The notes under the pieces are model-generated. The model saw only the letters and a program-made list of their open reading frames with translations. It searched no databases and was not told the origin of the DNA. Below, piece after piece: positions 1 to 64,000 of a stretch of DNA of 64,000 bases. Position 1 is the stretch's first letter, and the number at the start of each line of letters is the position of its first letter. The stretch is from contig CAWAPJ010000001.1 in the NCBI GenBank assembly GCA_963783885.1, positions 96,001 to 160,000 on the forward strand, read 5' to 3'. This DNA is from Waddliaceae bacterium (GTDB lineage Bacteria; Chlamydiota; Chlamydiia; Chlamydiales; SLFE01). Position numbers and translations under genes: made by a program.

Positions 1-2
1 AG

Positions 3-428
3 CAAAGTCAGATCGGAACGGTTATCGGCCCGGGAGGTTCGCAAATCCGCGATATTGTTGCTAAAACCGGCGTTCAAATCGACATCAATGACGACGGCCT
101 GATCAACCTGGCCTCTCCTGATAAGGAAGGTCTTGATAAAGCCATTGAAATCATCAAAGCCCTGACCGAGGAACCCGAAAAAGGAAAAACATATAAGGGA
201 ACGATAAAAAAAATCATGGATTTCGGTGTTTTTGTCGAAATCCTTCCCGGAAAAGAAGGACTCTGCCATATTTCCGAGTTTGACAGACAAAGAATCGACG
301 ACCTCAAAAAGCATGTTAAGGAAGGCGACCAGATCACAGTCAAAGTCCTGGAAATCAATCAACGGGGGCAAATCAAACTCAGCCGCAAGGCGACACTTGC
401 CGACCCTGCCAAACAAAGTAACAACTAA
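3..428 (+). CDS. pnp: Polyribonucleotide nucleotidyltransferase, 3' part (runs off window start)
   Basis: Frame from pos 3 reads QSQIGTVIGPGGSQIRDI (KH domain) then MDFGVFVEILPGKEGLCHISE...IKLSRKA (S1 domain). Confidence 0.95.
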   Translation, partial: QSQIGTVIGPGGSQIRDIVAKTGVQIDINDDGLINLASPDKEGLDKAIEIIKALTEEPEKGKTYKGTIKKIMDFGVFVEILPGKEGLCHISEFDRQRIDDLKKHVKEGDQITVKVLEINQRGQIKLSRKATLADPAKQSNN

Positions 429-431
429 AGT

Positions 432-493
432 GTCGCTTGCAAAACTCCGACAAAGCTAATTTTTCAGCTATTTAGTTGAGATTTGCAAGCGGC
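432..493. repeat. Imperfect palindrome (about 62 bp) just downstream of pnp; possible terminator or REP-like element
   Basis: gtcgcttgcaaaactc ... gagatttgcaagcggc arms with inner agct/agct. Confidence 0.6.
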
Positions 494-586
494 TCAAAAG
501 AATGAACTGTCCAGGATTTTCGATCTTGGACATTTTCTCAGTTATTTGGTATATCTTGGTTTCAAAGACACAACAAAGGTGATCCG

Positions 587-889
587 ATGAGAATTGATTA
601 TCTAAATTTTGAAATCAAAGGTAGCAAATATAAAATCCCAACAGCTTCACGTGCTAAAGGGCTCCATTTAACAAAAGATCAATGCCTTGTAAATATAGAA
701 ATCATCAAAAAGGCCCTAAAAGAATCCTCCAATCTCTCAAAACACCAAAGAATGAAGCTGCATCGACAAGTTGCCCTCTATCGCCGCATGATGAAAAACA
801 ATAACAACTTCCCAAAATTCAAACAGCAGACAAACGCGAAAGAAGAGCCTTCCTATCTGTCTTATCTGAATCCCTTCGAATATTTCTAG
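587..889 (+). CDS. Hypothetical basic protein, 100 aa
   Basis: ORF with AAAGGTG upstream; no recognisable motif. Confidence 0.55.
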   Translation: MRIDYLNFEIKGSKYKIPTASRAKGLHLTKDQCLVNIEIIKKALKESSNLSKHQRMKLHRQVALYRRMMKNNNNFPKFKQQTNAKEEPSYLSYLNPFEYF

Positions 890-1167
890 TGTCTAGTCTA
901 TAAAGTTCTTACAGAAAATTGGGTGGGATTTTTTATCCTGACGTTGCGTGGAGATCGAAGTAAACATAGTGATGTTAGTGAGATTGAACGCTTAGTCAGG
1001 GTAGAATAGATCTATAAATATTTTCTTTGAATTTTTCTCGTCATTTGTTATCGATGAAAAAATAAAGGGGAAAAAATGGCAAAATCGCTATTAAACGATC
1101 ACAGTTCAGGAACTAGTTACAGTTCAACAATTTACAAAACTTAAAAACCAAACAAACGGAGACAAAT

Positions 1168-2721
1168 ATGATGATGAGATCAAAAATTCTATTAACTTTT
1201 CTGACATTTGTCAGCTTGGCATCTCAGGTACAGGGGTATATGAATCCCGATCCAAACCATATCACAATTATAGATAATGGAAGAGTCATCGAGATGACTC
1301 CTAACGGATTTGACACTAATCAACCTTCCCAAGACACAATCAACCTTCAATGGGTGTTCGATACTTTTCCAAATGGCGATATCAGTCTAAGTGCCGGCAC
1401 ATTCCACATCAGCACCATGATTGAAGCCGTTAACTATCAAGGAAAAATTGAAGGAGCAGGGAAAGACTCCACTTTTCTCGTGGGACGAGGACCTCTTGTC
1501 GATGGAGATTATGTTTTTCCAGAACTCAATCAGGATTTTAAAACCAGACTCTACCCATCAGGCGTTCCCCATTTGATTTGGTTTCACCCATCGCAAGGGG
1601 CTGCCAATGATTGGGTTACAAATAAAGTGGATTTAGAAATCAAGGATTTGACAATTCGTCTGGATGGAGTCGGTCCCGCCATCACTTATTTTGGCGTTCC
1701 GGTAAGATCCATTTGGTCTCTTCTCATTATCACAGGAAGCAATGCCGTTATTACAGAGGCTTCCGGCAACGTTTCTCATGTTGACTTGGAGCTGAAAGAT
1801 GTTAACTTACAGGCTCAGGAAGTTTCCTACACTCTCAATGGAAACAATTTAAGCAATCCAAATGCTGCTGCCGGGGTACTTCTTTATGGAGGAGAAAACT
1901 GGGTCCCTTCAATTGGGTTGAATGGATATACTGAAATTGATCATGGGCCTGTCAATGCTGTAGTCGACATTCGCGATTGCACTTTCGACCTCTTCCACCA
2001 ATTCGCTATTGGAGTCGAGGCAACTTATACAACGAATCCGGGAACAGGATATACCTTCCCCGATAATCCCGTATTCCCCCCATCGGCTGTTTCAATCAGG
2101 GATAATACATTTAATGGAGTGGGCAGCAGCCTCGGAATTCCGGGATCATTCGGATTTAATACACTCGTCCTGTCCCCAAGCGAAACTACTATCACAATCA
2201 AAGACAATATATTAAATGACGTTGTGTCAAGCGGGATTGGTTTTTTGAGAGGAGTTGCTATTACGATTCCTGAACTCACCTCATTTGCTACAATTAAGGA
2301 TAATACAATCAACATGGTAGCCAACCCATTAAATGGAGCCGGCATCCGCTTGTTCGATTTCTCCTTTTTTGCTGGCACGCCGCTCATTGTATATGCGCAA
2401 GATAACATTCTAACGGGAGGCACCGGATATAATAAACCTCTGATTGAACATGCTATGGGTACTGCGGCAACCTTTGACGATAATAAGTTCTTCGGAGAAG
2501 CCCAATCGGGAATTTCGGCAGGGAATACGATTTCACCTCTGCCGCCAACTATTCCACTTCCCGTTGTTCAAGATACTATCTTCGACAATGATTTTGGCAA
2601 CTTGACTTCTTCAATTGCCAATATCATACTAGGGCCGGCATCCTCATACAATACAGTAACGGTTGAGAATGCCAGCGATGTTCTAAACCAGGGAGTCGGC
2701 AATACAGTTATTGTAGAGTAA
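1168..2721 (+). CDS. Secreted protein with probable right-handed beta-helix (pectin lyase-like) fold
   Basis: N-terminal signal peptide; DTINLQWVFD...ISLSAGTFHI...IEGAGKDSTFL start-of-helix motif; repeated IxDNxF/I turns. Confidence 0.7.
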   Translation: MMMRSKILLTFLTFVSLASQVQGYMNPDPNHITIIDNGRVIEMTPNGFDTNQPSQDTINLQWVFDTFPNGDISLSAGTFHISTMIEAVNYQGKIEGAGKDSTFLVGRGPLVDGDYVFPELNQDFKTRLYPSGVPHLIWFHPSQGAANDWVTNKVDLEIKDLTIRLDGVGPAITYFGVPVRSIWSLLIITGSNAVITEASGNVSHVDLELKDVNLQAQEVSYTLNGNNLSNPNAAAGVLLYGGENWVPSIGLNGYTEIDHGPVNAVVDIRDCTFDLFHQFAIGVEATYTTNPGTGYTFPDNPVFPPSAVSIRDNTFNGVGSSLGIPGSFGFNTLVLSPSETTITIKDNILNDVVSSGIGFLRGVAITIPELTSFATIKDNTINMVANPLNGAGIRLFDFSFFAGTPLIVYAQDNILTGGTGYNKPLIEHAMGTAATFDDNKFFGEAQSGISAGNTISPLPPTIPLPVVQDTIFDNDFGNLTSSIANIILGPASSYNTVTVENASDVLNQGVGNTVIVE

Positions 2722-2739
2722 CACTCTACGGTAAACCAA

Positions 2740-2774
2740 GGGCCGGCCCCTCAGGGTCGGCCTAGTTTATTTTA
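2740..2774 (+). terminator. Intrinsic terminator hairpin
   Basis: ggccggccc-ctca-gggtcggcc followed by T-rich tagtttatttt. Confidence 0.65.
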
Positions 2775-2865
2775 AAGGTCCGGCCAACACTGATCGTAGG
2801 AAAAGTCAAATTCATCTTCAAAACCGAGTCCGCGTTCCATCTTGAGTCTAAATCGCTTTCCTAAG

Positions 2866-3908
2866 ACCCTGATTGCTACCTAAACTTGTCGTTAAGGTCT
2901 TTCATTGAATTCAGATGCGTAGACTCGATTTGAAGGCAAGGGTAATCCTTTGCCGATAATCGAGGCTTAGCAGATGGATTCAATGAAAGATTTTAACGGC
3001 AATAGACTCATGTGATAATTCCTTAACCAAAAAAAGGAGTACATCATGGAAACTTATGCAATAACCGTTGATGTCATCAGCGAAGAAGTCCTTCGAATTT
3101 TAGGGGTTAAAGACGATCCTCAATCTCAAATGTCCAATGCAGAAGTTATAACTTTTGCAATTTTATCAGCAAAATATTTTTCTTGTAACTATAAAATATC
3201 CAGATATTTATGTAAGAGATTGCGATTATTCACAACTATTTTAAGCAATAGCCGACTTAACCGTTGAATCCATAAAATTCCCTGGACTTGTTGGAACGCT
3301 ATTTTCCGTTTTTTAGCTTTATTTTTTAAACAAATAAATAAAGATCAAGGTTTTGCTATAGATAGCTTTCCAGTTTCTTGCTGCCAGAAAAATAGAATCG
3401 ATAAACGGAAGATCTTTCTAGAGCGAAGGTTTTTTGGTTACGCAGCTTCTAAAAAGCGTTATTTTTGTGGCATAAAAGTTCATATGATTGTGACGAGTGA
3501 AGGCGAGCCGGTTGAAGTTCTTTTCAAGCCAGGAGCAGTAAGCGATGTAAAGGTACTCTGGGAGATGGAGTTGGACATACCGCCAGATTCTAAACTCTTA
3601 AGCAGATGGCGCCTATAATTGTTTTGATCTAGAGGACATCTTGCATGAAGAACAAATTACATTGCTTGCAAAACGGGGATGCAGAACGAAAAAACGGGTC
3701 CGAACACCTATTGAAGAGAGGGAAATCAGTAGCAAGCGACAAATTGTCGAAACGACGTTTAGCTGTATAACAAATCTTTTTCCTAGAACTTTTAAGGTCT
3801 GCACTGAACAAGGCTTTTTGATAAAAGTATTCTGTACAATTCTAGCCTATAGCGTTTCATTTTTATGCAATAGTAAGCTCTAGCTGAGGTTTAGGTAGCA
3901 ATCAGGGT
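2866..3908 (+). mobile_element. IS982-family element, copy 1 (defective)
   Basis: TIRs ACCCTGATTGCTACCTAAAC / GTTTAGGTAGCAATCAGGGT; 5-bp TSD CTAAG (2861-2865, 3909-3913). Confidence 0.92.
3046..3883 (+). pseudogene. IS982 transposase pseudogene
   Basis: Closely similar to 24118-24957 but has a TGA at 3265-3267 and a 1-nt insertion near 3598. Confidence 0.9.
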
Positions 3909-4079
3909 CTAAGGCAGCTCTATTACTTATTTGAGTCATATCTTCATCAGAAAGGTCAAAATCAAAAACATTGAAATTATCAGCAATGTGGCTTGGATTA
4001 GAACGGCTTTGTTCTCTAATCGCGCCGTTTTTAGTCAAACATTTTCTCTTCTCCATAAAGAATTTTGAAAAAAGTCTCT

Positions 4080-4240
4080 TTTATCGCCATAACACACTCC
4101 CTTGGTTCTCTCCGGGATCTACTTTGGAGAGCGGTTTTCTCTGCTCTCGTCCCAATATATTTTTCGAAATAAATCAGGGCAGGCTATGTTGCGTGCGGAG
4201 TCTAAAGCTCCAAACAAGGCCGCGCCTTGACCTGATTCAA
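4080..4240 (-). ncRNA. Predicted bridge/seek RNA of the IS110 element (target- and donor-binding loops); exact ends unknown
   Basis: Minus strand: stem-GGCCTTGTT-hairpin-ACGCAACA-stem matches the target; AAATATATT-hairpin-AGAGAAC matches the donor junction. Confidence 0.75.
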
Positions 4241-4299
4241 ATCGGTATGTGTTTCTGGCTTAAAAATTAACTTCTCTCCACCATTTATTCTGGCTTCAA

Positions 4300-4366
4300 G
4301 CTCTGCTTTCCTCTTTTTTCGGCCTCTCACCCGGACTTGAAGGCCGAAAAAAGAGGAAAGCAGAGC
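4300..4366. repeat. Perfect 26-bp inverted repeat right after the IS110 transposase stop codon
   Basis: gctctgctttcctcttttttcggcct / aggccgaaaaaagaggaaagcagagc with a 15-nt loop. Confidence 0.9.
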
Positions 4367-4375
4367 GGGGTAAAT

Positions 4376-5434
4376 TTAAGCTGCTACCGGTTCCTTTTTT
4401 ATACTCTCTTCCTTGCTGTCTCCGTACCGGAAGGGTTCGCGTTTCAAAAGCATCGCATGCATGATGACAGCCAGCTTCCTGCCGAGGGCAACTGTCGCCT
4501 TTTTGAAGCCCTTTTTTCTTTGAAGTTTCAACGCCCATGCCTTAGGTTTACACCAACTTCTAGTTCGGCTTAGCATCACAACTGCCGACTCCACTAACAA
4601 CGACCTGGTTTGTCTAGATCCGCACTTTGACACACGACCTAATCTTTGGGTCTCTCCTGAGGAGTACTGCCTTGGTGTTAGCCCCAAAAATGCAGCGACG
4701 TTCTTCGAGTTTTTGAAGCGGGTGTAATCACCAATCGCCACGAGATAGCTCAAGGACGTTAAAACCCCGATACCAGGAATTGTCATCAGCAGTTGGACAT
4801 CGGCGTTGTCTCGAGCTATCGACGAGATCTGTTTCTCGAGGTTGGTTATTTGTTCGGTTAAACATTCATATCCCTTTAAAAGTGCTTCGATAGCTGCTTG
4901 TACGGAGCTTATTTGATCTTGGATGCACTCCCGAACCAGCTTGATAAACAACAACTTTCCGGTTGTAGAAACAGTTAGTCCATAAGCTTTTAAAAAACCG
5001 CGAATTGCATTTTTTAGCTTTGTGCGCTCTTGAACCAGGGTGCTCCTTGACTGAAGGAGAACGCCTGTATCGACAAGCTCTTGGTTTTTGACGAACACCT
5101 CTTTGTAAAAGCCTCCTCGCATGGCATTAGCTATTCCCCGCGCATCATTGGTATCTGTCTTGTTGATGTTCATGGACAGAATCGAGGACATATGTCTTGC
5201 ATCCACGCATAGGACTGGGAGGCCGAGCTTTCTTAGCTCAGTAACCAACCAGTGGCTTAGGGAGCCTGTTTCAATCCCAATCTTATCGAGCTGAACCCCG
5301 GTTTTCAAAAGCTTCCGTTGGATTGATGAGGGGTCTGTTTTGGTATGTCCTTCATACACTACCTCTCCTTGGTGGTCTACGACACAAATAAAAGTCTCTT
5401 TCAAAGATACGTCTAATCCTACATAATGGTTCAT
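4376..5434 (-). CDS. IS110-family transposase/recombinase (DEDD)
   Basis: YVGLDVS, IGIETG, NKTDTNDA, IPGIG, GLTPRQYSSG (catalytic Ser), SKCGS, VALGRKLAVIMHAML. Confidence 0.96.
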   Translation of the reverse strand: MNHYVGLDVSLKETFICVVDHQGEVVYEGHTKTDPSSIQRKLLKTGVQLDKIGIETGSLSHWLVTELRKLGLPVLCVDARHMSSILSMNINKTDTNDARGIANAMRGGFYKEVFVKNQELVDTGVLLQSRSTLVQERTKLKNAIRGFLKAYGLTVSTTGKLLFIKLVRECIQDQISSVQAAIEALLKGYECLTEQITNLEKQISSIARDNADVQLLMTIPGIGVLTSLSYLVAIGDYTRFKNSKNVAAFLGLTPRQYSSGETQRLGRVSKCGSRQTRSLLVESAVVMLSRTRSWCKPKAWALKLQRKKGFKKATVALGRKLAVIMHAMLLKREPFRYGDSKEESIKKEPVAA

Positions 5435-5622
5435 GGCTGCTTCTCCTTTTTGGTTTTGGCCTTCGAGGCCGTGTTATTCCAATGGAGAGTTTATATAAAC
5501 TACTCCGCGGCGTTTTGCCAGAGAAGCAGCCTTTCGTTTAACTAAGCAGCGCGATTACAATATGTTGCGTAATTAACCACAGAGCTCACAAGAGCGCACA
5601 GAGAGAATATGAGAGATTTGAT

Positions 5623-6567
5623 TTAAGCTGCTATTAATTCACTTTCAGGCATTCCCAGCTTTGTCATTATATTTAGTGCTTCACATTTTGCCCTTGATTC
5701 AGCCCTTTGGGTTTCCAGAGTTCTACTTCTTAAATCATTTCCAAAGAATCGTTTAAATCTAAACATGGCTGTTTCTGCAAGTGATCGACGATGATAACCT
5801 TTCAACTTTTTCCATAATTTTCTTGCATCATCATCACCTCCTAAACCTGAAATTTCCAGCAAACTGATATTCCGCATCTTCCAAGAAGGAGATATGTTTT
5901 CTCGAAAAACAGCATTCCTATTGGGTGGAATAATAGGAATTGAGCCGTGAACTACATTTGCAGCATAGCATCGCTTAGTATCATAAGCCCCATCTCCATA
6001 TGTGCGCTTAACTGATTTCGGCATTACCTCGAGAAGTTTTGGATACACTTCACAATCTGCAACGTTATTTTCAGTAAGAATTTCGAAAATAATTTCGTGA
6101 GAGTCAGGGCAGACTGCCAGATGGAGCTTTCTCCATGTTCGCCTTTTACTGATTCCATGCTGCCTAACTTTCCATTCACCCTCTCCGTACACTTTCAAAC
6201 CGGTTGAATCGATTACAATATTGGTGACTTTTTTTTTCGAAAGTTTCTTCAACTCTTGCCCCAACAACTTAGCTCTCCGACAAATTTGAGTATAAGAAGG
6301 AATCGATAAACCAACAGATAAAATCATAACAAGAGATGTCAAAAATCCTTCGAGTGCTCTCAATGGAAGATGAAAAACCGATCGAATAATGAGCGCGGTG
6401 AGAATAGCGTCATCAGAATAGAGTTTTGGACGCCCCTTTTTTCCTATTTCTTTTGGAGCCATCCACTTATTGATAGCATCTTCAGAAAACCAAACAGTTA
6501 TGCTTCCCCTTTGAATAAGAGATTTGTTATAGTCGTTCCAGTTGCGAATGCGATATTTTGCCTTCAT
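5623..6567 (-). CDS. IS5-family transposase, IS903 subgroup
   Basis: NWNDYNKSLIQRGSITVW, IDSTGLKVYGEGEWKVRQHG, RRTWRKLHLAV, GDGAYDT, GYHRRSLAETAMFRFK. Confidence 0.95.
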   Translation of the reverse strand: MKAKYRIRNWNDYNKSLIQRGSITVWFSEDAINKWMAPKEIGKKGRPKLYSDDAILTALIIRSVFHLPLRALEGFLTSLVMILSVGLSIPSYTQICRRAKLLGQELKKLSKKKVTNIVIDSTGLKVYGEGEWKVRQHGISKRRTWRKLHLAVCPDSHEIIFEILTENNVADCEVYPKLLEVMPKSVKRTYGDGAYDTKRCYAANVVHGSIPIIPPNRNAVFRENISPSWKMRNISLLEISGLGGDDDARKLWKKLKGYHRRSLAETAMFRFKRFFGNDLRSRTLETQRAESRAKCEALNIMTKLGMPESELIAA

Positions 6568-6651
6568 CTTGATCCTCCAATTTGTTGCAACTAAAAATTA
6601 GAGTATTAGGTATTTGTCGGCAAGCTCGCATTCGCCCTTTTTGGAGAAAAG

Positions 6652-7059
6652 ATGACTAGTACCCACACAACTGAAGAAGCCAACCAAAAAAGAAATGACC
6701 TTTTAACAGGGGAAATCATAGGTGCTGCGATTGAAGTTCATCGAAGATTAGGTCCAGGCTTGCTTGAATCGACATACGAAACTTGTCTTTGCTACGAGTT
6801 GAACCTTGCGGGTTTGAAAGTTAACCGGCAGATACCAGTACCTATTATTTATCGTGATAAAAAGCTAGACTCAGGCTACCGGATCGATATGATAGTGGAA
6901 GATAAGGTTATTTTGGAGATAAAATCTGTGGCCAATCTCTTGCCTGTTCATGAGGCCCAACTTCTATCCTATCTTAAGCATAATGGCGGTGGCAGAGGTT
7001 TGCTCATCAATTTCAATGTAAAACTTCTAAAAAATGGGATTAGGCGTCTAATCATTTAA
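6652..7059 (+). CDS. GxxExxY protein (PD-(D/E)XK nuclease-like)
   Basis: IGAAIEVHRRLGPGLLESTYE, YRIDMIVEDKVILEIKS, HEAQLLSYL, GLLINF. Confidence 0.92.
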   Translation: MTSTHTTEEANQKRNDLLTGEIIGAAIEVHRRLGPGLLESTYETCLCYELNLAGLKVNRQIPVPIIYRDKKLDSGYRIDMIVEDKVILEIKSVANLLPVHEAQLLSYLKHNGGGRGLLINFNVKLLKNGIRRLII

Positions 7060-7758
7060 TTCCTCTCTCATAATCTCTCAGTGAGCTCGGTGGTCTCAGT
7101 GGTGATTTATGCAACAACGCCGATTAGAACTGCCGGGCAAGGGAATAACCTCTTTTTGAATGATCCAGCGCAATGCAACCTGCCCGGAGCTTTTGCCATA
7201 TTTCTTGCCAATTTCAACAAGCCCCGCATCATTAGCAAGTTTTCCCCGATTTAGTGGCCTCCATGCTTGTATTTTAATCTTATTTCTTTGGCAGAAAGAG
7301 ATTAAACTGTCATCGCAATAGTCGGGATGCATTTCATTCTGAACCCATGATATGGGAACACCCACATCAAAAGCTCGTCGAAGATGGTTGATTGTCACGT
7401 TGCTCATTCCGATTTCGCGAACTTTACCTTCTCTTTGTAATTTCTCCATTGTTGTGAGAGTTTCGGTAACGCTAGTTTGACTGTTCGGCCAAAGGTAATT
7501 GGTGATTTCTGAATAAGGTCATTTCCCAGATGTTATGGTGTTCATGATGACTCCTTTAGAAAAAAGAAAATTCTAAACACTCAACTTAAATTGGTCAATT
7601 TATTCGTCGATTTAGAAAGGGAGCCTGGGCAGTATTTCTTACCAGATCTCGAGGCAAGCTGGGCAGGATGTTGCTTCAGATTTGTTTTTAAATGCCCTCT
7701 GGCATTGTCTGATCGATAAGACGAGGGCATTTGAGGACGAAGATGGAGTGACAAACTG

Positions 7759-8598
7759 TCAAAATTGTCCGATAGCTGGTGAGAAATGCGGCCTAGGGCG
7801 GCGAAAGAAAGAGGGATCCGGCATGCCGCGAAAACACCTGGGCACGAATGGATAATCTTCGGTAATGAAATAATGGTAGATTCCTTCGGGATATTCAGGG
7901 GTGACGCCGAACCGCCCATTGCAGCCGTCGAGGTCCCCTAAACCTTTGACATATTCATAGTCCCGAACAAAAGTACCGTCGTAGCGTCCTCCCGGACCGC
8001 CGGGGCGCTTTCCCCTCTTTATCCGATAGCTGCTTTTCATCTTTTCTATCCCGCTGGAGGCATCCTGAGGATTTTTATATCCGTAGACAGCGTAGATCGG
8101 AAACCCGTCAGCCGCCCAGCCGACAAGTACAGGACGTGTTTTCCAACCCGGCAGCTTCCTCACAAGCCCCCAGGGAACGCCGTGGTAGTGATAAGCGCCG
8201 TTTGGCTGTACATGGGCATCGCTTCGGTCAAATCCGAGGTTGATATGGCCTGAAAGGGCCTCATACTGCCATCCGGAACGAGGATTGCGATTCCAAAATT
8301 CCATTGCCCCGGGATCGAAAGGGACTCCATTGACGGCAACGCCAAAGGGGTGCATGCCTAAAGGAGTCGTATGAGACGCTATTTCCGGATGCAGCGGAAC
8401 GCGGAACATATAATGCTGAGGCTCAATAGTATTTGGATTGTGCGCGTTGGGGAAATGTCCTGTCGGATGATTGGGGATGCCATTGCTTTCGATGATGCGG
8501 AAATTTTGATCTGTGGTTATGCGTACTTCGTTTTTTTCCGCAGATAGTGATGGAAGGGCAAAAAGGAGAATCATTGCCGCTATTTTTCGTATAAGCAT
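7759..8598 (-). CDS. YHYH-domain secreted protein
   Basis: Signal peptide; SNGIPNH, GVAVNGVPF, HVQPNGAYHYHG, GWAADGFPIY, DLDGCNGR, YHYF. Confidence 0.9.
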   Translation of the reverse strand: MLIRKIAAMILLFALPSLSAEKNEVRITTDQNFRIIESNGIPNHPTGHFPNAHNPNTIEPQHYMFRVPLHPEIASHTTPLGMHPFGVAVNGVPFDPGAMEFWNRNPRSGWQYEALSGHINLGFDRSDAHVQPNGAYHYHGVPWGLVRKLPGWKTRPVLVGWAADGFPIYAVYGYKNPQDASSGIEKMKSSYRIKRGKRPGGPGGRYDGTFVRDYEYVKGLGDLDGCNGRFGVTPEYPEGIYHYFITEDYPFVPRCFRGMPDPSFFRRPRPHFSPAIGQF

Positions 8599-8607
8599 CC
8601 ATGCCTC

Positions 8608-11373
8608 CTAGGCAGTGGCATTGCCTTCCTGATTTGTCTGCTGGATCGGCTTCGAGGGTTTTCCATCCTCTTCTGCTGGCGGAGGCGGAGGGGGGGGTGT
8701 CTGAGGTTTTTTGTGCATTTCCTCCAGCTTTTTGATCCTGAGCCGTTTTTCGGTATCATCCCATTTATCTTCCATAATCATTCTCAGGTCTTCAGAATCG
8801 AGTGTCTCGTATTCGATAAGGAGCCTTGCCATAAGCTCCACCTGTTTGTGGTGTTCCTTGATGATCTTGTTTGCCGTCTTGTTGGCTTCATCGAGAATAT
8901 GGCGCACTTCCTCGTCAATGGCCTGTGCTGTGGCCTCCGAATACTTTTTCTCGTGATAGCCTTGAATGCCTAAATAAGAACCCGATTCGTTTCTTTCATC
9001 GTAGGCAACAGCGCCCAATTTATCGCTCATTCCCCATTCACAAATCATACTTCTTGCAAGCTGGGTGGCATGATCGATGTCCTGCTTGGCTCCGCTTGAA
9101 ACATCGCCGACAAAAATTTCTTCAGAGCATCTTCCGCCCATTAGCACTGCGAGCTTGTCGATGACCTCTTTTTTCCAATAGCTGGTCCTATTTTTTTCAG
9201 GAAGAAACATCGTCGCACCCAAAGACATTCCTCGAGGAATGATAGTTACTTTGTCAATGGGATCGCTATGCTCGACAACGAGTCCTACAACTGTGTGCCC
9301 TGCTTCGTGATAAGCGGTTGTCCGCTTTTCATTTTCGTCGAGTTCGAGAGAACGTCTTTCTTTACCATAGAGAACTTTGTCGCGGGCTTCGTTCACTTCT
9401 TGCATCGTAACTGCTGTTCGTTCTTTTCTGGCTGCGATCAATGCCGATTCGTTGAGCATATTGGCAAGGTCGGCACCGGAACAGCCCGGCGTTCCTCTGG
9501 CAAGGGCCATAAGGTCGACGGATGTATCCATCTTAATCTTTTTAGCGTGGACTTTTAAAATTTCAAAGCGTCCTTTAATATCGGGAAGGGGAATCACGAC
9601 GTTTCTGTCAAACCGGCCGGGTCTTAAAAGGGCTTTATCCAGGACATCGGGACGGTTTGTCGCGGCCATAATGATCACCCCTTCATTGGTGTCGAAACCA
9701 TCCATTTCGACAAGAAGCTGGTTTAGTGTCTGCTCTCTTTCGTCATGGCCGCCGCCGATTCCTGCGCCTCGATGGCGTCCGACAGCGTCGATTTCATCAA
9801 TAAAAATAATGCAGGGGGCATTTTTCTTCGCCTGTTCGAAAAGATCCCGGATACGGCTGGCCCCGACTCCAACAAACATTTCGACAAAATCGGATCCTGA
9901 TATCGAAAAAAACGGGCGGTCTGCTTCGCCGGCGACTGCTTTGGCTACTAGGGTTTTCCCTGTCCCTGGAGGCCCGATACAAAGAACCCCTTTTGGTATG
10001 CGCCCCCCTAAACTCGTGAATTTTTTCGGATTTTTCAAAAAGTCGACTATTTCTTCGAGTTCCTCAAGAGCCTCATCGATACCGGCTACATCTTTGAATG
10101 TAATCTTCTGATCGCCTTTTGGTTGTATCAGTTTTGCAGGAGATTTACCGAAATTCATAGCTCCGGATCCCACGCCCTTCATTTGGCGGGCAAACAAAAG
10201 ATAGAGAACTGCAAGGACGCCGAAGGCCAGCAAAGCCGGAAATAAGTAGCTCAGGTATTTCGGAGGAGGCTCTTCGCTTCGAAACTTTTTCTTCAACACC
10301 ATATTCAGGGGCTGGTCGGGAGCTTTGAAATATCCCCCTTTGTTTTTATCAAAGCTGTTCCACTCTTCATTTTCATTGAGAAACCACTGTTGATAGGTTT
10401 CCGGATCCTGACGGACAAGGGCGCGGGTGGAAAGTTCTTTATTATTGAAAAACCAGATCACATTGGAAACGGTGTTTTGTGCTTTCTCCAGCTGAGATTT
10501 ATTATCCTGGAGCTGCACGATATTTTGACTATACTTCGCTACGGCCTGCTGATAATTGCGAACCGATCTCAGCTCAGTGAGACGGACGCCGTCAACAGAA
10601 GTATTGAGGTCATTTACAAGGCTGTTTAGGGAATCGAGTGCTTTTTTATAAACTGACAGGCGTTTTTGCTCGGGAAGACTGGCATTATTTGCGTCGGCTA
10701 CATTTTTTTGGATTTCCCGAAGCTCGGCTTTCATTTTTTCGCTGCCGATGCCCAAAAGCGGCGATCTAAAGTTGCGGATCAGTTCGGCAAGTGCAGCGCC
10801 CAATTTTGTAACAGCTGCATCACTTGGATTTTGGGATGCCGCTTCAAATTGCTGCTGCACATCTTTCAGGCTTGTCACATCCGTGGAAGACAGTTTATGG
10901 ATGACAATCGATTTATTGTTGCCGATGGAGCTCTGAAGATCATCAATGACAATATATCCCGATGATGGGGCAGGAATGCCGCTCAAGTGCAAAAAAAGAT
11001 CGGCGCTCTCTTCTACACGCTTTCTATAATCAACCAGATTCCCCTCAATTCGCTCATTTTCATTGGTGAGCTCATGGTTTTGTTCCAAAAGAGATAGAAA
11101 CTTGTATCGTTTTTTTCCCTCATCGGTTAGGCGGTCGCGAAACCGTCCGCTAAAAGTGACAAGGCTGTCGCCTATAGCTGTTTTACGGTTGTCTTCAGGC
11201 TTTACCAGATCGAGGTTGACGAGCGGTTCAAGCTGGTAGCTGAAGGAGACTTTAGCAGTTTTAACTTCGAGAAAGTTTTGTACAACCAAGACGACAAAAA
11301 AAGCGATGATGAGGAACAAAATGAAGTTGCCCGGCATCCCTTTCTTGGTTTCGTTATTATTTGAATCGCTCAT
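8608..11373 (-). CDS. ftsH: ATP-dependent zinc metalloprotease FtsH (long chlamydial type)
   Basis: [27 protein letters not shown]; two TM segments around a large periplasmic domain. Confidence 0.97.
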
Positions 11374-11580
11374 ATTTGCCTTCTATACAGTGCTGCGTTG
11401 CTGATTTCAGATATAGTAGGAATCATTTTATCACACAAGCTATTCACATTTCAACAGTTATACCCTTAAGAACCAATCACGAACAAAAAAAATATAAATA
11501 ATCGATTCATTTACAATTCCTTAGGGTTCACTCCTCTCTATATCTTCTCTTACTCTTAACTAAAAAACTCTGCGAATATA

Positions 11581-12864
11581 CTAGCAACACAATTTTTTAA
11601 ATTTCAGCAAGACGCTTTGTTTTTTTTGTTTCCCCTGTTTGGCCCTGCCTGTTAATAGCTCGTAAATCGATTGATCCTCGCTGATTAAAACAGGAGCTAA
11701 GTCTCTGACACAAACGGGTATTTTGTTTTTTGACCACCAGTTTCCGAGGGTCGTAGACCCTTGATAAACCAAAGTATTTTTTGCTGTAGCCATTTGATAG
11801 CTGCCTTCAGGAAGAGCTATATCCGCTTCTCCGCTAAAAACTTGAGTCCAGTTGGGGGTATGGTCATGAGTCTGCCGCCCCAATTCGATTTCCCATCTTC
11901 CAAGTGGACTTTCCTCAAGAAAAAAGAGTTTTTTTCTATCGATAGTCAATTCCTTCGCTCCACATCGGATCTTCTTGTTCGCGGCTCCGGTGCTTAAAAG
12001 CAGGGCTGCTGCCTGTAATTTTTCATGGTTTATCGGAAAATCCATATTTCCGCAGCAGCTTTTAACTAAAAATTTCCACTCAATCAACTGCTTGGGAGGA
12101 GATTGAGAAAAATCATAGCAAATACCGAAAGGCCCGGAAATTTCCCTTGGCTGACAGGGTTTTGTAGCAAATGCCAAATAATCGGCAACTTCTTTAAGCT
12201 CGCTTCCAATACGGCAAAGCGGGTCTATAATGTTTTTTCCGAACTCTCTGGAAAGCAACGGGATAAGACTCTTTCTCATTCGTGCCCGCAAAAAGTTCTG
12301 ATCGCTGTTAGTCGGATCTTCCATCCACTTGCGGCCTTGCCCAGTCATGTATTTCACGATATCGCTCCTAGATGACCGGAGAAGCGGCCGCCAGATCGCC
12401 ACTCCCTCCCACAGGGCTGCCGGCCTCATTCCATAAGCCGATAGACATGAAGACCCTTCAAAAAGTCTTTTTAAGACGGTTTCTGCCTGGTCATTAGCGT
12501 GATGGCCAAGCACAATCGCCTGGGCCTTATATTGTTTTGCAAGATCCAAAAAAAAGCGCATTCTTTCGTTTCTGCACGCATCTTCCAAATTTCCCTTAAG
12601 CCGGTGCTTTTCAATCATATGAAGATGGAAGGGGAGGTCATGAAGGCGGGCAAGCTCCTCCACCTCCATAGCCTCGGCAGCGCTCTCTTTTCGCCACCCA
12701 TGGTCTACATGAGCAATATGAAGCACTGAATAAAAGGAGCGGTTTTCCCGAAGCAGATCAAAGAGGCAAAGGGAATCTACTCCTCCGGATAAACCTAAAA
12801 TCAAAGGGCTTTTCGCTTGAGCATGCTCCTCAAGAAATGCTTTAAAGGTTGTTTTCAGTCTCAT
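11581..12864 (-). CDS. tilS: tRNA(Ile)-lysidine synthase
   Basis: PP-loop SGGVDS, AHVDHGWR, GHHANDQAET, RPLL, EDPTN; next to ftsH. Confidence 0.95.
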   Translation of the reverse strand: MRLKTTFKAFLEEHAQAKSPLILGLSGGVDSLCLFDLLRENRSFYSVLHIAHVDHGWRKESAAEAMEVEELARLHDLPFHLHMIEKHRLKGNLEDACRNERMRFFLDLAKQYKAQAIVLGHHANDQAETVLKRLFEGSSCLSAYGMRPAALWEGVAIWRPLLRSSRSDIVKYMTGQGRKWMEDPTNSDQNFLRARMRKSLIPLLSREFGKNIIDPLCRIGSELKEVADYLAFATKPCQPREISGPFGICYDFSQSPPKQLIEWKFLVKSCCGNMDFPINHEKLQAAALLLSTGAANKKIRCGAKELTIDRKKLFFLEESPLGRWEIELGRQTHDHTPNWTQVFSGEADIALPEGSYQMATAKNTLVYQGSTTLGNWWSKNKIPVCVRDLAPVLISEDQSIYELLTGRAKQGKQKKQSVLLKFKKLCC

Positions 12865-13199
12865 CGAATATATTGAAAATACAAAAATATTAATATTATG
12901 AGAGCCAAAGCCATCAGTATATAATAAAAATAGTTCGGTTCCTGATTCATCTCAAGAATCCGTTCTGGGCCGGGAGTTTCTTTCGCTTCAACTTCTTCCG
13001 GCTCTGTACCCGCTGGAGTTGGGCCCGAGTCTTCAAAAATACTTTTTAATTCGGGAATTTCCCTGATCGGCAGCCAGTTGGGCATCCCAACACGCCAAGC
13101 CAGGGTATAGGGCATCACCCTGCGGTCTCTTTTCAAGTCCCATTTTGAATAAGGGCCTTCGGGTTCTTCACCGACCTTGATATACCACTCTTTGCGCAT
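12861..13199 (-). CDS. GYF_2/DUF4339-like protein with C-terminal TM anchor
   Basis: WY...EGPYS...TLAWRVGMPNWLPIREIPEL. Confidence 0.8.
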   Translation of the reverse strand: MRKEWYIKVGEEPEGPYSKWDLKRDRRVMPYTLAWRVGMPNWLPIREIPELKSIFEDSGPTPAGTEPEEVEAKETPGPERILEMNQEPNYFYYILMALALIILIFLYFQYIR

Positions 13200-13249
13200 A
13201 ACTCTCACTTTAGTATAACATAGATTTTTGTTTTTGTGTCGTTAAATAT

Positions 13250-14386
13250 ATGATAATTTACCGCTATTTGCTGATAGAGTACCTCAAAGTTCTTTTTCTT
13301 TGCGTGGTCTCGTTTATCGCCATTTTACTGACAACAAGGCTCGAAGAAATCGCCCGCTTTGCCGCATCGGGGGGCAGCGGCTGGACTATTTTAAAATTTG
13401 CCGCTTTGCAAATCCCCTATGTTCTTCCGATTGTCCTCCCGGTCTCGAGCCTGATCTCTGCGATCGTCCTGTCTCTTAGGCTGAGCTACTCGCAGGAACT
13501 CACCACATTAAGAGCTGCGGGATTATCATTAAAAAGTATTTTATCTCCGGTCCTCATCACTTCAGCCTTTTTGTCCCTGGTCAATTTTTATATTGTCTCT
13601 GAAGTGGCTACAGAGTCAATTCTGGGCACTCGTCAAATGCAAAGAGATATTACCCTCATCAACCCATTGACTCTAGTCAAGAACAAACAATTGATCAAAC
13701 ATCGAGATCTTTTTATCGATACCCAAAACCGGTCGATTGCGCAAAATACTTTGGAAGGACTGATCGTGGCGATTTGGAACAGCCAGATGAAACGCATCAA
13801 TTTGGTAACAGTTAAAGAAATCTCTTTTTACGAGCCGCACATATACTCCAAAGGATTAACCATGTTTTCCACCTTTGAGCCCAATGAAAAGAACCGCTAC
13901 GATAATTTATACATTGAAAATATTCACGACTCCTCAATGGATGTGGAAGGCTTTTCCCTTTATCTGAAGCAAAAAGCGGCAAGAATCAATGACGATTACC
14001 TGAAAATGGCTCTTTTATTCGGACATATCAGCATGCTGAAAGATAATATCTTGCTGCCTGACTTGACAGTCGGCGAGAAAATGGATCTTACTGTTAAGAT
14101 TCGTAAATCCTATTCGGAAATATTCAGGCGCCTGTCCATGGGCCTTTCCGTTTTTACATTAACTCTTTTGGGCGCCTCTTTCGGCATCTCTACCGGCAGG
14201 CAGAGAACTTTTCGAAATGCCTACTATGTGATCGGACTCGCCAGCATTCTGCTCATCTGCATTTTTGCGGCTAAAGCCTTCATGCAAGATGTCGCTCTTG
14301 CCACTGCCCTTTACTTTGCGCCCCATATCATTATCATATGGCTGTCTCTTTGGAATTTAAAACGGATAAGCAGAGGCATCGGATGA
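13250..14386 (+). CDS. lptF: LPS export ABC transporter permease (LptF/YjgP)
   Basis: IYRYLLIE, LPVSSLIS, SQELTTLRAAGLS; 3+3 TM layout. Confidence 0.85.
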   Translation: MIIYRYLLIEYLKVLFLCVVSFIAILLTTRLEEIARFAASGGSGWTILKFAALQIPYVLPIVLPVSSLISAIVLSLRLSYSQELTTLRAAGLSLKSILSPVLITSAFLSLVNFYIVSEVATESILGTRQMQRDITLINPLTLVKNKQLIKHRDLFIDTQNRSIAQNTLEGLIVAIWNSQMKRINLVTVKEISFYEPHIYSKGLTMFSTFEPNEKNRYDNLYIENIHDSSMDVEGFSLYLKQKAARINDDYLKMALLFGHISMLKDNILLPDLTVGEKMDLTVKIRKSYSEIFRRLSMGLSVFTLTLLGASFGISTGRQRTFRNAYYVIGLASILLICIFAAKAFMQDVALATALYFAPHIIIIWLSLWNLKRISRGIG

Positions 14387-15462
14387 TATTCAAAAGAATT
14401 TGGGAACGCTATTTCCTAAAGGAAATTCTAAAAATCTTCAGCCTATTCATTTTCTGTTTTTACGGACTTTATATCATTATCGATTATTCCAGCAGGAGCG
14501 CCACTCACTATGCTGGAAAGTTTACCTTTTTAGAAATGGGGAAGCTCTATTTATTCATCTTCATCCAACGGATGGATATTCTCATTCCTTTCGCTCTTGT
14601 AGTCGCGACAGTAAAAACGCTTTGCTCATTGAATGTGCACAACGAAATTGTGGCCTTGATGAGCACCGGAGTCAAACTAAAAAGATTGATGCGCCCATTC
14701 ATTTTAGTGGGGCTGTTTTTTGTCTCCTTGCTTTATATTAATGAACAATTTTTCCAGCCGGCGGCATACAGCCGGATTAACTTTTTGAAAGACAAACACA
14801 ATGATGACGAAGCCCGCCAGGATCAATACAAGAACATACAAAATCTGGAAGTGATCGACAAGGGGCAGATTCTCTTCCACGGATATGACAATGCCCGAAA
14901 GTCCTTTTTCGATGTCTATTGGATCATCAGCTTAGACGATATTTACCGAATTAAATACCTTTTTCCCTATGAAGGGTCCCCAAGAGGAAAATTTGTCGAC
15001 CATTTCACAAGAAGCGGCGATGGCGAGCTTCTTCTTGCCGAATCTTTTGAAACAAAAGACTTTCCTCTCATGCGATTCAACCCGAAGAAACTCAGGCAGT
15101 CGATCATTAATCCGCGGGAGGAATCAATTACCAGCTTATGGGAGCACCTTCCCAAGGGGCAGGAAAAGCTTACCGACGCCAAAGCCAGGGCGCTCACCTC
15201 CTTCTACCACAAACTCGTCATGCCCTGGCTCTGCCTCTTGGCTGTGATCGGTCCTGCCCCCTGGTGTCTGAAGTTTACCCGCCAGCTGCCGGTATTTCTC
15301 ATTTATCTGGTCAGCATGATCACTATGGTCACCTATTATTTGATTATGAACTCGGCGATAATCATCGGCGAGAACCAGGTTTTTCCTCCCATTATTGCTA
15401 TCGGACTCCCCTTTTCGCTTTATTTCTTCTTTTTCAGCTGGAAATATTATAAGCTAAGCTAA
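14383..15462 (+). CDS. lptG: LPS export ABC transporter permease (LptG/YjgQ)
   Basis: WERYFLKE, HNEIVALMSTGV; ATGA overlap with lptF. Confidence 0.85.
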   Translation: MIFKRIWERYFLKEILKIFSLFIFCFYGLYIIIDYSSRSATHYAGKFTFLEMGKLYLFIFIQRMDILIPFALVVATVKTLCSLNVHNEIVALMSTGVKLKRLMRPFILVGLFFVSLLYINEQFFQPAAYSRINFLKDKHNDDEARQDQYKNIQNLEVIDKGQILFHGYDNARKSFFDVYWIISLDDIYRIKYLFPYEGSPRGKFVDHFTRSGDGELLLAESFETKDFPLMRFNPKKLRQSIINPREESITSLWEHLPKGQEKLTDAKARALTSFYHKLVMPWLCLLAVIGPAPWCLKFTRQLPVFLIYLVSMITMVTYYLIMNSAIIIGENQVFPPIIAIGLPFSLYFFFFSWKYYKLS

Positions 15463-15478
15463 AAACTGGAGGCTTCAG

Positions 15479-16636
15479 GTGTCAAGCGAACTTATCATAA
15501 ACCTCGCTGCCATTGGTGAAAATATTGACCGAATCCGCTCCCACCTGCCTGCAAACACCCGCATCATGGCCATTCTCAAAGGGGGAACTTACGGTATTGG
15601 GCGGCCGGTTGAACTCGCGCATTTTTTAAGCTGCCAGGGAATCGATATTTTCGGCTTTGCCTTTGTCGATGAAGCCGTTGAACTCCGCAGGGCAGGTTTT
15701 CAAAACGATCTCTTTGTCTTAAATCCCCTTCCCGGCGATGCCGAAAATGTCGCCAAGCACAATCTTCAGGCAGCCGCAGGCGATATAGAGACGCTGATTG
15801 CCTTTGAGGCAAAAGGAAAAGTGAAAGTCCACCTGAATATCAATACCGGAATGAACCGCCTCGGCAGCCCGCTCCATGAAGCCGCAAGACTTGCCGAGTA
15901 TATTCAGATGTCTAAAAATTTAACGCTCGAGGCTGTGATGTCCCACCTTGTGGCCGCGGAAAATCCCCTGCACGACGCCTTTACCTTAAGGCAAATTCAG
16001 GAGATCATCGCAACTGCAGCCTCTTTGAAGGAGGCGGGTATTGAATTTCCCTTTGCCCATATTCACAATTCCGCAGGCGCCTTAAGATTCGCTCATCCCG
16101 AATTCAATTTGGTCAGAATCGGATTGATCATGTATGGAATCCACCCCTCGCCGGAAACGAGGAAGACACTCCCCTTAATCCCTGCCTTAACCTTGAGATC
16201 CCGCATCGTGTCACTCAACCGGATAAACCGCGGAGACACTGTCAGCTATGGCAGAACCTACAAAGCAAAGGCAATGAGTACCCTGATTGCCACTGTTCCA
16301 CTTGGTTACTTTGACGGCTTGCACCGCAGCTATAGCAATCGGGCATCAGTGCTTGTCAAAGGAAAAAAAGCAAAAATCGTCGGCACAGTCTGCATGGACT
16401 TTATGATGATCGATGTAACCGGCATACCCGATGTCGACGTCGGCGACACTGTCACACTCTTCGGGCAAGACGACTGCGGCAATGAACTCTCGCCTGAGGA
16501 ATTTGCCGCTTCCGGAGGCACGATAGCCCATGAGCTGGTCACTTGCATGGGACCAAGGATTAAAAGGAATTTTTTAGGCGGCCTCGGAGACCTCCCTACC
16601 GAATTCGATCATCGGAATGTAAACTTTTGCACCTAA
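15479..16636 (+). CDS. alr: Alanine racemase
   Basis: MAILKGGTYG (PLP Lys), HLNINTGMNRLG, MSHL, VSYGRTY, GYFDG, GTVCMD. Confidence 0.9.
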   Translation: MSSELIINLAAIGENIDRIRSHLPANTRIMAILKGGTYGIGRPVELAHFLSCQGIDIFGFAFVDEAVELRRAGFQNDLFVLNPLPGDAENVAKHNLQAAAGDIETLIAFEAKGKVKVHLNINTGMNRLGSPLHEAARLAEYIQMSKNLTLEAVMSHLVAAENPLHDAFTLRQIQEIIATAASLKEAGIEFPFAHIHNSAGALRFAHPEFNLVRIGLIMYGIHPSPETRKTLPLIPALTLRSRIVSLNRINRGDTVSYGRTYKAKAMSTLIATVPLGYFDGLHRSYSNRASVLVKGKKAKIVGTVCMDFMMIDVTGIPDVDVGDTVTLFGQDDCGNELSPEEFAASGGTIAHELVTCMGPRIKRNFLGGLGDLPTEFDHRNVNFCT

Positions 16637-18808
16637 CATCGGTCTTTTGAACAAAGAATCAAAAGCGCTGCACAGCTCTTTGCCATAGTTTTCAAATCCT
16701 AAAGCTTCGCGCTTTCCCTCCACAACCTGCAAGGCTCCAAGCATCCGATTCAAGGGCTCGGGCAAAATCGCCCTTTCCCGAATGAAAATCGCAGGACCGT
16801 AAATCATCGATTCGATATATTCGATTTCCTCATCGGAAATCTTTTGATTCTGCAAAATTTTATAGAAAGCCAGCATAAATACAGAAGCCGCTCCCCCAAT
16901 GTCAATGGCGTCTTTGCAGCTTAAGCTGAAACTGAAGGGGCGGACGATATCAATGAGTTTAAGCTCTAGGAAAAAATGAAAGAGCGTAATAAAGCTCTGT
17001 CTGTCTTTCATGGATAAATATTTTTCTCCATTGAAAAAAAATTCATGGATTGCTGCTGTCGCATTATCGATAAAGCTTGCAGTCAGATTCTTTTTCACGC
17101 TGTCCGGAAAGTAGTATCCTGCGGAAGAACTTTTCAATTGTTGTTTAAAGCCTTCGATAAAATCTTCGACGTCATCCTGATTTTCATAGGTCCCGCTCTG
17201 ATGATAAAACTCTGTATCGACAGCCAGGGTCAAGACAGTCAAACTATCTGAAAAGAGTGGAGCATTTTGAAGCTGCTCCAAAACCTGGCAGCGTGAGAAT
17301 TCCCTCCAGGATGTTCTGTCCTGTAAATTCACAAGAAGGTGTTTTGCCTTCCTTCCCCTTTGACTTGTCGACAGGAGAAAGCCTTTGAATTCATCGAGTA
17401 CAGACGCCTTATTGACAAAGACCTGCCGTGTTGGAGAGGCCATGCGCAAATTAACAACCCGATCATCGCCAAGATATAAATCGAACCATCTGTGGGGAAG
17501 ATTGTGCTGATGCAACGAGTCAAAAGCGGCATATTTGCCCTCTTCGAGCGATTCAAGAATCCGCTTTAAGGGTCCGCTGGCATGCTTTTTGAAAGATTTG
17601 ACAATTTCAGCGTAATCATAAGCCAGCCTGCTCCATAAAAATATCCCTCTTTCCTGCTCAACGGACGCCGAGCGGGGAATTGCCTCCTTTGCCTCATTCA
17701 AGATCTCGTGGACATTCGGCAGAAGCTCCTGCTGGATGTGCGAATGCAAAAAAGTTGCTCTGCATAGATGCTGCAATACGCTCACGAGGCAGTTTGCCAA
17801 AATGTTTGACGGCTTTGGAGGATAAACCAGTAGTTTTTGATAGTAGCGGTTATTGAGAGCTTCCCTGAGATATCCCTGAAAATCGGCGAAATAGTGAATG
17901 CACGATTTCCCTTCCTTATTTTTTCTGTTGGAATGGAGATTTTTTGGATCTGCGGCGAGCATCAGGGCCATAATCGCGCTGCTCATTTCTCTTACTTGTG
18001 CACGGCCTTTATAACGAAACGCCTCATGGTAGAATCGTTTTAACGACAAATTCAGCGAGTGAAGAATATTGAGCGCTGCCACATGGCACATCACATCGCG
18101 CCAGTTGTATACCCTGGCAAAAATATCGGTTTCTTCATCAGAATAACTTCCGAATTCGCAAACAAGTTTAATATTCCGCAAAAGTCTGGGACTGAAAAAT
18201 CGGCTCCCGTCTTCTTTTCTCATTAATAGAAGCTCATATTCATTGTCCCGCTTAACCATTTCCAGATCCACAAAAACATGCTGGCTCTTTTCTTTTTTTC
18301 TCGCTCTAGCTTTTCTAAGCAATTCCTTGGAAGGACCGGTTTTCGCGAGGCCGAAAATCCATTTGCTGAGCATCCCCTCGTCTACCTGTCTTTCCACTTT
18401 CCTGGTATAAAACTCCTGAAGCCTTTTATATTCGTTCATCTGGGTCACGCTTTTTGTGCTTTTCGTTTTGAAGAGACTAGAAAATTTGTCCAAATTTTTA
18501 GCCGCTTCGCCGACCAGCACCATAATCGACCTGACATCTTCGATTTTTTTCTCCGAAACAACAGGCTCTTCTTCATAGATCAATTTCACGTAGTGCAAAA
18601 TAGTCTGAAAAATCTCCTTAATCCGACCTTCGGAAAGCTCCTTAGAAACATTCTTGATTTTTTTGACCCTTCCAGAAATCGGCTTGACTGTTTCAAGGTT
18701 AGCCAGAGGGACAGCCGGCTCCTCTTCCCCCAGCTGAGCTATAAGAGATAGGGTATTAAGCGCTTCTGAAATACTTACCCTTTTATCATCATCTTTTTTA
18801 CTTTCCAT
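16574..18808 (-). CDS. Conserved chlamydial hypothetical protein (positionally equivalent to C. trachomatis CT837)
   Basis: Long ORF, GAGG RBS before the ATG at 18808; convergent on lptFG as in the recalled chlamydial gene order. Confidence 0.7.
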   Translation of the reverse strand: MESKKDDDKRVSISEALNTLSLIAQLGEEEPAVPLANLETVKPISGRVKKIKNVSKELSEGRIKEIFQTILHYVKLIYEEEPVVSEKKIEDVRSIMVLVGEAAKNLDKFSSLFKTKSTKSVTQMNEYKRLQEFYTRKVERQVDEGMLSKWIFGLAKTGPSKELLRKARARKKEKSQHVFVDLEMVKRDNEYELLLMRKEDGSRFFSPRLLRNIKLVCEFGSYSDEETDIFARVYNWRDVMCHVAALNILHSLNLSLKRFYHEAFRYKGRAQVREMSSAIMALMLAADPKNLHSNRKNKEGKSCIHYFADFQGYLREALNNRYYQKLLVYPPKPSNILANCLVSVLQHLCRATFLHSHIQQELLPNVHEILNEAKEAIPRSASVEQERGIFLWSRLAYDYAEIVKSFKKHASGPLKRILESLEEGKYAAFDSLHQHNLPHRWFDLYLGDDRVVNLRMASPTRQVFVNKASVLDEFKGFLLSTSQRGRKAKHLLVNLQDRTSWREFSRCQVLEQLQNAPLFSDSLTVLTLAVDTEFYHQSGTYENQDDVEDFIEGFKQQLKSSSAGYYFPDSVKKNLTASFIDNATAAIHEFFFNGEKYLSMKDRQSFITLFHFFLELKLIDIVRPFSFSLSCKDAIDIGGAASVFMLAFYKILQNQKISDEEIEYIESMIYGPAIFIRERAILPEPLNRMLGALQVVEGKREALGFENYGKELCSAFDSLFKRPMLGAKVYIPMIEFGREVSEAA

Positions 18809-18996
18809 AAAACCATCCTCACAACTATCTACAACTATTATCCCATCATAAAATATTTTATACAATTAAAATTCAAATTAATTTTATTAGGTATTTAAAT
18901 TAATATTTAAAATATGTTATAATCCACCAAATTTTGATCATTTCCATTTAATCTCAAAATCGTTATGGTTAAGTGATTAAGAAGGAGAGCGCCGCT

Positions 18997-19338
18997 ATGT
19001 TAGACAAGCTGCAATTAAACGGGACGTTAACCGGGGCCTATGAGGGCAATGATTTTAAAGCCGAGTTTAAAGACCGCTCATTAAAGCTCTATTTTGACAG
19101 CATCGACACCTTGAAAACGCTGAAAGACCTGCTCTTTGACAAAATTAAGACGCTTAAAGACGACCCTAAATTGAAAGAGACCCTGGAAAAAATCGACATA
19201 GAAATTTATTTAGAAAAAGAGTTGATTATTAAGATCGGCAAAAGCGCGAAAACCAATTTTATCAGCGGAATGCTCGGAATCCCCTATTTTGAAGTTGTGG
19301 CAAACAGCCGCATGTCGGACCTGATGAGTCTTATGTAA
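18997..19338 (+). CDS. Hypothetical protein
   Basis: AAGGAG RBS before ATG at 18997. Confidence 0.7.
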   Translation: MLDKLQLNGTLTGAYEGNDFKAEFKDRSLKLYFDSIDTLKTLKDLLFDKIKTLKDDPKLKETLEKIDIEIYLEKELIIKIGKSAKTNFISGMLGIPYFEVVANSRMSDLMSLM

Positions 19339-19342
19339 CGGC

Positions 19343-19371
19343 TTGACACATTTTGGGCAATCAGCTATAAA
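19343..19371 (+). promoter_or_regulatory. Sigma70/sigma66-type promoter of tRNA-Ser
   Basis: TTGACA-17 nt-TATAAA. Confidence 0.8.
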
Positions 19372-19388
19372 AGTATTCTCATTATTAA

Positions 19389-19473
19389 GGAAGAGTGGCA
19401 GAGTGGCCGAATGCGCCTGTCTTGAAAACAGGAGTCCCGCAAGGGACCGGGGGTTCGAATCCCTCCTCTTCCG
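19389..19473 (+). tRNA. tRNA-Ser(TGA)
   Basis: GGAAGAG/CTCTTCC acceptor stem, cctgt-CTTGAAA-acagg, long variable arm, GGTTCGAATCC. Confidence 0.96.
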
Positions 19474-19541
19474 ACACCTAATATGAGTTTGAAACTGCGA
19501 TCAGCTTATCAAACGGCTCACGCAGTGTTATGATCCTCTTT

Positions 19542-20174
19542 TTATTTTGCTGCTAACCAAAATTGATACAATCCATCAATATCTTCAGAACACAATAATT
19601 TCATCGATTGGGCTAATTGATCCTCAGACCAATCCCACCAAGACATTTCCAGCAATTTCTGTATTTGCCCATCAGAAAATCTTTTCCTGATAGGTTTTGC
19701 AGAATTTCCTGCAACGATGGTGTAGGGTTCGATATCTCTTGTAACTACTGACCGAGCTCCAATGACCGCTCCACTCCCCACCTTTATGCCAGGCATAATC
19801 ATCGTCTCCGCCCCTATCCATACATCATGGCCTATTTCAGTATTCCCGGCTCCTAAGTAACCGTTAGCAGCTTCTTTCATACACGGTTCATCAAAATAGA
19901 AAAAAGGAAAGGAGCTGACCCATTCCATGCGATGTCCCTGATTACCCGCCATAACAAAAGAAACACCTGTACCTATAGAGCAGAAACTGCCAATTATCAG
20001 TTTGTCCACGTCATCTCTATCAGGCATAAGATAGCGAGCGCATTCATCAAATGAATGGCCATGATAGTAACCTGAGTAATAACTGTAACGCCCAACAATA
20101 ATATTTGGATTTTTTACCTGTTGATCGAGTGGAATACCCTTAAATGGACTTTCAAAATAGTTATCTCTAGTCAT
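19542..20174 (-). CDS. catB: Type B chloramphenicol/xenobiotic O-acetyltransferase
   Basis: [57 protein letters not shown] hexapeptide repeats. Confidence 0.92.
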
Positions 20175-20212
20175 GAAATGATTCCTTGTGTCTTGTCTCA
20201 AAAGTTTTTTGC

Positions 20213-21276
20213 TTAAGATAGCTGGTTAAAGATAACATTTCGACTTAATAGTTTTGAAATAATGTCAGTAGTTGATTTGTCAGACTCATCTAGAGGACCT
20301 ATACTAAATTCTCTGAGTTTTTCACATTGAAGTATTTCTTTAGGAATGGAAATTGTCGTAGGTCCAGTCAACAAGTCTGACCCGTTAAGAATAAAAATTG
20401 TTTCCAGATTTTGCAGCTTCCCAATTTCTGGGGGAAGGGAACGGAGATCGCAACGGTGAAAATAAATATGTTTTAAATTGGTTAACTTCTCGATTTCCGG
20501 AGGAATCGACTTTATATCCATATACATTGAGGTGAAAGATTCGAGTTTTGAAAAATACTGAATTTCCGGAGGTATGTAATAGAATTGAGGTTTATCTTTT
20601 CTTGGATTTGCAATATTTATTTGTTGAATATCCGGAGACCGGTCTTCAAGGGTCTCTCTCCATCTTTTTGCCTCTTTTTGTGCTTGCTCAGGATCCTCCA
20701 AATGCTCTTCCAAGGATATTTTCCTATCGGATAAAACGATACGGCAAAATTGACAAAGAGCCACATCCTGCTTTTGCTCAATTTCTTTTGTGATGCGCTC
20801 GACGATTTCCGGCTTAATCGTTTCATCCACGTCAATTTCGTAATCACGGCATAGCCTGTCCAGCTCCTTAGAAAAACCTCGACAAAGGCCGCACGATAAG
20901 CACGTGTGTTTGGTTCTATGGGCACTTTTTTGAACTCAGGCTTCTTATCTTTTTTTCGAAATAATTTCGAAATTATGCCTTTCTTTTTTTCCGGTTTTTG
21001 CTCCTCTTCCAAATAGAAGGCCTTATCTGGAAGCATTTTTTCAACCCTTTCCCCGAGTTTAGGGTAAGCTCTCTTCAGGTGTTTCATCGGTGAGAGGCTT
21101 TCATCCTCGCAAATCTGTTTCCATGAACGGCTGACTAAACTTAAATTTTTAACATCTTCTTCATCTAATTTACTGGCAATAAATAATCTAACCTCATCGG
21201 GAAGATTCGAAATAAGGTCTTTTTCCGGGGGCTTAGACCGGTCAATTTTATCTCTATCTGGCGGCAATTTTTGCAT
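20213..21276 (-). pseudogene. F-box plus leucine-rich-repeat protein, frameshifted
   Basis: F-box LPDEVRLFIASKL...LSLVSRSWKQIC in 20617-21276; LRRs IPPEIEKLTNL / LPPEIGKLQNL in 20213-20830; one extra base at the A5 run 20872-20876 joins the frames. Confidence 0.8.
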
Positions 21277-21382
21277 CTCTCATCTCCTTAATAGCTTTTT
21301 TAAACTGAAGAAGCAGGATTCATGCCAAAACAATTTTTTAACGGCTTGTAGATTAACGTGGATTGAGATAAAATTTCACCTG

Positions 21383-23248
21383 ATGAAGTACTGTGAATTC
21401 GTTTACAAGACGTTAAGGCGAAAGACGCGAGAAGTGATGGTCGGAAGCGTCGGGGTCGGAGGGGCCAATCCTATCCGTATTCAATCAATGACCACATCCA
21501 GCACAAGGGATGTCGAGGCGACGCTCGAGCAAATCATGAGGCTGGCCGATTCCGGCTGCGAAATCGCCCGCGTGACTGTACAGGGCATGAAAGAGGCCGA
21601 AGCGTGCGAGGGGATCAAAAATGGCCTTTTGCGGAAAGGGTATGAGATTCCCCTTGTCGCCGATATTCATTTTTACCCCCCTGCCGCCATGAAAGTGTGC
21701 GAATTTGTCGACAAAGTGAGGATCAACCCAGGAAATTTTGCAGACAGAAGGGCGACTTTCAAGGTTTTGGAATATGATGATGCATCTTATGCCAAAGAGA
21801 TCGAAAGAATCGAAGAGAAATTCACCCCCCTCGTCGTCAAATGCAAGCAGCTCAAACGAGCTATGCGTATCGGGACCAATCACGGATCGCTGTCCGATAG
21901 AATCATGAACCGCTTTGGGGACACCCCTCAGGGGATGGTCGAATCGGCTCTTGAATACGCCAGAATCTGCCGGCAAAATGACTATCACGATTTTATGTTT
22001 TCGATGAAGTCTTCCAATCCGCAAGTGATGATTCAGGCCTACCGGCTCCTCGCGGCCAGGATGTATGAACTGGGGTGGGAATATCCCCTCCATCTCGGCG
22101 TCACGGAGGCGGGAGAGGGCGAAGACGGCAGGGCCAAATCGGCAATCGGCATCGGCTCTTTGCTTCTCGACGGGCTGGGCGATACGATCCGCGTCTCCCT
22201 CACGGAAGATCCATGGCACGAGATCGATCCCTGCTCGCGATTGATACGCTTTGCCAAGAGTTATCAAGGGCGAGGCATTCTTCCGTTCGAAGAAAAACAT
22301 CGCGATATGATGCACATCGTTCGGCGCTCGGTCGATCTACCCAAGCATGTTTCGATGCACCGAGACGGAACAGTCATCCTAAAGATGAGTCGCGAAGCAG
22401 CGGATGATCCATCTTTCTATGAAAAGATTGGATGCTCCGAAATTGGGAGCTTAACCCCGATGAGCGCAGACAGCCTCATTTTTGATCAAATGCCGGAAAA
22501 TGGAAGCGATCTCAAAGAGGCCGGAGTGGGCATCCTGCAGCCTGTTTCGATTCGAGAGCATGAACTCAGGCGCTTTGCGACTCGGCTGGGAGAAAGATAT
22601 CGCGACGCCGTTTATGTTGAGGAAAATGATGAAGCTGTGTGGCAGTCTTTAAAAACGATCAAACCCGCGATGATCTTACTCCGCCCTAAAGAAAACTGCC
22701 TCCATGTTTGCCGCAAATTTTTTGAGTGGCTGCAAGCAAACGATCTAAAAGTTCCTGTGATTCTGAATTTTTCCTATGACTGCTCGAAAGAAGACCTGAT
22801 TATTCGCTCTGCGGCTGAATGCGGCTCTCTTTTCTGCGATGGTCTTGGAGACGGCCTCTGCCTTGAAGGGCCTTATGACCCCGCATTTTTGCGCAATTTG
22901 AGCTTTAACATTCTTCAATCGGCAAGGATGCGCATGATCAAAACTGACTTTATCTCCTGCCCCAGCTGCGGACGGACGCTATTCAACCTTCAAGATGTCA
23001 CAAAAAGAATTCGGAAAAGGACAGCGCATCTTCCCGGCGTCAAAATCGCGATCATGGGATGCATTGTGAACGGTCCGGGGGAAATGGCGGACGCTGACTT
23101 CGGTTATGTGGGGTCAAAACCGGGAAAAATCGACCTGTATGTAGGCAAGACATGCGTTGAGCGCAATATCGACTTCGAGGATGCTGACGACCGTTTGGTA
23201 GACTTAATCAAAGCTCATGACCGTTGGGTTGACCCTACCACTTATTAG
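21383..23248 (+). CDS. ispG: HMBPP synthase (long chlamydial/plant type)
   Basis: IRIQSMT, PLVADIHF, RINPGN, RIGTNHGS, LHLGVTEAG, CPSCGR, IMGCIVNGPGE. Confidence 0.97.
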   Translation: MKYCEFVYKTLRRKTREVMVGSVGVGGANPIRIQSMTTSSTRDVEATLEQIMRLADSGCEIARVTVQGMKEAEACEGIKNGLLRKGYEIPLVADIHFYPPAAMKVCEFVDKVRINPGNFADRRATFKVLEYDDASYAKEIERIEEKFTPLVVKCKQLKRAMRIGTNHGSLSDRIMNRFGDTPQGMVESALEYARICRQNDYHDFMFSMKSSNPQVMIQAYRLLAARMYELGWEYPLHLGVTEAGEGEDGRAKSAIGIGSLLLDGLGDTIRVSLTEDPWHEIDPCSRLIRFAKSYQGRGILPFEEKHRDMMHIVRRSVDLPKHVSMHRDGTVILKMSREAADDPSFYEKIGCSEIGSLTPMSADSLIFDQMPENGSDLKEAGVGILQPVSIREHELRRFATRLGERYRDAVYVEENDEAVWQSLKTIKPAMILLRPKENCLHVCRKFFEWLQANDLKVPVILNFSYDCSKEDLIIRSAAECGSLFCDGLGDGLCLEGPYDPAFLRNLSFNILQSARMRMIKTDFISCPSCGRTLFNLQDVTKRIRKRTAHLPGVKIAIMGCIVNGPGEMADADFGYVGSKPGKIDLYVGKTCVERNIDFEDADDRLVDLIKAHDRWVDPTTY

Positions 23249-23938
23249 TCTCTTCATAGCCCAACTCGATAAGCAGATCTCCGACATTTTTTTTGAAAAC
23301 ATCTTTTATCTTTTCATCAAAGGATTCTCTCCATATGGAAGTCTTGGCACGGCAGAAGGTCGCTCCTGTTCCATAGACAGAGGAAAACACTTCAAGGAGG
23401 TTTTCGTCCGAGATTTCTATATCGAGAAACCGGGCAATTTTTCTCAGCTCGGCAAGATGCTCCTCTTCGGTTCAACAGCCTCCGGTAGGGCCGATAAGCT
23501 TTTCAAAACTTAAGATGCAGCAATTGGGGCTCTTATGCCACCCCTGAAAAGCCTGGACATGCCATCTGGTGAAATTCCACCAATCGGTCCCCTCGATCAT
23601 GACAATCATCTGTTTGTCGAAAGGGAGACGGGAATACCACTCGAGAGGAAAGGGGCAGCAAATGTTTTTTCCATAATATTTGGCAGCCGAAACGACAAAA
23701 TCCCTGATGTCTCTTGCAATATGAAAAACTTTTGCTCTCTTCCAGATAGGTTCTTAGAGAGTCGCTGCAAGGGATATGAGAAGCCAAAAACCGCCCTTCA
23801 TTTTTATATCGATTCAACATGTCAACAATTCTGCCTTGGGTATGGGCGGCCTGTGAAGATATATCGGAACATAGCCTAGATTTTGAAGAAGATATGTGTA
23901 TTTCCACCGGGAGCAGTCCCTATAGTTGAAGTCCGAAG

Positions 23939-25083
23939 ACCCTGATTGCTACCTAAACTTGTTGTTAAAGTCTTTCGTTGGATTCAGATGCGTAGACTCG
24001 ATTTGAAGGCAAGGGTAATCCCTTGCCGATAATCGAGGCTTAGCAGATGAATTCAATGAAAGATTTTAACGACAATAGTCTCTATGATACTTCCTTAGCC
24101 AAAAAAAAGGGGGCATCATGGAAACTTACGCAACAACAGTTTATGTCATCAGCGAAGAAATCCTTCGAATTTTGGGGATTAAAGACGATCCTCAATCTCA
24201 AATGCCCAACGCAGAAGTGATAACTTTTGCTATTTTATCAGCAAAATATTTTTCTTGTAACTATAAAATGTCCAGATATTTATGTAAAAGATTACGATTA
24301 TTCAGAGCTATTTTAAGCAATAGCCGGCTAAATCGCCGAATTCATAAAATTCCTTGGATTTGTTGGAACGCCATTTTCCGTTTTTTAGCTCTATTTTTTA
24401 AGCAAATAAATAAAGATCAGGGTTTTGCTATAGACAGCTTTCCAGTTTCATGTTGTCAGAAAAATAGAATCGATAAACGGAAGGTTTTTCTAGAACGAAG
24501 GTATTTAGGTTTCGCAGCTTCTAAAAAGCGTTACTTTTGCGGCATAAAAGTTCATAGGATTGTGACGAGCGAAGGCAAGCCGGTTGAAGTTCTTTTCAAG
24601 CCAGGAGCAGTAAGCGATGTAAAGGTGCTCTGGGAAATGAAACTGGACATTCCACCAGATTCTAAACTTTATGCAGATGGTGCGTATAATTGCTTTGATT
24701 TAGAAGACATCTTGAAAGAAGAACAAATTACATTGCTTGCAAAACGGGGATGTAAAGCAAAGAATAGAGTCCGAACACCAATTGAAGAGAGGGAAATTAG
24801 CAGCAAGCGACAGATTGTCGAGACGACATTTAGCTGCATAACAAACCTTTTCCAAAGAACTTTTAAGTTCTGCACTGAACAAGGCTTTTTGATAAAAGTA
24901 TTCTGTGCAATTCTTGCCTATAGTGTTTCGTTTTTATGCAAAGGGGAGCTCAGCTAGAGCTTACACGAGCACACCATCTACTGCCTGTAGCGCCTCGGCA
25001 AGGGATTACCCTTGCCGAGGCGCTACAGTTGTATCTGGCGCACTCGTGTAAGCTCTAGCTAAGGTTTAGGTAGCAATCAGGGT
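23939..25083 (+). mobile_element. IS982-family element, copy 2 (intact)
   Basis: Same TIRs as copy 1; 5-bp TSD CGAAG (23934-23938, 25084-25088). Confidence 0.93.
24118..24957 (+). CDS. IS982-family transposase
   Basis: SRLNRRIH, AIDSFPV, ASKKRYFCGIKVH, LYADGAY, RQIVETTFS. Confidence 0.93.
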   Translation: METYATTVYVISEEILRILGIKDDPQSQMPNAEVITFAILSAKYFSCNYKMSRYLCKRLRLFRAILSNSRLNRRIHKIPWICWNAIFRFLALFFKQINKDQGFAIDSFPVSCCQKNRIDKRKVFLERRYLGFAASKKRYFCGIKVHRIVTSEGKPVEVLFKPGAVSDVKVLWEMKLDIPPDSKLYADGAYNCFDLEDILKEEQITLLAKRGCKAKNRVRTPIEEREISSKRQIVETTFSCITNLFQRTFKFCTEQGFLIKVFCAILAYSVSFLCKGELS

Positions 25084-25262
25084 CGAAGGGATCCAGCAAG
25101 CCTTTTTCTCGGTAAGCTTCTCTAGAATCGGGATGAGAAGATGACTGCCGGTCTTCGGCATTGTCGTGACGATAAATTCGGCAGCTGATAAACTGATCGT
25201 CAGGAATAAAGCGACAAACAAATAGCGAAACATCGCAGTTATTATAGACAAAGTCAGCTATT

Positions 25263-25772
25263 ATGAGAATACTGCTTTTGCTGCTTGCTCTTGGAACACT
25301 CGGAGCAAACGACATCACTTTGACAATTGAACACGCCCAAACCCCCGAAGAGCTTAGCTGGGGCCTAATGGGAAGAGAGGAGCTTTCGGAAAATCACGGG
25401 ATGCTCTTCCATTATCCTCAATGCACAAGACATAAGCTTTGGATGTTTGGCTGTCTTATCCCCCTCTCTGCCGCATTTCTTGACGAGGAAGGGAAAATCG
25501 TCGAAATTCACCAATTGGAAGCCTATCCCGACAAAGTGAAAAATACCGTTCCAATCGAGTCCTATGAAGATCTGGAAAATCTGGACCTCAAGGATCCTGT
25601 CATCCGGTTTTTTATCAAAAAGTCTGTTATATCTTCCAAACCAGTCAAATATGCCTTGGAAATGCCTTATGGCTGGTTTCATGAAAATGGAGTGGCTGAG
25701 GGAGACACCCTCATCTGGGAAAGTCCTGTTGAGAAAATCGGGAATATAGGCTATATTAAAATATATGAGTAA
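25263..25772 (+). CDS. DUF192-family protein
   Basis: EHAQTPEELSWGLMGR, GMLF, WM...IPLS, YALEMPYGWF. Confidence 0.85.
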   Translation: MRILLLLLALGTLGANDITLTIEHAQTPEELSWGLMGREELSENHGMLFHYPQCTRHKLWMFGCLIPLSAAFLDEEGKIVEIHQLEAYPDKVKNTVPIESYEDLENLDLKDPVIRFFIKKSVISSKPVKYALEMPYGWFHENGVAEGDTLIWESPVEKIGNIGYIKIYE

Positions 25773-26139
25773 ACCACTTGTCTCTCATCAGAAAGCTGTT
25801 TCTATCGCCGGAGGGGTCCTGCTTATTTGCATCGGCATACTCTTTTATACCAAATTCTGGTGGCCGGGGATTTTGCTGGCCCTTATGGCAACTGTAGGCA
25901 TCAAAGAAGCGCTTAGAGGGCGGTATTACGATATGGCCTTGTCTGTCGCCATTTTCGGTGTATTGTTTTTGTTCTTCTTCTTAAACAGTAGCTGGTCTAT
26001 TGCCGTTCCTGTTTTATTTACTGTCGCAGGAATATGGATTATCTTCCGCGAATTTTTGAGCACGCAAAAACGGACAGGAGACGAGGCCGCTGAAGATGCA
26101 AGCCGGGAGATGAATGACGAGGAAGAAGATGAACAATGA
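25765..26139 (+). CDS. Hypothetical membrane protein (about 4 TM)
   Basis: Hydrophobic ORF, overlap-coupled to its neighbours. Confidence 0.75.
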   Translation: MSKPLVSHQKAVSIAGGVLLICIGILFYTKFWWPGILLALMATVGIKEALRGRYYDMALSVAIFGVLFLFFFLNSSWSIAVPVLFTVAGIWIIFREFLSTQKRTGDEAAEDASREMNDEEEDEQ

Positions 26140-26521
26140 TATCATTCATATTGCCAAAATCCTAAGCCGGGGCGAAACTGTTTACCTTTTTTTAAAAAAA
26201 ACGGGTCCGGAAACCTACCAGTGGTTTAGAGGTGAAGAGACGACAGATGTCAAAGGAATCACCCCGGAAGAGGCCATGAGGCTTGCCAAAAGGCAATGGA
26301 GGCATAACTCCTTTCGTTTTGTAAACTGCGGATTTCGTTTTACCCTTCCGGAAAGAGACGAGCACGGAGGCAATGCGCTATTTTGTCAAATGGCCGCCTC
26401 TTATAAGGCATCCAATGGCATCTATTTTGACGAAGAGCTGGGACACAGCTGCATCGTTAAAAAAGCTTCGGACGAGGCAAGCGAATTGCTCAGAAAATTA
26501 AAGAGGGAATTGCAAAAGTAA
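26129..26521 (+). CDS. Hypothetical protein
   Basis: ORF coupled to the upstream gene; CGFRFTLPERDEHG segment. Confidence 0.7.
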   Translation: MNNDIIHIAKILSRGETVYLFLKKTGPETYQWFRGEETTDVKGITPEEAMRLAKRQWRHNSFRFVNCGFRFTLPERDEHGGNALFCQMAASYKASNGIYFDEELGHSCIVKKASDEASELLRKLKRELQK

Positions 26522-26666
26522 TGCAAAACCGATTTTTGAGCGATTTTGCCGAAATTCGTCATTTGATGCAAATTCACATACTCCTAAGAGTAGGGAATTT
26601 GCATCAAATGGCGAAGTTCGGTGAAAGCGCCAAAAAGCGGTCTGCAGGAGTTTTGCAATTCCCTCT
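26502..26666. repeat. 165-bp palindromic MITE-like element
   Basis: 16-bp perfect ends AGAGGGAATTGCAAAA / TTTTGCAATTCCCTCT; inner stem TTTGATGCAAATTC / GAATTTGCATCAAA. Confidence 0.85.
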
Positions 26667-26687
26667 AAAATCCTGAGGAATCCACCC

Positions 26688-29600
26688 ATGGAACGTCCTC
26701 GCAAAAATGAATCTAAAGAAATCGTTTGTCCTTCCTGCGGCTCCCACTTCTTCTTGTCGGGAGATAAAAAAGCACATCCCGCATTTTGCACCTACTGCGG
26801 CCATACTTTGGACCAGTCGAGAGACCAGGAAACCACCCTGGAGGAAATTTCTTTTGTTCAAAAACATATCCCCGATGAAGAGTCAGTGCAGTTCAGCATC
26901 GGGTCTTATCAAATTCTAAAAAGAATCGGCAAAGGCGGAATGGGCGAAGTCTTTCTCGCCTACGACACCGAATGCGGCAGAAGAATTGCTTTGAAACGTA
27001 TCCGTACGGATTTAAAAAACAGAAAACAGCTGCTTCAGCGCTTCCTGAAAGAAGCGCGCATCACAGCCCAGCTCACCCACCCGTCGATTATTCCTATTTA
27101 TACCATCCACGAAGATGGACAAAATATCTATTATACCATGCCCTTTGTGGAAGGAGAGACGCTCAGGGAAATCATTAATAAAGCCAGAAAACTGGAAAAA
27201 AAAGGAGAGAAATCCGAAAGCGCCGGAACGTCGATCCCCTCGCTGGCGCGCATTCTCGTCAATGTTTGCCAAGCGATCTCCTATGCACACTCACATGGGG
27301 TTCTTCACAGGGATATCAAGGGAGAAAATATCATTGTCGGAAAATTCGGAGAAGTCATGATTCTGGATTGGGGCCTGGCAAAAATTGTGAAGTCTCCTCC
27401 TGAGGATGAAGTTTTTGAAGAAGAAAAGCCGACATCGCCCGATATCACTGCCATAGGGAAAGTTGTTGGTACAATTTCCTATATGGCGCCTGAAAGGGCG
27501 AGAGGCAATCCCGCAACGACTCTAACCGACATCTATGCTTTGGGCGTACTCCTCTTTGTTATCCTCACACTTCGGCATCCCTTTAAACGAGGCAATCTCG
27601 AAGAATTTCGAAAAACCATGGTCAACGAAGTGTTCAAGGATCCCGCAGAAATCGCCCCTTACAGGGACGTCCCCCAACTCCTGGGGCAAATTAGCAGAAA
27701 ATGTTTGTCGGTTAATCCCGAAGAGAGATATCAAACCGTAGACGAACTGATACACGATCTGGAAAACTATATTGAAGGGCGCTCGGAATGGTTCGAAGTT
27801 TGCCAGCTCGATATTCTTCAGAAAGACGATTGGCAGTTTCAAGAACATGTCCTAATGGCAGAGCAGATGGCGATCACAAGGACACCCGAGTCTTCGCAAT
27901 GGGTCACTTTGATGATTTCCGAAAAGTCTTTTGCGGAAAACATACGAATAGACGCCAGGGTCAAGATTTACTCCGACGGACATGGAATCGGTTTTTTGCT
28001 GAGTATACCCGAAACTTCAGAAAGGCGGCATTTAAATGACGGGTATTGCCTTTGGCTGGGTACGGAAGATCATAAGGCGACCAAACTTCTGAGGTCGACA
28101 GTCGAGGTTCTTCACACGCCCGACATCTTTCTCGAAAGCGGCGTTTGGCACCGGATACGCATTGAAAAAATTGACCATAACATCTATTTTTATCTCAACA
28201 AAGCTCTTCAATTTTCCTATATCAGCCATATTCCCTTAACGGGTACCCACGTCGGATTGATCTGCAGAGACACAAACTTCGACCTGGAATCATTTTCAGT
28301 GTCGCTCGGAAGCCAAAGCGTTATGGTCAACTGCCTCACGGTGCCCGACGCATTTTTAGCCCACAAGTATTATGATATAGCGCTGAGCGAATACCGAAGA
28401 ATCGGCTATACCTTTCCCGGACGGCAGGAAGGACGAGAAGCCATGTTCCGGGCGGGGATCACTCTTCTCGAACAAGGCCGCTATCAAAGCGAATTGAAAA
28501 AATCTCAGGAATTCTACGACCTGGCTCTTCAGGAATTCGAAAAGCTTCACCGAACCCCGGGAGCTCCCCTCGAATATTTAGGCAAAGCTCTTGTTTATAA
28601 AACACTACAAGACATATCCGAAGAAGTTAAATGCTACATGCTAGCTTATAGAAGGTATCCGAAACACCCTCTTCTTTCCGTGCTTGACGAGCAGGTTGCC
28701 TACCGGATGCACGAATGTTCCCGATATCATCGCCATGCCACTTATGAACTTGTCCTTCTTGTAAATCGGCATATCCCGACTGTTCAGAAAACCCCGCATA
28801 CACAAAAACTTATCGAAACGCTGCAGAGGCACTGGGAAACGCTTCCCTTCATTCAAAACGATCCTTGCGGCGCACACGTTAGCAAAGTCAGCAATATCTC
28901 TTTTAGCCTTCTCCTAAGTTTTTGGCTGGCCAAACCGCTATTCATCGAAGAGTTGATCGATTCCCTCATCAAACTCGACAACATTTATCCCATCACATTT
29001 TTTAACGCCCTTTACTGCATCCTTGAGCTTGGGGCGGCAGACCTAGTCAGCGAGCTGTTTGCCAAAACATTGGAAACACGTCCTGAAGACGAGAGCAAAT
29101 TTTTAATTAAAGCCTTCACTCCCTTTGCCTTCGCTGTCAAAGCCGAAAGAGCCCCCATACAAGAGGTCCTGGAAGATTTTCTGATCTCCCTCAAGCGGGA
29201 GATCAACTTTAATGAAATGCGCATCCTCATTTATTTAATCGAAAAGGCACTTTCCGAAGAAAAAACCTCCCTAGTCTATGAAGCACTCGATCGACTGAAT
29301 ATCACGCAGCTGGAAACAAAGCAGCGGCTGAGGCTCGACTATTACCGCATCTGGGCGCTTTTGATCGATAAGAGATGGAGCGAAGCGGGAAAAGTATTTG
29401 AGAGGTACCCTCTTGAATATATCGGAGAGGAAAAAAGCGCCTTTCACTTTCTCTACGGATGCTGGCTTTATGTCACTGAGGGACCTGAAATTGCCAAAGC
29501 CCATTTTTCAGGGGTTCTGGAAGTTTCCTTTCCCAGAAGCTGGACACTGGCCACACACTACATCAACGAAAGGTTCTACGACGGACACCGCTGGTTTCAG

Positions 29601-29729
29601 CAGGCCTTTATGTGGGAAAAACGGCAGCTTTACAGACAGCTGTCGCTCTATTACCACTGCCGAGGCGACCAGCAAAAGAAAGATCTTTATCAAGAACTGG
29701 CAAAAAAACAGGTGATCAATGCAGATTAA
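26688..29729 (+). CDS. pknD: Ser/Thr protein kinase, chlamydial PknD type
   Basis: IGKGGMGEVFLAYD, ALK, HRDIKGEN, LDWG, YMAPE; C-terminal VPDAFLA...FPGRQEG...GAPLEYLGKALVY. Confidence 0.88.
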   Translation: MERPRKNESKEIVCPSCGSHFFLSGDKKAHPAFCTYCGHTLDQSRDQETTLEEISFVQKHIPDEESVQFSIGSYQILKRIGKGGMGEVFLAYDTECGRRIALKRIRTDLKNRKQLLQRFLKEARITAQLTHPSIIPIYTIHEDGQNIYYTMPFVEGETLREIINKARKLEKKGEKSESAGTSIPSLARILVNVCQAISYAHSHGVLHRDIKGENIIVGKFGEVMILDWGLAKIVKSPPEDEVFEEEKPTSPDITAIGKVVGTISYMAPERARGNPATTLTDIYALGVLLFVILTLRHPFKRGNLEEFRKTMVNEVFKDPAEIAPYRDVPQLLGQISRKCLSVNPEERYQTVDELIHDLENYIEGRSEWFEVCQLDILQKDDWQFQEHVLMAEQMAITRTPESSQWVTLMISEKSFAENIRIDARVKIYSDGHGIGFLLSIPETSERRHLNDGYCLWLGTEDHKATKLLRSTVEVLHTPDIFLESGVWHRIRIEKIDHNIYFYLNKALQFSYISHIPLTGTHVGLICRDTNFDLESFSVSLGSQSVMVNCLTVPDAFLAHKYYDIALSEYRRIGYTFPGRQEGREAMFRAGITLLEQGRYQSELKKSQEFYDLALQEFEKLHRTPGAPLEYLGKALVYKTLQDISEEVKCYMLAYRRYPKHPLLSVLDEQVAYRMHECSRYHRHATYELVLLVNRHIPTVQKTPHTQKLIETLQRHWETLPFIQNDPCGAHVSKVSNISFSLLLSFWLAKPLFIEELIDSLIKLDNIYPITFFNALYCILELGAADLVSELFAKTLETRPEDESKFLIKAFTPFAFAVKAERAPIQEVLEDFLISLKREINFNEMRILIYLIEKALSEEKTSLVYEALDRLNITQLETKQRLRLDYYRIWALLIDKRWSEAGKVFERYPLEYIGEEKSAFHFLYGCWLYVTEGPEIAKAHFSGVLEVSFPRSWTLATHYINERFYDGHRWFQQAFMWEKRQLYRQLSLYYHCRGDQQKKDLYQELAKKQVINAD

Positions 29730-30246
29730 AACATTGAATAGCAACATTATCCTCGATGAGTTTCTCAAAGTCAAAAAAGAACATCTTCGTTTCCCAAACG
29801 GTTATGAGCACAACCACTACACCCTTACACTGCCTGCGAAAACATCAGTTTCAATCGTACCCGTCACAGAAGATGGGCAGCTAATCATCAACGAAGAGTA
29901 CCGGCACCCCGCCGGGGGAAGAGTTCTCAGCCTTCCCGGCGGTTTTCTTCATGAAAATGAATCGCCCAAAGAAGGAGGCAGACGTGAGCTGCTTGAAGAA
30001 ACGGGCTTTGAGGCAAAGAATTTTAAGGAACTGGGTCGATCATTCCCTATGCCGGGCATCTGCGACCAAAAAGTGATCTATGTTCTCGCTGAAAACTGCC
30101 GAAAAACACGCCAGCCCGAGCTTGAGGGGGGAGAGATTATACAAACGTTTACATTCTCGCTTGAAGAGCTCAGGGATAAAATCAGGCAAGGCGCCGCAGT
30201 CGACGGCATCCTTCTTACCGGCCTGTGCTTTTATCAGATGGGGTAG
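29719..30246 (+). CDS. NUDIX hydrolase (ADP-ribose pyrophosphatase-like)
   Basis: Nudix box LPGG...ENESPKEGGRRELLEETG. Confidence 0.9.
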   Translation: MQIKTLNSNIILDEFLKVKKEHLRFPNGYEHNHYTLTLPAKTSVSIVPVTEDGQLIINEEYRHPAGGRVLSLPGGFLHENESPKEGGRRELLEETGFEAKNFKELGRSFPMPGICDQKVIYVLAENCRKTRQPELEGGEIIQTFTFSLEELRDKIRQGAAVDGILLTGLCFYQMG

Positions 30247-31760
30247 GCCGCTTTAAGCGCCTCCTGCCTTTTTTTAAATTCATTTTTAATCGCATCGCAT
30301 CGTTTTATATCTCCGCGCTTCTTAGCAGCCATAAACTCATTTTTGATAAATCCCATGACAGGAACCGGAGGAATTTTGCTGTTTCTTAACTGTTTTTGAT
30401 ATTTCTCTTTAGTGTCGATTATGCTATTAAATGCCTTGCTCAATTCCTTCTTTTGCAAAAGTTGATTCAAACACATTGCAATCTCAAAATTTTTTACTCT
30501 GATAGACTCATTGAACAAAGCGATGAGATTGTCCATGAGATTTTTTCGTTGTTTTATCTTTTTTGTTTCCAAGATCTCTTGATGCAAAACCTGATAAAGG
30601 CTATCAGCAAGCCGATCGATATTACGGGACACGAATTTTTCTATACAATTTGCATGCCACCCTGCCATGATTTCTGTCACTTCATGGACTCTTAATTTTC
30701 TTATAAGCATTCGGCGATCTACGTTTTCGGATAGGCCTGCTTCGCCCGCGCTGCGGTCTCCAGGAACGTATATCAGCGAACGCTTACATTTTCTTTTTTT
30801 CAAGTCTGAAACTTTGGGGGATTTCATCTTATCAATTCGCAATATTAATTGCCTTATGTAGCCCAATCTTTCACACAGAAGATCAGAAGATGAAGTTAAA
30901 ACAAATATTTTCTGAATATAAACTCTTAACTGATATAAAAGGACGAATGTATTGTTGATATTACTTTTCCATATCTTATCAATCACCATTGTGTGATCAG
31001 GGTCTATGACAAATGAACATTGAAAATACCGATTGTTTTCTAGACAATGCTCCAAATAAGAATGCATTAATTCCCTTGTTACGACAATATTATGATCCAA
31101 CAGGCTGATCTGGGGATCTTTGATGTCAGGACCTTGTAGAGTTTCATTAAAAAAAATGCGACGGCATAAATTTTTATATATATCAGGATATTTGTTTTTC
31201 AGAGAATTATAAGTCCTCTTGATTAACAATTGGTATATTTCTTCATCCGACAAATCAGGTTTTTTTTCCCACAATATCTTCATGATAATGAAATGACACA
31301 GTTGGACTGAGCGATAGGATCTTAGACAAGGCTTTAAATCTTCGGATAATTGTTCCAAAGTATATTTGACATTGTTCAAGACGATAGAGTTGTATTCAGA
31401 TTGCAATTGATTTCTAAATTTCTCCGATTTTGATATTAATTGAAAATAGAAGATTCCCGAAAATTTCCAATTATACTCAAATCCAAATTTAGAAAATTTT
31501 GTTGCGACATCCAGATCCGACCAACTGGCAGGTTTCAGTTGAATCACTTTTTGAAGAATATTTGTGACTGTAGACAAATTCCTGTTTTTTTCAATGCAAC
31601 CAATCTGATAAAGGTCTTTTAAACACTCTTCCGCAATGTTGTCAATTTTGGGGCTTTTTTCAATCTGCCGATTGACATATCCTAGAGAAAACTCTACTGG
31701 ATCCGAACCTTCTTTATAATCCGGATATAACGTTCTCCAGTTATTCTGATAAATTATCAT
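30234..31760 (-). CDS. AT-rich hypothetical protein with RasGEF(CDC25)-like C-terminus; effector candidate
   Basis: QEILE...QRKNLMDNLIAL...VKNFEIAMCL and YQKQLRNSKIPPVPVMG resemble CDC25 conserved regions. Confidence 0.55.
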   Translation of the reverse strand: MIIYQNNWRTLYPDYKEGSDPVEFSLGYVNRQIEKSPKIDNIAEECLKDLYQIGCIEKNRNLSTVTNILQKVIQLKPASWSDLDVATKFSKFGFEYNWKFSGIFYFQLISKSEKFRNQLQSEYNSIVLNNVKYTLEQLSEDLKPCLRSYRSVQLCHFIIMKILWEKKPDLSDEEIYQLLIKRTYNSLKNKYPDIYKNLCRRIFFNETLQGPDIKDPQISLLDHNIVVTRELMHSYLEHCLENNRYFQCSFVIDPDHTMVIDKIWKSNINNTFVLLYQLRVYIQKIFVLTSSSDLLCERLGYIRQLILRIDKMKSPKVSDLKKRKCKRSLIYVPGDRSAGEAGLSENVDRRMLIRKLRVHEVTEIMAGWHANCIEKFVSRNIDRLADSLYQVLHQEILETKKIKQRKNLMDNLIALFNESIRVKNFEIAMCLNQLLQKKELSKAFNSIIDTKEKYQKQLRNSKIPPVPVMGFIKNEFMAAKKRGDIKRCDAIKNEFKKRQEALKAAYPI

Positions 31761-31836
31761 TTGCTTCCCTCATGATTACACAAAAGAGCAATTTTATATC
31801 TAATTTTGCAAAATTAAGTCAAAGAAAAAAATGAAT

Positions 31837-31865
31837 AAAACCGAGGCCTAAAGGCCTCGGTTTTT
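31837..31865. terminator. Intrinsic terminator after rpoC (bidirectional form)
   Basis: aaaaccgaggcct-aa-aggcctcggttttt. Confidence 0.85.
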
Positions 31866-31870
31866 GTTGA

Positions 31871-34800
31871 TTACTTTTTGGAGTTAACCGGTTCGACAGA
31901 CTCGAAGTCGAAGACAAGGTCTTCGGCTTCGGCAGAATCAATAGACGCATATGTTCGCTTATGCTCATCGAATCCGGTTCCGGCAGGGATAGTGTGTCCC
32001 ATAATGATGTTCTCTTTGAAACCTCGCAGATAGTCCTTTTTCCCTGAAAATGCAGCTTCGGTAAGGATACGGGTTGTATCCTGGAAAGAAGCAGCTGAAA
32101 TAAAGGATTCGGTACTCAAAGACGACTTAGTGATTCCGAGAAGAAGTGGAGCCGCCTGTGATGCTTTGCCGCCTTCTGCCGTCACCTTCTCGTTTTCGGT
32201 CTCAAACTGCTTCTTGTCAACTTCCTCGCCGAACAGAAGGCTTGTATCGCCGGGATCGACTACGCGCACCTTTTTCAGCATTTGCCGAACTACGATCTCA
32301 ATGTGTTTGTCGTTAATATCGACACCCTGCAGGCGGTAAACTTCCTGCACCTGATTGACCAGATATTTCTGAAGTTCGCGCACTCCGCATACCTCCAAAA
32401 TCTCATGGGGAATGACCGATCCGTCGGTAAGCTGCTGTCCTTTAACTACATGATCGCCACGTTGAACAATCAAGTGTTTTGTATGAGGAATCAGATGCTC
32501 TTCCTGCATGCCCGATACTTCATCGCGAACGATGACAAGACGCTTATTTTTGTGCACACCGAAATCCACGATTCCATCGATTTTAGCAATCTCGGCAGCA
32601 TCTTTAGGCTTGCGCGCCTCAAGAAGTTCGGCAACGCGGGGCAGCCCCCCCGTGATGTCCTTCGTCTTCATCGCTCCTCTCGGCAGACGGGCCAGCAGTG
32701 TTCCGGCTGAAGCGAAATTGTTTTCTTCGACGGAGATAATCGCCCCGCTTGGGATCGGATAGGTTCCGACCAGTTCCTTGAAATCCTTGTCGGAATAAAT
32801 CGCGATTTGCGGGTGAAGCTCGCCGCGGTGCTGCTTGACAATCAACTCCACCTGGCCTGTTTGCTTATTCGTCACACGCTCGGTGGAAATCCCTTCAACG
32901 AGATCCTCATACTTCGCGTAGCCCGGCCTGTCGCAAATAATCGGGATATTGTGCTGTTCCCACTCCCCGATTTTTTGCCCTTTCTTGACTACGGCTGCGT
33001 CCTCGACAAATATTCTAGTACCCAGTTCGATGTTGATTGTTTGCAGCGCTTCGATGGATTTGGTGCTGAGAAGCTGTTTGTATTCCTCAAGCTTCCTACC
33101 TTCATCCCTGACGATATTGAGGGTACCGTTTTTGTTAAGAACTACCCAGTTGCCTTCGTCATTTTGAACGGTCCTTAAGTCGGTGTAGATGACAACGCCA
33201 TCGCTCTCAGTCACCAACTCGGGACTGATGCTTGCAGAAGCAATACCCCCGATGTGGAACGTTCTCATCGTCAGCTGTGTACCCGGCTCTCCAATCGACT
33301 GGGCCGCTATGATGCCTATTGCCTCGCCCAGGCTGACCTTTCGGCCATTAGCCAGGTTAACGCCGTAGCAAGTCGCACAAACGCCCCATTTAGTTTCGCA
33401 AGTGAGGACTGAGCGGACTTTGACTGTATCGATACCGGCGTCGTCGATTCTCTCCGCCTGTTCAAGGGTGAGGACATCTCCCGCTTTGGCAAGAAGCTTT
33501 GACTTGTCGCCGGGCTGGTAGATATCTTCGCACACGGCACGGCCGAAGATACGGTCTTTGATCGGCAATAATTCTTCCTGCCCCTGCTTGATCGCCGAAA
33601 CCTCGATTCCATTCAGCGTGCCGCAATCTTCTTCGGTCACAATGACGTCAAGAGAGACATCGACAAGCCTTCTTGTCAGGTAGCCGGAGTCGGCTGTTTT
33701 GAGAGCGGTATCTGAAAGCCCTTTTCTCGCTCCGTGAGACGAGGTGAAGTACTGCCCGGGCGTTAAACCTTCGCGAAAGTTGGTTTTAATCGGATATTCG
33801 ATAATTTCACCGGAAGGTTTGGCCATCAGGCCCCTCAGGCCGCCGAGCTGCTTAATTTGAGATTTGGTACCCCGCGCTCCGGAGTCGAGCATCATAAACA
33901 ACGAGTTGAGTTGTTCATTTTCAATTTTGGAGATCATATCGAAAAGGATTTCCGAAATCTTTTCTGTCACTTCGGTCCAAATGTTGATTACTTTCGATTT
34001 TCTCTCCCCGTCGGTAATGATACCGTCGTCATATTGCTTCTTGACAGAGCTCACTTGTTTTTCGGCCTGTTCAAGAAGCTTTTTCTTTGCTTCGGGAACT
34101 TTGATATCGCTGATACCGATTGAAATTCCCGACTTTGTCGCTTCGTAGAATCCAATACTTTTTAAGTTGTCTAGAAACCGAACGGTTTTTTCAAGGCCGA
34201 CTCTTTTGTAACATTGGAGGACAAGTTCTCCAAGCCTCTTTTTGGGAAGCTGGTAGTTTTGAAATCCAAGTTCGTCGGGTACAATTGTATTGAAAATCAC
34301 CCGCCCCGGCGTAGTTTCGATGATGCCGACTCTTGTCCTGAGCTTAATCTTCTCATGGAGTCTCAGACCCCGGCCTAGATTATCCGTACGTCCCTTTTCT
34401 CCTTCTTGGTGTTTTTCGTCGAACCAGTTGTAGCTCCCTGACGAATTCAACGCGAGCAGAACTTCCCGATTGTCTCTGAAAACTTTGACCGGCTTCCCGT
34501 AATCCTCAGGATTATAAATGGGATCGTGCATCAAATAGTACAGACCGAGAGCCATATCCTGACTCGGAACGGCGGAGGGCTTGCCCGATGAAGGGAGGAA
34601 TATATTGTCCGGCGCCATCATCAGCATGCGTGCTTCGATTTGCGCTTCTACCGAAAGAGGCACATAGACTGCCATCTGGTCACCGTCGAAGTCGGCGTTG
34701 AATGCCGAGCAGACGAGCGGATGGACGCGTATTGCCTTTCCTTCAATGAGGATCGGCTCAAATGCCTGGATACCCAGACGGTGGAGTGTTGGCGCGCGGT

Positions 34801-36058
34801 TTAAGAGAACCGGGTGATGCTGAATGATCTTTTCCAGCACGTCCCAAACTTCCGGGTCATGCCTCTGGATCATCTTTTTTGCCGATTTTATGGTATAGAC
34901 ATACCCCAGATCCTTGAGCTCTTTGACAATGAATGGTTCAAACAGCTCAAGAGCCATCAATTTAGGAAGGCCGCACTGATTAAATTTCAATTCAGGGCCG
35001 ACAATAATAACGGAACGGCCGGAATAATCGACACGTTTACCCAATAGATTCTGTCTGAAACGGCCGGATTTACCCTTTAGCATTTCAGAAAGCGATTTAA
35101 GCGGACGGTTGCCGGCGCCCATTACCGGGTGGCCGTGACGACCGTTGTCAAAAAGAGCATCGACAGCTTCCTGAAGCATCCGTTTTTCGTTTCTGACAAT
35201 GACTTCGGGAGTTTTGAGTTTGAGTATCTGCTTTAAGCGGTTGTTTCGGTTGATAACCCGGCGATAAAGATCATTCAAGTCCGATGTCGCAAAACGCCCG
35301 CCATCAAGGGGAACAAGAGGACGGAGGTCCGGAGGTATCACCGGAATTGCGGACATCACCATCCATTGGGGTTTATTCTCGGAGCTCATAAAGCTCTCTA
35401 CAATCTTAAGCCGCTTGGCTATCTTCATCCGTCCCTGTTGAGACTTTGTCTTCCTTAATTTTTCCTTAAGCTCATTAAGAATGATAGAAAGGTCTTCCGA
35501 TTGAAGGAGATCCTGAATTGCTTCACCGCCCATTTTAGCGACAAAAGCACCGCGTCCCCACTTTTCCTGCGCTTCGCGGAATTCGACATCGTCAAGAAGC
35601 TGTTTTTTTTCAAGATCCGTTTCTCCCGGATCTGTCACAACCCACTCTTCATAATAAATGATTCTTTCAAGATCGCCAGCAGTCATACCTAAAAGATTGC
35701 CTATGCGGGAGGGCATTGTTTTGAAAAACCAGATATGAACAATAGGCACTGCCAGGTCTATGTGCGCCATCCTTTCCCGGCGCACTTTGGACAATGTCAC
35801 CTCGACACCGCAGCGATCGCACACGATTCCTTTATGTTTAATCTTTTTGTATTTGCCGCAAGCACACTCCCAGTCCCTGGTAGGCCCGAAAATCTTCTCG
35901 CAAAAGAGTCCGCCTTTTTCAGGTTTGAAAGTACGATAGTTGATCGTTTCAGGTTTTTTTATTTCGCCCCGAGACCATTCATTGCAAATGACTTCGTCTG
36001 AAGCGAGCTGAATCGTCAAACTATCAAAATGTTGCTGCTGCTGTGTTTCTTCGGCCAT
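31871..36058 (-). CDS. rpoC: RNA polymerase beta' subunit
   Basis: [33 protein letters not shown]. Confidence 0.99.
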
Positions 36059-36082
36059 GAATTTCTCCTACAAATGGGAAAA

Positions 36083-39000
36083 TTAATAACTTATTTCTTC
36101 TACTCTTTCCGCTTTAATATCGAGCCCGAGCCCTTGCATCTCTTTAATCAAAACATTAAATGATTCCGGCGTACCGGCTACTAGAGTGTTTTCACCTTTA
36201 ACGATTGACTCGTAGATGCGCGTTCTTCCGGAAACGTCGTCAGATTTTACAGTCAATAGTTCTTGCAGCAAGTGGGCCGCGCCGTAGGCTTCTGCCGCCC
36301 ACACTTCCATCTCCCCAAAACGCTGACCTCCCATTTGAGCCTTTCCGCCAAGGGGCTGCTGGGTTACTAGTGAATAAGGACCAACGGCACGGGCGTGGAT
36401 TTTATCCGAAACCAAGTGGCCAAGCTTCATCATATAAATGTAGCCAACAACAGTCGGGTAATCAAAACGCTCGCCGTTCCTTCCGTCATATAGATAAAAT
36501 TTACCATCTTCAGGCAAACCGTTTTCTCTCAGCATGCTCCAGATTTGATCTTCAGGAAACCCTTCAAATACAGGCGTTTTAATAAATACTCCAGATTTTT
36601 TAGCGGCAAATCCGAGGTGTGTTTCAAAGACCTGTCCCAGGTTCATACGAGAGGCAATACCTAGGGGATTGAGAATAATCTCCACGCTTTGCCCATTGTT
36701 TAGGTACGGCATATCTGCTTCAGGAACAATGTTGGATACGACCCCTTTGTTTCCGTGGCGCCCTGCCATTTTATCGCCCACTTCAAGTTTTCTTTTAGTT
36801 GCAATATAAACTTTTACCTGGCGGATGATGCCCGGTTCTAAGTCCGTATCCCCTTTTCGGAGCTGCTCGACTTCCGTCTTATACTTCATTTCGAGAGACA
36901 AGAGCGCCGTATCATAATCTCTGAGGATTTGCTTCAGGACATTATAGACATCATTTTCCGGCATAAGCAGATCTTCAACAGCTTCGTTTTCAAGGACATC
37001 GATAACATCTTCGGTAATCAGCTCGCCTTCCTGCGCAATCACCGCGGCGGTTTTTCGGTGGACAATGGTTCCCGGAGCCATTTCTCCCTGAAGAAGAACC
37101 GTCATCTTTTCATATTTTTCATTGCGGAGCTGAGTTTGTTGAACCTTGTAGTCTCTTTGCAGCTCTTTCAATTTAGCCGCCTCTTCGACAAGCTCGTCGT
37201 CTGTCTTCGCGATTCTTTCCTTGCGGCTGAATAGCTTAATGTCCATCACGACACCTTCTACTCCAGTGGGGACTACCAAAGACGCATCTTTGACATCCGC
37301 CGCTTTTTCTCCAAAGATCGCTCTAAGCAGGCGTTCTTCAGGAGCTAGTTCGGTTTCTGACTTAGGCGTAATTTTTCCAACAAGAATATCGCCGGGTTTT
37401 ACCTCGGTTCCGATGCAGATAATTCCATCATCGTCGAGATTTGCTAGCGCTTCTTCAGAAACATTTGGGATATCTCTTGTTATTTCTTCCTTTCCAAGCT
37501 TGGTATCCCTTGCTGTAATTTCAAACTCTTCAATATGAATTGATGTGAAATAATCCTGCACAAGAAGCTTTTCAGAGATAATGATGGCGTCTTCAAAGTT
37601 ATATCCCATCCACGGCATGAAAGCTACGAGAACATTCTTGCCAAGTGCGATTTCTCCTCTGTCGGTTGCAGGACCATCTGCAATCACATCCCCTGCAGAC
37701 ACCTCATCGCCAACATAGCAAAGAGGAACCTGATTAACGCACGTTCCCGAGTTTGAGCGTATGAATTTTTTCAAATGATAGGTCTTTTTATCCAGTCGGT
37801 TTCTCTTGGAGGAAATCACAATGATTGATCCGTCGACATATTCGACAATTCCGTCATCTTCGGCTATCAGAGCAGCTCCGGAGTCGCGGGCGGCTTTCAG
37901 TTCAAGACCTGTTCCCACAATCGGCGCTTCAGCCTTAAGCAGCGGAACACCCTGACGCTGCATGTTCGATCCCATCAATGCCCGGTTGGCATCGTTATGC
38001 TCCAAAAACGGAATCAAACCGGTTACAATCGAAACAAGCTGTTTGGGAGATACATCCATATGAGTCACATTGGATGTCTCGCTCTCAATTTGCTCGCCTC
38101 GATAACGAGCCCAGCATTTTTCTTCAATGAACATGCTCATTTCATCTAATGGCGCCGACGCCTGAGCAATCACATATCTTTCTTCCTGGTCCGCGGTCAT
38201 ATACTCGACCTCTTCGGTGACAATGCCATCTCGGACAATGCGATAGGGAGTTTCAATAAAACCGAACTCGTTGATTTTCGCAAATGAAGACAGGGAAGTA
38301 ATCAATCCGATGTTCGGACCTTCAGGAGTCTCGATCGGACAAATTCTTCCATAATGGCTTGTGTGTACGTCGCGCACTTCAAACCCGGCCCTATCCCGGT
38401 TTAAGCCCCCGGGCCCTAGGGATGACAGACGTCTTTTATGGGTTAGTTCGGCTACGGGATTTGTTTGATCCATGAATTGCGACAACTGAGAACGTCCAAA
38501 AAAGTCCTTAAGAACACCCGACAGGGCTTTAGCCGAAACAATTTTACCCGGAGTGAGCGTATCGGAGCTGAAGTCAAAGAGATTCATTCTCTCCCGTATA
38601 ATTTTTTCCATCCTAGCGAGGCCGATGCGGCACTGATTTTGTATAAGCTCTCCAACAGAACGCACGCGCCTGTTGCCCAGGTGGTCAATGTCGTCGATGT
38701 TTGTATCCTCGTCGCCGTTTCTGAGCCGGATAAGATACTTAACAGCCTCGATAACATCTTCTTTTGTCATTGTCAGATTCGACAGCGTCTCGTCATTAAC
38801 ATCCATTCCCAGCTTTGTATTGAGCTTATAGCGCCCAACCCGGCCAAGGTTGTAACGTTTGGAGTCAAAAAATAGGCGCATGATAGCTGATCGCGCATTG
38901 GACAAAGTTGCCGGTTCCCCGGGACGAATCTTCCGATAAAAGTCTTTTAAAGCCGATTCATAGGAATCGGTTGGATCTTTTGCCAGCATCTTAATAATCG

Positions 39001-39853
39001 GGCTGGTTTCGTCGGCATCTTCAGCTATGCGAATTGTCGTGATTCCCGCATCCATCATCCGTTTTAGCATTGCGGTTGTCAACTTTTCCGCAGCCTTACC
39101 GAATACAAGCCCGCTTTCTTCGTCAACGACATCTTCTGCCAGGATTTTACCGACATATTTAGCAATTTCCTTTTCGGATTTTATCTTCACTTTCCGTGTA
39201 TTGAAGAACTCTTCAATAATATCGGAATTAGAGGAGAATCCAAGGGTTCTGACAAAAGTCGTGGCAAGAATTTTCCGACGCCTTTGCTTTCTGTCTACAT
39301 AGATATAGATTAGATCGTTTGCATCGAACGAGGCTTCCAGCCAACTTCCTCTATAAGGGATAATACGGAAAGAATAAAGCATCTGGCCTCGGGAATGTTT
39401 TTCCCGTTCAAAGCAAATTCCGGGAGAACGGTGCAGCTGGGAGACGACGACCCTTTCAGCTCCATTAATAATGAAAGTCCCCTTATCCGTCATGACCGGA
39501 ATGGTTCCCATGTACACTTCTTCTTCTTTAATTCCCGTCTCATCCGTGAGGCGGAACTTGACTTTGAGTGTGACGCTGTAAGTGATGCCTCGCCGAATGC
39601 ATTCATCGGGATTGTATTTCGGAACACCCAGGCTGTATGACAAGTACTCTAAAACCGTCTTTTCATCATAGGATTTGATGGGGAATATATCGGTAAAAAT
39701 TTCCTGCAAACCTACATTTTCCCTACTCTCTGGAAACTGATCGGACTGTAGGAATTGATTGTACGATTTTATTTGGATTTCGATGAGGTTGGGAAGATCG
39801 ATAATATCTTCTTTTTCCTTGAAGCTAATCCTGACTGGCGGCCTTTTTAACAT
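36083..39853 (-). CDS. rpoB: RNA polymerase beta subunit
   Basis: [40 protein letters not shown]. Confidence 0.99.
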
Positions 39854-40147
39854 CCTGAAGGGCTCCCTCTTAAGTGATTTATTTTACTGAAAATGTTAGG
39901 CGCGAAATAACATAAGCATTCAGTGATCTGCGTCTGCAGAGAACGCTGATATATTTTCAAATTGGTTTTAGTAAAGAACATCAAAAAACGTAAATGCCTT
40001 GATAATCACAGACGCTTGCCATGTGAAAGTATCATTTATGTGCAACCCAGCTAAATTTTTATAGCATTTTAACAAAAAAGTCAAGAAATTCTCTTAACAG
40101 TAACACCTTTTTTCCATTTAGCGGGTGCTTTTCGAACAATTTGTATA

Positions 40148-40197
40148 AAAACCATGAAATGGGAGACTATCAATTGACTCCCATTTCATGTATTTTT
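40148..40197 (-). terminator. Terminator/attenuator between rplL and rpoB
   Basis: catgaaatgggag...ctcccatttcatg stem with A/T tracts on both sides. Confidence 0.7.
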
Positions 40198-40207
40198 AAG
40201 CGGAAGA

Positions 40208-40618
40208 TTAAACGCCTTTCAGCGTAACCTTAGCTCCGGCCGCTTCCAATTTCGATTTAATTTCATCGGCTTCGGCTTTAGGTGCCTTCTCTTTTATCAC
40301 TTTAGGTGCGCCTTCTACCATTTCCTTAGCTTCTTTTAAGCCAAGACCGGTAATTTCACGAACGACTTTGATGACTCCGATTTTCTTATCTGCTGGAGCT
40401 TCAGCAAGTGTTATTTCAAAGTCTGTCGCCTCTTCGGCTTCAGCAGCTGCGCCGCCGGCAGCAGGTGCTGCGACAACCTGTGCAGGTGCAGCAGCAGCTT
40501 CAACACCCCATGTATCTTCCAATGCTTTTTTGAGTTCAGCCATTTCAAGGACTGTCAACTCGCTAAGAGCTTTGACGAGTTCTCCAACTTTTGGACTGGT
40601 TTTTGTTTCTGTACTCAC
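40208..40618 (-). CDS. rplL: 50S ribosomal protein L7/L12
   Basis: [27 protein letters not shown] start. Confidence 0.98.
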
Positions 40619-40659
40619 GGTTAAACCTCTCTAATTTTTTTAAAAAAAAAGTAATTGTT

Positions 40660-41184
40660 TTATTCCTGATCATTTTCTTTCTTGCATTTATTATCCAAAC
40701 AATAAACGACGCTGGAAACCAATGCATTCATGACAGATAATGTTTGAGCCATAGGCGCTTGCAGGAGTCCGACAAACTGAGCTCGCAATTCTTGTTTACC
40801 TGGCAGTTTAGACAGTTCAGTCATCTGATTTTTATCAAGAACTGAGCCGTCAATTTGTCCACCAATAACATTCAGCCGATCCTGATTGTCTTCTTGATAC
40901 TCAAAAACAGCCTTTGTTGTTTCCATTGGATCTTCGCCGGCAAAAACCACGCCAATGTGTCCTGTCAATAAATTCAGGTCAAAATTATACCCCGACTTTT
41001 CTGCAGCAATCACAAACATTCTTTTGGGCAACATTTCGATTTCACCCCCGGTTTTTCTGATTTTCCGGCGAAATTTGTGTGCTTCGTTTGCAGACAAACC
41101 AAGGTAGCTTAGAATTACAAACGATCCGTATTGATCGATCTGCTCTCGAATCTCATCGAGAAGTAATTGTTTTTCTGCTCTCAT
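40660..41184 (-). CDS. rplJ: 50S ribosomal protein L10
   Basis: LSKLPGKQELRAQFVGLLQAP; operon position. Confidence 0.95.
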   Translation of the reverse strand: MRAEKQLLLDEIREQIDQYGSFVILSYLGLSANEAHKFRRKIRKTGGEIEMLPKRMFVIAAEKSGYNFDLNLLTGHIGVVFAGEDPMETTKAVFEYQEDNQDRLNVIGGQIDGSVLDKNQMTELSKLPGKQELRAQFVGLLQAPMAQTLSVMNALVSSVVYCLDNKCKKENDQE

Positions 41185-41199
41185 GATACCTTAGCTCCT

Positions 41200-41898
41200 T
41201 TACGCTGCTTCAACTTCACGAAGGTCGATTCTAATACCAGGACCCATCGTTGAGGAAAGCGCAACCGATTTAATATATTGTCCTTTAGCAGTTGCAGGTT
41301 TGGCACGAACGATAGCTTGCAAAAAAGCTCGAATGTTTTCAACAAGCTGTTCAGGCGCAAATGAGACTTTCCCGACAGCAGCGTGAATACCTGCGTGTTT
41401 ATCGATCTTAAATTCGATTTTACCGCCTTTAAGTTCGCCTACAGCTTTCGCAACATCGGGTGTCACTGTTCCACCTTTTGGAGTAGGCATTAAACCTCTA
41501 GGACCTAATATTTTACCAAGTTTTCCCACTTCGCGCATCATATCCGGTGTCGCCACCACTGCGTCAAAGTCGGTCCACCCGCCTTTGATTTTTTCAATCA
41601 ATTCTTCGTTTCCCGCGTAATCGGCACCAGCATCAAGAGCTTCCTTCACTTTTTCACCAGAGGTTATCACGATGATAACCATTGTTTTTCCGGTACCATT
41701 CGGTAGTGATACCGTTCCGCGAATGTGCTGATCGGATTTACGAGGGTCAACGCCAGTTCTTAAAGCAAGTTCAACCGACTGGTCAAATTTGACCGGCGGG
41801 CACTGCTTTAACAATTCGACAGCTTCTTCTACACTATATGATTTTGATTTATCATATAGATTTGCTATCTCCCGAAATCGCTTATTTGTTCGACCCAT
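41200..41898 (-). CDS. rplA: 50S ribosomal protein L1
   Basis: [34 protein letters not shown]. Confidence 0.98.
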
Positions 41899-41905
41899 AA
41901 TATTT

Positions 41906-42340
41906 TTATTCCTCCACAAAGTCTACGCCCATAGAACGGCATGTTCCCAAAACGATTTTGACTGCAGCATCTTCGTCATTGGCGTTAAAATCCTGCATTT
42001 TTCTTTTTGCAATATTTAGCGCCTGACTGCGCGTAATGCGGCCGACTTTATCGCGGTTGGGAACTCCTGAACCTTTTGCAAGCCCAAGCTCTTTTTTTAT
42101 CAACTCTGGAACGGGCGGTTCCTTTGTAATATAATCAAACGATTTGTCCTCATACACAGAGATTTCAACCGGGAGAATGTCACCCCCTTTATCCTGAGTA
42201 CGAGCATTGAAGTCTTTACAAAAAGCCATAATGTTCAAACCGGCGGCGCCTAGCGCCGGCCCAATTGGCGGGGCTGGATTTGCTTTGCCGGCCGGTATCT
42301 GCAACTTGATGACTTTTACTACTTTTTTCTTCTTAGCCAT
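41906..42340 (-). CDS. rplK: 50S ribosomal protein L11
   Basis: [24 protein letters not shown]. Confidence 0.98.
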
Positions 42341-42427
42341 TTATTTGATTCCTCTTTGTTTCTCTCCATTTATTCAGTCATTTAAGAGGCATTATGACCT
42401 AGCATTATGGAGAAAACCCACTTATTT

Positions 42428-42970
42428 TTATACGTCGTCATCGACTCTTTCTACTTGTGTAAATTCGAGATCGTCTACTCGTGTATCCCTCCCGAAAATC
42501 GAAACCATGACACTCAGTTTTCCCTTATCATGGAAAACTTCAATGACGGTTCCCACAAAATTGTAAAAGACCCCTTCAACAATTTTTACTGTATCTCCAA
42601 CCTCAAAGGGATGCTTTTGTGTTACCGTATCTTTCTTTTCATGAAGGTCTTTCAATATCTCTTCAACTTCGGCATCGGTCAATGACGTGGGCGACGAGCC
42701 CCCTAAAAATGCGACGACACCATTTGTCATCTTGACATACTGGTGCGACTCATCATTGAGTTCCATTTTAATTAATAGATAACCGGGCCAAAGCTTTTTT
42801 TCGACAACTCGCTGTTCACCCTGCTTAACTTCGGAAACATTTTCCGTCGGAAGCATCACTTCTTCTATGTAACTCTGCACGTTCCTGATAGCAGCCTGCT
42901 CTTCAATAGCGCGCTTCACTTTTTTTTCCTGCCCGGACAGCACCTGTAAAACGTACCAATTCACCGTCAT
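42428..42970 (-). CDS. nusG: Transcription factor NusG
   Basis: WYVLQVLSGQEKKV, PGY, KOW motif, VSIFGRDT. Confidence 0.97.
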   Translation of the reverse strand: MTVNWYVLQVLSGQEKKVKRAIEEQAAIRNVQSYIEEVMLPTENVSEVKQGEQRVVEKKLWPGYLLIKMELNDESHQYVKMTNGVVAFLGGSSPTSLTDAEVEEILKDLHEKKDTVTQKHPFEVGDTVKIVEGVFYNFVGTVIEVFHDKGKLSVMVSIFGRDTRVDDLEFTQVERVDDDV

Positions 42971-42976
42971 TTCTCC

Positions 42977-43249
42977 CTACCCCGCAATCCAATGGACTAT
43001 GTTGCTAAGCCCCATTAACACGCCGCGTATAAATAAATCGATCCCATATATCATAATGCCCAGGGAGAATGTTGCTCCTACCACTATTTTTGTGTAGGTC
43101 CGCAATTCCTCTTTACTCGTCCAGGTAATACGCTGAATCTCATTTTTGACTTCGCCAAAAAAACCGGCAGCTTTATGTAGCGATCCTTTATCGGACCCTT
43201 TGGCATCCTGCCTTGACGATTGTCTTTTTTTTGCATCCATTAGATTCAT
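42977..43249 (-). CDS. secE: Preprotein translocase SecE
   Basis: EVKNEIQRITWTSKEEL plus TM; upstream of nusG. Confidence 0.93.
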   Translation of the reverse strand: MNLMDAKKRQSSRQDAKGSDKGSLHKAAGFFGEVKNEIQRITWTSKEELRTYTKIVVGATFSLGIMIYGIDLFIRGVLMGLSNIVHWIAG

Positions 43250-43272
43250 ATGTTCCCGTACAATATTTGTTG

Positions 43273-43345
43273 CGAGTGCGGAGGGGCTCGAACCCCCGAC
43301 CTGCGGCTTTGGAGACCGCTGCTCTACCAGCTGAGCTACACACCC
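43273..43345 (-). tRNA. tRNA-Trp(CCA)
   Basis: GGGTGTGTAGCTCAG...gcggt-CTCCAAA-gccgc...GGTTCGAGCCC. Confidence 0.96.
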
Positions 43346-43387
43346 TTATAAAACCCGGAAAGAGATCAAACTTTCCGGGCCGATTCT

Positions 43388-44572
43388 TTATTCAATAATT
43401 TCGGATACAGTTCCTGCACCGATTGTTCGGCCGCCTTCGCGGATAGCAAATCTTTGACCAACTTCGAGCGCTACAGGAGCAATGAGGCTGGCTGTAATTT
43501 CAACGTTGTCGCCAGGCATGACCATTTCTGTACCTGCAGGAAGATCTACAGTCCCGGTTACGTCCGTCGTTCTAATGTAGAATTGAGGACGGTATCCTTG
43601 GAAAAAGGGCTTATGCCTTCCGCCTTCTTCCTTCGTAAGGACATACACAGGACCTTTAAACTTTGTGTGAGGTGTGCATGAGCCGGGAGCGGCAAGAACC
43701 ATTCCTCGCTCTACATCATTCTTTTCAACACCTCTTAGAAGAACGCCCACATTTTCACCGGGCTGCACTTCGTCGAGAGTCTTATTGAACATCTCGAGAC
43801 CTGTCGCCACTGTGTCGCGCGTATCTTTAAGGCCGACAATCTGCAGTTTGTCATTCAGTTTAAGAACCCCCCTTTCCACACGGCCGGTCACAACAGTTCC
43901 ACGGCCCGGAATTGAGAAAACGTCCTCGATAGGCATCAGGAACGGCTTGTCAAAATCCCTCTGAGGTTCAGGAATGGTTTCGTCGACGCTCTTCATCAGC
44001 TCGATAATCTTGCTTTCAGATTCCTCGTCGCCTTCAAGCGCTTTCAGTGCAGAGCCCCGGATAATCGGAACATCCTTGTATCCTTTCGCTTCCAAAATTT
44101 CATGAAGCTCCAGTTCAACCAGATCGAGAAGCTCTTGATCTTCCGCGCCCAGCATATCGCACTTGTTGAGAAATACAACAATCGAAGGAACGTTCATCTG
44201 GTGCGCCAGAAGAATGTGTTCTTTTGTCTGGGGCATGGCGCCGTCTGTCGCCGCAACAACAAGAATGGCTCCATCCATTTGGGCGGCCCCGGTAATCATG
44301 TTCTTAACATAGTCGGCGTGCCCGGGGCAGTCGACGTGTGCGTAGTGGCGGTTTTCCGTCTGATATTCAACGTGGGAAGCGTTAATGGTTATCCCCCGCT
44401 TTTGCTCCTCAGGCGCGCTGTCGATCTGCGCAAAATTCTTGGCATCTCCACCATATTTCTTAGTCAGTACTTTGCTAATCGCGGCAGTCAGGGTTGTTTT
44501 ACCATGGTCAACGTGGCCGATGGTACCAATATTTAAATGTGGCTTCTCCCGCTTAAATGCTTGTTTAGCCAT
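43388..44572 (-). CDS. tuf: Elongation factor Tu
   Basis: [21 protein letters not shown]. Confidence 0.99.
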
Positions 44573-44621
44573 TTGTATTTTCCTCCGTAGACAACTTCTT
44601 GTTTTACTTGTTAAATTTCGT

Positions 44622-44693
44622 TGCCCAGAAGAGGAATTGAACCTCCGACCGCTTGCTTACCATGCAAGTGCTCTACCTCTGAGCTATCTGGGC
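44622..44693 (-). tRNA. tRNA-Thr(GGT)
   Basis: GCCCAGATAGCTCAG...cttgc-ATGGTAA-gcaag...GGTTCAATTCC. Confidence 0.96.
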
Positions 44694-44837
44694 TAATCTT
44701 CAGTTTCTTTTATCTGCAGTCTTCAGCTTTTGCACTAATGCAAGAGTTGGTTGAATTGCACCGTAATCGAAAGCTTATAAGTTTAGTGCCTTCTGCAAAT
44801 AAAATCAATAGGATCGAAAAGATTTTCTTATCCGGTC

Positions 44838-45056
44838 CTATTTTTGCCTATAAACGATCCTGGCCTTCGTCAAATCGTAAGGCGATAATTCGCATGTCAC
44901 CACGTCTCCTACGAGGACGCGGATATTCCTCATTCTCATCTTTCCGCAAAGGTGTGCATGGACTGTCATTCCATTTTCCAGTTTTACGCGGAACGTCATG
45001 TTCGGAAGCAGTTCTTCGACAGTTCCATCAACTTTGATCGTGTCTTCTTTCGCCAT
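44838..45056 (-). CDS. infA: Translation initiation factor IF-1
   Basis: MAKEDTI...FRVKLENG...GKMR...[12 protein letters not shown]. Confidence 0.98.
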
Positions 45057-45177
45057 AATCCCTTATAAAATTCGATATATACGATATGATTAAAGTATGA
45101 TTTTAACATTAAAGTCAACTAAATAGCAATATTTAGTGATAAAAATTTGATATTCATGTTAGGATTGGAAAAATCAT

Positions 45178-45597
45178 ATGTTTGAAAACTGCCTGCAGAA
45201 ACAACAAAATTTAAAAGAGATATTTGAAAAATCTCAGTCACCTGAGGAGAAATATCTGATTATCATGAATTTGGGAAAGAACCAAAAACCATTGAATCCC
45301 GAATATATGATTGAAGAATACCGTGTTCAGGGATGTCAGAGCACAATGTATCTTCTTTCCCGTTTTGAAGATGGCGCTGTTCACTTCCAGTCCTCGTCGG
45401 ACGCTTTGATATCTTCTGGGCTGGCCGAGCTTCTGATCAATGTCTACAGCGGCGAGTCTCCCGAGACTATTCTTAAATGTCCTCCCTCTTTCATTGAAGA
45501 GCTTGGCATTCCCGCAAGCCTCACCCCCAACAGGGCAAACGGCCTCTTTCACATTCATTTGCGAATGAAGCAAGATGCTTTAAAATATTTGTTATAA
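45178..45597 (+). CDS. sufE: SufE family Fe-S sulfur-transfer protein
   Basis: RVQGCQS, SDALISSGL, LTPNRANGL. Confidence 0.92.
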   Translation: MFENCLQKQQNLKEIFEKSQSPEEKYLIIMNLGKNQKPLNPEYMIEEYRVQGCQSTMYLLSRFEDGAVHFQSSSDALISSGLAELLINVYSGESPETILKCPPSFIEELGIPASLTPNRANGLFHIHLRMKQDALKYLL

Positions 45598-46845
45598 AAG
45601 ATTAACTTCGGATACATCATAGATTGAAGAAAGCATTCCTAAATGGACCAAAATTTCGATCGTCAGTGAAATAATAAAGAGGAGAATAGTCAGTATTAAA
45701 AATAGTTTATGACCGAGGAAGCCGACTGCATGCGGAAGATTCCGCCGATAGCGGCCTATCCAAACCATTAATACCGGAATAATTCCATTTAGAATTGTAT
45801 CGCCAAAACCTCCGGAAATGTCCATAGCGACAAGAAACGCTCTTTCATAATTGATGGCAAAAAACAGTGTCGGCAATGCGATAATCAATCCAAGCTTCAA
45901 TCTCCCCCATCCGGCCTTTTTTATATTAAGGCCGTCGGATAAAAAATCGAACAATCCTAAAGACATGCCGAGAAACGAGGTCACAAGAGCGAAAAAGGCG
46001 AAAAATTCGGCTATCGTCACAATCCATGTGCTGCTTGCAGATTTTTTGATAAAGTTCGTAGCTATAGCCCCCTCCTGCAGCGCCTCGGTCAGACTGTCCG
46101 GTCCGGTAGCAGGGACAATGCCGAGAACAAGCATTTGCCAGACTATGTAAATGACGAGAGTAATTGTTGTGCCGCCTATAACGCTTAGCCGGAGATATTT
46201 CACGTTCCTTTTCAGATATGGGGTCAGGCTTGGAACCATAGTCTGATAGGAAAAGGATGTTAAAATCAATGGAATGCCGATAAAAGTCGTGGACCATTGC
46301 TCATGAAGGAGGTTGGAAAACTTTATCTCTTGAGAACCTACTCCGATAATCATAAAATAAGCTCCCAGCATACCAAAAAACATGACAGAATTGACCCTTC
46401 CGACAATTTTTGCGCCAAGATCGATCAATATGCCAAAAATGAGAAAAAAGATCAGGCAGCTTACAGCGCGAGTGAGTTCGATGTCCAAATAATCGGCCGC
46501 AACCGAAGTGATATACATGCCTCCGCCGGCAGTGTAGGCAATAATTGAGGCATAGCAGATAAAAAGATAAAGAATCCAGGCGGCAACTTTTCCCGGTAAT
46601 CCCAGCATGCGGGAGGACATCGAAATCATATGCGCCCCTTCGCCAAGCCAAAGACTCACTTCTACAAGCAGCAGACCGGTCACTGTCATGGCGGCCCAAC
46701 AGCACAGCATCACAACAAGCGAAGGGAAAAAACCGCTGATACCTGTTGCTACAGGGAGGGCCAGCATGCCGCCGCCAATACTTGTGCCCGCAACAAGCAG
46801 CATTGCCGATATCAGCCTGACTTTTGGAACTTCCGTCTTTTCCAA
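45592..46845 (-). CDS. tyrP: Aromatic amino acid permease (TyrP/Mtr family)
   Basis: LVAGTSIGGGMLALP, ALVTSFLGMSLGLFDFLSDGL; about 11 TM. Confidence 0.85.
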   Translation of the reverse strand: MEKTEVPKVRLISAMLLVAGTSIGGGMLALPVATGISGFFPSLVVMLCCWAAMTVTGLLLVEVSLWLGEGAHMISMSSRMLGLPGKVAAWILYLFICYASIIAYTAGGGMYITSVAADYLDIELTRAVSCLIFFLIFGILIDLGAKIVGRVNSVMFFGMLGAYFMIIGVGSQEIKFSNLLHEQWSTTFIGIPLILTSFSYQTMVPSLTPYLKRNVKYLRLSVIGGTTITLVIYIVWQMLVLGIVPATGPDSLTEALQEGAIATNFIKKSASSTWIVTIAEFFAFFALVTSFLGMSLGLFDFLSDGLNIKKAGWGRLKLGLIIALPTLFFAINYERAFLVAMDISGGFGDTILNGIIPVLMVWIGRYRRNLPHAVGFLGHKLFLILTILLFIISLTIEILVHLGMLSSIYDVSEVNLL

Positions 46846-46859
46846 TTCAAAAATACCTT

Positions 46860-47756
46860 TTATTGCAGGGATGGACTATTGATTGCAACTCCCATGGCGT
46901 GGAGTCCGTTGTCTGCATGCAGGGTCTCGCCGCTTATGGCGGATGCCAAAGGTGAAAGGAGAAATGCGGCTACATGGCCGATTTCTTCAGCGGATAATTC
47001 TTTGGCAAGGGGAGCATTTTCCTCTGAATAAGCGATAACCTTTTCTATGAATCCGATAGCTTTGGCGGCGCGGCTGCCAAGAGGGCCTGCGGAGACGGCA
47101 TTGACGCGCATGCCCCACTTCCTTCCCGCTTCCCAAGCGAGATACCTTGTATCGCTTTCAAGAGCGGCCTTGGCGGCGTTCAAACCTCCGCCATAACCCG
47201 GTACAACCCTTTCAGCGGCAATATAGCTCAGCGTCAAGGCGGCTGCTCCTTGATTCATGAATGGACCGAAATGAGAAACAAGGCTGACAAAAGAGTATGA
47301 CGAAGCGCTGACTGCAGCTAAATACCCGCTCCTTGAAGTTTCGGTCAGCGGCTTTTGCGCTTCCGGCCCATTTGCCAAAGAATGGACGAGAATATCAATA
47401 TTTCCAAAATCCTGTTTTACCAGTGCGGCAACTTCCGAAACGGTATAATGGGCCACATTTTGATACCGTTTGTTTTCTTTTATTTCAGCAGGGACATCAC
47501 CGGGATAATCATAGGCTGCGTCTAGGGGATAGATCTTTGCGATCTCCATTTTCGAACCATCCCCAAGAATAAGGGAACCGTCGAGTTTTCCATTTTCCAG
47601 ACTTCTCAAAAAAATTTGATAGACAGGAGGCCAGGTCCCAAGAATGATCTCGGCTCCGGCTCCGGCTAATGCTTTCGCAATAGCCCATCCGAATCCCCTG
47701 TCATCGGCAACCCCGGCGATAAAAGCCTTTTTACCTTTCAGATTAATGCCAAGCAT
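46860..47756 (-). CDS. fabI: Enoyl-ACP reductase (chlamydial/plant type)
   Basis: [47 protein letters not shown]. Confidence 0.96.
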
Positions 47757-47802
47757 AGTAATTAATTATAAAATCAGAGTTTTTTTTTTGGAACTATTTT
47801 TT

Positions 47803-49989
47803 TTACCGGGTTAATTGCTCGCTAATGCTAATGTTGCCTATGGTGTGGCGCAAATCTTCGGATGCAATGCTAAGCCTTTCAATGGTTTCGTGAAATTGCC
47901 GGATCGATTCGGTTGTCGAGCTGGTGGAATGGCTGAGCTGCACCATGGACTCGTTGATCTTTTCGGCTGCTCCAGACTGCCCCTGCATCCCTTCATTCAC
48001 CGATTCGAAGCGGTAGGCCAACGCCTGAACCTGTACAATAATTTTTCCAAGCTGTTCTCCTACATCTCCGACTTTTTCCACGCCGACATTGATTTCTTTT
48101 GTAAAATCTTCAACTCCGGAAACACATGAGGAGACGGCACCCATGATCTCATTGCAAATTTTTTCTATATCATAAGTGGCAAGAGCCGTTTGGTCCGCAA
48201 GGCGCCGGATTTCACGAGCAATGACGGAAAAGTCGCGCGAAAATTTTCCGGTCTTTTCCGCCTCGATGGCTGCGTTCAAAGAAAGGAGATTCGTCTGTCT
48301 GGCGACATTTGTGATTGTAGTGATGATTTTGGTGATGTTGCCGGCTTTTTCATTCAAAGTCGCCAGTTTGTCGGCGATATTGGTTGAAGCGTCGACCATC
48401 TGCCGCATGATCTGTTCCATGGCAATGAGGCTGTCCTGCCCTTCCGAGGCCAGATTGGAGGTTTGTTCGGCAACCTGGCTGACATCATTGATTGTGATCG
48501 CAAAATCTTTGGCAGTCGTTGAAATCTCGCTTGCGGTAATCGATATTTCTCTTGTCGCTTCCCCTTGTTCGACAATCAGTTTTTCCTGCTGCTTGGAGGC
48601 GGCGGTAATTTCATTGGCAGATGAGCTTAAATTGACTCCCAATCTCTGCAGCTGCCGCACAATTTCTTCAAATGTTTGAGCCATATTATTAAAGGAGATG
48701 GACACCTGCTTCATTTCTTCATCGGCATAATCGTCAACTAAAACGCGATAGGAAAAATCGCCTTCGGCGACCTTCTGTGTGGCTTTAAACACATTGCGAT
48801 GCTGGTTGATAAGGCGTTCTAGGTGCTCGGCCATACGGTTAAACGCCATAGTCGCTTTTCCGATCTCCTCTGTGTAAACGACAGGAACCCGCACCGACAG
48901 GTCTCCCTGAGTGAATCTCCTCGTTCCATTGTCAAGGTCTCGAAAGCATTTTATCGCTTCATACACAAAATGGACCCCCAGGTAGCTTCCCAGGAAAGTG
49001 AAGAATATTCCCAAAGAAAAGATGTAGAGCATGTTGACCCACAAATCATGCTTTTTTTGTTCTAAAATTTGATCCAATTCCTCGGATATTAATCTCCATA
49101 GCTCATAACTGTTGCTCATGACAATTGATCCGTCAAGAGATGTAAAGGTTTGAGGACTTTCCAAAGAGGCTTTGGAAATATAATCCTCATCAATAGAGTG
49201 AATGAATTCTTCAACAGAAACCTGATATTGATTCATCGCGATTCTCAGGCTTTTTCTCAGATCGCTCAATCCCTTTTCTTTATCCAATTCTTTTCTGACT
49301 TTGATCAGCTCGGTGAAAGTAGCCGATGAATTCCGTTTAAGAGATGAACTGATGACCAGAAGTTCATTACTTTCGCTCCTGTCGATTTTTTTATTGGCTC
49401 GAATTGATTCGGCTACATCGACAGCGCGTCTGACCAATGCCTGAGATTCCCGAATTCTTTTCTCAATATTTTCAAGAAGCAAATAGCTTGTATTGACCGG
49501 ATTCATTGAAAGAACAGCTTTGTCGGAACTGAGCGCCATTAATTTGCTTATGTCAGCAAGCAGCTTCTGATGAACATCGTGACTGCCTCCCCCATCATCG
49601 GTCTGATTCCACAGATTGTCGATCGATTGAATCGTCATCCCTTCCTCATCAGTAACCTCATTGTCGCTTTTGAACTTGGTCATAACAGCGAGCAGCTCCC
49701 TGCTTCCCTTTTTCTTAAGAGCCTTAAGCTCTGTTTCCCGATCGTGTTGATTCAAAAGACGTTCATGTTTTGCGACAGTTTCATAAAAATCCCTTAAAGG
49801 CTCCTGAACCTCGGTATTGCTTAGCTGCACTTTGATTAAAGAAATTTGATGGAGAATTAAAAAGAGAAGATAAAACCATAAAATGAAAAAACCAATTCCT
49901 CTCACAAAGCCGGCGAAAAGGTATTTCTTGTCATAGGTAAGATTATTCGTCAGCCAAAGAAGCAGTCCTCGATTTTTCTTTCTGATCAT
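47803..49989 (-). CDS. Methyl-accepting chemotaxis protein (2 TM, 2 HAMP)
   Basis: QTNLLSLNAAIEAEK...EIRRLADQT signalling tip. Confidence 0.93.
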   Translation of the reverse strand: MIRKKNRGLLLWLTNNLTYDKKYLFAGFVRGIGFFILWFYLLFLILHQISLIKVQLSNTEVQEPLRDFYETVAKHERLLNQHDRETELKALKKKGSRELLAVMTKFKSDNEVTDEEGMTIQSIDNLWNQTDDGGGSHDVHQKLLADISKLMALSSDKAVLSMNPVNTSYLLLENIEKRIRESQALVRRAVDVAESIRANKKIDRSESNELLVISSSLKRNSSATFTELIKVRKELDKEKGLSDLRKSLRIAMNQYQVSVEEFIHSIDEDYISKASLESPQTFTSLDGSIVMSNSYELWRLISEELDQILEQKKHDLWVNMLYIFSLGIFFTFLGSYLGVHFVYEAIKCFRDLDNGTRRFTQGDLSVRVPVVYTEEIGKATMAFNRMAEHLERLINQHRNVFKATQKVAEGDFSYRVLVDDYADEEMKQVSISFNNMAQTFEEIVRQLQRLGVNLSSSANEITAASKQQEKLIVEQGEATREISITASEISTTAKDFAITINDVSQVAEQTSNLASEGQDSLIAMEQIMRQMVDASTNIADKLATLNEKAGNITKIITTITNVARQTNLLSLNAAIEAEKTGKFSRDFSVIAREIRRLADQTALATYDIEKICNEIMGAVSSCVSGVEDFTKEINVGVEKVGDVGEQLGKIIVQVQALAYRFESVNEGMQGQSGAAEKINESMVQLSHSTSSTTESIRQFHETIERLSIASEDLRHTIGNISISEQLTR

Positions 49990-52241
49990 GATCCCCTTGC
50001 CTCTATAATCTTTGATACGGCATTTTTTAAATAAATGGCGCTGTCGTTCAACTCGCTAGTTGTAATCGCGAACTGATGCATAGATTCTGCGGTTTCATGG
50101 GCTGTTTTGCTCAATTTGACGATCGCCTCATTGATTTGCTTGGAAGCGTCGTATTGAATTTTCATTCCCTCGTCGACAAGTTCGAAACGGGGAGCAAGAG
50201 CTTGAACCTGTTCGATAATCTGGCTGAGCTGCACGCCCACCTTTTCATTCTGTTCGACTCCGTTGCGAATTTCTTGTATGAAGTCATCGACACCCATCAC
50301 ACTGGCTGAAACCGCGCTCATCATCTCTTCGACAATTTTGTCAATGTCAAGCGTCGCCAGGGCTGTCTGATCGGCAAGTCCCCCGATCTCTCCAGCAATG
50401 ACAGAAAAACTTCGGCCGTCATCGCCAGCCTTATCAGCAATAATGGCAGCATTTAGAGCAAGAAGGTTTGTTTGATCGGCAACGTTTGTAATAGTCGTGA
50501 TAACAGAATTAATATTTCCGGCTTTGTCGTTCAGGACACCCAGCTTGGCGGCTATATCAGTCGAAGCTTCGACCATCTGCCGCATAATCAACTCCATCTG
50601 AGTCAAGCTCTCACGTCCCTTGCTGGCAAGACCGGCTGTCTGGTCGACAACTTTAGTCACTTCGCTGATAGTTGTGGCAAATTCCTTGGCATTGCCGGCA
50701 ATTTCTTTGGATATGCCGACAATTTCTTTAGTCGTTTTCTCCTGGTCGAAAGTTGAGGCTTCATGTTTTTTTGTCGCTACCGAAATTTCTTTTGCCGAAG
50801 TGGTAAGATTTATCCCAAGTCTGCTGACTTGGTTAATGATATTTTCGAACGAGGCGGCCATGTTATTAAATGAAACGGCTAAATTCCTAATTTCTTCATT
50901 GGCATCGTCAATCACTTTAACGCGGGTCGAGAAATCCCCGTTTGCAAGTTGTTTTGTCGCTTTGAACATATGCCGCATTTGAGTGATAAGACCCTCAAAC
51001 TTTTCAGCCATTTGGTTGAACCCTTTGCTGGCCCGCCCGATTTCGTCTTCAAACAGGACAGGTACCCGTGTGTGAAGCTCTCCCTGATTCAGCCTTTGAT
51101 ATCCCTTGTCAAGGTTCTTGACGGATTCGACAACTTTCAGGACAAAAAACCTCCCTAGAATCACGCCGATAAGTGTAATAATCACAGAACTTGCCAACAA
51201 AATATATTTACCGGGAATGATTTTTCCGAGATTGTACTCGAGGACTTTATCAAGAATTTTGTCGGAATCACGCCAAAACGCGAAGCTGGCGTTTAAGGCG
51301 TCTTGTCCTTCGTCAGAATATTTCACCTTGTCTGTTTTTCCACCCGCAACCACCTGATCGACCAGGTAAAAATAGCGTTCCATAGCGGATTCATAAGTCG
51401 AAAAACTGAACTGCAGATCCTGTTTAATCTGGCGATACTCAGAAAGCCCTTCGAGCTCCTTAATAGCCCTTTCATAAAAATCCTGGATAGCTGTAAAACT
51501 TCCTTTGAGATTGACAAACTCTGCCAGGAGCGCCTCTTTTGCCGAATTGGTGGGCTCGGATGGATAATTTTCGACGAGATTCACCGTTTGATTCAAGTTT
51601 TCCACCACTTTGGGATAATAATAGACATTGGCCTCGGTCAGAAAAAACGAAATAACGGCCAGGACACTTTCAGGATTCAAAGCTTCTTCAAGCTGCTTCA
51701 TCATAACGCTTAAATTGGCAAGAAGGCTTTTGTGCATTTGTTCGGCCTTAGCGCTCGTCATTTTAAAAGCCGAATCCTCGATGGCATCCCACTGCCGGCT
51801 AATATCGGGTATGCTGAGAGGGTCATTGTTCGCATTTAAGAAAATTTTACCTTGCGACATCATCACCTGTTCCAATTGCTTTTGTTTGGCAAGCAAATCC
51901 CTCATGTCTTGTTGAATGATCGTTTGCACTTTCCTCATCTCATTCCGAACAGATTTGTCGCCTCGATCATATTGTTTGGTCAGGGAATAATGCCTGTCGA
52001 CATTTTCATAAAGAGCGCGAAGGGGGCGCTGCAGCCTATTGCCCTCGATTTCCCCGTTCAACAAGCTGATTTGCGAATTCACTTCAACAATCAACCCGTA
52101 GATCACCAAGGCAAAGCCCAATGTCACGATAAAAATCATTGCATAGTACTTTTGATGATTTGTCAGCAGGTTTGTCATAGAGTACATAAACCCATGCCGA
52201 CTGTCGACGATATCCAATTTCTTTTCCTGCTGCTCACTCAT
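49986..52241 (-). CDS. Methyl-accepting chemotaxis protein (2 TM, 2 HAMP)
   Basis: QTNLLALNAAIIADKAG...LADQT; ATGA-coupled to its neighbours. Confidence 0.93.
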   Translation of the reverse strand: MSEQQEKKLDIVDSRHGFMYSMTNLLTNHQKYYAMIFIVTLGFALVIYGLIVEVNSQISLLNGEIEGNRLQRPLRALYENVDRHYSLTKQYDRGDKSVRNEMRKVQTIIQQDMRDLLAKQKQLEQVMMSQGKIFLNANNDPLSIPDISRQWDAIEDSAFKMTSAKAEQMHKSLLANLSVMMKQLEEALNPESVLAVISFFLTEANVYYYPKVVENLNQTVNLVENYPSEPTNSAKEALLAEFVNLKGSFTAIQDFYERAIKELEGLSEYRQIKQDLQFSFSTYESAMERYFYLVDQVVAGGKTDKVKYSDEGQDALNASFAFWRDSDKILDKVLEYNLGKIIPGKYILLASSVIITLIGVILGRFFVLKVVESVKNLDKGYQRLNQGELHTRVPVLFEDEIGRASKGFNQMAEKFEGLITQMRHMFKATKQLANGDFSTRVKVIDDANEEIRNLAVSFNNMAASFENIINQVSRLGINLTTSAKEISVATKKHEASTFDQEKTTKEIVGISKEIAGNAKEFATTISEVTKVVDQTAGLASKGRESLTQMELIMRQMVEASTDIAAKLGVLNDKAGNINSVITTITNVADQTNLLALNAAIIADKAGDDGRSFSVIAGEIGGLADQTALATLDIDKIVEEMMSAVSASVMGVDDFIQEIRNGVEQNEKVGVQLSQIIEQVQALAPRFELVDEGMKIQYDASKQINEAIVKLSKTAHETAESMHQFAITTSELNDSAIYLKNAVSKIIEARGS

Positions 52242-62288: not shown

Positions 62289-62952
62289 TTTCACCTCTAA
62301 GCGATTTTACAGCAGCGCTCATTCCTTCGGGCGCTGTGAAGCAATAAGTTCCAGCTACTATGATATTGGCTCCTGCGTCCCGGCACAGTTTTGCTGTCTC
62401 GGGATTGATTCCACCATCCACTTCTATGTCCACATCGAGATTCTGCTTATCGCATATATTTTTTGTTAAACTTATTTTATCCAAAACATCGGTAATGAAC
62501 TCCTGTCCCCCGAATCCCGGATGGACAGTCATTAAGAGCACCATATCGCAAAGATGTAGAAACTGCGGGACCATTGACTCCGATGTTTCCGGACAAAAAG
62601 CGAGCCCCGCCTTAATGTTGCATTTTTTGATAAAGTTAATCGTATCTTCTACATCTTCAGTTGCTTCGAAGTGAAACGTGATATTATCAGCTCCCGCCTC
62701 AACAAACCTTTCGATGTAATCAAAAGGACTGTAGATCATCAAATGAACATCGAGAAACATGTCCGTCGACCGGTTGATTGCCGCCAAAGCTTTCGGCCCA
62801 AGCGTCAGATTCTGGACAAAATGTCCGTCCATGACATCAAAATGGATCGCATCGGCCCCGGAATCTTCGATTCTTTTGGCCTCATCACCCAGTCTTCCAA
62901 AATCCCCGGCTAAAATTGAAGGTGCGATTTTAATCTGTCTCTTCTTCACCAT
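62275..62952 (-). CDS. rpe: Ribulose-phosphate 3-epimerase
   Basis: IAPSIL, HFDVMDGHFV, DVHLM, MTVHPGFGGQ, EVDGGI. Confidence 0.97.
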   Translation of the reverse strand: MVKKRQIKIAPSILAGDFGRLGDEAKRIEDSGADAIHFDVMDGHFVQNLTLGPKALAAINRSTDMFLDVHLMIYSPFDYIERFVEAGADNITFHFEATEDVEDTINFIKKCNIKAGLAFCPETSESMVPQFLHLCDMVLLMTVHPGFGGQEFITDVLDKISLTKNICDKQNLDVDIEVDGGINPETAKLCRDAGANIIVAGTYCFTAPEGMSAAVKSLRGENGNQ

Positions 62953-62971
62953 ATTATAATTATAGCACCTA

Positions 62972-63202
62972 TCATTTAAGATTGCGAGCCATAGTGATCA
63001 GAGCCTGATGCGTTGCCGAAGTCAACTGGGTACTCAGCTCCGAAAGCTGGGAAAGATGATTCATAAGCATCTGCATTTCAAACATATCACCGATGCTGAT
63101 TTGATCGCCCTGAGCTTTTAAGGATCTTACTTTTTCTCTAACTTTGCAAATTTCTTGATTGATGATTGCGACAAGCTCTTCACATTGCATTTGTTCTGCC
63201 AT
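62972..63202 (-). CDS. T3SS needle subunit-like protein (SctF/CdsF, DUF5407-like), paralog B
   Basis: ISIGDMFEMQMLMNHLSQLSE...LITMARNLK; AGGAGG RBS. Confidence 0.8.
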   Translation of the reverse strand: MAEQMQCEELVAIINQEICKVREKVRSLKAQGDQISIGDMFEMQMLMNHLSQLSELSTQLTSATHQALITMARNLK

Positions 63203-63263
63203 AGCATGACCTCCTTGAATTCTGAAGACCAAGCATACAAGGGATGGGCGGGAGGGGTCAAGA

Positions 63264-63291
63264 GAAAAAGGCTCTCAAGTTAGAGAGCCTT
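63264..63291 (-). terminator. Intrinsic terminator between the two needle-like genes
   Basis: aaggctctc...gagagcctt stem; followed by a U tract on the minus strand. Confidence 0.7.
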
Positions 63292-63301
63292 GTGATTAGG
63301 A

Positions 63302-63538
63302 TTATCCTTTTACGTTTCTTGCCATCGCGATAATGGCCTGATTCGAAGCGCCTACGATTTGCGTACACATCTCCGATAGCTGGGAGAGCTGGTTCATTAG
63401 CATTTGCATCTCAAACATCTCGCCAATGCTGATCTGATCTCCCTTTTGTTTGATGGAACCAATTTTCGTTTTTACTGCAGTGATCCCTTCATTAATAATG
63501 TTTACTAACTCTTCAAAGGAAATACCCTCTTGGGACAT
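63302..63538 (-). CDS. T3SS needle subunit-like protein (SctF/CdsF, DUF5407-like), paralog A
   Basis: ISIGEMFEMQMLMNQLSQLSE...IIAMARNVKG; AGGAGG RBS. Confidence 0.8.
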   Translation of the reverse strand: MSQEGISFEELVNIINEGITAVKTKIGSIKQKGDQISIGEMFEMQMLMNQLSQLSEMCTQIVGASNQAIIAMARNVKG

Positions 63539-63666
63539 AAAACCTCCTAATTAATTTATTGAGGTAATTATCATCGTAACTTTGAATTATTAATATTGTG
63601 TTAATTTAACTATCGTAAAAAATATTTTACTTTTTTAAAAATTTAGTTTTCCATTATAGTGGTATT

Positions 63667-64000
63667 ATGGAAACTAAATTAAAACATCCGATTCAGGTCG
63701 TGGAAATTGCAAAGCCGCAGGAAATAGAGGGCAAGCCGGTGCCGGTTGCCTCCTCGAATGTTCAGGCGGGCTTCCCTTCCCCCGCAGAAGATTACATCGA
63801 GAAACAGCTAAATTTGAACGAACTTGTCATACAGCATCCGGCTGCGACTTTTTTTGTCCGCGTCGAAGGCGAGTCGATGACAGGCGCGGCCATTCATCCA
63901 GGCGATATTCTGGTTGTCGACCGCTCGCTCGAGCCTACAAACGGCAGGATTGTTGTCGCTGTCGTCAATGGAGAGTTTACCGTCAAACGCTTTGCCTGCC
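63667..64000 (+). CDS. umuD: UmuD-like S24 peptidase (Pol V accessory subunit), runs off window end
   Basis: Own translation: VQAGFPSPAEDY...HPAATFFVRVEGESM...GDILVVDRS...NGEFTVKR. Confidence 0.92.
   Translation, partial: METKLKHPIQVVEIAKPQEIEGKPVPVASSNVQAGFPSPAEDYIEKQLNLNELVIQHPAATFFVRVEGESMTGAAIHPGDILVVDRSLEPTNGRIVVAVVNGEFTVKRFAC

Follow-up and report, generated by a model that had tools for sequence, protein, structure and literature searches.

An IS1111-group element inside the terminal inverted repeat of an IS903-like element in a chlamydia-like bacterium, and the predicted bridge RNA that matches its site

Introduction

How does one insertion sequence come to lie precisely within the terminal inverted repeat (TIR) of another, and was the site chosen? 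The question is raised by a locus in a 64,000-nt stretch of DNA from a Waddliaceae bacterium (hereafter the window), where a first-pass annotation had described an IS1111-type element within the TIR of an IS903-like transposon, had proposed that it targets such repeats specifically, and had presented this class of target as apparently undescribed. The same annotation took the host to be chlamydia-like, which is consistent with a 56% relative from an 'uncultured Chlamydiales bacterium' and with five TLC nucleotide transporters. To our knowledge, IS1111 and bridge-RNA elements have hardly been looked at in this phylum. Here, we argue that positions 4014-5566 are an autonomous IS1111-group insertion sequence whose predicted bridge (seek) RNA directs insertion into IS903-type TIRs, a reading to which we assign a probability of about 0.88.

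One element within the repeat of another

The locus is made of the following features, given with strand where one was assigned and with the evidence in brackets.

3996-4004: left copy of the target duplication GATTAGAAC of the IS903-like host (direct-repeat search)
4005-4013, plus strand: outer 9 bp of the host TIR, GGCTTTGTT, severed from the inner TIR; GTT at 4011-4013 is the shared core (uninterrupted copies of GGCTTTGTTGCGTAATTAACC)
4014-5566, minus strand: IS1111-group (IS110-family) element (empty TIRs, 1553-bp skip, second copy)
4017-4030: sub-terminal inverted repeat at the element 3' end (14-nt pair at 86%, perfect core TAATCGCGC)
4300-4366: perfect hairpin with 26-bp arms, just 3' of the transposase stop codon (inverted-repeat search)
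4376-5434, minus strand: transposase gene, 352 aa, DEDD domain and IS116/IS110/IS902 C-terminal domain (PF01548, PF02371, NF033542, IS621 8wt6)
5544-5557: sub-terminal inverted repeat at the element 5' end (14-nt pair at 86%)
5567-7121, minus strand: remaining host element, starting with the inner part of the split TIR (PF13737, PF01609, PF13366, NF033579, TIGR04256)
5623-6567, minus strand: IS903-like host transposase (PF13737, PF01609, NF033579 at 289 bits)
6652-7059, plus strand: GxxExxY/PD-(D/E)XK passenger ORF of the host element (PF13366, TIGR04256)
7101-7121: intact TIR of the host element, at the opposite end from the split TIR
7122-7130: right copy of the target duplication GATTAGAAC (direct-repeat search)

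The left junction reads GGCTTTGTT (4005-4013) followed by CTCTAATCGCGCC from 4014, and the right one reads ...GCGCGATTACAATATGTT up to 5566 followed by GCGTAATTAACC from 5567; both junction strings quoted in the first-pass annotation are present as given. Since GTT (or TGTT) occurs at both junctions, the inserted segment is 1553 bp long and corresponds to 4014-5566 or to the same segment shifted by at most 4 bases. The range proposed earlier, 4005-5580, extends past the element into the split TIR, by 9 bases on one side and 14 on the other. The insertion point lies 9 bp inside the TIR, and the two junctions have only the shared GTT in common. Removing the element in silico gives GGCTTTGTTGCGTAATTAACC, which has 17 of its 21 positions in common with the opposite TIR (read as GGCGTTGTTGCATAAATCACC), as had been claimed, with mismatches at positions 4, 12, 16, and 18 by our own count.

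The interrupted element measures 1564 bp without its insert and spans 4005-7121; its identification holds, although its end falls at 7121 and not at 7122 as first annotated. By its sequence marks, namely a DDE transposase, a 9-bp target duplication, and a TIR starting with GGCTTTGTTG, which is the IS903-type start, it is a member of the IS903 group (IS5 family). Its TIRs are GGCTTTGTTGCGTAATTA and GGCGTTGTTGCATAAATC, to be compared with the ends of IS903B (GGCTTTGTTGAATAAATC, in L094) and of ISSod12 (GGCTTTGTTTCCTAAAT), and its transposase is 46% identical, over 99% of its length, to an annotated IS903B transposase. It splits an aldo/keto reductase gene, PF00248 being found on both fragments, with a weak match (E 0.0073) on the short one.

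As for the insert, its IS1111-type identity stands on several marks. First, its transposase matches PF01548 (E 4.1e-20) and PF02371 (E 8.6e-25), scores 270 bits against a cut-off of 140 for the NCBIfam model NF033542 ('IS110 family RNA-guided transposase'), and matches IS621 (8wt6; E 2.6e-16) with the recombinase C-terminal domain aligned. In this comparison NKTDTNDAR aligns with NKTDTVDAR of IS621, and GLTPRQYSSG with GLTPRRYESG. Second, GLTPRQYSSG fits the motif GL-P----SG, and GL-P----S(t)G is given in passages of PMC11187229 as the C-terminal motif of IS1111 transposases. Third, the 14-nt sub-terminal repeats share a perfect 9-nt core and, taking GTT/AAC as the core of the site, are flanked by extensions of 6 nt at the 5' end (ATATTG, 5558-5563, then the GTT core copy at 5564-5566) and 3 nt at the 3' end (GAG on the transposase strand, 4014-4016). 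The same passages list, for IS1111 elements, repeats of 7-17 bp whose extensions measure 6-7 bp (5') and 3 bp (3'). Fourth, the transposase gene is followed by 362 nt of non-coding DNA (4014-4375) and preceded by 132 nt (5435-5566). On domains, motif, sub-terminal repeats, and the long downstream non-coding region, the sequence is that of an IS1111-group element. Hairpins similar to the one at 4300-4366 occur in three relatives (L074, L075, and L085).

Empty sites, other copies, and remnants

The restored TIR, GGCTTTGTTGCGTAATTAACC, occurs uninterrupted at nine other places in the genome (C3, C4, C5, C8 three times, C10, C12, and C16). The location of the insert inside an IS903-type TIR, as first proposed, is supported. 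The empty form of the locus itself was found in sequencing run X1, where one contig joins 4009 to 5563, a skip of 1553 bp, and adjoins the unique flank of this locus; the short side of this contig has 22 letters, fewer than the 31 required for a bridging record. No occupied junction of this locus was found among the X1 contigs, so the difference between occupied and empty forms may be one between populations rather than within one. An estimate of about 50% occupancy of the locus in X1 was dropped, there being one depth figure per contig and no occupied junction with its flank.

A second copy of the insert, on contig 19 of the genome, is about 100% identical over 1568 bp and has entered the TIR of another IS903-like host at an identical position; the transposase of that host is 48% identical to the one here; the empty form of that host end is on C14. 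Such a pair could in principle reflect a single chance entry into one IS903-like copy, followed by the spread of the composite through the IS903-like transposase or through homologous recombination between TIRs, in which case the shared flanks would say nothing about the choice of site. The 9-bp duplication at this locus would also be expected from transposition of the whole composite, and sequence identity between the two genomic copies continues as far as GGCYTTGTT at one flank and TGTTGCGTAA at the other. Furthermore, the contig-19 composite lacks a target duplication (ATTACAATC versus CTGAAATTT), which hints at some rearrangement there. Yet this history is largely refuted by the same locus carrying the host element without the insert. 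It also sits badly with two hosts that are different elements, with the eight other full-length copies of the host element, whose proteins are 98-100% identical and none of which has the insert, and with relatives, 52-70% identical in transposase, that occupy a word of this type and carry guides fitting it. We regard it as very improbable.

Site choice by the element itself is further indicated by the flanks. Metagenomes contain the same element after GGCTTTGTT with two other outer flanks (L073 together with run X2; run X4), and the genome contains seven solo 3'-end remnants at the same TIR position and in the same orientation. All contexts compared, four of four for full copies and seven of seven for remnants, follow GGCNTTGTT, with the element 3' end adjoining the outer 9 bp of the TIR, in agreement with the specific targeting proposed at first. 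The description of the distant relatives needs more caution, since a tblastn search with the IS903-like transposase against 21 relative loci had a match only in L073; the contigs of the others have less than 280 nt of flank and the flank of L038 is an ordinary gene, so for these relatives we speak only of a TIR-like word. A related element in another genome has entered the ends of an IS630-like element at a depth of 5 nt, and 9 of the 26 ends are occupied.

The remnants raise another possibility, that a second IS903-like family has CTCTAATCGCGCC... as its native inner TIR, the true insert being smaller and lying deeper. In its favour, GGCYTTGTTCTCTAATCGCGCC stands without a transposase at seven places, in one of which it looks like the end of the IS903-like element on contig 19, beside that element's transposase start. 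However, the uninterrupted TIRs and the 1553-bp skip set the start of the insert at CTCTAAT, and relatives with other targets, as well as other genomes, keep the terminus ...GCGCGATTAGAG, which the donor loop of the predicted RNA also matches (below). Moreover, a related element on C43 has a normal TIR, GGCCTTGTT...GCGTAAGT, around a 21-nt remnant. We give this possibility almost no credence, and keep the borders of the IS1111-group element at 4014 and 5566.

Nine TIRs that would be equally good targets are unoccupied in this genome, an observation that we count against the guided-targeting explanation.

A predicted bridge RNA whose guides follow the flanks

The 3' non-coding region contains a candidate guide RNA with these parts, all on the minus strand.

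4085-4244: bridge/seekRNA with two internal-loop domains (covariance model R1, 146.8 bits; consensus fold)
4213-4221: target loop, 5' guide GGCCUUGUU (identical to the plus-strand TIR tip GGCCTTGTT)
4185-4194: target loop, 3' guide ACGCAAC (4188-4194) plus AUA (4185-4187) (ACGCAAC pairs with GTTGCGT)
4155-4164: donor loop, 5' strand AAAAAUAUAU (matches the element 5' end, ATATTG, on the opposite strand)
4103-4112: donor loop, 3' strand GAGAGAACCA (matches the element 3' end, ...TTAGAG, plus core AAC)

The two guides jointly read GGCCTT-GTT-GCGT, which corresponds to TIR bases 1-13 in the IS903-group elements of the genome, and GGCCUUGUU has a single mismatch (GGCC versus GGCT) with GGCTTTGTT of this locus. 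The additional AUA agrees with the opening bases of the element 5' end and is handshake-like, handshake guides being described in part of PMC13626964. The top-strand guide lies 5' of the bottom-strand guide, the order that passages of PMC11187229 report for IS1111 seekRNAs.

The predicted structure is supported by comparative evidence. RNAalifold on five chlamydial relatives gives the two internal-loop domains, with compensatory changes in 15 of 35 pairs. Of 26 sources, 19 contain the RNA by model R1, and 11 of these, at E 1e-20 or better, had no part in building the model. For these 19 rows the alignment (A2) was fitted to the R1 structure, which favours pair counts: 91.2% of the cells are paired, compared with 77.6% for shuffles, none of 500 of which came as high. 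Both sides vary in 21 of the 35 pairs; slid controls give 35-51%. The donor loop behaves in the same way: its 5' strand covaries with the ATACTG, ATAATG, and ATGCCA ends of relatives, and L076 has AGAGGAC in the 3' strand and a GAC core at the element end. A scan of 3500-7500 against Rfam returned no curated family; the matches were all below threshold and fell on the palindrome at 4259-4402, which resembles the hairpins of the Phe_leader model and of miRNA models from plants and animals.

The guides also change in step with the flanks in 15 related elements. Counted by eye, each row against its own flank, the reverse complement of the 5' loop matches 4-7 of the 7 right-flank bases beyond the core in all 18 rows with a flank (7/7 for the contig-19 copy, 6/7 for this locus, and 4/7 for the weakest, L038 and L010), and the 3' loop matches 3-5 of the 5 left-flank bases before the core in each of the 11 rows whose left flank is complete. 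This agreement extends to unrelated targets, such as an IS630-like end (G055) and the AAG-core targets of Rhizobium-type relatives. One could instead suppose that the TIR is chosen by direct protein-DNA recognition or by DNA structure, and that the matches in the non-coding region are by-products, e.g., target sequence that was picked up. Indeed, the 3' guide also reads the post-insertion junction TATGTTGCGT and could in principle be a copied junction. But the matching words lie on the two strands of a conserved internal loop with covarying stems and vary with the flanks among relatives, unrelated targets included, and the seekRNA of IS1111 members is essential and programmable according to passages of PMC11187229. 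We consider recognition without a guide improbable, if less so than the two alternatives above.

How the element may reach its site

These observations are consistent with the following process, in which: 1) the 362 nt that follow the transposase gene would give rise to a bridge (seek) RNA, which the DEDD/serine recombinase would bind and be guided by; 2) its target loop would pair with both strands of GGCCTT-GTT-GCGT in the IS903-group elements of the genome; 3) its donor loop would pair with the joined ends of the IS1111-group element; 4) recombination at the shared GTT/AAC core would place the element after TIR base 9, without a target duplication; and 5) the orientation would be fixed, with the 3' end always beside the TIR tip. 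Movement probably proceeds via a circle with the predicted junction ...CAATAT-GTT-CTCTAAT.... The hexamer TTGACT is conserved 25 nt from the element 3' end in most relatives; a circle-junction promoter was considered and rejected, as by eye no -10-like hexamer lies 16-18 nt from it across the predicted junction. The split TIR presumably disables the IS903-like host, whose immobilisation, proposed in the first-pass annotation, is plausible. In a gene-dense intracellular bacterium, the repeat of another insertion sequence is a safe place to land, and a competitor is probably disabled as well.

A broader idea, which we put forward tentatively and think rather doubtful, is that a chlamydia-like IS1111 clade has specialised on the repeat tips of other insertion sequences, retargeting by guide mutation and leaving 3'-end scars. 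The clade would follow the GCGT, GCCT, GCAT, and GAAA versions of IS903-type repeats, and the short scars at exact junctions, 8-21 nt long, could come from an aberrant excision pathway. If the idea is true, the scars make the repeat immune to re-targeting and preserve past hits as visible fossils, and the clade is a transposon hyperparasite guided by RNA.

Comparison with known systems

The suggestion that this class of target had gone undescribed is contradicted by the title of Müller, Lauf, and Hermann (2001), listed among the references of PMC11208160, which names the inverted repeats of IS1384 as the specific target of IS1383. A table in PMC5141477 assigns IS1383 to the IS110 family and IS1384 to the IS5 family. 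Judging by that title and these family labels, the pair from Pseudomonas putida H resembles ours in that an IS110-family element targets an IS5-family inverted repeat, and differs in residing on a gammaproteobacterial plasmid rather than in a chlamydia and in having a target that is not known to belong to the IS903 group. It was the only case that our literature search for IS110-family elements in IS repeats returned; more may stand in the supplements to the bridge-RNA and seekRNA papers, where hundreds of elements are listed with their natural targets.

TIR-targeting IS1111 elements are described as taking a fixed position and a single orientation inside the terminal repeat, as here. IS4321 and IS5075 (IS1111 family), mentioned in PMC11187229 as targeting the 38-bp TIRs of Tn21-family transposons, share with our element the sub-terminal repeats and the use of another mobile element's terminal repeat, but their target is a Tn3/Tn21-family repeat rather than an IS5-family one, and the transposases are about 28% identical. 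As judged from sequence, the chlamydial element works like IS4321/IS5075 but belongs to a separate lineage. Compared by their description in passages of PMC11187229 (Siddiquee et al. 2024), ISEc11, ISKpn4, ISPst6, and ISPa11 likewise have the non-coding region downstream of tnp, a seekRNA with one segment per target strand and the top-strand match 5', sub-terminal repeats with extensions of 6-7 and 3 nt, and the GL-P----SG motif; they insert at a linear site, at attC sites, or in REP sequences. IS621 (Durrant et al. 2024, PMC11208160) has target and donor internal loops that each pair with both strands including the core, as predicted here. It belongs to the IS110 group, has its RNA upstream of the gene rather than downstream, and has sub-terminal repeats of 2-3 bp and a CT core, whereas the shared core here is taken to be GTT/AAC. 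The extra bases of our guide resemble the handshake guides in part of PMC13626964.

The locus offers a natural bridge/seekRNA example in which guide, target, empty site, and independent hits are legible in one genome and its relatives, and these relatives provide, on a single RNA scaffold, a range of naturally reprogrammed guides that could help recombinase engineering. Set against the known systems, the element represents neither a new mechanism nor a new class of target; it is a clean new example of known targeting.

An IS1111-group element in the terminal repeat of an IS903-like element

Features of the nested elements (window positions)
3996-4004 and 7122-7130: 9-bp direct repeat GATTAGAAC flanking the host element
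4005-7121: IS903-like host element
4014-5566, minus: IS1111-group element (the insert)
4017-4030 and 5544-5557: sub-terminal repeats of the insert, from a repeat-pair search of the window
4376-5434, minus: transposase ORF of the insert, 352 aa, with a DEDD domain (PF01548) and an IS116/IS110/IS902 domain (PF02371)
5623-6567, minus: DDE transposase of the host element, 314 aa (PF13737, PF01609, NF033579)
6652-7059, plus: GxxExxY / PD-(D/E)XK ORF of the host element, from domain matches

The host element splits an aldo/keto reductase gene, both parts of which match PF00248, and its transposase is 46% identical to the annotated IS903B transposase across 99% of the length. Its intact repeat is GGCGTTGTTGCATAAATCACC, and the other is cut after base 9: GGCTTTGTT, 1553 bp, then GCGTAATTAACC. 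The unsplit repeat word GGCTTTGTTGCGTAATTAACC occurs at nine further places in the source genome, which also carries eight further full-length copies of the host transposase (98-100% identical); set against these, the 1553 bp at 4014-5566 are an insertion. Because each junction has a GTT, the exact borders are ambiguous by up to 4 bases. The ends of IS903B from a Klebsiella plasmid (GGCTTTGTTGAATAAATC) and of ISSod12 (GGCTTTGTTTCCTAAAT) identify the host repeat as being of the IS903 type. The junction strings quoted in the first-pass annotation are exact in the window sequence, and its claim that the insert lies inside an IS903-type terminal inverted repeat (TIR) is borne out by the IS903B-like transposase, the repeat ends, and the split after base 9. 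A putative immobilisation of the host element would follow from the split repeat, as judged from sequence.

The 1564-bp IS903-group element carries the GxxExxY / PD-(D/E)XK passenger gene in the interval from its transposase to one of its repeats. Every full copy (the 5567-7121 part of the window and the eight others in the genome) is of identical length, and the passenger gene therefore moves with the element. Elsewhere in the window (3040-3900), broken ORFs without a Pfam match end in GGTAGCAATCAGGGTCTAAG, which recurs on several contigs beside other insertion sequences (also in locus L006 and in the flank of C8:98668) and probably represents a terminus of a further insertion sequence that has decayed.

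The insert was rightly assigned to the IS1111 type. In addition to its two Pfam domains, its transposase scores 270 bits against NCBIfam NF033542, 'IS110 family RNA-guided transposase' (cut-off 140), and the IS621 recombinase (PDB 8wt6) aligns to its C-terminal half (E 2.6e-16), with GLTPRQYSSG opposite GLTPRRYESG of IS621. As described in the passages of PMC11187229 drawn on here, IS1111 elements have sub-terminal repeats of ~11-13 bp that are extended by 6-7 bp at the left end and by 3 bp at the right; tnp is followed by a long non-coding region, and the transposase measures 330-350 aa and contains a GL-P----S(t)G motif. This motif is found in the transposase of the insert, the extensions beyond its sub-terminal repeats are ATATTG and GAG (transposase strand), and 132 nt of non-coding sequence precede the gene while 362 nt follow it. 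Directly after the stop codon lies a perfect hairpin with 26-bp arms (4300-4366), and long hairpins of differing sequence occupy the equivalent place in the relatives L074, L075, and L085. The window hairpin may serve to terminate transcription or to separate mRNA and predicted guide RNA by processing.

Other copies, the empty site, and solo ends

Only two copies of the transposase of the insert are present in the source genome (46 contigs, 2.16 Mb). The copy on contig 19, ~100% identical over 1568 bp, is preceded by GGCCTTGTT and followed by GCGTAAGTTCTAATTAG, and its host is another IS903-like element, with a frameshifted transposase that shares 48% identity with that of the window host; the unsplit form of this host end, GGCCTTGTTGCGTAAGTTCTAATTAGA, is found on contig 14. 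Among public sequences, the element lies in the window-type host repeat, but beside another outer flank, in the metagenome locus L073 (with a 100% identical transposase) and in a contig of run X2, and run X4 has it with a fourth outer flank. A contig of run X1 joins 4009 to 5563, skipping 1553 bp, beside the unique flank of the window locus; as the host element is repetitive, the short side of this contig is limited to 22 letters. We take the contig as real evidence that the window locus also exists without the insert, in a pre-insertion or precisely excised form.

The contig-19 composite (L002, 1501 and 4190) lacks a target duplication (ATTACAATC vs CTGAAATTT); a 34-nt remnant of the IS1111-group element stands in place of its far repeat, and ~38 bp of the host end are gone relative to contig 43. 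Such solo 3' ends, consisting of the last 8 to ~45 nt of the element directly after GGCNTTGTT, occur at seven places in the genome (C19:4624, C10:82075, C12:21794, C43:23017, C35:11752, C8:98668, and C29:602; loci L002, L006, and L007), always in one orientation and precisely where the element inserts into IS903-like repeats. The inner repeat adjoins the remnant directly, with both junctions exact, in three of the seven. There are no solo 5' ends in this genome, where the 5'-end pattern is confined to the two full copies. Random decay would neither preserve both junctions nor prefer one end; our best guess is that the remnants would result from aberrant excision via an internal AAC core.

A predicted guide RNA matching target and element

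Read on the transposase strand, the sequence downstream of the gene is ...AAGGCG C-GGCCUUGUU-U, a hairpin GGAGCUUUAGACUCC, then GC-ACGCAAC-AUA GCCUG.... The stretch GGCCUUGUU equals the plus-strand repeat tip GGCCTTGTT, ACGCAAC is the complement of GTTGCGT, and the AUA that follows corresponds to the opening bases of the element's 5' end. Another internal loop holds AAAAAUAUAU and GAGAGAAC, which match the 5' end of the element (read on the opposite strand) and its 3' end together with the core. The predicted guide is a perfect match to GGCCTTGTTGCGT, the repeat type of contigs 19 and 14; it has one mismatch to the repeat occupied at the window locus (GGCT...) and two to the host element's second repeat (GGCG...GCAT), a repeat that is occupied nowhere in the source genome. 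This pattern would account for the insertion site and the single orientation. Within the guide-RNA region, the two genomic copies differ only at position 4179, in the outer stem region of the target loop, which is G at the window locus vs C in contig 19, L073, and runs X2-X4.

When this downstream region was aligned with four chlamydia-order relatives (transposases 46-57% identical), RNAalifold returned a common two-loop fold in which 15 of 35 pairs show compensatory changes. The covariance model made from this alignment detected the RNA in 19 of the 26 sources; 11 matches from sources outside the alignment have E 1e-20 or better, and three alphaproteobacterial relatives match near E 2e-4. Across the 19 rows, whose alignment was fitted to the model and thus biases pair counts upward, 91.2% of cells are paired vs 77.6% in shuffles (a value reached by 0 of 500), both sides have changed in 21 of 35 pairs, and sliding the partners as a control lowers pairing to 35-51%.

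Guides and flanks across relatives

In the RNA alignment the stems are conserved, and variation is highest in the columns of the four loop strands. We counted guide/flank matches by eye from the guide-and-flank table, comparing the reverse complement of the 5' loop with the 7 bases past the 3-base core in the locus's own right flank, and the 3' loop with the 5 bases ahead of the core in its own left flank.

Matches between guide loops and own flanks
5' loop, 7/7: contig-19 copy, L076, three Rhizobium-type rows
5' loop, 6/7: window locus, L011, L079, L082
5' loop, 5/7: L073, L015, L075, L080, L081, L085, L074
5' loop, 4/7: L010, L038
3' loop, 5/5: L074, L079
3' loop, 4/5: window locus, L073, contig 19, L075, L038, L081, L082
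3' loop, 3/5: L015, L080

The core covaries as well, L076 having GAC at the element end and in the donor loop, and the Rhizobium-type relatives an AAG core. The latter (L039, L041, and L083; transposases ~40% identical) keep the same two-loop RNA, and their guides match the flank AAG-TTCCATA at 7/7; the scaffold thus extends past chlamydia-like bacteria.

Closer relatives (L074, L075, L079, L085, L078, and L038; transposases 52-70% identical) have flank words of the same shape (GGGATT-GTT-GCCTAATT; GACGTT-GTT-GCATAATT; GGCTGT-GTT-GAAAAATT; GGGGTT-GTT-GCATAACC), and their guides differ in keeping with these words. No host transposase was found in their flanks, which are short or, in L038, contain an ordinary gene. 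In L038 (a 56% relative from a Chlamydiales MAG), palindromic MITE-like inserts (2701-2890 and ~3650-3815) interrupt the transposase gene and the downstream region. The genome G055, of the same order, has 33 matches to the transposase (49% identical). There, the relative is flanked by TATAC and TCGTTTG and lies 5 nt in from the end of an IS630-type element that encodes a DDE_3/HTH transposase; nine of the 26 listed ends are occupied and one has a remnant (loci L015-L021 and L046-L071; 28 lines listed, two weak matches set aside). Locus L051 has the reverse nesting, an IS630-type element inserted in the 5' end of the 49% relative.

Relation to known systems

By mechanism, this case falls under bridge/seekRNA recombination as known for IS110/IS1111 elements: the predicted two-loop RNA shares the bridge RNA layout given in the sections of PMC11208160 used here and has the guide order of the IS1111 seekRNA as outlined in PMC11187229. 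The observation made in the first-pass annotation stands, with exact junctions and empty forms, and so does most of its interpretation, but its suggestion that this target class was undescribed does not, since terminal repeats are already known as targets. IS4321/IS5075 target those of Tn21-family elements (as mentioned in PMC11187229), and IS1383 targets the repeat of IS1384, i.e., an IS110-family element enters an IS5-family insertion sequence (Müller, Lauf, Hermann 2001, as listed in the references of PMC11208160; family labels from a table in PMC5141477). The transposase of IS5075 is only ~28% identical to that of the element described here, which therefore represents a separate lineage with the same behaviour. 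Five TLC transporters and a relative recorded as Chlamydiales were counted toward the chlamydia-like organism label. Relative to the known systems, the new features are the phylum, an IS903-group target that is split after base 9, a guide that can be read, and a set of relatives that have been retargeted.

Follow-up and report, generated by a model that had tools for sequence, protein, structure and literature searches.

The window, as the whole 64,000-nucleotide stretch of DNA analysed here is called, contains an intact 1553-bp insertion sequence at positions 4014-5566 (minus strand). It is an IS1111-type member of the IS110 family and lies within the end of a second insertion sequence, referred to below as the host IS. 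The features of the element and of the host IS are as follows.

4014..5566, minus strand: IS1111-type insertion sequence, 1553 bp, delimited by empty sites, a second copy and a metagenome contig that skips exactly 1553 bases
4376..5434, minus strand: transposase gene, 352 aa, intact frame, DEDD (RuvC-like) domain
4017..4030: right sub-terminal inverted repeat, pairs with 5544-5557
5544..5557: left sub-terminal inverted repeat, pairs with 4017-4030
4300..4366: perfect hairpin of 26 bp, located after the transposase stop codon and before the predicted RNA
4005..4013, plus strand: first 9 nt, GGCTTTGTT, of the host-IS TIR that the insertion interrupts, recognised from the host-IS copies in the genome
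5567..7121, minus strand: rest of the 1564-bp IS903-group host IS, with the TIR resuming at 5567
5623-6567, minus strand: IS5-family transposase of the host IS (PF13737, PF01609, NF033579)
6652-7059, plus strand: passenger ORF of the host IS
3996-4004 and 7122-7130: 9-bp target duplication GATTAGAAC of the host IS

The reading frame of the transposase gene is uninterrupted and the catalytic motifs are present. The gene product matches PF01548 (E 4e-20) and PF02371 (E 9e-25) in Pfam and reaches 270 bits against the NCBIfam model NF033542, "IS110 family RNA-guided transposase", for which the cut-off is 140. Its C-terminal half matches the IS621 transposase chain 8wt6_A of the PDB (E 2.6e-16). 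The translation also contains the sequence GLTPRQYSSG, which fits GL-P----S(t)G, described by Siddiquee et al. (2024, PMC11187229) as the C-terminal motif of IS1111-type transposases. The gene is flanked by 362 nt of non-coding DNA downstream (4014-4375) compared with 132 nt upstream (5435-5566). The sub-terminal repeats are 14 nt long, match at 86% and share a 9-nt perfect core, TAATCGCGC. In relatives they measure 12-14 nt, and for the IS1111 group repeats of usually 11-13 bp with short asymmetric terminal extensions are described. Between the perfect core and the boundaries of the element lie 3 nt at the right end and 9 nt at the left end, within a 4-nt ambiguity. The sub-terminal repeats and the longer non-coding region downstream of the gene count among the defining features of the IS1111 group.

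The TIR of the host IS is broken after GGCTTTGTT and resumes at 5567, and the insert therefore corresponds to 4014-5566. Its boundaries are ambiguous by 4 nt, since TGTT stands at both junctions; the metagenome contig that omits exactly 1553 bases does so with 4 ambiguous letters as well. The insertion is site- and orientation-specific and without target duplication, and the two junctions share only a core of 2-4 nt. All six right-end junctions in the genome come after GGCYTTGTT and have the same orientation. The perfect hairpin at 4300-4366, 67 nt in total, aligns with no stretch of the downstream region of any relative. A search of Rfam release 15 over positions 2500-6500, with E values up to 1, returned no match to a bridge or seek RNA family; only sub-threshold matches to Phe leader and microRNA models were obtained, all of them to this hairpin. 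Scanning of positions 3950-5650 gave three promoter-like sites (1.7 expected) and four terminator-like sites (2.1 expected), with no promoter-like site before the RNA and no minus-strand terminator-like site after it.

The interrupted element belongs to the IS903 group of the IS5 family. It encodes an IS5-family DDE transposase near that of IS903 (289 bits against NF033579 and 46% identity to IS903B-family transposases), has a 9-bp target duplication, and its TIRs start with GGC.TTGTTG; IS903 itself begins with GGCTTTGTTG. Nine full copies of the host IS are present in the genome. Eight of these retain the uninterrupted site, GGCTTTGTT followed by GCGTAATTAACC (also read as GGCTTTGTT followed by GCGTAATT), at the end lying away from the transposase start, and the 9-bp duplication flanks eight of the nine, including the copy in the window. 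The identification of the target as an IS903 TIR, made in the original prediction, is thereby upheld. Loss of the outer 9 nt of the TIR by the insertion should disable that end of the host IS. The genome contains a second full copy of the IS1111-type element (G000:C19:1950-3502), which is 99.9% identical to the first and differs at one of 1553 positions. It is inserted in the TIR of a different IS903-like element, the transposase of which is 48% identical and frameshifted, and its flanks are GGCCTTGTT on one side and GCGTAAGTTC on the other.

The non-coding region downstream of the transposase gene is predicted to encode an RNA with two guide-bearing loops, composed of the following segments.

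4085..4250, minus strand: predicted seek/bridge RNA, target loop followed by donor loop, based on the fold and an alignment of 21 sequences; ends approximate
4172..4237, minus strand: outer stem of the target loop, 4237-4224 with 4184-4172 and one bulged A; 8 of 9 pairs with compensatory changes
4213..4221, minus strand: 5′ target guide GGCCUUGUU, predicted to pair with the target strand AACAAGGCC
4197..4211, minus strand: inner hairpin of the target loop, GGAG ... CUCC; 3 of 3 pairs with compensatory changes
4185..4194, minus strand: 3′ target guide ACGCAACA(UA), equal to the left flank, the core and the first left-end bases; predicted to pair with the opposite strand
4154..4162, minus strand: 5′ donor guide AAAUAUAUU, matching the complement of core and left end at 7 of 9 positions
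4113..4154, minus strand: inner stem of the donor loop, UGGGAC / GAUCCCG; 99.2% of cells paired, 3 of 6 pairs with compensatory changes
4148-4143 with 4132-4127, minus strand: apical hairpin of the donor loop, GAGAGC/GCUCUC; the sequence varies and the pairing is kept in relatives
4105..4111, minus strand: 3′ donor guide AGAGAAC, identical to right end and core

At the DNA level the four guide segments read GGCCTTGTT (4221-4213), ACGCAACA (4194-4187), AAATATATT (4162-4154) and AGAGAAC (4111-4105) on the minus strand, and the sequence of the 362-nt region agrees with the positions at which they had been placed from the outset. GGCCTTGTT and ACGCAACA are the longest target matches anywhere in this region. 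The 5′ target guide matches the flank in the window at 8 of 9 positions and the flank of the C19 copy at all nine; the strand AACAAGGCC opposite to it consists, in transposase orientation, of the base before the core, the core AC and the right flank. The 3′ target guide contributes an exact 8-mer. When the non-coding region was shuffled 5000 times at the mononucleotide level, an 8-of-9 match to GGCTTTGTT arose in 127 shuffles and an exact ACGCAACA in 25, and the two together in none. The two target-guide matches of the original prediction are thus borne out. The donor matches are present where they had been proposed and are weak when taken alone: the 5′ donor guide fits at 7 of 9 positions within A+T-rich sequence, and the 6-nt core AGAGAA of the 3′ donor guide is present in four places of the region. 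It is only the relatives, compared below, that lend support to the donor matches. Position 4179, in the target-loop stem, is a U.C mismatch in the window copy and U.G in the C19 copy.

The core of the recombination site was deduced from the junctions. AAC is found at the right-end junction of all 21 loci where this junction was read, and a non-A base precedes AC at the left-end junction of 11 of 17 loci. AC is the only dinucleotide common to both junctions and was therefore taken as the core. As judged from these sequences, the strands most likely cross over at GT on the plus strand (4011-4012 and 5564-5565), which is AC in transposase orientation. The TT core suggested in the original prediction was rejected, as AC/GT alone is shared by both junctions across the loci. 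The 5′ target guide ends in a constant U, which lies opposite the final left-flank base and agrees with the right end of the element, not with the target. The 3′ target guide runs on as ..ACAU, the start of the left end. We interpret this pattern as both target guides fitting the products of recombination as well as the substrates, a situation reminiscent of the hand-over pairing of IS621. Relative to the transposase, the partner of the 5′ guide is the top strand right of the core, and that of the 3′ guide is the bottom strand left of it; the same order is found in all aligned relatives. According to Siddiquee et al. (PMC11187229), the guide order in the IS1111 type is reversed with respect to the IS110 type. 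The geometry initially likened to that of IS621 is accordingly correct in outline and not in its particulars: the RNA does not lie in the left end or upstream of the gene but 3′ of it, and its guide order is that of IS1111, the reverse of IS621.

The transposase family was detected by protein search in 27 of 300 genomes of the same order, the genome of the window included. A scan of genome contigs gave eight further loci, the closest of which is labelled as that of an uncultured Chlamydiales bacterium. The window sequence was aligned with the regions following the transposase gene in 20 non-identical relatives of this order (44-57% protein identity). The consensus fold consists of four helices: the outer stem of the target loop, the inner target hairpin, a short closing stem of the donor loop and the inner donor stem. 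Standard pairs occupy 93.2% of 458 cells compared with 78.5% in shuffles, a level that none of 500 shuffles attained. Compensatory change on both sides is seen in 14 of the 22 pairs. In a control in which the partners were slid by 1-3 columns, the pairing was 33-51%.

To compare guides with targets, the ends of the relatives' elements were placed from the sub-terminal repeats, without use of the guides, and the variable part of each guide was scored against its own flank and against the flanks of the others. The 5′ target guide matched its own flank at 4.47 of 6 positions and those of others at 1.57 (n=17), and the 3′ target guide at 4.36 of 5 and 1.40 (n=14), respectively. The 5′ donor guide matched its own left end at 4.80 of 6 positions and other left ends at 3.31 (n=15). 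For each of the three guides, none of 20000 permutations was as good as the observed assignment, a count that overstates independence, as the relatives are kin and several share targets. Perfect matches between guide and flank are found at differing sites, namely in L018 (CGAGCG), L027 (TTAAAA), L030 (GGCTCT) and L034 (GAACGG). The fits are poor in L035 (2/6 and 2/5), L036 (1/6) and L041 (1/6), which may be misaligned, mis-bounded or decayed copies. The poorly fitting rows were kept in the counts, including L021 and L033, which are shifted by one column. Read from these sequence comparisons, the signal that the guides follow their targets across relatives is unambiguous. The comparison of guides and targets across homologs, which had been suggested as a check, thus came out in favour of the proposal of an RNA-guided recombinase aimed at transposon ends, which appears well supported by the covarying structure together with the covariation of guides and flanks.

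The donor side of the RNA was assessed in the same set. The variable positions of the 5′ donor guide track the left end of the respective element, as seen in the combinations AU/AT, GU/AC, UC/GA and UU/AA. The guide mismatches the core in most relatives and has a 7/9 match in the window, and its pairing register is therefore uncertain. AGAGAAC, the 3′ donor guide, does not vary among the 21 aligned sequences, and all readable right ends finish with ..AGAG-AAC. Two alphaproteobacterial copies have AGAGAAG instead, in the guide as well as at the right end.

One of the relatives, L017 (55% protein identity), has the guides GGCAUUGUU and UUUCAACA and is inserted in GGCATTGTTGAATAAGTC. Its host carries GGCATTGTTGAATAAG ends; the site occurs 18 times in the genome of this host, compared with zero occurrences of a reversed control, and adjoins IS5-type transposase genes in two of six fetched places. 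On this evidence, at least two lineages target IS5/IS903-type ends, each with guides adapted to its host. The targets of L008 and L030 were also considered as IS903-type TIRs and are not claimed to be such: no IS5-type transposase was found in the fetched flanks, and both sites are short palindromes.

The use of the target sites was examined in the genome of the window. Each occurrence of GGCNTTGTT followed by a GCRTAA-like continuation or by the right end of the element was listed, which gave 37 sites, distributed over three kinds of TIR end.

TIR end GGCCTTGTT: perfect to the 5′ guide; 3 of 4 sites occupied or scarred
TIR end GGCTTTGTT: one mismatch; 3 of 17 sites occupied or scarred
TIR end GGCGTTGTT..GCAT: one mismatch per guide, two in total; 0 of 16 sites occupied or scarred

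The difference between the perfect ends and the rest corresponds to Fisher p = 0.0096, and that between the GCGT/GCAC-type and the GCAT-type ends to p = 0.027. Occupancy in this genome follows the complementarity to the guides. The guide is best matched to the GGCCTTGTT TIR variant and tolerates the single C:A mismatch at the site in the window. The better fit of the 3′ guide to the GCGT than to the GCAT end, noted at the start, is mirrored in the occupancy (6/21 vs 0/16). Four of the six hits are not full elements and consist of right-end junctions followed by 16-61 nt of the element. At the hits in C12 and C43, the TIR resumes directly past ..GTT, as would be expected after a deletion running from an internal GT(T) to the junction core. 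Full copies of the element number two, as against 31 intact candidate sites.

Among 22 listed sequencing runs, 20 contain the stretch wholly or in part. Their sources are salt marsh, soil and mangrove, and there is no RNA run among them. Four DNA runs (X1 to X4), available as contigs, were compared with the window. One X2 contig joins 4009 to 5563 and carries on its other side the unique left flank of the window locus. It is this unique flank that identifies the contig as the empty form of the window site, with a short side of only 22 letters. In contigs of X1 and X4, the right-end junction is preceded by flanks that are absent from this genome. A back-joint of the circle was not seen in the four DNA runs, where contigs cannot show rare forms. 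The two 99.9% identical copies, the empty site in X2 and the further flanks in X1 and X4 point to recent mobility. The X1, X3 and X4 contigs have C at 4179, like the C19 copy, and would form U.G in place of the U.C of the window copy. The right end of the relatives contains a conserved TTGAC(T/A) box. If a circular intermediate with abutted ends creates a promoter at its junction, the spacing between TTGACT and the -10-like hexamer of the left end would be 21 nt in the window copy compared with 17 nt in relatives, by our own count. Given the mismatch at 4179 and the longer spacing, the window copy may have reduced activity.

We propose that the window contains an intact IS1111-type element with a DEDD recombinase, and that the RNA of about 165 nt downstream of its gene (approximately 4250-4085, minus strand) is very probably its seekRNA or bridge RNA, the predicted guides of which read the TIR and the joined ends. 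The RNA from the region downstream of the transposase gene would steer the recombinase to the outer 13 nt of IS903-group TIRs. The 5′ guide GGCCUUGUU would pair with one target strand, over the core and the right flank, and the 3′ guide ACGCAACA with the other, over the left flank and the core. Together the two target guides spell the outer 13 nt of the IS903-group TIR, GGC(C/T)TTGTTGCGT, and the element is inserted exactly at the site spelled by them, in one orientation and without duplication. By analogy with ISEc11, ISKpn4, ISPa11 and IS621, the complex of recombinase and RNA is expected to bring the target together with the second, donor loop. This loop would read the joined ends of the excised circle, with AGAGAAC covering the right end and the core and AAAUAUAUU partly covering the core and the left end, and strand exchange would take place at the GT/AC core. 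The circle junction is expected to read ..GATTAGAGA-AC-ATATTGTAAT.., and at the target site GGCCTTGTTGCGTAA an orientation-specific insertion at GT would result.

Other explanations of the same observations were considered. The donor loop might be misread: the ends might be recognised mainly by protein at the sub-terminal repeats or by other nucleotides of the RNA, with AGAGAAC and AAAUAUAUU kept for structure only. The invariance of AGAGAAC in the 21 aligned sequences, which leaves no covariation within the order, speaks for this reading, as do the 7/9 match of the 5′ donor guide here and its usually mismatched core in relatives. According to Siddiquee et al. (PMC11187229), the protein domain that binds IS ends is not known, and Durrant et al. 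(PMC11208160) describe donor-binding bases of many IS1111 bridge RNAs in a multi-loop and not in a simple internal loop. However, the variable positions of the 5′ donor guide follow the left end of the same element (4.80 vs 3.31 of 6), guide and right end read AGAGAAG alike in the alphaproteobacterial relatives, and the donor segments face each other across one internal loop with conserved closing stems, just as in the target loop. A misread donor loop is thus considered quite unlikely. It is almost certainly wrong to regard the matches as products of chance or as remnants of targets at the DNA level, in a region that is not an RNA gene or that encodes the 99-aa plus-strand ORF at 3971-4270. 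Such an ORF is present, and the region matches no Rfam family; the ORF, however, begins outside the element, crosses the element end and has no Pfam match, and was for this reason rejected as a gene. Moreover, the joint occurrence of both target guides in 0/5000 shuffles and the structure and guide covariation that hold across 21 sequences stand against it.

The possibility that the copy in the window is an inactive relic, in which the RNA gene is recognisable and movement is no longer supported, concerns this copy in particular. The U.C mismatch at 4179, against U.G in the C19 copy and in three metagenome contigs, the junction-promoter spacing of 21 nt (own count), the 67-nt perfect hairpin between gene and RNA that is aligned in no relative, and the presence of only two full copies against 31 intact candidate sites would all agree with a relic. 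On the other hand, the 352-aa frame is unbroken and retains the catalytic motifs, only one of 1553 positions distinguishes the two copies, and the metagenomes contain an empty-site form of the window locus and further insertion contexts, so that loss of mobility is regarded as unlikely. The preferred reading is that of an intact element with its own predicted guide RNA. A wider extension of this reading would be that an IS1111-type lineage in environmental chlamydiae has specialised in parasitising insertion sequences of the IS903 group. The guide RNA would track TIR variants of the resident IS (GGCCUUGUU here, GGCAUUGUU in the 55%-identical relative), the hits and the 16-21-nt scars that remain after imprecise loss would permanently disable TIRs, and the whole would act as an RNA-guided brake on another transposon family. 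We regard this extension as very doubtful.

The mechanism and the location of the RNA were already published in 2024, and the targeting of transposon TIRs by IS1111 elements has been known since 2003; new here are the member and its target. In our literature search, no IS1111 element aimed at IS903 or IS5 ends was found; the supplementary tables of PMC11187229 and PMC11208160 may list such elements. The mechanism is of high biotechnological interest, and the element reveals no new mechanism. It offers a clean natural example, with an empty site, a second copy at a perfect site and graded occupancy of mismatched sites, together with about twenty relatives in which the same fold has been naturally reprogrammed to other targets. 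The set could help to work out the rules that govern guide RNAs of the IS1111 type, whose workings are less clear than those of IS621. Candidate rules concern the probable core (AC/GT), the invariable U that follows the 5′ target guide, the continuation of the 3′ target guide into the left end and the frequent mismatch of the core in the donor loop.

The closest known systems are the IS1111 elements ISEc11, ISKpn4, ISPst6 and ISPa11, whose seekRNA, as described by Siddiquee et al. (PMC11187229), is encoded after the transposase gene and carries the match to the top strand 5′ of that to the bottom strand. As far as they are described there, the element in the window shares with them a DEDD transposase of about 340-350 aa, the GL-P----SG motif, sub-terminal repeats, a long downstream non-coding region, orientation-specific insertion without duplication, and two short guides for opposite target strands that overlap at the insertion point. 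It differs in its IS903-group TIR target, its environmental Chlamydiales host and the additional 26-bp perfect hairpin, and its transposase is only distantly related to those of the named enterobacterial members that could be compared. Durrant et al. (2024, PMC11208160) report a predicted bridge RNA in the right end of 93% of IS1111 elements. With the IS621 bridge RNA, as presented in that study and in the structure 8wt6, the predicted RNA shares a target loop and a donor loop, each with two guides on opposite strands overlapping at a 2-nt core, and the recombinases belong to a related family. The RNA of IS621 lies in the left end, upstream of the gene, whereas here it is in the right end, with reversed guide order and a core inferred to be AC/GT. 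ISEc21, an IS110-type element described in PMC11187229, is likewise an RNA-guided insertion sequence with its natural target inside other insertion sequences. Its target is a conserved coding region of IS3-family transposase genes and its RNA lies upstream, whereas in the present case a TIR is targeted and the RNA is downstream. IS4321 and IS5075 (Partridge and Hall 2003) belong to the IS1111 family and enter Tn21-family TIRs at a fixed position and with a fixed orientation, and the element in the window likewise uses a single position and orientation in the TIR of another transposon. Their targets are the TIRs of Tn21-family (Tn3-type) transposons on enterobacterial plasmids, while here the TIR is that of an IS5-family, IS903-group element. 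The transposase is about 28% identical to those of IS5075 and IS4321, the named enterobacterial members that could be compared, and the habit of targeting TIRs therefore probably arose separately. The habit of IS1111 elements to target the ends of mobile elements is thus extended from Tn21-family transposons to IS903-group elements of the IS5 family.

IS903-like TIRs in the genome of the window carry four solo right-end junctions of the IS1111-type element:

contig C12, 21776-21798: solo right-end junction (locus L007)
contig C43, 22999-23021: solo right-end junction
contig C10, 82057-82079: solo right-end junction (locus L006)
contig C19, 4559-4628: solo right-end junction (locus L005)

At each junction, GGCYTTGTT leads into a stretch of the right end of the IS1111-type element, which measures 16, 21, about 21 or about 39-61 nt. 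In the C12 and C43 scars, the host TIR picks up again immediately past ..GTT, a pattern that would fit loss of the element by recombination of the junction core with an internal GT(T). The C43 scar contains the sub-terminal repeat in its left-end version and so derives from a variant element. The empty form of this exact insertion site in the window, with position 4009 joined to 5563, is found in a contig of the soil-metagenome run X2.

IS are very abundant throughout the genome, and the window contains the following further mobile-element features:

window 6652-7059, plus strand: IS903-group passenger ORF (135 aa), between the transposase start of the element and the TIR
window 2860-3914: third IS-like element (1055 bp) with 26-bp TIRs that are 96% complementary

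The passenger ORF encodes a GxxExxY protein of the PD-(D/E)XK nuclease superfamily (PF13366, E 8e-42; TIGR04256, E 1e-43) and is present in all nine of the nine full 1.56-kb IS903-group copies. The third IS-like element is separated from the IS903-group element by 81 nt. Scattered across the genome are over 30 copies or fragments related to it (about 90% identity); in the window copy, the reading frame is fragmented into short ORFs.

Between the transposase gene and the predicted guide RNA lies a hairpin:

window 4300-4366: perfect inverted repeat (26 bp; loop of 15 nt), immediately past the transposase stop codon

Nothing aligned to this hairpin in the downstream region of any relative, and no further copy was found elsewhere in the genome. 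A U-run following it is absent on both strands, which sets it apart from a typical terminator.

At position 4179, inside the predicted guide-RNA gene, contigs from three salt-marsh runs have C; this base mends the U.C mismatch that the window copy has in its target-loop stem. In the alignment of the downstream regions of the window element and 20 relatives (A1), the 5′ target guide nearly always terminates in GUU, whereas the 5′ donor guide closes with three bases (columns 112-114; window 4156-4154), reading AUU, AGU, GAU, GGU or AAU, that leave the AC core uncomplemented in most relatives. An asymmetry between the donor and target loops may be built in.

The combined left and right flanks of the IS1111-type element L013 (CAVZLS010000020.1, about 1366-2816), from an alphaproteobacterial MAG, resemble the donor loop of the L011-type RNA (..GATCCCGAAG / AG / AAGCAAGG..), and this copy appears to sit inside a different but related IS1111-type element, within the guide-RNA gene of the latter.

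The joined ends of the window element would bring together putative promoter parts:

window 4031-4036 with 5558-5566: putative promoter parts at the joined ends

In the relatives, a TTGAC(T/A) box is conserved immediately inward of the right sub-terminal repeat. In the predicted circle, the distance from this box to a CATACT-like hexamer in the left end would be 17 nt in the relatives and 21 nt in the window element. The box and hexamer across the joined ends of the relatives would resemble the junction promoter described for ISEc11.
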